DNA of 63,140 nt, the filler included, from Craspedostauros australis (Eukaryota): the NCBI GenBank assembly GCA_030167865.1. It is 11 parts of 11 records of this genome, joined end to end, with 100 filler letters (N's around TTAATTAATTAA, not from the genome) between each part and the next. Parts side by side here need not be neighbours in the genome. Positions count along the whole stretch, not along the records: positions 61,124 to 63,140 come from JALAGF010002436.1; 10 more parts are not named here. One strand, given 5' to 3'. Each line of letters begins with the position of its first letter. The first letter of the stretch is position 1. Shown piece after piece: positions 1 through 63,140 of the stretch. The translations under genes were made by a program, and so were the position numbers. Below the pieces are notes generated by a model. It did not search any database. It was not told the DNA's origin and saw nothing but the letters and a program-made list of their open reading frames with translations.

Positions 1-1
1 C

Positions 2-631
2 GGAAGTACATGGTGTCATGATGTTGATGGCTGGAGGTGATGGCAAAGTGGCCAAGTCGCCATATATTTCTGGCGGGAAGTTACTGTCATAACCCCCTTT
101 CATGCACTTGAGCCATGCGGTCGGAGTGAGTTCAGGGATACCGAACCATGTCGCAGAGTTCTTCTGTGCGTGCTTGTCGTGTGAGATGACTGCCTTGGTG
201 ATGTCCTGTATTGGGGACAGCACTGTGTCACAAAAAGCTGCATATGCATCCTTGGTTATGTCGTCAGGATCTGGTTCAAGAACTTGATTTGGAGCGATGG
301 TCTCCAAATCCTTCTCGATGTACGCGCGAAAGCGATGGAGCGCAATCAAGTCTGGGATAAGCGAGCAGGTTGTGGCGGGGCATCGCAGGTGGATCAATAT
401 AGATCCAGTCTGTAGACGTGAGAGGAATCCCACCCTCCGGAGGACGCGTTTGATATCCAGGCCATCGCGTGCTTGCTTGGTCTCAAACATCGGGGCGAGG
501 TAGATGAAGGGTTCGGAAAACCCGAGGACGGTGCGGAGGAATTCGACGGTTTGCTTTGTCTTGTCAGGCGGCTCGCGGGGCATCCGGAAACCGGATGTGG
601 TGACAATCCCCTCAACAGAGCGAGCCATCAT
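2..631 (-). CDS. Partial ORF running off the window start (>210 aa, MMARSVEGIV...); possibly the gag-like N-terminus of a diatom Ty1/copia (CoDi) retrotransposon
   Basis: Hand translation shows no stop from the ATG at 631 to the window edge. It is absent from the ORF track. Segments 'FLRTVLGF' and 'LIALHRFRAYI...DDITKDAYAAF' loosely resemble diatom copia gag N-termini (recollection only). Confidence 0.35.
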   Translation of the reverse strand, partial: MMARSVEGIVTTSGFRMPREPPDKTKQTVEFLRTVLGFSEPFIYLAPMFETKQARDGLDIKRVLRRVGFLSRLQTGSILIHLRCPATTCSLIPDLIALHRFRAYIEKDLETIAPNQVLEPDPDDITKDAYAAFCDTVLSPIQDITKAVISHDKHAQKNSATWFGIPELTPTAWLKCMKGGYDSNFPPEIYGDLATLPSPPAINIMTPCTS

Positions 632-820
632 GATGCAAGCGCAGTGCGTAGCAGTCTCAGTTCGAGATAGCGCCAGGTATCCCCCCCAACAGTCGAATCC
701 TCCGCGCGAAGAAGTGCCTCAAAACCAAACTGCCCCAAAATGCCTCAATGCCTCAATCAAACGGCGAACGGCGACGGCGGCGGCAACGGCAACAGCAAGC
801 GTCCGGGAACGATCAGTGAG

Positions 821-928
821 NNNNNNNNNNNNNNNNNNNNNNNNNNNNNNNNNNNNNNNNNNNNNNNNNNNNNNNNNNNNNNNNNNNNNNNNNNNNNNNN
901 NNNNNNNNNNNNNNNNNNNNNNNNNNNN
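821..928. other. Intra-scaffold assembly gap (108 N)
   Basis: Run of N without the TTAATTAATTAA linker. Confidence 0.98.
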
Positions 929-1286
929 CTTTTGTTGTGTTTCGCTTTGTTCTGTTCCATCAGCGTTCGTGCACGTATTTCGATGTTTGCCTTCTCATTT
1001 CTCTCTGCTGTTGCGTCTTGATCGCTGCTGTGTGGTCGTCGTATCTTTTGTGTTTCCGATTCATGCGATCGTAGCTCCATGTCTCCGGCTCGTGCGGTCG
1101 TGGCTCCAATAGAAGCAACAATCTGACATGAAGAGCCATGTTGTTCCTTTCACGCTTGAATCGAACGAGTCAATTCTCTGCACTCTTCAGTGCCGAAAGT
1201 AGGCATGCGAAGTCAACATCCTCCATGCAGAATAAGATGCCGCGTTGATGTTCGTTGACTCAAATTACAGCTCTCTCTCTCTAGAC

Positions 1287-3110
1287 CTATCTTTGCGATT
1301 GCCATGCGGCCCCGCCGCGTGTCACATTGCCTTCTTGGATGGCAACATCTGTATGGAGGAACTTGGCAGCTTGTGCGGATGCCTCAACCTTCACTGCGCT
1401 TCGAGGCATCATTTCTGCATTGTATTCGTCCAACGCCGTTCGCAGGGGCAGCTTCTTTCTGCATACATTCTTGTAGATGGAGCGAGCCAAAGACAGTGCG
1501 TCCAAGAGGGCCTGATTCGCGCCTTGCCCCTTGAAAGGTGACATTGGATGCGCCGCGTCACCCAGCAGCGTGGCCGTACAACGCAAAGGGTCGTCGTGCT
1601 TTGGGAACATGTCGTCGCTCAGCAGCTGCCGGTCGTAGACTGGATAGCCAGATATCAGTTCTGTTGGAGTTTGCCGCAGGATTGTTCCAATCGGATCATG
1701 CCATTGATCGCACAGCTGCAACGCCTTCTCCTTGAGCGCAGGTGGTCCTTGGCGACTCAGTGCTTTTGCTTCGGACTCGGACTCCATTGGGAAACTGAGC
1801 TGCCACATGTAAGCTGTTGGGCTAAATGGCATGATGTAGATCCTGGTCGAGCCGTCTGCTGTTTGGAACACTGTCTCGCCATCCAGCAACGTCTGATTGA
1901 GAGTGTCGGTCGTATTATTGACGCTGGCACCATCAGTAGTGCCGAGAATGCGCTCTGGTAACTTCTCATTGGGGACAATCCCCAGCACAACCACGCAATT
2001 CAAGTATCGCAAGGGCGATGCTGTATCGCCAATCATTTTTTGCCGGACGGTGCTGCGAATTCCATCCGCACCAACCACCAGATCAGCCCGGTGTTTGACA
2101 AGCTCTTCGTTTCCAACTCGAAACGTGAGCTCGACTTCTGTTGGATTTGCACCATCGTAGTCCGTTTTATTCTGCGGTTTGTTGACTGGTTCAATTTCCA
2201 CAAGCTTGTGATTCCATCGAATGGTGGATTCTGGATCGTCCACGGCATCCAGCAGCACCTTCCGAAGGCTTTGCCTGGCGATGTGCACATTCTGCCGCTT
2301 CGGTGGGCTGCTCTTGTTGGATCGTCCCCACTTCCGCAGCCCCCATTCCCCGACGACGGTTCCATCTGGTTTGTGCACGACGTGCTTCGTAGACGTGACA
2401 CCTCCTACCATTGGCTGTGTGATGCTCAGCGATGCCAAGGCGCGTGCGGCCTGTTGCATGGTGAGGCCATATCCCTGCGATCGCTGCGAGAAGTGAACAT
2501 CGCGTTCAAAGACTGTGCACGGAATGTTTCTGTGCTGACAGGCAGCTGCCAACGCCAAGCCGCCGAGTCCGCCACCGACGATCGCGATGCGTGGATAATC
2601 GTGCGTGAGATCCAATGGTTTCGTTCCCCCTCTATCATTGTTTGCATCCTTCCCAACAGCGTCACTCAGCCGTTGTACGATCCCAGTGCTCTTGCAAGCC
2701 GTGCATGGATCGGTGCGTGGTGGCGGTCCATCATTCGCGGTCGTCGTTGCTGATGTCGCAGCTTGCGCTCCGTTCGATGGCTTTTCTGCAGCCCCATTAG
2801 CATCTTGGTTCAGCTTGGCACGTTTGTACCGCAAGCGAGCTTTGCGGGATGGTGGCTTCGTGATCTTGCCTTCGCCATGGCACTTCGAGCATACATTCCA
2901 CCGTGATCTGTGTGGAGCGTCTTCGGAACCACCTGCTTCATTCATTTTGGCAGGATCAAAACTCATGGTGACTGCTGCCGACAATGGCTGCACTCGGCAC
3001 TTCGCGAGTCTGTTTGGGATACAGCGCGCTGGAGTCCACGGATAGATTGGTCGAGACAGGAATGTGGTGGTTGTCGCGAAGAGGACCCTTTTCAGTCCTG
3101 AGATTGTCAT
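1287..3110 (-). CDS. FAD-dependent monooxygenase (class A flavoprotein hydroxylase, FAD_binding_3) with an N-terminal CxxC pair
   Basis: Rossmann motif IAIVGGGLGGLALA, DG motif DLVVGADGIRS, GD motif LLGDAAHPMSPFKGQGANQALLDA. N-terminal CSKCHGEG...CTACKSTG. Basic Ser/Thr-rich presequence. First ATG at 3110. Confidence 0.9.
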   Translation of the reverse strand: MTISGLKRVLFATTTTFLSRPIYPWTPARCIPNRLAKCRVQPLSAAVTMSFDPAKMNEAGGSEDAPHRSRWNVCSKCHGEGKITKPPSRKARLRYKRAKLNQDANGAAEKPSNGAQAATSATTTANDGPPPRTDPCTACKSTGIVQRLSDAVGKDANNDRGGTKPLDLTHDYPRIAIVGGGLGGLALAAACQHRNIPCTVFERDVHFSQRSQGYGLTMQQAARALASLSITQPMVGGVTSTKHVVHKPDGTVVGEWGLRKWGRSNKSSPPKRQNVHIARQSLRKVLLDAVDDPESTIRWNHKLVEIEPVNKPQNKTDYDGANPTEVELTFRVGNEELVKHRADLVVGADGIRSTVRQKMIGDTASPLRYLNCVVVLGIVPNEKLPERILGTTDGASVNNTTDTLNQTLLDGETVFQTADGSTRIYIMPFSPTAYMWQLSFPMESESEAKALSRQGPPALKEKALQLCDQWHDPIGTILRQTPTELISGYPVYDRQLLSDDMFPKHDDPLRCTATLLGDAAHPMSPFKGQGANQALLDALSLARSIYKNVCRKKLPLRTALDEYNAEMMPRSAVKVEASAQAAKFLHTDVAIQEGNVTRGGAAWQSQR

Positions 3111-3248
3111 CAAAAACGTCTACTGTTGTCAATTGATGCTGTGGAGTGGATGGTCCTCTAGATGCGATTGCGCAAAGTGGCTGCGCAAGCAATTCTGAAA
3201 GGAAGGATTGACTTGCTTCAACTGCCAATCAATCAACCGACCAATCAA

Positions 3249-3821
3249 TCACTTTGATTTGCGCACAGTCCTCGAGTACTTCTGTTCCGCAGCACGCTGT
3301 CTATCCATTCCCTGTTTGATGGTCGGCTCCAACTCGACGTTGTCTGGAAAATGGATGTATCGGATCTTGGATCCTCGAATTCGAAGCGTTGAAAGGATGG
3401 ACGTTGAAGCTTCTCCTGCTCCTTGGTGGTCTGGATGCTGGGTCCCCTCGGCCTTGGGAGTTTGTGGAGATTCACGTTCAGACGCGGCCTCTGCCCCTGC
3501 TCCAGTTTCAAAAGCTTGGAGGGGATGCTGAACTTGCTCCTGATGATCGTGGAGTGCCTGATCCAACTCCAGGTTCATGTACTCGTCAGCACTTGACAGT
3601 ATCCCGCGATGGTGCCGACCCGTCTTCAGCTCCACGATGACTTCGATTCCTTCCAAGTGATGCAGCAGATGACCAACCGTGTTGCTGACCTTCTTCTTCC
3701 CCTGGTTGTTATTGTTTCTGCTGCTTCTACCGATCCTGCTGTTTCCACTGCTGTTCGCACGGGCCACAGCAGGAGATCTCTGTTGACGATGATGGTGGGG
3801 ATGTGGATGTTGATCTGCCAT
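3249..3821 (-). CDS. LSM10: Sm/LSm-domain protein, most similar to U7 snRNP-specific Lsm10
   Basis: Sm1 motif LLHHLEGIEVIVELKTGRHHRGILSSADEYMNLEL. Sm2 motif LRIRGSKIRYIHFPDNVELEPTIKQGM, which resembles metazoan Lsm10 '[20 protein letters not shown]'. Confidence 0.65.
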   Translation of the reverse strand: MADQHPHPHHHRQQRSPAVARANSSGNSRIGRSSRNNNNQGKKKVSNTVGHLLHHLEGIEVIVELKTGRHHRGILSSADEYMNLELDQALHDHQEQVQHPLQAFETGAGAEAASERESPQTPKAEGTQHPDHQGAGEASTSILSTLRIRGSKIRYIHFPDNVELEPTIKQGMDRQRAAEQKYSRTVRKSK

Positions 3822-4880
3822 CGTCTCCTTCCTCTATCCTTGGCTGGTCAATTGTTCCGCGACCGTGGCATTCGTTTTTTGTGATGTGTTGTTTTGTTGT
3901 TTCGTTGCTTTGGATTTGGTTGGCGGCAACGATCGTGTTCTTTGGTTTGTATCACGCTCACGATTTGGCGAATCCGTTCATCGATACGATCCATTCGATT
4001 GGTAAACACCAGCCCAATCCCGGGAAAATGTCCATTCGTGTTAAAGTCCGCGAGACTATTTTTTGTGATCACAAGATCCACAACCAAACCGCGCAAAGTA
4101 TGGCCAAACCTGAGATTCCGCCAACGCACGCGCTCAAGATTGTTCCCAACGACCTCTTTGCGGTCTGACGTTTTCTGCATTTCCTCTCATTGGAGCATCA
4201 AGGTGGGATACTTTACCAGATTTGCACTGTCCGTGGAGAGAGGGTGCGGTGTGGAGCTTGGCGCTGTTATGAACGATGCACTGCAACGTACAGGAAAGGC
4301 AAGGCGCCTTCGGTTTGCGCTGAGAATGGGCGAACGGTGATCACCAGAGAGTTCTTGATGTGAAGAGGCGTCTGCCGGCGTGCAACACCATCCCCATCCA
4401 GCACCATGGCCTGGGTTGATTCGAATTCATCAATTTTATGGAAGCATACGAACATGTGAACACTCGTTCTTTGTGCGATGGCGATGGCAACGGCGATGGC
4501 AGGATATCATCTTTTACATCCAATCGTCAACTCCCATAAAACCATTTCATCGCAGGAGCAATAGCAACAGCAGCAACAGCAGCAACGTCCTTCGCACTCC
4601 ACTCTACTCCGCTCTCCTCGACTCAAACGGAGGCTGATCGCTACCACTCCGCAGTGTCCACGAATACAGACGTAGGAATACGCTCCCAGCGTGTCGACTC
4701 TTGCAGCAGCTCCTTCAATACCAGTACATACCTGCATCCCGCAACTCACATTCCAACAACTCGTAGCTGGGCACAACAGCCGCGTCTACGGCCGCCATCA
4801 ACCCTTCTTTCATCTTCGACAGCGGTGTACGCAGTACGCAATACCAACATCAACGACCGACATCAACGACAACGCTGATC

Positions 4881-6005
4881 ATGGTCGCCGCTACGTGGAC
4901 ATCCATCAAGCGTGTGGTCTTGGACTACGCACAATTCGCAAAGTCTTTCACTGACAACTCAGACACCAACCTTCAACACACCCATCAGCGCAATCGTCAG
5001 AAAACTAAGGTCCGAAACAAAGAGCGATCCAAAAGCCACCAAGACGCAGGATCGAGCCGCAAACAATCACCGCCGTTGTCATCATCACCATCATCGCCAC
5101 CACCATCCAAGGCCACCGACTTGTGCCCGAGCACGTCATCCACAGCTACGAGCACTGCTACATACTCCAAGTCGTTGTTTGATTCCACTCCTACTAGCAC
5201 TAGTACTACTACAAAGGCTCTTGAACAGAATCTCCACGATCTTTTCCATCTGCCATTCTTCAGTCGCGAGACTCCCGCTGTTGCAACCGAAAAGCAAGAC
5301 ATGATGCGCCGTCATCATCACGCTCGTCCTCGCAAGACTGTTTCCGGCGAGTATCGTCCACACGACAACTTTCGATATCAACGTCAACCATCACCACCAG
5401 GAAATCAACTCACGGAAAGGATCTCTCCTCACATCGAAAACATCACTGCGAAGCCACAACGCCATTGGCAACCACCGCAGGATCACCGTCCCCATCGCAG
5501 ACATCTTCCGATGGAAGAACGCCAACCAAGAGGCATTCCACGTGAGATCATCGTTTCACGCGACGATAACGAAACTGAAGAGTTTATCGAGAGGCGAGAT
5601 CGCTTTCACGAGCGTCCACTTCCAAAGTATCTCAACCACGAAGGGATTCCGTACATGGTGACGATCTCCTCGTCGTCATCCTCATCGTCCTCTGATGATG
5701 CCAGCGACAATGTGACAGCCATTTCTGCCGTTTCCCTGCCGAAGGAGCTACGCACGCACAACGAAAGGTCCGACGATGACAGCATCGCCAACAGCGACGA
5801 TGCATCATCGATCGATTGGCCGAGCGATGAGGATGGACCTGGGATCTTCCCATGCAGCACCTTCAAGTTTTGGTCAGGCGAACCAGCCAAGAAGAAGAAG
5901 GATGTTTCAGCCACACGCAAGCAGCATTGCGACTACGTACTCCGACATCATGGTGTGAAGCTTCGCACAAGTCCGATGCATCGTTTGACATGGCCTACCA
6001 ATTGA
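4881..6005 (+). CDS. Hypothetical low-complexity, probably disordered protein (374 aa)
   Basis: Long ATG-initiated ORF rich in Ser/Thr/Arg/Asp; no recognisable domain. Confidence 0.55.
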   Translation: MVAATWTSIKRVVLDYAQFAKSFTDNSDTNLQHTHQRNRQKTKVRNKERSKSHQDAGSSRKQSPPLSSSPSSPPPSKATDLCPSTSSTATSTATYSKSLFDSTPTSTSTTTKALEQNLHDLFHLPFFSRETPAVATEKQDMMRRHHHARPRKTVSGEYRPHDNFRYQRQPSPPGNQLTERISPHIENITAKPQRHWQPPQDHRPHRRHLPMEERQPRGIPREIIVSRDDNETEEFIERRDRFHERPLPKYLNHEGIPYMVTISSSSSSSSSDDASDNVTAISAVSLPKELRTHNERSDDDSIANSDDASSIDWPSDEDGPGIFPCSTFKFWSGEPAKKKKDVSATRKQHCDYVLRHHGVKLRTSPMHRLTWPTN

Positions 6006-6329
6006 TTAGGCACTCAAACATCGTTTTTGTTCAATGTGGCACGGGGGACATGGATGTGCTGTTGGCTCAATGTTGTGGATGGTCGAAGTGGTTGCCACAC
6101 CTGTCGATTTGTGTTGGAGGAGAAGGCAAGGCTGGAGCTGAATAGAGGCAAATGATACAATTGAAAATACAACGCTCTCCTCTACTCAACTTTACTAATA
6201 CTTAGATCAGTACTTACTTTCTCCAAGACTTTCCCATGTGCATTTCTTCGTCTATTGGTGGAGTGTCAGCATAGTTGTACTCGCAGCGGTGTACGATGAT
6301 CCATCTTTTGTCTTGTTGTTGCAACGCGG

Positions 6330-9300
6330 TCAAAAAGCCCCGCCCTCGTGCGGGACGCTGGGAGGCAGAGCAAACATTTTCTCGTAGTTGACGCATTGGG
6401 ACATCCGCGTCTCGGCGGTTTCACCACCATCTCTCGCCAATTTGATATTTGCATCGCGGTGATTGCCAGTGGGGGCGAGCGGAGGGATTGCCCTCCAGTC
6501 CTCGCGCTGCGAGTGCCAATGAGTCTCATCCCCTTGATCCCAGAATCTGCTGGTGCTTGTTCGGCCGGGGCGTTTGCAGGAGTACCCGAACGAACCATGC
6601 GTTCTTGTAGCGATACTGTCAATCTTCTCTTCTTCCATACATTTCATTCGTCCGCATTTGGTCCCCACATCTTCCTCCAATGACAGGAAATCAATCTTCT
6701 TGGGCATGATTGTGCTTTCGACTTCACATTCGAACGCATGCGGTGCTTGCAGTCGACCCTGATGCACAGGGACAGCGTTGCTTTGGAGAAGTTCATGGAA
6801 GCGATCCGGCTGCTTGGCATCCTGTTCACGGCATTCATTTTTCGAGAAATATCTCGTTGATTGTTTGCTTTCTTCAAAGCCCTCTTGAGATCTGGACATG
6901 TTGCGTCCATAGTGACAAGTGCGATAGTGATTACCGCTGCTTGCAACAAGTCGCGCAGCATCTTCATCGAGCAGCTGCGTCTCGGGCGGTGGAAGGTTGA
7001 AATATTGCTCAGAGACAAGCTCCGGCGGAGACAACGCTTTGCTTCGAGGGACCGTGCAGTCTCTCGCGTCATCTTGATTCATGACCTTGCATTCGCCCTC
7101 TCGAGCTCGATGGTTCAAGTCTTGACGAGATTCTCCGTAACATTGGCTACGGACGGTGCGCTGCAACATCATGTGCACTTGGCGCTCTTGTGCTGTTCCT
7201 CGATTGGTAGCAGTCGCTTCGTTGAAACGAGACTGTTTTGACAATGCCACTCTCTGCCGTTGAGAAGGGGAGAACGAACACTCAGATCGATCCGGAGCAT
7301 CGCGACGGTCATGGGACAACCCGAAACTCACGCGACGTTGTGATTGAAGTTGACGCTGGCGTTGATGTCGGCGATCGTGTGTTCCATCCCTGTCCCTTCT
7401 GGATGCTGGCCTGAGGAAGAAGTCTACCGATGATGAAAGGTTACCGTGCTCGTGCTCATGCTCCTTTGGCTGTTTGGTAAGTTCGTCATCACGTCGTTCT
7501 CTGTCCAAGTCTTCCCCACGCGATCCAATGCTTGCAATGGAAGTATTGTCGTCTGCATTTGTTGCGTACAGCACATCTCGCATGATCTTCTTGATGTCTT
7601 CGCTGTATTCGAATTGAGTCTTCGGTTTGGGAGGCCGAGACTCCGCAGCGGGCTTGACGAAGATAGTCTTGGGAACCGCGTCTGTTCGGGGTAGCTCCGT
7701 CCCAACCGCCATTCTTTCAGCTCCAGACTTGGATGCATCTGCAGCTTCAGGGGAAGTCTCCTTGCCCTGACCTTGCTCTTCATCATGTCGTTGATCTTCT
7801 CCTTCTTGCCGATCGGTGCTCTTCGGGCGTGCGTCACGAGTTGACTTCTTCTTTGGTGGTGATCGGCCAAGCGGATTGTCGCTTTTGCCAAAGAGCGACT
7901 CGATGAACTCTCGGCGGCGTTGCTGTTCTTTCATGCCCTGCTTGGTCTTGGTTGCGAGCTTCCCAGCCTCGAAGTCGGACACCAACCTCGGGTAGCTTCG
8001 TTGGAAGTCGGCATGCGCCTCAATTGTCTGGAATTCATGCTCTTCGAGCTTCTTTGGTTGCTGTTGTTGCGCTTCGGTGGTACCGGCGGCGTTGTTCAGC
8101 TTCCATCGGACTCCCAAGCATCTCACACCGTCCTTGATGATCTTGCGCTCGATACCGACGGGGATCACATGCTCGCAGTGCGTCGGATCGTCGTTGGATG
8201 GTCCTTCCTTCTGCTCCTCAACCGATCGGATGCATCGGAGCAGCTGATACCGCGCGGTCAATTTGCAGAGCATCCCGAGGACATAGTTCTTGCTTTCCTT
8301 CTTGTTGTGACCCTTGACAAGAAGCGAGGATTGCCAGAACTTGACAATATCTGGAGTCTTCATTCTCAAACTCCGCGCTGTTGTTCCACAGAGAGCGTAG
8401 GGGACTTGGTTGTCGTTGGGGTGGCTGTAGGCATGAATGACGAAGGCGGGGTCGAATCTGGGTATCATCGCGAACGCCTTGTCGCGCAGCGATTTCCGAA
8501 ATCGATCGTCCTGTGTCACCTTGAGGCATTCTTCACCTGGCTCCGTCCCGCACACTTTGCATCCTTCCTTCTTGTGTGTTCGGCAGTCTCCTGGGTGGTT
8601 GCAGCTGGAGCACTTCTTGGCGGTCTTGCCAGCAGCGACTGGTTTGCAGAATAAGGCCTCTTGATCAGTGTTCGACCATTCGTTGATCCAGCTGCGACGT
8701 TCGGCAACAACGGCCCACGAACGGAGCTCCACAATGCATGCATCCTCTGGTCGCATTGGAGAATCGTATTTGCACTTGTTGATGAACCGGACTGCCTTGT
8801 GCCAACCGACGTTGGGAAGACCGTCGCCTGCCAAATCGCTGCCAGTCAGAAGGGCGAATGCAATCAGATCGTTGCGATTCAATTGGATGGTGGTAGTGGT
8901 GGAATCCGTGCCTTGGCTGTTGTCTCGCATCGATGCAACTTTGCTCTTTCTGTGGTTTTCATCGTCCTCCTCGTTGCCCGCATTCAAGATGCACCGAAGA
9001 TTGTCCGCATCATACCGCATGACTTTGCATCGATCCATGTTGTCCAGCGAGAACTTGGTGTAGACGGTCTTGGCACCGAACAGCAAGCAATCTCCATCAT
9101 TCGAGATGACGCCATCGACAACCCCGCGTCGATTGAGCAGTGCGCACAGGGCTTCGCCTTCGGCTTGCGCTCGCAGCACGGGGACGCCCATGAGCCGCAG
9201 CATCTCCTCGCAGACTTGGCATGCTCTCCAAAAGGCAGTACCGTTCCGTCGCTTGCGCAGTCCATCCGAAAGCTCGTCGCTCTCCCGAACGCGGCGCTTG

Positions 9301-9632
9301 CCTTCGAGGACGCAGATGAGTTTGATGCCCATCGAGAGAAGGCGCGCAGTTCTTGTGAAGACCAGATGCAGAACGGGATTGGCATGGTGGATGCTCATCG
9401 TGCTGGAGGTTAATGCCTCGCAGATCCAAATGGAAAGGTCGATGGCGTACGCCGGGCTCTTCTCCAAGCTGGGAGAGCTGTCGCGAGTGTGAGATGCACG
9501 GCGGATGTTCCAAGGATTGATGGTGTTGGACTTGGTGCGGACTTGATGGTTCGGTCGCTTCATTTCTTGAACCCCGACGGGACGCCCACATCCCGCCTCG
9601 TCCAACGCTTTCCACAAGGATGAGACCGTCAT
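6330..9632 (-). CDS. GEN1: XPG/Rad2-family structure-specific nuclease, GEN1/SEND1-like Holliday junction resolvase
   Basis: XPG-N (MTVSSLW, AIDLSIW, VLEGK), XPG-I (AEGEALCA, ISNDGDCLLFGA), H3TH (LLTGSDLAGDGLPNVGW), a Cys/His cluster CSSCNHPG...HKKEGCKVC and a long disordered C-terminus. Confidence 0.85.
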   Translation of the reverse strand: MTVSSLWKALDEAGCGRPVGVQEMKRPNHQVRTKSNTINPWNIRRASHTRDSSPSLEKSPAYAIDLSIWICEALTSSTMSIHHANPVLHLVFTRTARLLSMGIKLICVLEGKRRVRESDELSDGLRKRRNGTAFWRACQVCEEMLRLMGVPVLRAQAEGEALCALLNRRGVVDGVISNDGDCLLFGAKTVYTKFSLDNMDRCKVMRYDADNLRCILNAGNEEDDENHRKSKVASMRDNSQGTDSTTTTIQLNRNDLIAFALLTGSDLAGDGLPNVGWHKAVRFINKCKYDSPMRPEDACIVELRSWAVVAERRSWINEWSNTDQEALFCKPVAAGKTAKKCSSCNHPGDCRTHKKEGCKVCGTEPGEECLKVTQDDRFRKSLRDKAFAMIPRFDPAFVIHAYSHPNDNQVPYALCGTTARSLRMKTPDIVKFWQSSLLVKGHNKKESKNYVLGMLCKLTARYQLLRCIRSVEEQKEGPSNDDPTHCEHVIPVGIERKIIKDGVRCLGVRWKLNNAAGTTEAQQQQPKKLEEHEFQTIEAHADFQRSYPRLVSDFEAGKLATKTKQGMKEQQRRREFIESLFGKSDNPLGRSPPKKKSTRDARPKSTDRQEGEDQRHDEEQGQGKETSPEAADASKSGAERMAVGTELPRTDAVPKTIFVKPAAESRPPKPKTQFEYSEDIKKIMRDVLYATNADDNTSIASIGSRGEDLDRERRDDELTKQPKEHEHEHGNLSSSVDFFLRPASRRDRDGTHDRRHQRQRQLQSQRRVSFGLSHDRRDAPDRSECSFSPSQRQRVALSKQSRFNEATATNRGTAQERQVHMMLQRTVRSQCYGESRQDLNHRAREGECKVMNQDDARDCTVPRSKALSPPELVSEQYFNLPPPETQLLDEDAARLVASSGNHYRTCHYGRNMSRSQEGFEESKQSTRYFSKNECREQDAKQPDRFHELLQSNAVPVHQGRLQAPHAFECEVESTIMPKKIDFLSLEEDVGTKCGRMKCMEEEKIDSIATRTHGSFGYSCKRPGRTSTSRFWDQGDETHWHSQREDWRAIPPLAPTGNHRDANIKLARDGGETAETRMSQCVNYEKMFALPPSVPHEGGAF

Positions 9633-10156
9633 CGTTGGCTACGTCCAGCGTCGGTGTTTCGATGCCCTGTGTCGATGTGTGAGAATTTTTGGTTGCATGA
9701 GTGTACGAGTGTCTGCTTGTGGGTTTTGTGAGCTTGTTTGCCTCGCCACAATCATGTCCAATCGACGATGCTTGTTGTGTTTGTGTTGTGCTGCGGTATA
9801 CCGCATTGTGTTGTGTTGCTCCTCATACGCACAGGTATCGTTCTGACGGATTGTGCGGAGGACACAGAGATCTGCAACACGAAACATGGGAGGATGTTTT
9901 GTTTTGTTGTGGTTTCCTTCCCGATTTTTAAAATGGAGAATTTTAACGGTTGTGACAAATTAGTTGACACGATCCACAGGACGGCAGGGCAACGCAAGGG
10001 AGTGGAGCAAGCGGCTTCCTGTCGCTTCCGCCATCGACCATACCACAGCATCTCAACACAGCAGAAGTGGGCGCAGCCTTGCACCATGCAGGAGAATGTG
10101 ACAGGATACGGTATGCCGCATGTCACTCACCAGTGTGTAATCGATCTGCCTTGTTT

Positions 10157-12046
10157 CTATAGCTCAACATCTACTTTTAGCTTGGGCTGGACACGGAGGA
10201 GGGGTGGTCGGACGCCGCCGAACTGGCTGATGGTCTGCGGATCGTCGGCATCGTTGTGAACACCGAAGGTGAAGCTGTTGCCGCCCAGCTGGTATCCCGC
10301 GAATCCTTGGAAGTTTCCGAATCCGTCCGGACGCAAGACCGCCACGAGGTCGACGCCGAGATCGACGGATCGCTGACCCGGCTTCTTTTCTTTGGATGTC
10401 GTCTTGGCCACTTGCTTCGTTCGCTTGATCTTGGCCTCCGGACCGTCCGCGAATGCCATAACCTCGTCCGTGAGCTGCACCTTCATCTCGTCGCATGGCT
10501 TGACCTTGGTGAGGCTCAGGGATGGGACCTGGAGGTCGTCCATGGTGGTTTCGAATGAGAAGGAGACGGCCCGCATGATGGCGGCGTTCTCACTGGGTGC
10601 CTGCTCAGCGGGCACGTCGAGCTTCTTGAGCAGCTGGGCCTTGAATCGCTTCATGGTGGATTTCTGCAGGTTGGTGACCTGGTCCGCAAAGACGTCGCAA
10701 ATGCCATCCTCGACGAGAGATTCCAGCTGCGTTCTCATCTCCAAACGGTATTCTGCGACGAGCGGGAGACCAGCCGCGACGAGAGTCTCGGAATCGAAGC
10801 TGGACAAACACCTCTTGAGCAGCGTCTCGGCGTCCTGACCGAATTTATCCACCGTGAGGCCCCGCGACACGCGACTTCTCCACGATGCGATCTTCGCTCT
10901 GGCACTGCGCGCTTGTTTGTTGTAGGCATTGCCGATATCCAGGAATGCCTGGGCGATGTGCGGAGGATCGAGCGCGACGGAAGCGATGCCCGATTCGCGG
11001 ACTCTCTCATGTGCCTCTTGCAGGGTGGTTGCAAGCGTGGTTCCAGAGTCTGAAGAAGCAGCGGTGGACTGGGCCATGGCCACGACCTGCAGCATGAACG
11101 CCAGCGTCATTGTCATCATCAACATTGTACATGATCCAAATAAGGGACAAATGGATGCGATGCAATGCGCAGGCCATGCCACATGGCATGATAAACGCAT
11201 CAGACGAAATAGAAAAGGATTTGAGAGAACGTGTGAGATGGTGACATCCAAACGAACATCACATGTTGGTGGCTGGTTTGATGCATGCATCCATCATCCA
11301 ACTTGGTTGAGAGCATCATCGGCGCTCGCATCAAAGTGGTCTGAACATCTAAAATTGGACATTCTGTGCATAGCGCATGTTCTCCACCTGCACAAATTAG
11401 AAAAAGCGCACAAATCATGCCATCGACAAGTTGAAATCGAAGATGCAACCACACTGACCTCGTTGGCTTCCTCGGCCGATGTGACGGAGGCGAACTGCAC
11501 ATCGTACATGTCCTCGAAGACGGCTGATCCATCCGTCTCCACCGCGGTGGCCTCAAAGAGGGAGCGGACTTCACCCTGCAGCACGGAGCGCACATCATCG
11601 GTGATGGGCCCCTTGGCCACCAGCACCAAGGTCTGCTTGCTGCCCGACATGAGGGCGATGCGCGCGCGAAAGAGGGCCGTCAGAGTGCGCGCATGACGCG
11701 AGTTGCTCCATCCCGATTCGATATCACCCTCCGTGATGCCATCCACGATCACGGCGCCGGAAACGAGGGACGTGGTGGCCAAGGAATTGCGTTCCGCTGT
11801 GGATGTGCCGCTCAGGGTGGCTCCGCGGCACGTGAGGCAAGGCGGGTTCTCCGTCTCCAACGACAGGACGTCCGAGGAGGATGTGAGGAAGGAGGAGGTG
11901 CCGGGACTGCTGATGATGGAGACGACGCCTTGGTCCGTGGTGATGGTGGGGATCTTCAGCCGGAGGTTGCCGCTGGTGTCCATCAGCAGGGTGCCTGCCG
12001 AGGCGGCCGAAGCCAGCAGGGAGAGGATTGCCAATCGGAACTGCAT
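10157..12046 (-). CDS. Two-exon signal-peptide protein of unknown function, join(12046..11459, 11086..10157), 505 aa
   Basis: Signal peptide MQFRLAILSLLASAASA. GTCAGT donor at 11458 and TGCAG acceptor at 11087 join two track ORFs in frame (EEANE|VVAMAQ). Conserved-looking C-terminus RPDGFGNFQGFAGY...LLRVQPKLKVDVEL. Confidence 0.8.
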
Positions 12047-12787
12047 CGTGGTATGTATTGCTCGCTCTGTGTGCGACTCAATGCGCTTCTGTTGCGATGG
12101 TGATGGTTGTGTGTATGTATGGTGCTTGTTTGTATGGTGCTCGTGTGTATGGTACTAGCACGGATAGAGTGGCTTCCGTTCTCGGTTGGACAGCAGGGAT
12201 GTGGGTGTTGGCGACAATGAGGATGATGGCGTCTTGTGGACATCACACGAGATGGGTGATTGCGGTTGCGATTGCGCCGATGTTGATGTTGTTGTGGTTG
12301 GCTTTTTCTGTGCGTGATATTCCACGTGTCCGGATACCTCAGTCGAAGAGGTCGAAGATTCGCGTCGGTCGGATGCCAGACGAAAATGATGATGGAGGAA
12401 TTGACCTCGTCAGATCGTTGCCACACAACATCCTCAATTGTAAGCTCAGTCATGGATCTTGAAGGTGAAACGTAAGCTAGTTACTCTTTGCAAAGCTTCC
12501 AATATTGCGTGGTTGCATCGGTTTAAAACGATGTCGACTATTGAGCTTGGCTCGTGTCATGGCGATGTGATACTCCAGGCGTATCTGTTCTGATGAGGCG
12601 ACGACAAGTCTCATCATCGACCATTGTTCTCTCCTTCTATGCGACGACTGCTGCTGTTCGTGGTGATGCCGGCGCGAATAACAGCGATGCGCCTCCCGTG
12701 GAATCTCATCAAATCCACTGACCGCTCGACAGCAGTTCGCAGGTCATGTTGCTCGGCACATCAAGCATGATTCGGGGCTCCATTGCT

Positions 12788-13330
12788 TCACAGCCTGTCC
12801 AGGAATTCCACCGGATACCAACCCACAGATCGGACGTTGCCATCCTTGTCGACGCTGCGGCACAGATGATAGGCCTCGCGAGGTCCCACCGACTCCTCCA
12901 TCACTTCCACCTCGTCACCCACACGAATGCCGCGCAGCATCTTCACTCCATCCAAGCTCGCGTCGATCAATTTCACCTTGCACACAAATCGGGTGGGCAC
13001 ATCCATCTCCCATTCGGTCTTGTTGAAGTCGTCGGCCTCCTGCTGCATGGCATCCAGAATGCGAGAGCGTTCGGCGCGTTCCTGTTCCTGCTGGTACTGC
13101 AAGGCCTGGTCGATGGCGACGAGACCCAGCAGGGTCCATCCCAAGCCGATCAGCAGGTTGCCGCGTCGTGGTGATGCGGGATCGGATGACGCAGAGGTGA
13201 GGGATCGCTGCGGCATGCGCGTGGTGCATCGCTGTGCGCAGGGATATCCTTCCTGCCCAGAAGCAATCCGGCACGATCGTCGTGTCATGCGCAGCTGCCG
13301 ACCGGCAATATGGGATGCTCGTGAGAACAT
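12788..13330 (-). CDS. Small single-pass membrane protein with a probable mitochondrial presequence and a C-terminal SH3-like domain
   Basis: Arg-rich N-terminus MFSRASHIAGRQLRMTRR, TM segment LLIGLGWTLLGLVAID, short coiled coil, then VGDEVEVMEE...VGWYPVEFL (SH3-like GWxP motif). Confidence 0.65.
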   Translation of the reverse strand: MFSRASHIAGRQLRMTRRSCRIASGQEGYPCAQRCTTRMPQRSLTSASSDPASPRRGNLLIGLGWTLLGLVAIDQALQYQQEQERAERSRILDAMQQEADDFNKTEWEMDVPTRFVCKVKLIDASLDGVKMLRGIRVGDEVEVMEESVGPREAYHLCRSVDKDGNVRSVGWYPVEFLDRL

Positions 13331-13799
13331 GATTTGGGCAGTTGCGATGGTGGTGGAATTCGTGCTCCGCAGTGTATTGGTGCAATGAACCAGTATGTGA
13401 GACTGAGGTATGTATTGTATTGTATTATGGTGCGGTCTGAGAGGCTTGCTTGCAGATCCAGCCATGAGCTCAGATGGAGAAGCATGTGGCCGTGTTGAGT
13501 GGTGGTTCCTCTTGTTGTTGTTGTTGTTGCGTTCCGTGTTTTGGAGTTTGCGTTTCGATTTTGGTCTGATTTGTGTTCTCTTCTTTCTGCGTCATTTTTC
13601 GATGGAGAAGTGGTCGTATGAGTCGCAATTCCTTGATAGATTCACGTGATTTGACTGTTTCTGCGGGATTGGAAACATGAGCATCATGACATCAACGCAA
13701 TCAAGCAGGTTCGGTTTCGTGACGCGGTTCTGGTTGTTGCGTCTTCCGGTGCTGTTTTTCTTCTTCCTCCATCTTCCTGTCTTTGTTTCTCCCCCCATG

Positions 13800-13872
13800 A
13801 CACCGCACCACACCATCACATCACCACACCATCACATCACCACACCATCACATCACATCACATCACGTCACC
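13800..13872 (+). repeat. Imperfect (CACCA/CATCA)n microsatellite
   Basis: Repeated cacca/catca units visible in the sequence. Confidence 0.7.
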
Positions 13873-14134
13873 CATGTCGGTCGTGGGCGGGGAACCTCTG
13901 TCGTTGTGGTGATGACCGTGAATGTTCATCTGCTGCATTTGGAAGAGATTGCGACTGTGGCTCTATCTCTCACATCTTCACAACAGAGGACCGACGCATC
14001 AGAATCGGCAGCAACCGCAGCAATAGTAACCACGAAGCACCACGAAGCACCACAGCGCATACATCCATAGAGACTTGCGGGCAGAGTAGACAGAGGTGCC
14101 CAACACAAAAGCAACAATTACAAAACAAACGATC

Positions 14135-15005
14135 ATGACCCACGCATACTCCACCATCCTGTCTCCAAGAGTCGCTGACAAAGTGGCCGTTGGAACTGTG
14201 CAGATCCTCGAGAGCCCGCACGTCAGCGAGGGCCCCGGACGCATAGCCAATGCTCCGGTTCCATCCGTATTTGTGAGTCGAGTAGCCCCGTGACTTGCGT
14301 GCCTCCTGGATGCCGTCGTTGTTGCTCAATATCGTCTTGTCATTCTCAATGTCGTCCCTCACGTCATTTTCGTTTCGCAACGATGGCTAACGCTACCATG
14401 TTTCTGCCACAACCATCACTGCGACAACATACAAACAAACAAACAAACAAACAAACAAATACCACCACTGCCACCACCAACAACAACAGCACGATGACAG
14501 AGGATCGATACATCGATTAAAGGTCGGCAATCAACGCATCAACTTATCATTCTCCGGCGAAGGCGTCATGAGGTCAGGGTACTTTCACAACCTGGAAAAG
14601 AGCGTCAGCGTGTTGTCTGGCGAAGTGGAGATCTGGTTGCTGAAGGATGACGTGACGGACAAGATACAGCTGAAGAATCATCAGAGCTTCGCGATTCGAC
14701 CGTACGTTCCGCACATCTTCCATTTTCCATCCGGCGGCGCTGTGCTCGCGGAGTGGTGGGAACCATCCTCCACAACCGATCTGCAATGTTGGTTCTATCA
14801 TCCCTACCGTCGCATTGTCGACGTGCAGAATTCCTTGGTGTCGAGAAGCACTGGCCATCATGCGCTGTTGGTTCCGCAAGACGTGGAGAAATTGTGTCAG
14901 ACCGATGCCGCGCAACCGAGTGTCTTCCGGGGCTTTCTGTCGTGGACGACTGGTCTCGTGATGGGCGTTGCGATTGGAGCCGTAGTGACATCGAGGCATA
15001 GATGA
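14135..15005 (+). CDS. Two-exon RmlC-like cupin protein with a C-terminal membrane anchor, join(14135..14272, 14490..15005)
   Basis: GTGAGT donor at 14273 and CAG acceptor at 14489 give in-frame PSVF|HDDRGSIHRL. Cupin motifs RSGYFHNLEKSVSVLSGEVEIW and IRPYVPHIFHF. C-terminal TM WTTGLVMGVAIGAVV. The intron contains (AAAC)n. Confidence 0.7.
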
Positions 15006-15461
15006 GACGGGCATTGTTCGTCTGTTGGAGATTGCATATGTACGCGATGGTAGATGGAGAAGACGGCGGCAGTGAGCAATGTCGAGATCCATATTGTTTT
15101 AAGGTCTTGTGTGGAAAGCGAGTGTTGCACAACATCATAAACATCCGGCACACAATGTGCAACCTGGAGGACGTACCTCCACTGCAACCAAGGTTTCGCA
15201 TGCCCATACGGACATGTGCGTGAGAAAAAAGATAGTAGGAACGGCCTGGACATCGCCACTTCGATAGGCCATGTATGTGGCCATCAAACTGGAGCAATGC
15301 ACCAACACACATAGAGTGGAGGACGTTGCATGATAGGACGTTTACATTAAATACGATAGAAAGACGGAACGAGTCCATCAACTGAGAGCGAAGGAGAACA
15401 CTTGCAAGGCATTGAAATTGACTACTATGATGTGTATGTTGGAAACTGATTCTGCGAGTGC

Positions 15462-16865
15462 TCAGTATCGAGGCATCTGAGTGTCCACGTCTTTCTGCCA
15501 TCTCATGATGCCGCCATCCAAATTCCAAAGGCGGTTGGCGTCGACTCCAAGCTCAATGAGACGGTTGCACGCCTTCTTGCCTCTGACGCCAGCCTTGCAG
15601 TACACCAGCACGTCACCATCCTTGGGGATATCGTGAAGGCCCACAGTACGATGCGGCGACACCTTGTCCGTGAATGGCAGCTGGACGATGTCGTTCTCCG
15701 TTTGCAACCGGACGTCCAGCACCCATGGCGACCAGCCGTCGCTCAGCTTCTCCAGGCATTCCTTCGGTTGGACGGAATGAAACTCTGGTCCCGTCACTGT
15801 TGTGTCATCCGTGGCATCCTCCGCCTCATCCATCGTGCGCCCTTGTGTCGCGGACGCTGTTGTCGGTGCATCGGCCGCCTTTGCCTTGTGCCCCGCACAA
15901 AATCCCTGATAATCAATCAACTCCGTGATGACCTCACGATCCGGCTGACGGCTCAATCCAACGTCGTTGAACTTCATGGACATGGCATCGAAGGTGAGAA
16001 CGCGGCCGCTCAGCAACCCTTCCTTGCGCCCGAGGATGTACTTGATGACTTCCGTCGCTTGCAAACACCCCATGGTGCCCGGTAGCACACCCAGGACGCC
16101 ACCTTCGGCGCAGCTCGGCACATCACCGGGTGGCGGAGGCGTGGGCAGCATGTCGCGGTAGTTTGGACCGGTGCCGTCCAGATTGAAGAACGCGACCTGC
16201 CCTTCAAATGCCAAGATGGCGGAATAGACCCACGGCACGCCAATGATATCGCAGACATCGTTGATCAAGTACTTGGTCGGGAAGTTGTCGGACCCATCCA
16301 CGACGACGTCGTATGGATGATTGTCGTCGTCATCATCGTCGAATCCATTTCCCACGATGCGCATAGCCGACGCGGCCGTGAATTCTTCTTCGTAGGTGCG
16401 CACTTGGACGAGGGGATTGATATCTTCGATGCGTCGCTTGGCCGATTCGCATTTGGAGACATCGATCGTGCTGGTGCCGTGGATGATCTGACGTTGCAGA
16501 TTGGAGGCATCGACCGTATCGGCATCGACGATCCCGATCTTGCCTACGCCGGCGGCTGCCAGATACAGCAAGCACGGGCTGCCCAGACCGCCGGCGCCGA
16601 TGACCAGGACGGACGCGTCCTTCAGCGCCTTTTGACCTGCCATGCCGACGTCGGATAAGACGAGATGTCTGGAGTATCGTGAGATTTCTTCATTGGTGAA
16701 GGGTGCCGATGCAAACAGCGTAGTTGTTGTTGTTGTTGTTGCTGTTGCTGCGCGGCGCCGTGGCTGTTGCTGCGGTGATGGGATCCAACCAGACGCCAAT
16801 GGCATCATCAGCATCCAGGCAGCAGCAACAATGGCTGTGGCTGTCATGATAGTGGACGATGGCAT
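15462..16865 (-). CDS. moeB: MoeB/ThiF/MOCS3-type adenylyltransferase fused to a rhodanese domain, with a plastid bipartite presequence
   Basis: RYSRHLVL, VLVIGAGGLGSP, DASNLQRQIIH, DGSDNFPTKYLIND, PSCAEGGVLGVLPG. Rhodanese LDVR...VYCKAGVRG...NLDGGI. Signal peptide ends in ASG-W, followed by a Thr/Arg-rich transit peptide. Confidence 0.9.
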   Translation of the reverse strand: MPSSTIMTATAIVAAAWMLMMPLASGWIPSPQQQPRRRAATATTTTTTTLFASAPFTNEEISRYSRHLVLSDVGMAGQKALKDASVLVIGAGGLGSPCLLYLAAAGVGKIGIVDADTVDASNLQRQIIHGTSTIDVSKCESAKRRIEDINPLVQVRTYEEEFTAASAMRIVGNGFDDDDDDNHPYDVVVDGSDNFPTKYLINDVCDIIGVPWVYSAILAFEGQVAFFNLDGTGPNYRDMLPTPPPPGDVPSCAEGGVLGVLPGTMGCLQATEVIKYILGRKEGLLSGRVLTFDAMSMKFNDVGLSRQPDREVITELIDYQGFCAGHKAKAADAPTTASATQGRTMDEAEDATDDTTVTGPEFHSVQPKECLEKLSDGWSPWVLDVRLQTENDIVQLPFTDKVSPHRTVGLHDIPKDGDVLVYCKAGVRGKKACNRLIELGVDANRLWNLDGGIMRWQKDVDTQMPRY

Positions 16866-17437
16866 CTTTCAATCACTGAGTGATTCACTTCTATATCCTT
16901 CGTTGATGAGCCTGCGGATGTGCTCCATGCAAGAGACTGCGATGGAATTATGTGACAGGATGAAGGCTTGCTGCCCATCGACTTCCCCTCTTCGGAATGC
17001 TCGTGTGGTGTTGTGTTGTGTTGTGTTGAATTGTGTTGGTTTGAGTTTGGGTTTGGTGGACTGACATGCGTTTGTGTTGTTTTCGGAGGTGTCAAATCGA
17101 AGATCTCGAGTCACGTGTGTCAGTCAGTAGGCCTTGGCAGTCTATCATATCAAATCTAGAGAATCTCGATGGAACGCAATGGGGAAAAGTGAAACACAAT
17201 TTCGCTTCTCTCCCAAGAGAGTTGGAGGTGATCAGGCTGATACTGTGTCGAAAGAGCAATACCGCACTTGATTGTTGCATAACGAGTTCTATAACGCAAT
17301 TGAACTTAAAATGGTTGTCGGGACGGAGCAAGGGAGTGTTTTACGATGTTGTGCATTGCGGTGGATGGTTGTGGCGAGAAGCTGGATTGTCAGCCTCATC
17401 TCCATAATCCATTCACCCCGATCGTTCGTTCGTATCT

Positions 17438-18847
17438 TCATTGATCACTCTTCGGCGTCTCCGCAGCGGACGCCGCTACTCGCCGCGCCTTGGCTCTGCT
17501 TGCCTTTTGTGCCTTGCTTCCGGCGGCATCATGGTCGTGATCCCTCGGGGCGGAGGCAGCCCGCTTGCGCGGTGGCGGCAGGAGGCTCGATCCGAGGTAC
17601 CGCCAGAAGAATCCCTTGCAGCTCTTGGTCTTGCCGGAGAGACAGACGGAGACGCTGACCTGCGACGTGCCGATGGCGCGGGCGGCCGCGCTGATGGACG
17701 TGTAGGTGGTGAGGACCCTGCCGGTGTCGTAATCGAGCTGTTCGACGGGTCGGCGGACTTTGGAGGGGTTGCCGGGCGGGATGTCCTGCAGCTGCTGGTA
17801 GAGGACCGCATCGGCCGCCGCTCCCGACTGCCGCTGCATGATGCTGGTGAGCTTTTCGGATCGCAAGGTCTTCCACACGGAGGAATTGCGCTTGTGGTCG
17901 GTGGCGATCTCTAGGGCCCTGTTGTTCCAGAACTCCTTGCCGTAGTTGCTCTTGAAGGGCATCCGGCTGGATCCTTCGTAACGCCAGAAGTACTTGGCGG
18001 CCGTCTCCAGGCGACCTTCGCACACGAGGTAGACCATCCACGGCTCGCATCCCGCCGCCTTGGCAGCATCGTAGATGGAATCATGGTCCCCGAGGAAGAC
18101 TCCGACCTTCGTGTCAACACGTTGGACTCGTTTCCCCTTGGCGCGATCCGGGATGTCGTCGTTGGTCATGGTGGTGGCGGCAGGAGCAGACTTGGATGGC
18201 TCGGTCGGAAGCTCCTCCGCGTGAGATAGCTCCGACGAATCCGCCGTGTCGCTGGTCGACTCGTGGCCGTCATCATCGTTTGGCACATGGCCGCCGTTGG
18301 TGCTTGGTCGTCTGGCCTTGGCTTTTGCTGCAGGGGCGGCGCGTGATTTAGCGTGGGGCTTTGATGTCGCGCTGTCACTGCCATCGTCAAAGCGCGGAGC
18401 AGGCGGTGAGGGTGAAACCGGCGCCGTCTGTCGGCTCGTTGACGCAGACCTGCTCGCATGCTGACCCTTGTGGAGTTTGGGTCGCTTCGATAGGCTGTCG
18501 TCGTAGGATACGGTCCGACGCTTCCCATCAGGAGACGACGCTGTCGCTGTGGATGTCGAAGCCGCAACATCGCGATCATCCGCAGCGCATGACGGCGACT
18601 TGGCCTGCCTGTCCATCGTCTTGACAGTCCTTGACTTGGGCGTGGATGGCGAGACGATCTTGGGCTGCGTCTTCTCCTTCATTTTGGTGGCCTTGCGAGA
18701 ACTGATGGATCCGTTGCTGCTGGAGACGGAGGAGTTGGAGGAGACCGAGGGGGTCGAATCTCCCTTGACTCCCCTCGTGGGGCTTTGCGCAGAACGTCTC
18801 GATGCGTGCGTCGTGGCAGAGGCCTGGGTTCCGGCTTTCTTCTTCAT
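17438..18847 (-). CDS. Probable nuclear DNA-binding protein with two NUMOD1/IENR1-like helix-turn-helix modules
   Basis: Repeats KRVQRVDTKVGVFLGDHDSIYDAAKAAG...VCEGRLETAAKYFWRY and RPVEQLDYDTGRVLTTYTSISAAARAIG...CLSGKTKSCKGFFWRY; basic, disordered N-terminus. Confidence 0.75.
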   Translation of the reverse strand: MKKKAGTQASATTHASRRSAQSPTRGVKGDSTPSVSSNSSVSSSNGSISSRKATKMKEKTQPKIVSPSTPKSRTVKTMDRQAKSPSCAADDRDVAASTSTATASSPDGKRRTVSYDDSLSKRPKLHKGQHASRSASTSRQTAPVSPSPPAPRFDDGSDSATSKPHAKSRAAPAAKAKARRPSTNGGHVPNDDDGHESTSDTADSSELSHAEELPTEPSKSAPAATTMTNDDIPDRAKGKRVQRVDTKVGVFLGDHDSIYDAAKAAGCEPWMVYLVCEGRLETAAKYFWRYEGSSRMPFKSNYGKEFWNNRALEIATDHKRNSSVWKTLRSEKLTSIMQRQSGAAADAVLYQQLQDIPPGNPSKVRRPVEQLDYDTGRVLTTYTSISAAARAIGTSQVSVSVCLSGKTKSCKGFFWRYLGSSLLPPPRKRAASAPRDHDHDAAGSKAQKASRAKARRVAASAAETPKSDQ

Positions 18848-19872
18848 GATTGCGCAGCGCGTTGCTCTTACTTTTATGCTTGCTGTCGTTGCTGTCGTTG
18901 CTCTCGTCCGTTGTATTGGTGCTGCGGCGTCCTACTTCTGCGCTGCGCGACTCTTTACTTTGCTATCCTCTATCCGTGGAGAGTACGAGCTATCTTCGCA
19001 CTTGCCTTCTGGAGAGAGAGTGGTGATGCAAGTAGCGGAGAGATAGGAAGATTCAAAGAGGATCGTCTTGACCAGGAGGCGAAGGTATGAGGCTCTGCGA
19101 GACTCCTGCCCTCGGATGTTTGGCTGGCCTGTTGGATTCCTGGTTGCTTGTGTGGGCGTTGACAGAGGTTCCGATTTTGGTTCTTGGCGATTGATTCGCG
19201 CGCTCTCAGTGTTGTGCCATGCAAGAGCCTTCGTTGCGTGTCGTTTGGCTATCGGTGGCAGTGCTCTATCGCACCGTTCTCATGTGTGGGTGATGCGACT
19301 ACGTGCTCTGATCAATCTCTTTATCCGTATACTCGTAGAGTAGACACTCTGCATGTAGTGTTGGCTGCAGTTCCAGAAGAGCGTATTAGTATTCTATGTA
19401 TTGTATTGTATGTATTGTAGGTACGATAGTTGTAGCGCAGCAGCATTCGAGGCCAGCGTCTGATGATGCTGTTGTTTGTTCTTGTGGCTGATTGCCGCTG
19501 CTCAAAGCAGAGGAGGTTTCTCATCGTCTTGGTGTCTCTCCCTTTGTTTGCGCCACATGGCGGGTATTGCACTGTAATTGCCATGTGTGGTGTGTACAAA
19601 CATACTGGTACTGGTACGAGTAGTCGCACGAGTATCGCAGAGGGTGGGTATTCGTGGAGCTGCCAACTGGGAGTTGAGGGAAATATGCATATATGTCATT
19701 TCTATGGAAAATACGTTGTATCACTGTTCTACCAACAAACCCCGTTCGGGTTTGGTTTGTGCTCGTCAGTCCAATGTCGAACGCATACTGTAGTCTGCGA
19801 AAAGGCAGCGCAGCTGTTGACGACACGATGAAGTGATTGTGGCATTCAATAGGATGTGGATCACTCTTGACT

Positions 19873-20155
19873 CTAGTAATTAACTTGGTATGGACTGAAG
19901 CCTCCAGATTGAATAGACAGTTGTGTGAGAAAGGCAATTGTTTTGAACACCTCCTTATGGCGTTCTCTATCTGACCTGTATGTGNTCCCCAAGATCGCCC
20001 ATCTCTTGAATTGCCGATTGATTGTTTCATGGCGCGCACGAGCATTGGACTTAGCTCGTTTGTTCGACTTTGACACATAGCTGGTTGGCTTCAGCACATG
20101 GGGCCCACCATACCCCCCATCGGCCTCAACACATTCTCCCTTCATCAGTCGCTTC
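19873..20155 (-). mobile_element. C-terminal fragment of a PIF/Harbinger/ISL2EU-type DDE transposase (DDE_Tnp_4-like), cut by the contig end
   Basis: GECVEADGGYGG (second catalytic D), RARHETINRQFKRWAIL (catalytic E), then H..VF..IAFLTQL. Confidence 0.8.
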
Positions 20156-20255
20156 NNNNNNNNNNNNNNNNNNNNNNNNNNNNNNNNNNNNNNNNNNNNT
20201 TAATTAATTAANNNNNNNNNNNNNNNNNNNNNNNNNNNNNNNNNNNNNNNNNNNN
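20156..20255. other. Artificial contig-joining linker N44-TTAATTAATTAA-N44. Further copies at 23382-23481, 25675-25774, 27584-27683, 28840-28939, 47787-47886, 56527-56626, 58212-58311, 59486-59585 and 61024-61123
   Basis: Ten identical 100-nt blocks whose core has stop codons in all six frames. Confidence 0.98.
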
Positions 20256-32868: not shown

Positions 32869-35800
32869 ATGAGCAGCGCGGTGGACGCCAAGCTGATGCA
32901 CCTTGTGCGCAAGTTCGTCTCGTTCAGCGTCGACGCGTCTCCCAACGCCGATCACATCGTCCACTGCCTGCGCACGCAGCACCGCGAATACCAGCGCAAG
33001 GACCTCGTGCGGCTCAAGCGGCAGGTCCAGAAGGCGCTGAAGCGCATCTCCAAGGATGCCGCGGACGACTCTGCGCGATCCAAGAAACGGGCCGTGGAGG
33101 AGGCCAACGAAGCGCAGTACGACAAGAAGGCCCGCAAGCACGACATGGAGCGCAGCATGCTGCTCAATGACGGCTCCGCGCTCAACGCGGGATTGCGCAA
33201 TCGGTATCGCAAGATGCAGCATCAGCGCACGGAGGATGGGGTCAGCGCGGCCGGCAATGCGGGTGCCGCGTCGGAGGCTGGCGCGGCCGCTGTGGAGAGC
33301 AGCAACAACGGTGGCGATGGCACTGCGGGGCATGGTGGCAAGGAACGCAGCGGCAGCATGGCGGAATCGCAACGCATGGATGCGCAGAATCACAACGTGA
33401 AATTGAAGAAGCCGCCGCCCAATGGAAGATCGTCAGGGGCGGGAGCAGGAGAACCGGGAACGACGGCAGCACCGATTGTGCAAACGACATCATCCAGATC
33501 CGGATCGCGCAAGAGAAAATCAGCCTCCATGAAACGTTCCTCCTCATCCAACAACAACAGCAACAGCAACAACGGTGCATTCGATGGACTGGGCGACGAA
33601 AAGGGCAGTGCTCACGCTGTGCCGGTGCGTAGACCGACCGAACGCTACGCCGATCTTGGTGGTATGGATGAAACGTTGAAGCAGATCCAACAGCTCATCG
33701 AGTACCCGTTGGTGCGGCCCGAGGTGTACCGGTATCTCGGCGTCGATCCTCCTCGCGGTGTCCTGCTGCGTGGCCCGCCGGGTTGCGGAAAGACCCATCT
33801 CGCCAATGCTATTGCCGGTCAGCTCGGCGTCCCCTACTTTTGTGTCAGCGCACCGGAGCTCGTATCGGGCATGTCGGGCGAAAGCGAAGGTCGCATCCGC
33901 GATCTGTTCCAGGCAGCATCGGAGTCCGCACCCGCCCTCATTTTCATGGACGAGCTCGACGCCATCGCACCCAAGCGCGGCGACGGCAGGGGCATGGAAA
34001 AACGAATGGTCGCCCAGCTACTCACCTCCATGGATTCCATAGCTCCCAAATACAATCGCAACCACGCCTGCGTCATGGTCATCGGCGCCACGAATCGTCC
34101 CGACAGCATCGATGCGGCGCTGCGTCGGGCCGGGCGCTTCGATCGAGAAATCTTGCTCGGCGTGCCAGATGAAGAGGCGCGTCTGAATATCATCCAGACC
34201 ATGACGAAGGATATGAAGTTGGCAGGCGATTTTGATTACAAACTGCTGGCGCGCAAGACGCCTGGATTCGTCGGTGCGGATATTCGGAGTTTGACCAAGG
34301 AGGCAGCTGTCATTGCCATCAATCGCATCTTTGCGAACGTGCTGAAGGATCAGTCTCTCGCGAGCCTTCGGGCTTCCGGCAGTGCCAAGATGGATAGCAC
34401 CACTGGTGTCACTGGCGCCAACACTGCGAACGATACTGGCACAGGCAACAGCAACGATGCTGGCGACAGCAAAAACGATGACACCGCAGACAACGACAAG
34501 CCCAGCGAGGATTTGGCTGATAACAAAGCCAACAGCAGCGGCAACGATAACGACAACAAGGCAGAACCCAATGGCGCCAATGTTGAAACCAACGGAACCA
34601 AGGATTCCTCGACGATGATGGATGTTGACCCTCAAACTTCAGCACCGTTGCCGTTGCCGTCGCCGTCGCCAGTCATTGATGATATATCTTCGATAGTGCC
34701 ATTGACAGATGATCACATGAAGCCGTTGTTCATCGGAATGCCTGACTTCCTGGAGGCTCTCCCACACGTCCAGCCCTCGAGCAAACGCGAAGGTTTTGCG
34801 ACTGTACCAGACGTATCGTGGGATGATATCGGCGCGCTTGGTACTGTGCGTGAAGAGCTGGTGCTCAGCGTGTTGGAACCCATCCGCAATCCAGAAAAGT
34901 TCCAAGCGCTGGGCATCCCGCTTCCTGCTGGCGTCATGTTGTACGGTCCACCGGGATGCGGCAAGACCCTCCTGGCAAAGGCGATCGCCAACGAGAGCGG
35001 GGCCAACTTCATCAGCGTCAAGGGTCCGGAACTGCTGGATAAATACGTCGGCGAAAGCGAGCGATCAGTCCGCCTCGTCTTTGAGCGTGCTCGCAGCTCC
35101 AGTCCTTGCGTCGTCTTCTTCGACGAATTGGACTCGCTGTGTCCGCGACGTGGTAGCGACGGCGGAGGTGGCGGCGGTGTCAGCGAACGCGTCGTCAATC
35201 AGATGCTCACGGAGATGGACGGGCTAGATAGCCGGCGCAGCGTGTTTGTCATTGCCGCAACCAACCGTCCAGAGCTGATCGACCCTGCCATGGTCAGACC
35301 GTAAGTTCATTCTTGTTGTTGGATTTGGATTTGCACGACGCGCCCGCACCTCCAGTGTCCACGTGGATGTGTGCGTATGTGAATGCGTGATTGCAAATAC
35401 TTGATACAACGCAACTCGTGCTCACTCTTTGGTTGCATTTTCTTTGCTCTCGTTTTCAATCTCTTCCCCTCTTCGCTCCAACGCGTACTGGCATGCGCAG
35501 TGGACGACTGGACAAGCTTCTGTACGTGCCACTGCCAACTCCGAGCGACAGAGCGTCCATCCTCACTGCCCTGGCGAAGAATATCAGAATTTCCGACGAC
35601 ATCGACTTGGCGGCAATCGGTAGCAGTGCGCGTGCTGAGGGGTACAGCGGCGCAGACTGCGCGGCGTTGCTGCGGGAAGCCGGTCTGGCGGTCGTCAAGG
35701 AAGGCTTATCAGCAGATGGAGATGCTGGCGCGGGAGACGGTGACAAGTTTGACGTAGCATCGTTATGTATCAAGAAGCGCCACTTCCAATATGCCTTCAA

Positions 35801-36047
35801 GCATGTGATGCCATCAGTTTCCAAGAAGGATCAAGCCAGGTACGATCGCATCAGAGATAGAATGGCCAGAGCTAGAAGTCGGGGGAACGTGGATGCGGAA
35901 GACGACGATGTCACAACCACAGCATCGTCACCAGCAGCAGCATCAACATCAATATCAACATCAGCAGATGCATCCGAAACTCCACCTACAACGGATGTGA
36001 AAAAGGTGGGAGACAGCCCAAACAACAGTTCAAAACACTCCACGTGA
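32869..36047 (+). CDS. NVL: Nuclear VCP-like AAA+ ATPase (NVL2/Rix7, 60S biogenesis), join(32869..35300, 35501..36047)
   Basis: Two AAA modules (GPPGCGKT twice; FMDELD and FFDELD; GATNRPD and AATNRPE), N-terminal LRTQHREYQRK motif, QPSSKREGFATVPDVSW. GTAAGT/CAG intron restores DPAMVRP|GRLDKLLYV. Confidence 0.93.
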
Positions 36048-36330
36048 CGATGACGAGCCATACCAGGACGTACAAGCTGGTAGGACATGGACTGCTCGTA
36101 CGGGTGACAGAACAGAACAAAGCACGGCTGCATGTGAGGATGAAAACGACGGTGAATATAATTTAATAGATACTCAAGAGTTGGAAGATATGGCATGTGC
36201 CATTCGTTTGGGTTGGAGTAAATTTAATGCACCGCCGTGGTCTCGATGAAATGGAAATTTATTCTTGTGCGCACTCAATCGTCCTGTTCGTGCTTGATCG
36301 CGGGTGATGGCGGGCTGGCATGATCCTCTC

Positions 36331-37032
36331 TCACATGATGCCTTCGACTTGAACCACAACGAATTCCTCTGAGCACCAACGACTCGCCAACAATGGGCAC
36401 ACGAGCTTGATCGTGTTGGCCGAACCTCCTTTCTCGACGATGAAGCATTCGTTGCCGCGTGGGCGATCGTGAAGACCGACGATACGAGAGCTGGATGCGG
36501 CCCACGTTGTTCCATCAGTCCCAATGAAACGACGGTCGCGGATAGAGTAGAGCGCAATCGTTTTGGGCCCTGCTTGGACAACGAGAAAACGTTCGTACTC
36601 CCAACCGTGTGCCAGTTTTGCCATGACGGGCTTGCCTCCATAGTTCACCGAGCCGTTACAAAGGCGGAGATATTGGCCATTGGTCTGGTTGACGAGTGCA
36701 ATCACATTGCCTTGCACCAAGGCACCCGGGTTGGAAAACTTCCCAACGGACTCCAAGGAACATTTGTCGTGAGCCACAGCAAGGAGCACGCTGCGCATCA
36801 CGTACGAAGGGAGACGCGAGATGGCCTTGGGATAAACGAATCCCTCCACCGTTTCCGTCTCATCGTCATGGTGCAGGTCTAGCCCTTTGTCTTTCACATG
36901 TGTATGGAATGCGATGATGGCAGAATGGATGTCATATTGCTTCGTTTTGGAGTTTTCATCATCGGGCACCAGGGTAGCGTCCGGCAATGCTGCTTCGTGC
37001 TGTTCGTCTTTGTAGTCTTCGTTCTTCGCCAT
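36331..37032 (-). CDS. Hypothetical protein with C-terminal fascin-like (beta-trefoil) repeats
   Basis: Repeating units VIALVNQTNGQYLRL...WEYERFLVV, TIALYSIRDRRFIG...NECFIVE and TIKL...EEFVVV. Confidence 0.55.
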   Translation of the reverse strand: MAKNEDYKDEQHEAALPDATLVPDDENSKTKQYDIHSAIIAFHTHVKDKGLDLHHDDETETVEGFVYPKAISRLPSYVMRSVLLAVAHDKCSLESVGKFSNPGALVQGNVIALVNQTNGQYLRLCNGSVNYGGKPVMAKLAHGWEYERFLVVQAGPKTIALYSIRDRRFIGTDGTTWAASSSRIVGLHDRPRGNECFIVEKGGSANTIKLVCPLLASRWCSEEFVVVQVEGIM

Positions 37033-37484
37033 TGTTTCGGTGAGCAATCCTTGAGGTGTTGCCTTGTTGAGCTTTGCTGAACTATGAGTAGATTGTATGG
37101 TACCTATTCTATGATTGTATCAGCAGAGAAGCACCAGGGGCATCACGAAGGCTTCTCAGCATGGATTGATTTGATGAGAAAGGATTTGAGGATTTCTTGC
37201 GAAAAAGATCTACAGGTGTTCTGTGGAACTGGGCCCACATGAGATCTTGGGTGTCAAGGTGCGTGAAATTTCTGACCGTAGCAAAGGTACGAGTAGAATG
37301 AAAGTGGTGGCAATACTTACTTGCGGTGGTGCGGATGGTCCGCCCCGAGGGGCGATTCCGAAGATTCGCGAGAACTGGGTGTTGCCGTTGTCTTGTTGAG
37401 AAGCATCGTAATGTTGATGTGTGTAATCCTGTTGCTCTGCTTTTGGGGACCAACACCAACGCCAACACTTCACATCTCACAGCG

Positions 37485-38976
37485 TCACACAGCACTGTGA
37501 GTGTCATCACCAAAGATCTTCCGCGCTTGCTTGCGTGTGACTCTATGAATGCCATGCGTCGTGGAAAGGAGGATGGCCTCCATGGAGTTGAATCGTTGGC
37601 CTTCACGATCATCATCGTCGTCGTCGCCATCGCTGCTGTTGTTCTTGCGCTCCCGTTTGCGACCATCTCTGTTCTTGTTGTGGCCTTGCTTCGCATCTGG
37701 TTTTGGTTCATTCTCAGCCTCCTTCTCGTTGAGGTAGTCGATGACTTCCGTACCGACTTGTCGAAGAATATGTGACAGCGCCGCCGGATCACTCTCTTGC
37801 TGTTGCTGCTGTCTGGGACGTCGTCCAAATCGGAATCGCGGGTGCTTACGAAATGATTTCTCCAGCCTTGTCTTGAGCTGTGATTGATCCGCCAATGTTC
37901 CGCCCACCACCCATCGCAGCGTGACGCGGTGCGTTGGCAACGATTGCAGCACGAGGCTGTTCGAACGGATCGCCGTGTTGTCATGCTGGTTGGGATCAAT
38001 GACAGGTACGATCGCTCCCGAAGGATCTGTCTGATACAGATGGATGCACCCTTGCACAATCCCAGCGATGAGCATGGTGGAGCCAAATGGTCGGATGCCT
38101 GTGCAAGTCAAAGATTGCGAAGTAACATGGGATGGCACGGTGGTGTTCAACCAGTCATGGATTCATCAGTCATGGATTCATCAGTTGCGCGAGAAACAAA
38201 ACAAAACAAAATCACAAGAGATGAGCAAACACGTGCTGGATGGACTCACTTCAACGATAACATCACCAATACGAGCACCCTGAAGAAACCACAACGCGCG
38301 ACGTACCGCCACCAAAGGAATGCTGCTGTGACTTGTCAGCGATGCTGTGCGCAATCTGCAGCACTTCGTTGTTCGTCGTATGGCCGAAGGCTGCTATCGT
38401 CTGCCCCGAGGTTTGCAATCGGTTGATGCCACTGTTGGAACGCAATCGTTCCATGCGATCTTGCAGCGCAACCTGCACGAGCGCGAGATTGTCGGCCAGC
38501 ACGCCGCTCATGGCCATGACGATCTGCGTGCCCTGCGTATCGCGGTGCAACGTGGATGGATCCTCCAGGATGACCAACCGCTGTTGCGTGGATTGGACGT
38601 CGTGGCATGGGGACATGAGGATGAACGTCGTTTGCGTTGGACTTGATTGCGTGGCCTGATCCATCGATCCATCGTCTTCTGCAGCGTCATCATCGTCGCC
38701 ATTCCGCTGTTTCTGCTGCTGGTCGTCACGTGGATGATATTGATCCACCTGCAAGACAAGCAACGGAGACGAATGCTGCGCCGCCGACGATGCGTACTCC
38801 ACCTGCAGCAAGCGTCCATCCGGCGTGAACTGCGGCGTCGTGCGGTCGTAGTTGTACGCGTTGTATCGGTACTGATTGCCGGCTGCACCTCCCACCGACG
38901 AAGCCGACGATGGCTGCAGCGATTGGAGAGCCACGATGCCGCACACAAGAACGATGGTGGATGAGATCATTGTCAT
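37485..38976 (-). CDS. Divergent 20S proteasome alpha-type subunit with an N-terminal signal peptide (probable periplastid-compartment isoform), join(38976..38307, 38098..37485)
   Basis: Alpha-subunit signature YDRTTPQFTPDGRLLQVEYA, MSGVLAD, QHSFGGG|IRPFGSTMLIAG and LYQTDPSGA. GTACGT/CAG intron. Signal peptide MISSTIVLVCGIVALQSLQPSSA. Confidence 0.85.
38152..38185 (+). repeat. 15-nt tandem repeat (cagtcatggattcat)x2 inside the proteasome-gene intron
   Basis: Read directly from the sequence. Confidence 0.8.
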
Positions 38977-39982
38977 CTCCGGTTCGATCGGGTATGATAT
39001 GATATGATTAGATGCGAGTTGCCTGGGCTGCGATTACAGTGGTTGCGGGGGTTACAGCAAGTGTGCCAAGTGCAAATGGCTGATGGACATGCAATTCGTC
39101 TGGATCGTCTACGAGCGCCGATACGGTGCTGCTGTTCGTGTCGTTTTTGGCGCCATTGTCGACCTTGATCCCACAACCCGAAGAAACGTTTTGATCTTCC
39201 TGGATTTTGACAACACGATCTTGTTTTGCGATGTTTGTTTTCTTCTTTTTCCTTCTTTGTGCTTGTGTAATCGTGTGAGTCAAAAATGAGAAAAGAACAA
39301 CGACACGTTCACGTCTGTTAGTATGTCAGTCTTTCTCTATGTGCGAATCAACAGTTCCGTATTCACCGGCGTGTGATGTCATTGCCCCACACTTACTTAT
39401 GGTATTCTTCATCTACGACACGAATATGACATTGTTAGTCCTGGACGAAAAGGAGGCTATTGGCTCCATCTCAACTGGTGAGCATGTTGTCTCCCCAAGA
39501 AGACACATGCGGGATTCGCTTGCAGAACAGCCTCGAGTCACACCTATCCTCACAAGTTCAACGGTCGCGGTGCAGCATCACGCTGTTGACACCAGTACTG
39601 AATTGTACATACGTGGAAGAGCCAGCAACTCGCGAAATTGAAAACAACTCACCAAAATTCGAAACGCGGCGTTCTCTGCGCCGTCTCCGCCATGTTTGTG
39701 TTCGCGGATGTGCGACACAAGAACATCGCGACTGTTGACAACCGTAGCGATCTTATTGGACGCCGCGCAACTTCAAACCAAAAATGGCAGATGGGTGGGC
39801 GAAGCGACAACACCACCAAGAACACCCACGACAACCGACACCCACCAAGAAAGACAGACAGAACGACAAGATTGGATCTTGCAAGGTTGCATCTGTGGAC
39901 AAGACTCCGCACAAACCACGCCTGAACGCAGATCTGAATGCAAAGCCAAACATAAATCCAAACGCAGGAACTCAAACAGCAC

Positions 39983-40010
39983 AAACCAAACCAAACCAAA
40001 CCAAACCAAA
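39983..40010 (+). repeat. (AAACC)n microsatellite upstream of the acyl-CoA synthetase start
   Basis: aaaccaaaccaaaccaaaccaaaccaaa. Confidence 0.85.
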
Positions 40011-40051
40011 TCACAACGCACACACACAAACAAACAGTTTGAGAACCATCA

Positions 40052-42265
40052 ATGGACGACATCGTTGACAAAGTCCATAATCTTTGCGGAGGAGCAAGCA
40101 GCACAGCCACAGACAACAATACTAACGACAACACCAACGACAACAACAACGACAAAGACATCATGGCGCACGAAACAATAGTCGGACACATCCTCGAGAA
40201 CTGCGAGAAGTTCAAGGACCGCCGCTTCATCACGCAGCCCATGGGAGGCGACGATGTGCGCTACTACACCTACGGCGAGTACGAGACGGAGGCCCGCCGC
40301 ATGGCCTCCTACATCACCTCCCTCAACCTGGAGCCCAAGTCGCAGATCGCCATCATGTCCAAGAACTGCGCCTGGTGGATCATCGCCGATCTCGCCATCT
40401 GGCTGAGCGGCCACATCTCCGTTCCCATCTACCCGACCCTCACGGCAGAGACCACTCAGTACATCCTCGAGCATTCCGAATCCAAGCTCCTCTTCGTGGG
40501 CAAGCTCGATGATGGCCCGTGGACGGCCATGAAGGACGGCATCCCCAGCGACCTGCCCACCATCAGCTTCCCGCTGTGCCCCACCAAGGATTGCGCGCAG
40601 AAGACGTGGGAGGAGGTCGTCTCCGCCTCCGAACCCCTGCAGGACGATGTCAAGCGTCAAGCAGACGAGATGGCCACCATCATCTACACCTCCGGTTCCA
40701 CTGGAAAGTAAGTTCTGCCGTGTGCCTTTGCTTGGCGATGCGTTGGCCGGTGGAGCTGAATGCGTTCCATGTGTTTCCGCCATGAATGAGTTCGCATCTT
40801 GCCGAAATTGCGTAGTCACGACTTCGTATTCGGAAGATACAACAGCGATCATGACGGCGCAACGGAATACGTCATCGTGGCAACGCCCCCACCTGCAAAT
40901 GATTGAATGATGAATGAGTCAATCAGATGCTCTTTCGTCAAACACCAATTTCGAATGCACCATACTCACACTTGCAAACATTTACAAACACTTTACGAAC
41001 GTGCTTCTACTTTGCTCTACAATACTTGGGCTCAAAACTGATCTACTCCATTGTACTCCGACATACCCCAATATTTCACTTGATGCAATCACTTTCAATC
41101 CCAATCCCACTGACTCATTCCATCATGCAGACCGAAGGGTGTCATGACCAGCTTCAAGGGAATGCTCGCCCCCACCAAGGGCATCGTCAAGACCATCAAA
41201 GCCACAAGCAAGGATCGCTACCTTTCCTACCTCCCAATTTCGCACGGAATGGAGCGCTGGCTCGGGGAGTGCGTCATCGGTTACGTCGGCGGACAGGTCT
41301 TCTACGCCGAGTCCTTGAGCACTTTCGTGCAGGACCTCAACCGCGCACGCCCGACGCTCTTCATGTCCGTGCCACGCCTCTGGACCAAGTTCCAGGCCGG
41401 TGTCTTCACGAAGATGCCGCAGAAGAAGCTCAGCTTCCTCCTCAGCATCCCAATCGTCAGCATGCTCGTCAAGCGAAAGATCGTCAAGGGACTCGGTCTG
41501 GACTGCGTCAGATTTGCAGGATCCGGTTCCGCCCCGATCCCCAAGGAGCTCATCGAATGGTACCGCCGCCTGGGTTTGGAGCTCCTCGAGGGATACGGAA
41601 TGACCGAGAATTTCAACTATTCCCACGTCAGCCGTCCAGGACAGACCCGCGTCGGATACGTTGGGCACCCGTATGATGATGTGGAGCAACGCATCGCCTC
41701 GGACGGTGAGATCCAGGTCAAGACACCAGGAATGATGATGGGATACTTCAAGAACGAGGAGGCCACCAAGGAGACCATCACCGAGGACGGATGGGTCCGC
41801 ACCGGAGACAAGGGTGAGCTCGACGACAAGGGCCGTCTCAAGATCACCGGCCGAACGAAGGAGATCTTCAAGACCTCCAAGGGCAAGTACGTCGCCCCAG
41901 CACCGATCGAGAACATGTTCATCGCCAACGGCCTCGTCGAATTGGCCTGCGTCGGTGGACGTGCCCAGCCCCAGCCTCATGCTGTCATGCAGCTAGCTGA
42001 GCCCTACAAGCTGAAGGCCGACAGCGCCAAGGAGCGCGAGGACATGACCCCCAAGCTCGAGGCGCTCCTGAAGGAGGTGAATTCTTCCGTGGAGCCGCAC
42101 GAACGCCTGGACTACATCGCCATCGTGAAAGATGACTGGCTCCCAGAGAATGGCTTCCTCACGCCAACTCAGAAGATCAAGCGTTCCACCATCGAAGAGA
42201 ACTACAGCCCCAATGTGGAGGGCTGGCTCTCCGAGAAGAAGAAGGTCATCTGGTACGGATGGTAG
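40052..42265 (+). CDS. Long-chain acyl-CoA synthetase (AMP-binding), join(40052..40707, 41131..42265); alternative start at 40163
   Basis: Splicing the GTAAGT/CAG intron restores YTSGSTGK|PKGVM. Also SYLPISHGMER, EGYGMTE, GWVRTGDKG, ITGRTKEIFKTSKGKYVAP and LTPTQKIKR. Strong C/G third-position bias. Confidence 0.93.
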
Positions 42266-42993
42266 ATTGCCCACCTGAGGGTTCCGAATTCCGACAAACG
42301 AGAATCACAAGACGAAACGGAGAAAACCAATGCGTGAATGTACAGATTTTCCATGGTGTGTAGAGACCGTTGCGATGGAGCGCAACGTGCGAGTACGAGT
42401 AGGATGGTGCGTCTCCTCTTGCGCAAAATGATTGTGCAATGTCCTGCCCATCCGCATCGCAACAGAAGTAAAGTGAACAATATTAGTACGACAACGAACA
42501 AAGAAACAGCAAGGATTGTGCTCCTTGCCTTCCCCGTACTTGCACATGGTGGTCGCTGCGATCTATTACGCAAGCTTTGGCATGTTGCATTGCGCCGTGC
42601 ACACGAAGACGGACGAGAATGTGGGCCCTTGTTGCGAACGTGGGGATCAGGCGTGGATGGATTGCGTCGTGGACGAACACGGCTTGTGCCTTTGCGGTGG
42701 CGGAGCGCGTGGGAAGAGACAGGAGTGTCGTGTTGACCATTTTCGGTGCATGTAAAGATCCAAAAGAACATGCCAACAAGAGCGATTTTCTACTATACGT
42801 GGGATCTCAACATGGCGCTCATTTGCATCAGCATCCCCTCGCGTATCGAGACTTGGAGGTGCGGGCCCTTGTCTAGCTCGTGCGAGCACTATATTGAGTA
42901 TGAATCGACATACCCTCTATTGTTGGTGTTATCATGCGGGATACATACGATTAATGTTGGTATGTATGTCTATCAATTCTAGAGAACACGTAC

Positions 42994-44325
42994 TCAACTT
43001 TGCATGGGCGAGTCCAAGTCCTGATTCAACCGCACCGTGGCCGTGCATCCCTCCTGCAGCTCGAGGAACGGACCAGCGCTGTCGCTCCTCGTGACATGCC
43101 CATCATGGCTGTTGACCATCCCGGCAACATCCAGCATCCGGCCTTGCCCATCGCCGCGTTGCGCCAAGTCCACATCGCCGCCGAAGCACTGCATCATGAT
43201 CTTGGACAAGGACAGGCCGACGCCCAACCCTCGCAACGGTGAGCGCGTCATGGCGTACGTCGTCTGATCATCCAATCGATCCCATTTCTTGCTGCATTGC
43301 GCGAACGTGAAGAGCTCCTGGGGCGTCGTCGCCTTGGCGAATCCGCCACCTTGATCATGAATGTAAATCATCCAATCGCCGGTCGGACTGGGTTCGATGA
43401 CGATATGGATGGCACCACGCCCGCGCTCCACCGTGATGGCCATGCTATTCTTGAGCAATTCCACCAATACGTAATGCAACCACGGCCGCACCATATCGGC
43501 GTGCGGTTCGTGCGCAGTATCGCTGTAATGAATGTACACGCTGGGCGACGCCAGCAGATGCGCCTCGCACAGATGCGACGCCTCCGTCACGGCGTCTTCG
43601 GCCACCTCGACCAACGACGTCTGCAACGAGACGGCCGACTTGTTCTTGGTGAGATGGATGGCGACGTGATCGCCCAGCATCTGCACGATGAGACGGTTCT
43701 TGAGGAAGCGCTGCACGGTCCCGGCCAGCGCGTCGTGGCGCGGATGCGCGCGCAGACCGATGATGAGCTCGGCGACGGTCTCGATCGTGTTGGCGTGCCG
43801 CGCGACGATCTGTTTCATGGTGTTGTCGACGAGGCGGCGCAAGGGGTAGGGCAAGGTGGCGACGTGGGCGTTGTTGTGCGTGTACTTGACGAGCTGGCGA
43901 TCGACGTCCAAGCAGAGCTGATGGGTGTCGCGATGCAGGATCTGCAGATCGCGGATGCTCTTCTTGGCGGCATCATGCAACGACGGTTGCCACCAGTACG
44001 GCGTCAGGTAGGCCGACGTCGCGATCACCTTCTTCTGCTTCTGCTTGCGGTCCTGCACAATGTCCGACAGCGCATCGCAGACGCCCATCTGCTGCTGCAA
44101 GCGCAAGGCGATGTCCGTGACGAAGTCGTGCAGACCGAACAGATGCAATCCCTTGGGATCGAGCATGTCTCTGCGCGTCCAGGCCCGTATTTGGGTGCTT
44201 TGCGGCTGCGCAGCGTCGTTGTCCCACGCGTATTCTTCCTGCGGCAGCGAGGACAGGAACCTCGGTGGTCGTCGTCTCAGCAGTCGGCTGCCGGTGCTGA
44301 TTGCGACGTGACGATAACGAATCAT
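42994..44325 (-). CDS. Mitochondrial pyruvate dehydrogenase kinase / BCKDK-like GHKL protein kinase (divergent)
   Basis: Presequence MIRYRHVAISTGSRLLRRRPPRFLSS; N-box VLVELLKNSMA, G1 HDQGGG, G2 PLRGLGVGLSLSK, FGGDVDL and GCTA. Confidence 0.8.
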   Translation of the reverse strand: MIRYRHVAISTGSRLLRRRPPRFLSSLPQEEYAWDNDAAQPQSTQIRAWTRRDMLDPKGLHLFGLHDFVTDIALRLQQQMGVCDALSDIVQDRKQKQKKVIATSAYLTPYWWQPSLHDAAKKSIRDLQILHRDTHQLCLDVDRQLVKYTHNNAHVATLPYPLRRLVDNTMKQIVARHANTIETVAELIIGLRAHPRHDALAGTVQRFLKNRLIVQMLGDHVAIHLTKNKSAVSLQTSLVEVAEDAVTEASHLCEAHLLASPSVYIHYSDTAHEPHADMVRPWLHYVLVELLKNSMAITVERGRGAIHIVIEPSPTGDWMIYIHDQGGGFAKATTPQELFTFAQCSKKWDRLDDQTTYAMTRSPLRGLGVGLSLSKIMMQCFGGDVDLAQRGDGQGRMLDVAGMVNSHDGHVTRSDSAGPFLELQEGCTATVRLNQDLDSPMQS

Positions 44326-44508
44326 TGTTTGTAATGTTGTGTGTGTCCTCTGTTGGAATGTTTTAAAATGGGAAGCTTCTCGTTGCTCTGCTGAAAGGGA
44401 GGAAAAGATTGTGCACAAGAAGGCCAACACGCAAACACGCGAATGAGGTGGTGTTCGCAAACTGTTGCAGCAGAACAATCTCGCTATTTCTATTGTTTTA
44501 TCAACGCG

Positions 44509-46263
44509 CTACTCTTCCAACACGCGCAGCATGTGCACCACCATGACCAGGTCATCGCCAAGTTCCACTTCGTGCGTTTCGGCATACTCGTTACCGACGA
44601 GCCGCCTCCAACGCGCAAGTTCGTGCAGGTTCTCCGGGTTGCTCTCGAGCTCCTTCTTGGCCTCGAGGTACCGCGCTCGGACCTTGTCGGTGACGACGTC
44701 CTTGGGTGCCGCTCGTCGCAGCAGGAGAGCGCGGTTGCCACCATCTTGGGCTTCGACCGCGGTGCCTGGCACTTCGCCGTAGAGGCCGGCCAGGAACCTG
44801 AAGTTGGACTCGTCGGGCCTCTTGTTGCGCTCGGGCCGGTTGGTGTAGTCCATGCAGTTGCCCAGATCGGCGTTGTAGAAGTCCTCGTCCCAGTGCGGCA
44901 GACCGAAGCCGTGTCCGATCTCATGGCACATGGTGTACTGCTTCTGCCCGTCGGTGGCACGATTCAGGTAGTACTCGTTCAGCTTCGCGGAGGATTCGAG
45001 GATGAGGTTGCGGCGCCTGTCCAGCAGGACGACGTTGATTCCGCGCCACTTCGTGTCACCGTAGTTGCCGTTGCACACCTTGATGATGCCCCTCTCACCT
45101 TCGCATTCGTATTCGTAGCTGCGGCGGCTGGTGGAGATGGTGAGGGCGTCGGGGTTGCCACCGTCCCAATCGCGGACGGCGATCTCGAAGAACTGCTGCC
45201 AGTCTTCATCCAGGAGGCTCACGATCTCGATCTCGAGGCCCTCGCCATCGTTGCCCCACCGGTAGTAGGCGGCCTGGTCGCCAGGGTCGCTGGCGTTGAA
45301 GGAAGGGATGGAGTCGTCGGTGGGTGCGAACGGATCGATGTCGATGATGTCGTCTCTGCCCCAGTCCGAAATGTTGGAGATGGTGTCGCCGTCGATGATG
45401 CCAAAGAAGTACAGCGCACCGATGAGGATGCCGACGCAGGCAAAGAAGGTCAGCCACCCAAAGCAGCACCGGCGTCTGCGACGTTTCTGATCCTCAACGA
45501 GCATCTCCCTGGTGAGTTCTCTGGATGCCCGATTCTGCTCCTGGTTTTGGTACCGCCTTGCGATCTCTTCGTCCGTCAGCACGACTCCGGTTGCCGGTGC
45601 TACCTGACTGCGTTCGATCTGGGATCGGGCGTACCGCCTGGCGACCTCCTCATCCTGCAGCTGGCGAGCGAGTCGGGCGTCTTCGTCAAACGCGGCACTG
45701 GAGTCGACCGTCGCGGTGGTATGCATCGCACTGCTGCCTTCGTAGCTGGCCATGATGGCATCGTTGGCCATCCTGCGTGCAAGATCAGCGTCTTTCAGCT
45801 CCTGCTGCCTGCGGCTGTCGATCAACGAAGTCGCGTGCATGTTGGTTGTCGGCATAACGGCAACAGGTGGTGGAGAAGACCGATCAAAGTCATCGTATCC
45901 AGACGCTAACCTCCTGGCGAGTTCCGCATCCGCAAGCTCCTGCTCCCTTTGGCTGGCCCTCATGGCGTCGCTCTCGCTAGCGGAGTCATCTGGTGCTGTT
46001 TCGTTGGTCCTCACGTGCTGAAGGGTGACATCGACATGCTGAAGGGTGACATCGACGTCCCCCATCGCGCTTGCTGGAGGCGCAGTGGCGCGTTTCTGGC
46101 CCTCCTTCTGATTCTGGTTGCTGAGGAACTCCTGCCTGTACTGCTCCTGCAGCTGCGCCGCAAGTGCCTGACTTACGTCCTCGTCTTGGGATGGTCGCGG
46201 TGCCCTCGATGTGCCGTTGTTAGGTTTGTTCATCTTTCTACCTTTCTTTCCTTTGGGTGCCAT
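44509..46263 (-). CDS. Type II membrane zinc metalloprotease (metzincin) with cytosolic DxxLARxL repeats
   Basis: HEIGHGFGLPH with Met-turn CMDY. TM segment CCFGWLTFFACVGILIGALYFFGII follows KRRRRR. N-terminal repeats DAELARRL, DADLARRM, DARLARQLQDEE and DEEIARRYQ. Confidence 0.85.
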   Translation of the reverse strand: MAPKGKKGRKMNKPNNGTSRAPRPSQDEDVSQALAAQLQEQYRQEFLSNQNQKEGQKRATAPPASAMGDVDVTLQHVDVTLQHVRTNETAPDDSASESDAMRASQREQELADAELARRLASGYDDFDRSSPPPVAVMPTTNMHATSLIDSRRQQELKDADLARRMANDAIMASYEGSSAMHTTATVDSSAAFDEDARLARQLQDEEVARRYARSQIERSQVAPATGVVLTDEEIARRYQNQEQNRASRELTREMLVEDQKRRRRRCCFGWLTFFACVGILIGALYFFGIIDGDTISNISDWGRDDIIDIDPFAPTDDSIPSFNASDPGDQAAYYRWGNDGEGLEIEIVSLLDEDWQQFFEIAVRDWDGGNPDALTISTSRRSYEYECEGERGIIKVCNGNYGDTKWRGINVVLLDRRRNLILESSAKLNEYYLNRATDGQKQYTMCHEIGHGFGLPHWDEDFYNADLGNCMDYTNRPERNKRPDESNFRFLAGLYGEVPGTAVEAQDGGNRALLLRRAAPKDVVTDKVRARYLEAKKELESNPENLHELARWRRLVGNEYAETHEVELGDDLVMVVHMLRVLEE

Positions 46264-48705
46264 GGTTGCGGTATTATGCGTGTGTGTATGTGTGCGTGTG
46301 TACTATGCTCGTCTGGAAGCGTCCTCAACGCAACGCAACGTAATGCAGCCAGTCTCTTTGCACTTGCGCTTCACTGATGTGCTCCGTGTTGGTGCTCTTT
46401 GATGCAGAATGGTCTCTATTGCGTGCACTATGGCTCTCACGAGGAGTTCGCCTCTCGCCAAATTCTTTGGCTTGGAAACGCAACCAGACGAAGTCGATTG
46501 AGGAGAGGGGTTCAGGTCGATTGCTGTGTTCGAGTTGGTTCCTTGAACAGGGTGTGGTGCGGGCGTTTCGCAACTGCAATGCAGAAGTAACCGTGTGTTA
46601 TGCGCTGGTCTGCGTGTGCGATGATGTCCAAAAGGTGAAGTGACGTGAATCTGAGGCTGCGAATGTCAACGGTTGTCAACGGTGTTTTTACAGATTGCTT
46701 GAGCGACAAGACTCGAGGAGTGAGATGAGGACTGTGATAGCGTGGAAGGTGTGTGGTCGCAGTGATGATGTGCCAGTGTTACGATGAGTACCTGTGCACG
46801 CTTCGGCTCGCTCTTGGGTGTTGTTTGTGATCGTAAATGACCGTCTTGCGATGGACTTCAGGGTGTGTGTGAGGCGCTGTTGCTCTTCTTGCTTGGATGA
46901 AGAGTGGCTGTCGAGTGGTCTGCGTCGCAATTGATGTGGAGGATGCAGAGAGGGGTCTGATGCTGTTGGTGTTGGGTTGGTCAGGGGCAACGAACACAAC
47001 TGGCGCCGATCCGATCAAGAGGAAGAGCTTTTTCTGTTTTGTGACTGATGGAGGCGGCAAAACGGAACCAATTCGAGTCCTTTCTCTTCGCCTTGTCTTG
47101 CTTGACTTTGGTTTGCTTCGTGTTTGTGTAGATGCGAGACTGATGCAGAGATCGTTCCAACAACCTCTCGTTGATGGCAGACGTCGCAGGAAATGCGCGA
47201 TCACTTCTGGAGATGCTGCAACCAACAATTCAAACACAGAGAGATCCGAGTCTCCGAGTGCAGGGGAGGACTTGATTGTCGTTTTGGTTCCCTTGGCCGC
47301 ATGTATTGGAATGGGAGTGCAATGGTTGCTTTTGCGTGTTGCCTTGTGCTGTGCTCTCGTTGGTTCCACTTTGTGCGTTGTGTCGGAAGATGCGTGACGG
47401 GATTTTTGGCCGTGACCTTCCTGTGCCGCGGTTTCTCGACATCGTTTTGAACGACTAAATTCGGTGGTCCCACTGCCGTTTTCGTCTTGCTTACTACCTC
47501 CAGGTCGCAGTTGATGCACTCACGATAACACTAGTTGTGGAGTTTTGGCCCCTTGTTGTCACTGGTTTGCTTGCTTTTGGGAGAAACGGCGATTGGATAT
47601 TTAGAGCTATTGTGTGTTTGCTCTCGCTGATCCGTCTTCTACGTCACAGGGAACGTATTCCACGTCATGAAAAACGAGTCACAACAGAGGAAGAGACATC
47701 GTGTGACTCTTCCTCCGCAAGACAAGATGATGACTGCGCGCGGCGACAACAGAATGTGCCAGGCCAGGACAGCCAACAACACTCCANNNNNNNNNNNNNN
47801 NNNNNNNNNNNNNNNNNNNNNNNNNNNNNNTTAATTAATTAANNNNNNNNNNNNNNNNNNNNNNNNNNNNNNNNNNNNNNNNNNNNAAGAACAGCAAAGG
47901 GTTAAATTGGATCGATGTAGTCGGTAGAAGACGGCCGAGTCCCTAAAGCAGTCTAAAAATGCGCACATTGTCGGGTCCATAAAACTTAAAATAGGATCTA
48001 TCTCAAAAATGTAATGGTTAATTATTTATAAAGAGAGGTAGGAGAATACGAATATGTACGTTGTTTGGATATCTGAGACAAAAGTTCTGGAGTCCCGTAA
48101 CAAAGTGCAGGTCGACTCACTAAGTGGGGTCATAGAGCGGCGCCCGCAAAAGACCCAAATCTTTTGTGCACGCACTGCGAACACGTAACGAGAGTTTTCA
48201 CCCAGGCATTGCGCCACGGTTTCTCTCATGCTTTTACGACACCCTTCTCGTGTCGCACACTCTTCTCTTTTCTCAACGCGCCTCGTTTCATCGCCCAGCT
48301 GTGTTTGTACGCAAGTACAATTGCACCACCAGATTGCTTGAGTTTATCAGCTATATCCATTGGTCAGAGAACGGAGACAAGGCATGCAACGAGTTGAAGA
48401 CAAGAGGTTGGAGTCGTTTGCACTACGCTCTGCCTGTTGCTTCTGTGTACGGTCACAGAGCGCTGCACGACGCATCGATGAGCATGCCACAGGACACTGT
48501 GGAGAGAGAAAGCAACCTGACCATTTGGAACAGCCAAAGAGTCAGATGGTCCGAAGACCAGACAAGCAAAGACGACGGACAGCACATCAATCAACGCAAT
48601 AACCATTGAGCAGAACCATCATGGCAGCGGATGGAGCTACAATGCACAGGTTGTTCCCCAGGATTGGGTTCAATGCTGGTGCAGCAAACATGCTGTTCCA
48701 TGACC

Positions 48706-48735
48706 AAATAAATAAATAAATAAATAAATAAATAA
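48706..48735 (-). repeat. (TTTA)7 simple-repeat 3' tail of the LINE
   Basis: (aaat)7aa on the + strand, ~150 nt beyond the element's stop codon. Confidence 0.85.
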
Positions 48736-48886
48736 CGCAAAGATTAGATTACCACTGTGGCATCGGCGCCGTAGGCGCTTTTCTCCGCCTCCTTTAATCT
48801 TCCCGCCAGGCGGGAAGGGAGCACGGACTCGACGTTGCTGTGTGTATATGTATGTAGGCCCCAGCGAGAAGGTGGATCCGCCGCCG

Positions 48887-51800
48887 CTAATCGTTTGGTT
48901 GGTCTGGTTGGACTTGCTGCTTGTACCGTAGCCAGCGACTCAGCGTGCCATGGGCAGCTGGTTTGCCAAGCAGCCGAGCAGCTTGCTCCAGCCATACAGC
49001 GATCTGCGGTACCGACGCGCTCGCCCCTGGGGAGGTGTCGACGATTCGTTGGTTGCTATCTGGGGACTCCTCGAGGCACTGCCGAATTGAAGCTACACGT
49101 GTTCGCAGCGCTTGCTCCATTTCGGCGTCGGCCGAGTCGTCTTGATGGAATAATGCGTCGTTCCGCACCTGCCATTGCTCCCATGCTATTTTCCATATTC
49201 GCCGCACCAATTGGATGGACCACTTTTTGGCCATCTTTCTCGTGTCTTGTTGCTCCAGAAAGGCCTCCTGCAGCGCGTGCCATTCTGCGGACAGCAAACC
49301 CTTCCGAAGGGCCATGCGTCCCACTGTCGCCTGACTCTGAGTGGCAGACCTCATTGCAACACTCATGCCTGTCGGCTGCAGCAACACCGTGCCGCTGACT
49401 TGGCTGCGAAGTGTCGAGGTGACGGCTTGCGTCACTCCCGGGCTGGTGGGGTATCGCTGCATCCAACTCCGGATATCCTCGACGTGTCGGCTGGCCGCTT
49501 GGACTCTCACGGGATCTTTGCATTCCCAGAAGTGCGCGCTGCTCTCCGGTTCCCCACAATTGGGACACTTATCGGAGTCGCGCAGGCCCCATTGCTTCAT
49601 GCGTTGGCCTGTCGCTGCCTCTCCTGTCACTAGCTTGAAAGTGAAAATGCGCTTGGTGTGATCTAGAGACCGGAGCCCTCCTGCGACCGCGTCCCAGTGG
49701 ACTTGATCCCCTTGGTCAACGACTTTCCGTGCTGTCAGGGTTTCGATCGCCGCGCCTGCAGTGGATCTCCCAAAGATGCTGTCATACCTAATCGTCGTCA
49801 ATTTGCCCCTGCTGTGGATGGAAACCCGCTCCCTGTGGATTGCTCCGCCATAGACGCATGCTTCCGGAAGAGACACGCGCGCCGAGCCCGCCAGTTTGTC
49901 TGCCTCAATATTGAACTTCGCCCAATCGTCAAGGGTTGTCCATTCCGCGGCATCGTCTTGGTGCCCTTTCACATGCTTCCCTGTGACTTCAATTGGAAGG
50001 CCTTGGCTGAGGTTTCGAACCGCCCTCTGCAGATCCGCGTCGGTGGATCTCGGGGACAGATGCCAGTCGCCATCGAGCGCCTTCAGCGCGCTTAGATTGT
50101 CACATCCCAAAGTCATCGAGCCCTGCCTTACACTGCATGCTTCGCAGACAGCTTCGATGAGTACGAACACTCCGTAGATTCCAGCGAGCTCCGCCCGGTG
50201 GGACTGCATGACCTCATTAGTCGCTGGGGTCCGGTTGGCGAGCCATTGCCTCGCCTCTTCGCCCCGGTGGCTGGCATGAATGACTGCGCCTGCTGCGCCA
50301 CACCCGTCTGCTACGGATCCATCGCTGCACGCCATGAGTGTACCGCATCGCAGAGAGTGGGAGATGGTATCGACTTCACCCACCATATCATGAACTTGCA
50401 TCGCCCATGACTTGGATGGCGGCATCGCGTTAATGAGGGCATCGAGCTGCTTCACTGGAGGAGTGTGTGGCGGAATTGCTGGACCCGAGTCGACGACCAT
50501 GATTCTTCCCTGGGATAGGTACCCATCGACCATCTCTTGGCCTGGACTGATGGCGCCGTCAGCTGTTTCATACTGCCGTTGCCGTCGGCGTCTGGGCATC
50601 CGGCGAAAGTGTTGATCGGGATGCAAAGAATGGAACAGTCGATCCTCGTGAACACTTCGAAAGACCAAGGGCCTCATCGACAAGAACCTCCTCCAGCTTC
50701 CCAGAGGTCGCTCCAACGTGATAGCGCTTGTTCGAGATGCCAGGAAACACTGGCTGATCACCTGTCTCCATTGTCGCCACCTCGCCAAACTGATGTCACC
50801 CATCGCTGGCCACTTCATGACCGATTGTCTGAGTTGCGTTGGCTCGGGCCCGAGCACATTGGGGACCAGGGCATCTCCTGTGGCATTCACGATGTCTGAC
50901 AACCAAAATACCTGTTTCTTTTGCCTGCACAAATTCACTGCTCGCAGCATCGACTTGGGCAGCCCCAGCTTCATCACTAGATCCATAACCGGAACGTCGT
51001 GCTGTCGCGGTGGTGTGACGATGGGTGTCTCGTACCGTATCTGGATTGCTGCTCCATGAGCTTCGCCCCACACCGACTTCATCCAGGACTCCTCGGCAAG
51101 CGAGCCCCATTTGTCGATGACCATCTCCATCACTCTTGGAATTCCTACCTGGAGTGTGAGGATCTCGACCTGCGTTCGTAGCAGCCTTCCGGTGAGCGAG
51201 GGCGTCTGCCAGTGCCGGACGATTGCCTCGATGCGTCAAACTGTTTGCGTGTTGTAGAGGTGCGGCACTCCAAGACCTAGACCTTGGGGCGCCCCGAACA
51301 CCAGTGCCCTGGAGACGTTGCGCTGTATGCCTGATGCGGGCAGAGCAGCTTGGAGTATTGGCCGCATGATGCGCTCCGCCGCCGCCTTGGAGAAGGTGGA
51401 ACTCAGAAGGGGATATTCAATCGTTTTCCATATGGTTGCCTTCATCGCGATCCACGCGTGCATGCGCAGTAGTTTCCCTCGCCGCATTTTATCTGCCCAT
51501 TGTTGTGCCTTCCCGGTGTAGTACGCCTCGTTGCTTTCTTGGTTGCCATCGTGCCTTACCATGACCCCCAGTGCCTTTCGGGCCTGGTCGACATGCAGTC
51601 GCTGCAGTTGTGATTTGTTGTTGCTGTCCGGTTGTCTGATGCTGATTTCTCCTGGTTGTTCCTCCACTGTTTTGTAACGCCATCGCTCCCCATCCCAACT
51701 GAATGCCATTAGATACCAATAGCTTTTCCTTGGTTCGAGAGCACCACCGGTCGCCCGGAGCATTCCCTCCCATGAATCCACCACTGCCTGGACCTCTGCA

Positions 51801-54800
51801 ACGCATGCATTTGGATCAGACGCGTCGCTTCGGACCGAGTGGATCAGATCCGTGTCGTCGACAAAGGAAAAACATACCAGCCATGTTGTTGTTCTTGAGA
51901 TCGGACTAGTGGCCCTGAAACCATATCCTTGCCTTTGCATGGCCTGCATGAGCGGGGAACTCATCGCCACCCATCCAGCGGGGGATATACCGAGTCCTTG
52001 GAGCAACCCCTGGAGCTTGGTGCCTTTGGTGGGATACGTTCGCAGCGATCGCCCAAAGCTTGTGAGGACGTGATGTTTCATTTTTTCAACCGCGTCGGTC
52101 ACGCTGTGGCTGATCCATGATGGGACTCCGATTCGGCTCATACTCATTCGTAGTGGGTTGTGCGCCATTCTGTCGTAGCAACTCTTGGCATCGTTGGAGC
52201 ATATGGCGCTGGTGGTTCCCGTGATGCGGACGATATCATCAATCATGCGGTTGTTGAGGCTGACTTCCGCCACACTTCGCTGTTTTCGGCTACCGTATTG
52301 TTCCTCTGGAAGCATGTCATGTTGCTCCGCATGTCGCATCATGATCTTGCCCACCCATTTTAGGTTTGCGTTGAAATCTCCTTCTACCAAGCTTATGGTT
52401 CGGAACCGTGTCACCCTGTAGTTTCCGGGTTCTTTGAGCAACGTCACATCCTCACAGCGTAACCACCTTTGCAGGTTGTACCCCGTTCGGAGAGAAATTT
52501 CTCGCATTACCGCGTCCACTTCCGCCAGGTGATCATCCTTCGTGTTGGCCTTCCAGAGGCCAAAGTGCAGTCCTGACGGCCCCGACGTGGTGCGTTCTCG
52601 GGCTTTGGACCACAATGCCTGGTGGCTCTCCACGGTGATTCGTAGAAACTCGGCTGTCCATGGGACTGGATGCCCGGACAGAAGTTGATCCATCAGCATG
52701 TCGTCATATGGGCCAAACTTGTGCTGGTGCCGCTGGCGGGCCTGCGCTGCCCCTTGCTGTCGTACGTCCTGTTCGAATCTCCGTTCTTGTAGCGGCGTTT
52801 TGTAGGCCTGCCTGTGTTTGGCTTCGTTGGCCTTCATACATTGCTTTATCACGGCCTGCTCAGTGTCGAATACTTCTTCCTCGCCGCTTTCGTTCGTTGC
52901 GATGACCATTGCCACCTTACCGTTGGCGTCGTAGCTGCCTGTCACCCTGCGGATGGCCTGGAACGTTTGCACCACCTCCTCTCGCTTGACGATGTTGGAT
53001 AGTGCCGCGGCCACTGTTATCTTGCCTGCGCGAGCTACTTCTTTGGCCCTTTCCTCCAGAAACGTTTTCCGGTATTCCGCCGCGTTGCGTTTGGCGTTCT
53101 TCCAGAGCTGATGTGCCCGTTTGCGCCGCTCTTGTATTTCTTCCGTGGATAGTGTCGCGGTGCGTATGCTCAGGTTTGCCTTCTTTTTTGCTCGATTGTA
53201 CCACCTGGAACTCACGTTCTTGCCTTGGCGCTTCTTCCATGCCAGATCCCAGAATTGCTTCTCCATTGCTTTGCGTTTTATCTCGGGAGAGAATGGGACG
53301 TTTCCCAGGAATATTCGCCGCGCTCTTTTCTCGGCATTCAGCATCATGTGTGCCCTGTCTGCATCAATGGATTCCGCCTCCGCGACTTGCTCCTCTGTGA
53401 GGCGCACTCCTGCTTCCGTCGCCTGCCGCAGGTTTTGCACTCTCTGTCCTATTTGTTTGGCACGGTATTGCTTGCGTAGTTGCTCCTGGTAGCGAGTCAC
53501 CGTGTTGGGCCTGTTGAGCTGCACTCGGCGCCCGCTGAATGTCGGCGTGGGTTTTCTTTGCGTGCCGAAGATGGACTCCGACGTGACCTCCACCCATGCG
53601 GTGCGGTGATCCCACGGCCCGAATGCGCTGTAGCCTGCCCGTACGATGTTCAATGACTCTGACACCCATATGCCGTCGATGACCCGATCAGATTGCGCCC
53701 TGATGTTGGTGGACATGCCTGGAGCATTGGGGTGTCGGCTCAATATCGCCTCCTTCATGCCCTGGCATCGCCTCATCTCTGCCATTTGAGACCTGTCGAC
53801 TGGCATGTTGATATCGCTGCCGATCACGATGGTCTCTCCCGCGCGTTTCCATTCCTGCAGAGCCTCCTCGAGGTCCTGTATGAGTTGCTTGATTGGTGGT
53901 GTGTTGTTGCCTTGTGATTCCAGCCACGATGCCTGCTGATTGTAAACCGTGCCTGCACTTTTGCCGCCTTTTGATGGGACATAAACGCTGACCATTCGCA
54001 CTGTCGTGCCTTGCTTCCCTCGCATGGTGAGGCTGGCCCATCTACCCAATCGCTTCGGATCCGTCTCTTGCGCCGTGACTCTGCCTGATGAGTGTCCCGT
54101 CATTGTGCATGCCGTGTCTCCCCACTGTCGTCGACTCCCGTATTGTTCGTGCTCATTGTAGGAGAGAGCATGTCTTTTGGTGTGCATGTGCTGCTTCGCT
54201 TCCGCGTTCCAAGACGTGGTTCCTCCCATCTTCGACCAGTTGATGCCTATTTCTGATAGGAGTGTCACATCAATCTTCATCTGCAGAATCCATTGCCACA
54301 TGTCTCGGTTTTTCCAATGGTTGGACTCGCTTTGGAGACATCCCACATTGAGGGCTGCTATTCTCAATATCGAGTGGCCCTTCGTCGCCGTGGAGTCTCC
54401 CCAATGCTTGTCCTGGAGGTTTTGCCCATCCTGGCGCGTCCCCTCCGGGGTTGCATCCATTTGGCTTGCGGGGGTGGTTGACAATGCTTCGCCTGCCCCC
54501 AGCTGTGCATTATTCATTGGTGGCGCCCCCTTCTTTGCTTGAGTCGGGGGAGCCAAGCCGGACGCCTGTATTTGGGCGCGCAGCGCTGCGATGATAGAAT
54601 CCTTGCTGGCGATCTCGTTCGACTGTTCTTGCACTCTCTTACGATTGCGTTCCGCCTCTTGGTCTTTCCTTGCTTCTCTCATGACTGCCTCCAGTTTGTT
54701 TTCGATTTCCTCTGCCTCCGTCTGTGAGTCTGGTTGGGTGTATCGTGACGATGCTGCTGATTTGCCAAGTTCAGTTGTGAACGTGTAAACCGACTCATCC

Positions 54801-56503
54801 TCTAGCCTTGGTTTCTTTCTCCTTGGCGAGGACTCTTGGTCGTCGTCCATCATTCCCATGCCGTCGATTTGCACTTCTCCGAAGCCTTCATCGAGCAGGA
54901 AGTCCATCTCCAGCTCCATCTCGGCATCAACGTAGTCTCCGCTATCGTCTTTCTGCATGAGACAGCTCATCTCGACGATGTCATCGGAGAACCACGTGTT
55001 GGTTGATGCGTTGATCTCTGTGGCACATCGGACGGCGATGGTGTGTATGATCCCGACTGCTTCCGGGAAACGCTCACCGAACGCGACGATGTGTATGGCA
55101 TCTTCTTTTCCATCTGCCATGTGCGTTGTGCTCACATCGTGGATGAGAGGACATCCCTCCTTGGTTTGCTTTGCTAGGAATTGTCGCAGAGTGATTTGTT
55201 TGGTCTCTGGATCTTTTTCGTCGAGCGAGAAGTCTCCCTTGAGTTGTTCGTACTTGAGTTGTCGCATGTAGCGCTGGTGTTTCTTGATCATGGCCTTTAC
55301 CTTGGTGGCGGTCTTTGCTCCCATGACGGATGTTCCCGGTTTGGGGACGTAGCGGTAGTTCAATCCCCCACGATGCGCGTCTTTTTTGTTGAAGATTTGG
55401 CCCAGCATTTTGGATGCCCGTCGAGCGTCTTTGACATCGGCGTGGATGTGCAGCGCCATCCAAGGCGCGTTGTACCAGCTTCCTCTGTTGGCTCTATGCT
55501 CGTCTTGAACGTCCTCCTGTACTTTTCCGATGAATTTGACTCTTCCTCCCACCTTGATCTTTGCTCTGCTTTCCGCCAGTAGTTGGTTGATGACTTTGAG
55601 AGTTTGCTTCGCCTTCGTGAAGTTTCCTGAGTATGCCATGAATCCGATTTCGGTGATGTGCTCCGCGTCCCTTAGGTCTTGGATGTAAGCATATTCTCCT
55701 TCTGTGTAGGATCCCTCCATCTTGTTGCTCCTGCTGGTGAAGACCTGCATGTCGACATTGGATGCCAGTAGAATCTGCATGTACACGTCCTCGCTCCTTG
55801 AGCTTGGATTTGCCTTTCCCAAATAGACTCTGAGGTCCTTCCATTGTGTTGGAACTCCTTCCGTTGTTGAGATGCATCCTTTCTTCTTGTTCTTCTTGTA
55901 CCATGGGCGTATGACGAGGCTCTTGTCCATTTCTTTGGCTTCCTCCCACCACTGTGCAAATCTTGCCTGAAAATCTCGGACTGGCGTGCGCGACCCTTTC
56001 GGGATCTTCAAGCGCATTTCAAATCTTTCGTAGTGGCGTTGCTTGATGTTGCCGATCTGCGTCTCCCTTGCCTCCACTGTCGTCCACCCTTGCTTCTTGG
56101 CGGCGTCCTCTCCCGGTTCCCCAGGAGCGTCTGGTTGGTTAGAGGCTTGATTGGGGTTGGGAAGTGCTGCCACTGCCGGGACTTTGGCTGTTTTGAGTCG
56201 CTTGGATTTGCCCTCCTTGACTGTGGTCGTGAAAGCCGTGAGATTCGATTGGCGCAGGGGTCGCTTAGTGATGAGCGCCTCGAGATCGTGGCTGCTGTCG
56301 TCGCTATCTTCCTCCATGGGCTCCGCCGCTGAGTCGACTTCTGGTGGGCTCAACTCTTTGGGATATTGGCTGCCCATGTAGTTGACTGTTGCTGCCCACA
56401 TGATTGTCATCTGATTTGCCATCGTCTTTTGGTGCTCCCCTTGTGTGTCGAGATGTACATGTGAGTATATGTCAAGATGTACGTGTATATGTGCATCGTT
56501 CAC
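48887..56503 (-). pseudogene. Single 2539-codon LINE reading frame interrupted by one in-frame TGA at 51236-51238
   Basis: Track ORFs 51236..56503 and 48887..51133 share a frame. The 34 codons between them are open (TQTV*RIEAIVRHWQTPSLTGRLLR...). Confidence 0.85.
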
Positions 56504-56626
56504 CCGTTATTCTCTCATACGCACTTNNNNNNNNNNNNNNNNNNNNNNNNNNNNNNNNNNNNNNNNNNNNTTAATTAATTAANNNNNNNNNNNNNNNNNN
56601 NNNNNNNNNNNNNNNNNNNNNNNNNN

Positions 56627-58211
56627 GTCACGCTTGCTTGGTTTGGTTGGTGGAGGTCTCGATTGTGTATCATGCGTAGATCTTGCTGGTGTGTTCGGAG
56701 GAGTGACACCTGTGTCATCGTCGGCTTCGTCGCCGGATGGTGGGATATCGTCATCCTCATGGTTGGACTCGCTCCGATCTTCATCGTCGTTATGAATTAG
56801 TTGAGTTACTGCTCCATCATCTTCATCATCCTCATCATCGCTGTCTGATAGGATGTGATATTTGTTCGTGTCAGCGAAAGATACTCTCTTTGCTTCTGAT
56901 GCTTGACGCGTTGCCGTCTTTGGCATTGCTCCCTTCCGTCCAATAGTTGTGAAGCCGTCTGCGTCCGTTGTTCCTGTTTCAATGGATATGTTCGGCGCTG
57001 GAGCCCAGCCGCAAAACTGTCCGTATGATTGGTTGAGCCACTTGATGTCGCAAGAACAGACCAGTGATTTGGTTGATGGTCTGTACATGTTGTAGACCCC
57101 TGATGCGTGTTGGTGTGCATATCCAATGAACACCCTCTCTTCTCCTCTGTTCTTGAGTTTGGCAGTGATCCCGCCATAGGTAGTCTTCACAACACCCACC
57201 TCTCCAAATGTGCGAAGTGCATCCGCATATGGTGGATCGTTGCCAAAGAATTGGCAATGTGGTGACTCCTTCTGGTTCTTCGCTACGGTGATGTTGGCGA
57301 TGGCGGTGGCAGTGCTNGCAGCTGCTGCCCACAGGCCATGCCTATACTCTTTGTTGAGCTGTGCTCCGTTGAGCATGGAGCGGATCTTGGTGTAGAGGTA
57401 CGCGAACTTGCGTTCCACTCTACTGTCCTGTTGCGGCGTGTTCGATGCCATGAACTCGAATTTCACGTTGAGTCCTGCATCGATGAGAATATCCTCCGTG
57501 GATTTGTTCTCTCCGCTGTTGTCACCTCAGAAGATGATCTGTTGGTCACCTGTCAGTGATTTGATCGTTTGCACAAATTGTTTGATGTATCCTGGTTGGT
57601 CACTCTTGTTCTTGAGAAAGAAACTCCAGCAGTGATCCGTGCAGTCGTCCACGATCAGGGTCCAGTAGCGTTTTTCTCCAAAGCCTATGTGTTTAGTGTA
57701 ACTAATGTCAATGAAGAGGCGTTCGCCACGGCGAGTTGCTCTTGGAATTGTCGCCTTCGAGATGTTCTTCACTCTAGCGTTCGCAACCACACAGTCGCGA
57801 CATACCGGCATCTCGCCAATGATCTTCCATCCGTACTGAGCGGCCGTCCGCTTTATGGTCTCGAGTGGCGCGTGGCCAAGCATTCGATGCAATTCCACCG
57901 CGCTCACCTCTTTGGATGGGCTCTTGACGATGGCTGTGCAAGCCTTATCGTCCTCAGTTGGCATGATGGGATGCATCTGCACTCCTGTGATGAATCTGTT
58001 GGAGGTGGGAAAGATCCAATCGAAGATGATCTTCTTCCCTGCTTTGTTGATGATGTCCATCAGAATGCCGTCGTTACCAATCTGGTAACCGTTGTACAGA
58101 GCCTTGTTCATAGAGAAAAGGTTCACCGTCATCTTGGGTGTGTACTTCACATCATCGAGCCAGATGGTGTGGCCAGTGTTGTCTTGTTGCTTGATCTGCA
58201 GTTTGATGGAG
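56627..58211 (-). mobile_element. Ty1/copia retrotransposon fragment (end of protease, HHCC pre-integrase, integrase core) inactivated by an in-frame TGA at 57527-57529
   Basis: DVKYTPKMTVNLFS, LHRMLGH...CRDC, LFIDIS, IVDDCT, F*GDNSGEN, TPQQDSRVERKF, LWAAA, LRTFG and FIGY. Both track ORFs are in one frame. Confidence 0.9.
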
Positions 58212-58311
58212 NNNNNNNNNNNNNNNNNNNNNNNNNNNNNNNNNNNNNNNNNNNNTTAATTAATTAANNNNNNNNNNNNNNNNNNNNNNNNNNNNNNNNN
58301 NNNNNNNNNNN

Positions 58312-59485
58312 TGTTGTGCAGGCACGATCTCTGTGTGGGTGCTGTTTGTGTTCGTCGGTGGTTGGGTGATTGTTGTGTTCGTTGCGTTTTTGTTGATTGT
58401 GGTTTCCGGGGTACTAGCGTTCGCGGTCTTCGGTTTCGTGCGCTGGTACGAAGCTGACATGAACTGCTTCACTCGCATTGGGTTCACATGTACCCGTGCA
58501 TACCAGTCAGTCTTCATTTTGGTCGTCTCCATGCACCGCCTGTATGCCTCGTACTCGGTTGGTCTGTTCTTCGGGTCCGCGCGTGCCACTCTGCACACCT
58601 CCTCCAATACTTCCACCAGGTATGGACGAATGGGCTCGTTGCGTCGTAGGGCTTTCGCAGCCCAACCAGGTTCAGCCAATCGCGGGTGTTCTGTTGCTGC
58701 TGTGGTGTCCTGCAGCACAGTACTTACGTCAGGTGTCTCCAAGGCTGCCATGTTGATTGCTTCAAGGTATGTCAGCGCCTTGCTTTCGGTGGCACTCTTC
58801 GCGAACCTGAGAGTCTTTTTCTGCTTCTGCGGTGATATTGCTGTGAGTGGTTGTTGCATCGATTGGTGTTCGTTGATGATGGGAGCCTCAGAATTCATGA
58901 CATTATTGTCTTCCCATTCAGCTTCCTCCACACGCACTGGATCAGTGACATTTGAAGCCGCAAGCAAGTCTGCATAGCCGTTTCTGTGTTGCACCTCGTG
59001 CGTTGATCGTACATTCATGCCCTTCGCGCGGAACCTGATGCGTAGATTTGTCTTGTGCGTCACACAGCGACCTTTCAAACCCGATGCGTCAACCAAGACA
59101 GTGGTAGTACCTCTGATATTTCCCATTCGCATCGCGTCGAAAATTTCGTGTTCGGTTTGAATCTTGCCACCACTTTGCACGTAAGATCGTAGTACGATAG
59201 TGATGTAAGCGAAATGAGTGTCGATTCGCCCTTTGCCCGTTTGGGCTTCTGTGTAGATCCAGATGACAAATTGGGGAAGTCCGTTGCGTGACGCGTTCTT
59301 GTTGATCCGCGATGAGACGAGCGCGATGTGCTCGTGGCTGGCGAAGCAGCCCGCGTTGTCTGACTGCAGGATGATTTCTGTCACCGATGGTAGGAGATCG
59401 TGTACCTTCTTCTGGATGACTTTGAGAAGCCCACCAACTTGAAGCGTGTCTTGGGTTGGCCGGCCATGAACAATTATATCAACAA
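58312..59485 (-). mobile_element. DDD/E DNA-transposase fragment, Sola3-like
   Basis: Frame open across the contig: QDTLQVGGLL...IILQSDNAGCF...YTEAQTGKGRIDTHF...YVQSGGKIQT...PGWA. Motif order matches my recollection of Sola3 transposases. Confidence 0.6.
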
Positions 59486-59585
59486 NNNNNNNNNNNNNNN
59501 NNNNNNNNNNNNNNNNNNNNNNNNNNNNNTTAATTAATTAANNNNNNNNNNNNNNNNNNNNNNNNNNNNNNNNNNNNNNNNNNNN

Positions 59586-61023
59586 CGGAGAAGACGACAT
59601 CGACCCCAACTGGCATGACATCATCCGTTTCGAAAGCGATAACTACGCCGAAGACCACGATGAAGAAATCGACGGACCTCTGCCTGACGGAGATCCCGAA
59701 TTCATGACCGACAAAGAACGAGAAGAATGGAATCGCCAGCATCGCCCTGAACCACGCATGCCTCCGCTCATTCATCCGCCAGCAACAATCATCGGAAATG
59801 ACGATGACGGATTCGTCCCTCGCACATCACCCGATACAAGCATCCATGATCTACCGCCTGGCACCGAAGTGGACAGCGGCGACGACGACGACAACGCCGG
59901 CATACCACCACCAGATCCTTCCCTTGATGATGACAACAACACCGGCATGCCACAGCCAGAGCCACCAACGGTCGAAGACAACTCTCCAGTCAGACGATCT
60001 CGATCCGGACGACGCATTCGCAGACCCGCTCGCTACCGCCAGAACGAAGCAATCTCTCGCAACACCGTCTTTCATCGCATTCATACTCTCTGCCGCGGGC
60101 GCGGACCTCGACCACAGACGTCACCACTCTTCTTCCAAAACCTCAATTGGGACATCAACAACAACTTCGACATCCCAAGCCGCTACCAGATCCTACTGGA
60201 AGCGTCTACCAGTCCGACTCTCAATGAAATCTACGATATGGACCCTCTTATTCTCCAAGCCAAAGCGCACGACGACGATCATCCATCCCTTGCCGACGTC
60301 CTGAACTGCCCTGACCTAAACGAACGAGTCACATGGCGAAAAGCAATGAACGCTGAAATCGAACAGCTTCTCGACAAGAAGACATTCCGCGTGGTTCCTC
60401 GGTCAATGGCAATCAACCACAAAATCATCCCTTCAACCTGGGTCTTTCGTCGCAAGAGATTCCCAGATGGATCCATTATGAAGCTCAAAGCTCGTCTCTG
60501 CGTACGAGGAGACCAACAGCAACAAACAGGGCGAGACAGAAACGAAACGTTTGCTCCCGTTGTTGAATGGAGTTCCATACGTCTGATATTCGCACTGATG
60601 ATCGAACATGGACTGTACACTCAATCAATTGATTTCAAAAACGCATTTGTTCAATCTCATCTGCCTGCTCCCATCTACATGCTTCCTCCTCCTGGACCGA
60701 TTCCTATCAACAATCCAAACATTCCAGAGAAGGACCGCCCGATCCTACAAGTCAACAAGAGTCTTTATGGCGACCGAAGAGCACCACGCCTGTGGTACGA
60801 ACATCTTCGCGACGCCCTCATCAGCAACAAATTTGGATTCAGAATGGCCGAGCAAGATCCCTGTCTGTTCCTCAAGAGCAACATCATCATTTGCGTCTAC
60901 GTGGATGATGCAATCCTCTGTGGCACAACGATGGAAATCGTTCAATCGACTATCCAACAGCTGCATCAAGAAGGTTTTGACCTCACATGCGAAGGAGATC
61001 TCTCTGCATACCTCGGTATAAAG
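59586..61023 (+). mobile_element. Ty1/copia polyprotein fragment (linker plus RVT_2 reverse transcriptase), frame uninterrupted
   Basis: WRKAMNAEI, STWVFRRKR, LKARLCVRGDQQ, TFAPVV, DFKNAF, KSLYG, DPCLF and YVDD. Confidence 0.93.
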
Positions 61024-61123
61024 NNNNNNNNNNNNNNNNNNNNNNNNNNNNNNNNNNNNNNNNNNNNTTAATTAATTAANNNNNNNNNNNNNNNNNNNNN
61101 NNNNNNNNNNNNNNNNNNNNNNN

Positions 61124-63140
61124 AAGGACATCGTCATCGTCAACGGTGTCAACTACTATCCCCAAGACATCGAACACGCCGTCGAGGAGGCATCGTCCGC
61201 TGTCCGTCCAGGTTGCGTGGCCGCCTTCTCGTCCAACGATTCGGGCGACGATGGACAGCTGGAGATCGTCTTCGAGATCCGAGCTAGCCACGCGAAGGAT
61301 GCCGAGACGGTCTGCCAACAGGTCAGGAGGAACGTCATTTCACAGATCGGATTGACACCGGCAACAGTCGCAGCCGTGGAAGAGCGATCCATCTCCAAAA
61401 CGACGAGCGGAAAGATCCAGAGACGCCAAAATCGCCAGCGCCTCCATGAAGGAACGCAGAAGATGGTGCTGGATGTCATCGGAAAATCGAACTTCTTCAG
61501 TTCGCACGGCAGCAATCTTGCAAGTCAATCCAAGCGATTCTCGATGAGAAAGTCCATCATCGAGAACGTCAACATCGAAGAGATGGACTTCTATGACCTT
61601 GTGGAGAGCTGTACAGGAACTGAAGTCAACCCCGACGATGAGTGGAAGGATGTTGGATTGTCCTCCATGATGGAGCTGGAGCTCCGCCAGTCCCTTTCTG
61701 AGCGATACAACACGACCCTTCCCGCAAATATCATCCAGCTCTTTCCGAGAGTGATGGATCTCAAGACTTTCCTCGAGGCATCAAAGGGGGAGCCCCTACC
61801 AACCAACCTCCCAACCCTCAAGAGGATCCTCTCCATCCCGAATGAGAAGTTTCTGTCCCAATCGACAGTCGCTATCATCCAGGCCATCGGTGTGCTCGTC
61901 GCAGTCCTCATCTTCTCGCTCCCCATCGTCCCAGCGTACGAAGTTGGAAAATCCATCGCTGGCTCCGACGTCCTCTCCGGTCATGAATGGGTGCTGTTAC
62001 CATTGATCGTTCCAGTCTGGGCTATTGCGCTCACCTTCATGGTCATCCTCTCGAAGTGGATTGTCATTGGCAAATACACAGAAGGGTACGTCAATCAGAC
62101 CAACATCTATTTCATCAGATGGTGGTTCGTGGACAGGCTCGTGCATCTTTGGGAAAACTTCGTCGGACGCTTCATCGTGGGCACGCCTTTGATGACGTTG
62201 TTCTGCTACTTGATGGGCGCTGATGTTCATCGGTCTTGCAACATTTCCTCCTTCATTCGGGAGTTCGATCTGGCGAAGGTCGATGCCAATGCCTTGGTGT
62301 GCAAGCCAATCCGCTGTCGAATGTTCGGACCATGGAAAGATGAAGAAGGTCCCAGCTTGCGGTTCCGCAAGATCCAGGTGGGACCGAATGCCATGATCAT
62401 GGGAATTCTCAGCCCAGGCGTCAAGGTCGGTTCCAATTGCCATGTGCAGCACATTTCTGTGCTGGCTGAGGGCGCCCAAGCACCATCCAGCACTGTCATC
62501 AGAGGCAATCCTGGATATATCAAAAGCACAACATTTGCAACAGCAAAAGCGACATCGTCACAAAACAGCAACAGCGTCAGTGTTGACCGCGGTGATAGCG
62601 ACAGCTACCGTAACGGCGACGATCCGCAACAAGCAGTTGCAAGTACAGAGATCGACATAGACGAAAGCGCAATGTCAAGAAACGATGCCAGATGGATCAT
62701 CCTGGGTGGTATGAAGATGACATGGCTGCTTGTCGAGATATACATAACCTTCTGCTGCTTCCTGATTTCTAATATCTTGGTCCGAGATCATCTTCCAGAC
62801 TGGAGATATTCCAAACTGCAATATTGGATTATATCCATCGGTCTAACATCAGTACTGCTGATGATATCCAGCATCATGCTCAAGTGGGTGATGATCGGCA
62901 AGAAAAGGCCAGGCAAAGCGAGGGCGGGCATCTTGAGTGAATTCACTGATTGGGCATGCGACTACCACTTCAACCTGGCATGTCTGATGCTCGACGGACC
63001 GACGCACAATTCGATCATCTGGACTCTGGTCCAAATGGCTCATGGACTGGACATCGATCTGCGATCAAAAGTCTTCTGCGACAGCTTCCACCCATCGAAA
63101 GTCGACCTCATCACCATTCGACGATCCTTCGTTTCCAAGG
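61124..63140 (+). CDS. Partial NRPS-like multidomain protein: FAAL-type adenylation C-subdomain, carrier protein (ACP/PCP), and Pls/PosA-like TM plus left-handed beta-helix repeats
   Basis: Hand translation gives 672 open codons with both ends truncated. Motifs KDIVIVNGVNYYPQDIE...VRPGCVAAFS...SKTTSGKIQRR; DVGLSSMMELELRQSL; KWIVIGKYTEG...YFIRWWFVDRL...GTPLMTLFCYLMGADV; beta-helix-like IQVGPNAMI...PGVKVGSNCHV...RGNP; second repeat LKWVMIGKKRPG. Confidence 0.85.

Follow-up and report, generated by a model that had tools for sequence, protein, structure and literature searches.

What does a diatom make with a protein in which a fatty acyl-AMP ligase (FAAL) and an acyl carrier protein (ACP) are joined to a membrane domain of the Pls/PosA type? 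The question arises from a 672-codon open frame at one end of a 63,140-nucleotide window, the whole stretch of Craspedostauros australis DNA analysed (assembly GCA_030167865.1), which was originally predicted to encode a membrane enzyme that loads fatty acids and transfers or polymerises them. Here, we found that the view of a single enzyme was incomplete: the frame belongs to one of dozens of paralogues, with relatives in several eukaryotic groups.

An open frame cut at both ends

The window consists of eleven pieces of short contigs with artificial N-linker-N spacers between them, and adjacency across the spacers is meaningless. Its last piece is the whole of contig G000:C2436 (2,017 nt), the open frame of which runs off both ends (Table 1). 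As predicted, this frame is absent from the ORF track; it is hidden, however, only because contig truncation removed start and stop. Since the pieces are separate contigs, the fragment has no real gene neighbours within the window, and the window's gene context (a Copia-type RT at 59586-61023 and others) was rejected as a clue. By eye, two long adjacent ORFs of 1,756 and 782 aa on the minus strand (47887-56526) resemble a non-LTR retrotransposon, showing motifs of an endonuclease, RT and RNase H, and Copia-type integrase and RT fragments lie at 56627-58211 and 59586-61023 on separate small contigs.

The fragment comprises a FAAL C-terminal subdomain followed by a carrier domain; its remainder covers 1.5 repeats of a membrane domain of the Pls/PosA type. 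The acyl-AMP-ligase motifs named in the original prediction are all present. Its claim of at least two units of transmembrane (TM) hairpin and beta-helix holds for the hairpins, four hydrophobic segments forming two TM pairs, but the second unit ends where its beta-helix starts.

Table 1. Features of the fragment and its junctions (positions in the window; aa, residues of the fragment)
Feature	Position	Strand	Basis or remark
Artificial spacer	61024..61123		N runs flanking a 12-nt stop linker, joining unrelated contigs; non-biological
672-codon open frame, middle of a FAAL-ACP-Pls-like gene	61124..63139	+	Both ends cut by contig ends (contig 61124-63140)
FAAL C-terminal subdomain, aa 1-112, with YYPQDIE, RPGCVAAF, KTTSGK	61124..61459	+	Pfam, NCBIfam, motifs
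Motif positions	NYYPQDIE 61151-61174; RPGCVAAF 61205-61228; KTTSGKIQR 61397-61423; GLSS 61655-61666	+	
Acyl carrier domain, Pfam PP-binding aa 166-216	61619..61771	+	Pfam and paralogue model
Putative phosphopantetheine Ser, second S of GLSS	61664..61666	+	Conservation, 5hv8 alignment
TM pair 1, KWIVIG at its end	61850..62071	+	Hydrophobicity; helices in paralogue model
Repeat 1: core helices (RWWFVDR) and left-handed beta-helix (REFDL, CRMF, GNPG)	62072..62533	+	TIGR02353, aa 281-473
Mosaic junction	62114..62118	+	Subfamily C1858/C239 upstream, contig C2343 downstream
TM pair 2, KWVMIG at its end	62711..62899	+	Hydrophobicity
Repeat 2 start (DYHF, GLDID, RRSF), truncated	62900..63139	+	Contig end precedes repeat 3 and the conserved His

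The loader domain is of the FAAL type

The Pfam model AMP-dom_DIP2-like matched the fragment above its cut-off (aa 2-103, E 1.6e-7), FAAL families were the top NCBIfam matches to its N-terminal part, and the closest solved structures by sequence were FAALs (7R7F, E 4e-71, with a paralogue as query). Since the fragment holds only the C-terminal subdomain, FAAL core features were scored on paralogues; 92 family proteins were examined, 70 of which had a scorable FAAL motif. In the E. coli FAAL, CoA rejection is set by W224, M231, F279, P226 and the FAAL-specific helix (FSH); deletion of the FAAL insertion permits some acyl-CoA formation, yet the FSH and the bulky pocket residues outweigh the insertion (PMC8460268). 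These W/P/M/FSH/F elements recur at identical offsets in paralogue P0002. Among the scorable members, the FSH is present in 70/70, the Phe equivalent to F279 in 66/70 and a bulky residue at the M231 position in 67/70. The insertion, expected in the full gene, was found in the paralogues but is about 13-15 residues shorter than in bacterial FAALs (a 14-residue gap against 7R7F), with a spacing of ~60, which falls between the 72-78 of 37/44 bacterial FAALs and the 47-48 of 7 Pls A domains. From the conserved W/P/M/FSH/F elements, we infer that the FAAL domain would reject CoA.

Is the loader also distinct from the A domains of Pls? In PosA, the diamine-binding Glu of the A domain is part of Asp217/Glu221 (PMC10522769). 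In an IQ-TREE phylogeny of adenylation domains (a quick run with 54 rows, 11/65 having been dropped for motif failure), the family grouped with FAALs and was split from Pls A domains (SH-aLRT 100), lying inside an ochrophyte clade (96) with the Craspedostauros copies monophyletic (99). A Glu four residues past the Asp, the positions of which we take, from general ANL alignments, to be equivalent in both groups, occurs in 0/74 family FAAL domains versus 16/19 Pls-type A domains. Thus, with a loader that lacks this Glu and carries the FAAL features of CoA rejection, the family is not a Pls, and motifs, NCBIfam ranking and tree all bear out a FAAL-type loader rather than an amino-acid A domain.

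A carrier domain with a family-specific motif

Pfam PP-binding matched the fragment at 21.9 bits, against a cut-off of 20.8. The usual GxDS or GGHS is replaced by a family-specific G[LM][ST]S, in which the Asp or His before the Ser is missing. The second Ser of GLSS is invariant (53/53 diatom-clade sequences, 24/24 own copies) and aligns with the Ser of the PKS ACP 5hv8, and the ACP of a paralogue model superposed on ACP/PCP structures with Z up to 10.2 and an rmsd of 2.0 over 70 residues. Pfam, conservation and the model thus agree on a four-helix carrier fold with a conserved Ser. The carrier domain was predicted correctly; its putative phosphopantetheine site is here moved to the second Ser.

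A Pls/PosA-like membrane domain with a conserved His

Against the 423-bit cut-off of TIGR02353, the fragment scored 62 bits (E 3e-17) and a full domain 66 bits, and all 11 aligned members matched weakly. However, hhalign of profiles built from 53 diatom-clade and 11 Pls/PosA-type sequences aligned the two membrane domains end to end (probability 100%, E 3e-86, 730 columns, 17% identity), so that the predicted homology stands even though the family falls far below the cut-off.

An AlphaFold (AF2) paralogue model from 54 sequences (pLDDT 92, pTM 0.92) shows the ACP, three pairs of long helices and three repeats rich in beta structure, in agreement with the PosA model as described, i.e. six TM helices in three pairs and three beta-helices (PMC10522769). 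The first model (11 sequences, pLDDT 64) had given no fold match at E<=0.001. The Foldseek top matches were the beta-helix serine, maltose and galactoside acetyltransferases (E 5e-5), and the beta-helix structure 3ect superposed on the model with Z 8.0 and an rmsd of 3.4 over 149 residues; the wide structural search was dominated by ACP matches, and both the structure and the FAAL core are those of paralogues, not of the fragment. PDB searches found no solved Pls/PosA membrane-domain structure.

The alignment pairs H1408 of P0002, in repeat 3, with the His of the QTH motif found in Pls. This His is present in 49/53 diatom-clade, 34/38 other eukaryote-type, 2/2 PKS-terminal and 14/14 Pls-type sequences; it is found in 20/24 own copies, the other 4 being gapped at that column, and no His was seen at the equivalent column of repeats 1 or 2 in the aligned sequences. 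Pls-invariant residues of repeats 2 and 3 (RKW, EST, TEFD, FEDR) are not retained in the family. LpxA and LpxD use an acyl-ACP donor and a catalytic His (PMC6820557). Based on this analogy and on its conservation, the repeat-3 His is a candidate catalytic residue, on which the relevant parts of the cited papers contain no mutational data.

A multigene family in a eukaryotic genome

At least 66 matches to the fragment were found in its own genome (60 scored candidates), and 24 contigs, the fragment's included, span nearly all of it; short queries gave 42 matches for repeat 1 and 46 for repeat 3. Seven copies translate as single ORFs of 1,477-1,567 aa. The full-length layout is FAAL-ACP-3x(TM pair + left-handed beta-helix), which reproduces the Pls architecture of A-T-membrane terminal domain with three TM pairs. 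In the six full-length copies that were domain-scanned, AMP-binding, FAAL C-subdomain and carrier were followed by weak beta-helix matches, and tailoring domains were absent. The ACP-to-repeat-1 region, recovered from 30/40 copies examined, formed 28 clusters at 99% DNA identity, 20 at 97%, 15 at 95% and 11 at 90%, and these counts imply that alleles are insufficient to account for the copy number. Over 319 copy pairs, the median dN/dS of this region was 0.21 (range 0.07-0.42). Positive selection in the acyl pocket, sought by dN/dS among own copies, was not detected: the median was 0.17, with values up to 0.36 in one helix and a maximum of 0.47 in TM3. Some copies are broken, since a stop codon lies inside 2/66 matches. 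Copies L060 and L061 (G000:C6464, C6237) end within the FAAL C-subdomain, adjoin an ankyrin gene and are probably truncated pseudogenes.

The flanks of the paralogues are eukaryotic and differ from copy to copy (COG3, arrestin, DOCK DHR-2, Fea1, Copia elements); among the 66/98 flanking ORFs scanned, we found neither a shared biosynthetic neighbour nor a gene indicating the acceptor. The genome has two PPTase genes. An EntD/Sfp-like PPTase (ACPS + 4PPT_N; L070:5068-6717, G000:C1378) lies ~8-9 kb from one family copy only, and an alcohol acetyltransferase (L066:1143-3191) and an alpha/beta hydrolase (L016:471-1730) each adjoin one family copy only. A stand-alone FAAL (L065:4134-6050, G000:C3954) has a longer insertion and an ACP-like C-terminus, without the membrane domain. 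One run presumed to be RNA gave 7 short contigs, 6/7 less than 95% identical and paralogue-like, and was uninformative on expression.

Could the fragment be a bacterial contaminant or a non-functional repeat? Its bacterial-type domains, the absence of visible introns and the missing flanks of its contig would fit such an origin, the chance of which we nevertheless consider negligible. The paralogues sit among the eukaryotic genes named above, the own copies are monophyletic within the diatom/ochrophyte clade, the median dN/dS is 0.21, and an insensitive two-pattern scan of bacterial and archaeal genomes yielded 41 matches and 3 loci, all ordinary Pls-type. Given the low sensitivity of that scan, a FAAL-type form may nonetheless occur in bacteria. 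That the fragment belongs to a nuclear gene of a diatom-like eukaryote, as originally assumed, is thus supported.

Mosaic copies and segment swaps

The fragment's contig is a mosaic: its two parts match different paralogue subfamilies. Up to 62113 it belongs to subfamily C1858/C239 (93-98% DNA identity by region, about 95%), and from 62114 to 63140 it is 100% identical to contig C2343, which ends at the same base. At the junction, the longest exact match of C2343 to seven subfamily copies is 11-13 nt; an eighth copy, less closely related, shares 17 nt. Such lengths are small for a false join by an assembler, but the junction at 62114-62118 may still be an assembly artefact.

Similar exchanges are seen elsewhere. 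Copies C984 and C4387 share 99-100% identity over the membrane domain. In a segment that we take, from general FAAL structure, to be the acyl pocket, their identity drops to 72%, whereas its two flanks stand at 92% and 95%. The C984 segment matches C6246/C3820 at 93-94%, and the C984 ORF has no N gap. Like internal swaps occur in C1858/C5865 and C1625/C4432. We read these patterns as gene conversion, which would recombine acyl pockets with membrane domains among the paralogues.

Relatives in other eukaryotes

Is this architecture common outside Craspedostauros? At E<=0.001, a profile search returned 3,013 representatives, the best 150 of which were inspected; 307 passed at 1e-30. Named members of the family come from Seminavis, Chaetoceros, a chytrid, Salpingoeca, Chrysophaeum, Bigelowiella, Ectocarpus and Scytosiphon. 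Besides other diatoms, the groups represented include brown algae, pelagophytes, choanoflagellates and a chytrid. The top ESM Atlas cluster is 94% eukaryotic, with diatoms the majority. No plant homologue was recognised among the matches listed, and 71 pattern matches in viral contigs contained no relative. Database labels of family proteins read 'FadD21' or 'D-alanyl carrier protein ligase'.

In some variants, an FAD oxidoreductase is inserted after the FAAL and before the ACP (P0015, P0041, P0063, P0144); others have an added P450 (P0225, P0229). Two FAAL-primed PKSs, P0172, which has PKS ketoreductases, and P0133, end in a Pls-type membrane domain with the His kept; one is from the jakobid Stygiella, in which the domain sits where a release domain normally stands. 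The Pls-type domain of these two proteins is possibly an undescribed PKS release domain. In a FastTree phylogeny of 38 rows, 26 FAAL-linked membrane domains were split from 12 Pls-type ones (support 100), and the Stygiella PKS-terminal domain fell on the Pls-type side, with long branches that call for caution. Further fusions were observed: diatom-clade FAAL with type I PKS, type III PKS-like domain or P450 (P0201, P0228, P0225, P0229), and Pls-type proteins with a C-terminal PPTase or DUF418 domain (P0157, P0175).

In agreement with the original prediction that no product is described in diatoms, we found neither a FAAL-ACP-Pls-type family nor its product described in the open-access PMC and bioRxiv literature. 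No eukaryotes are reported to have more FAALs than diatoms, Seminavis having 16, and the relevant passages of that study mention only FAAL-PKS architectures (PMC12820801); a term search of the FAALPred supplements gave no match.

Clues to the role from Seminavis robusta

The Seminavis robusta family HOM02SEM000166, the assignment of which was seen for three genes and which may include other ligases, comprises 123 genes and is expanded and tandem-enriched (PMC7335047 source data). It is enriched among genes upregulated in decadienal, at 30 C and in Roseovarius exudate, and three members have a benthic signature (PMC7335047). Four of the 84 genes upregulated in both bacterial exudates are AMP-binding plus LpxA-like, with a log2 fold of 2.4-4.8; they were assigned by annotation rather than sequence. 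None of this architecture appears in the longer lists of Data_Sheet_7 and 8, and Data_Sheet_3 has one more (PMC6688387). All of these exudate and stress data are from another species than ours. With 123 such genes in what we take to be a total of 36,254, four among 84 would arise by chance with P about 2e-4.

Discussion

We propose, with a probability of roughly 0.55, that these proteins are membrane ACP-dependent acyltransferases that make an acylated compound by a single transfer to a separate acceptor. This proposal builds on the FAAL features of CoA rejection and the grouping with FAALs, the Pls/PosA alignment, the beta-helix fold matches and the conserved His, as well as on the LpxA/LpxD analogy, the terminal position in the Stygiella PKS, the dN/dS of 0.21 and the PPTases. 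Against it count that the sole characterised homologues are polymerases, that the insertion is short and the ACP motif atypical, and that no neighbouring gene hints at an acceptor. On this proposal, the FAAL domain would form a fatty acyl-AMP, rejecting CoA, and the acyl group would be loaded onto the phosphopantetheinylated Ser of the protein's own ACP, a self-loading suggested by the invariant Ser and the two PPTase genes. The three TM pairs would hold the three beta-helix repeats, predicted to be a fused pseudo-trimer of the LpxA/LpxD type, at the membrane face of the ACP. There, the repeat-3 His may act as a general base in one acyl transfer to an acceptor hydroxyl or amine, which would give an acylated lipid or small molecule. 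The paralogues, which differ in pocket and membrane domain and recombine, would probably yield a product series for the response to bacteria or oxylipin stress, judging from Seminavis.

Could the proteins instead join hydroxy- or amino-fatty acids head to tail, as a Pls-like polymerase making an estolide, polyester or polyamide? Every characterised homologue does polymerise (PMC10522769), the whole membrane domain and its His are common to the family and Pls, and the FAD oxidoreductase, P450 or PKS ketoreductases of some relatives could supply the hydroxyl. However, the own-genome copies seen carry no tailoring domain, RKW, EST, TEFD and FEDR of the Pls repeats are not kept, and the FAAL-linked membrane domains form a clade apart. 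As a plain fatty acid lacks a further nucleophile and none of the 74 family FAAL domains has the diamine-binding Glu, a single acyl transfer is likelier; we therefore regard polymerisation as unlikely, and of the original inference we retain the loading, carrier and membrane parts. It is distinctly improbable, in our judgement, that the membrane domain serves to release the acyl chain or to export it, by hydrolysis, cyclisation or trans-membrane hand-over: the terminal position in two PKSs and six TM helices that could make a conduit would fit, but the fold relatives are transferases, and a FAAL-ACP-domain protein that has no tailoring domain would run a futile cycle if it set the acid free. 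We give slighter credence still to a membrane-anchored acyl-CoA ligase or fatty-acid trap, in which CoA use would be restored and the ACP and beta-helix would be structural. The short insertion and non-canonical ACP motif, together with the acyl-CoA formed by insertion-deleted FAALs, point that way; yet the FSH and the bulky pocket residues, which weigh more than the insertion (PMC8460268), are intact, and distantly related eukaryotes keep both the ACP Ser and the repeat-3 His.

The Pls/PosA membrane domain has hitherto been examined only as a polymerase of diamino acids. That many eukaryotes combine it with FAALs and PKSs, and that one His is common to every form, suggests a general catalyst that consumes acyl-ACP, and this shared His offers a direct mutational test, for Pls as well. 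The family accounts for part of the unusually high FAAL count of diatoms (PMC12820801), and with a large stress- and bacteria-induced diatom gene family now named, its product can be sought. A bolder picture, which we hold to be doubtful, is that of widespread eukaryotic one-chain lipid assembly lines, in which the Pls-type domain would polymerise or condense oxidised fatty acids, and independently expanded families of benthic diatoms would swap acyl-pocket cassettes to give bacteria-induced acylated or polyester compounds for defence or surfaces.

How does the family compare with known systems? It is Pls-like in layout, lies outside Pls proper and shows most of the features of FAALs. With Pls/PosA (TIGR02353; PMC10522769) it has in common the loader-carrier-membrane order, six TM helices in three pairs, three beta-helices and the repeat-3 His; it differs in its FAAL loader without the diamine-binding Glu, in G[LM][ST]S instead of GGHS, in scores below the 423-bit cut-off, and in being a separate clade and a large multigene family in a eukaryote. 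The E. coli FAAL, FadD32 and the cyanobacterial 7R7F resemble it in the CoA-rejection residues, the FSH, the C-subdomain motifs and a fused ACP (PMC8460268, PMC12820801), whereas here the FAAL, with its shorter insertion, feeds a membrane beta-helix domain instead of a KS or C domain. The FAAL-like proteins of plants, which are fusions with HemY/catalase, are likewise uncharacterised eukaryotic multidomain FAALs (PMC8460268). LpxA, LpxD and other left-handed beta-helix acyltransferases have the same fold and threefold arrangement, and LpxA/LpxD an acyl-ACP donor and a His base such as we suppose here; unlike them, the family has three repeats in one chain, a six-TM anchor and one His in place of three equivalent sites. 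The closest parallel in another diatom is HOM02SEM000166, labelled only 'AMP-dependent synthetase/ligase' and without mention of Pls in the relevant passages of PMC7335047: it has the same architecture of AMP-binding, ACP and trimeric LpxA-like parts and a diatom expansion as well, but this tandem-enriched expansion is independent, the Craspedostauros copies forming a clade of their own.
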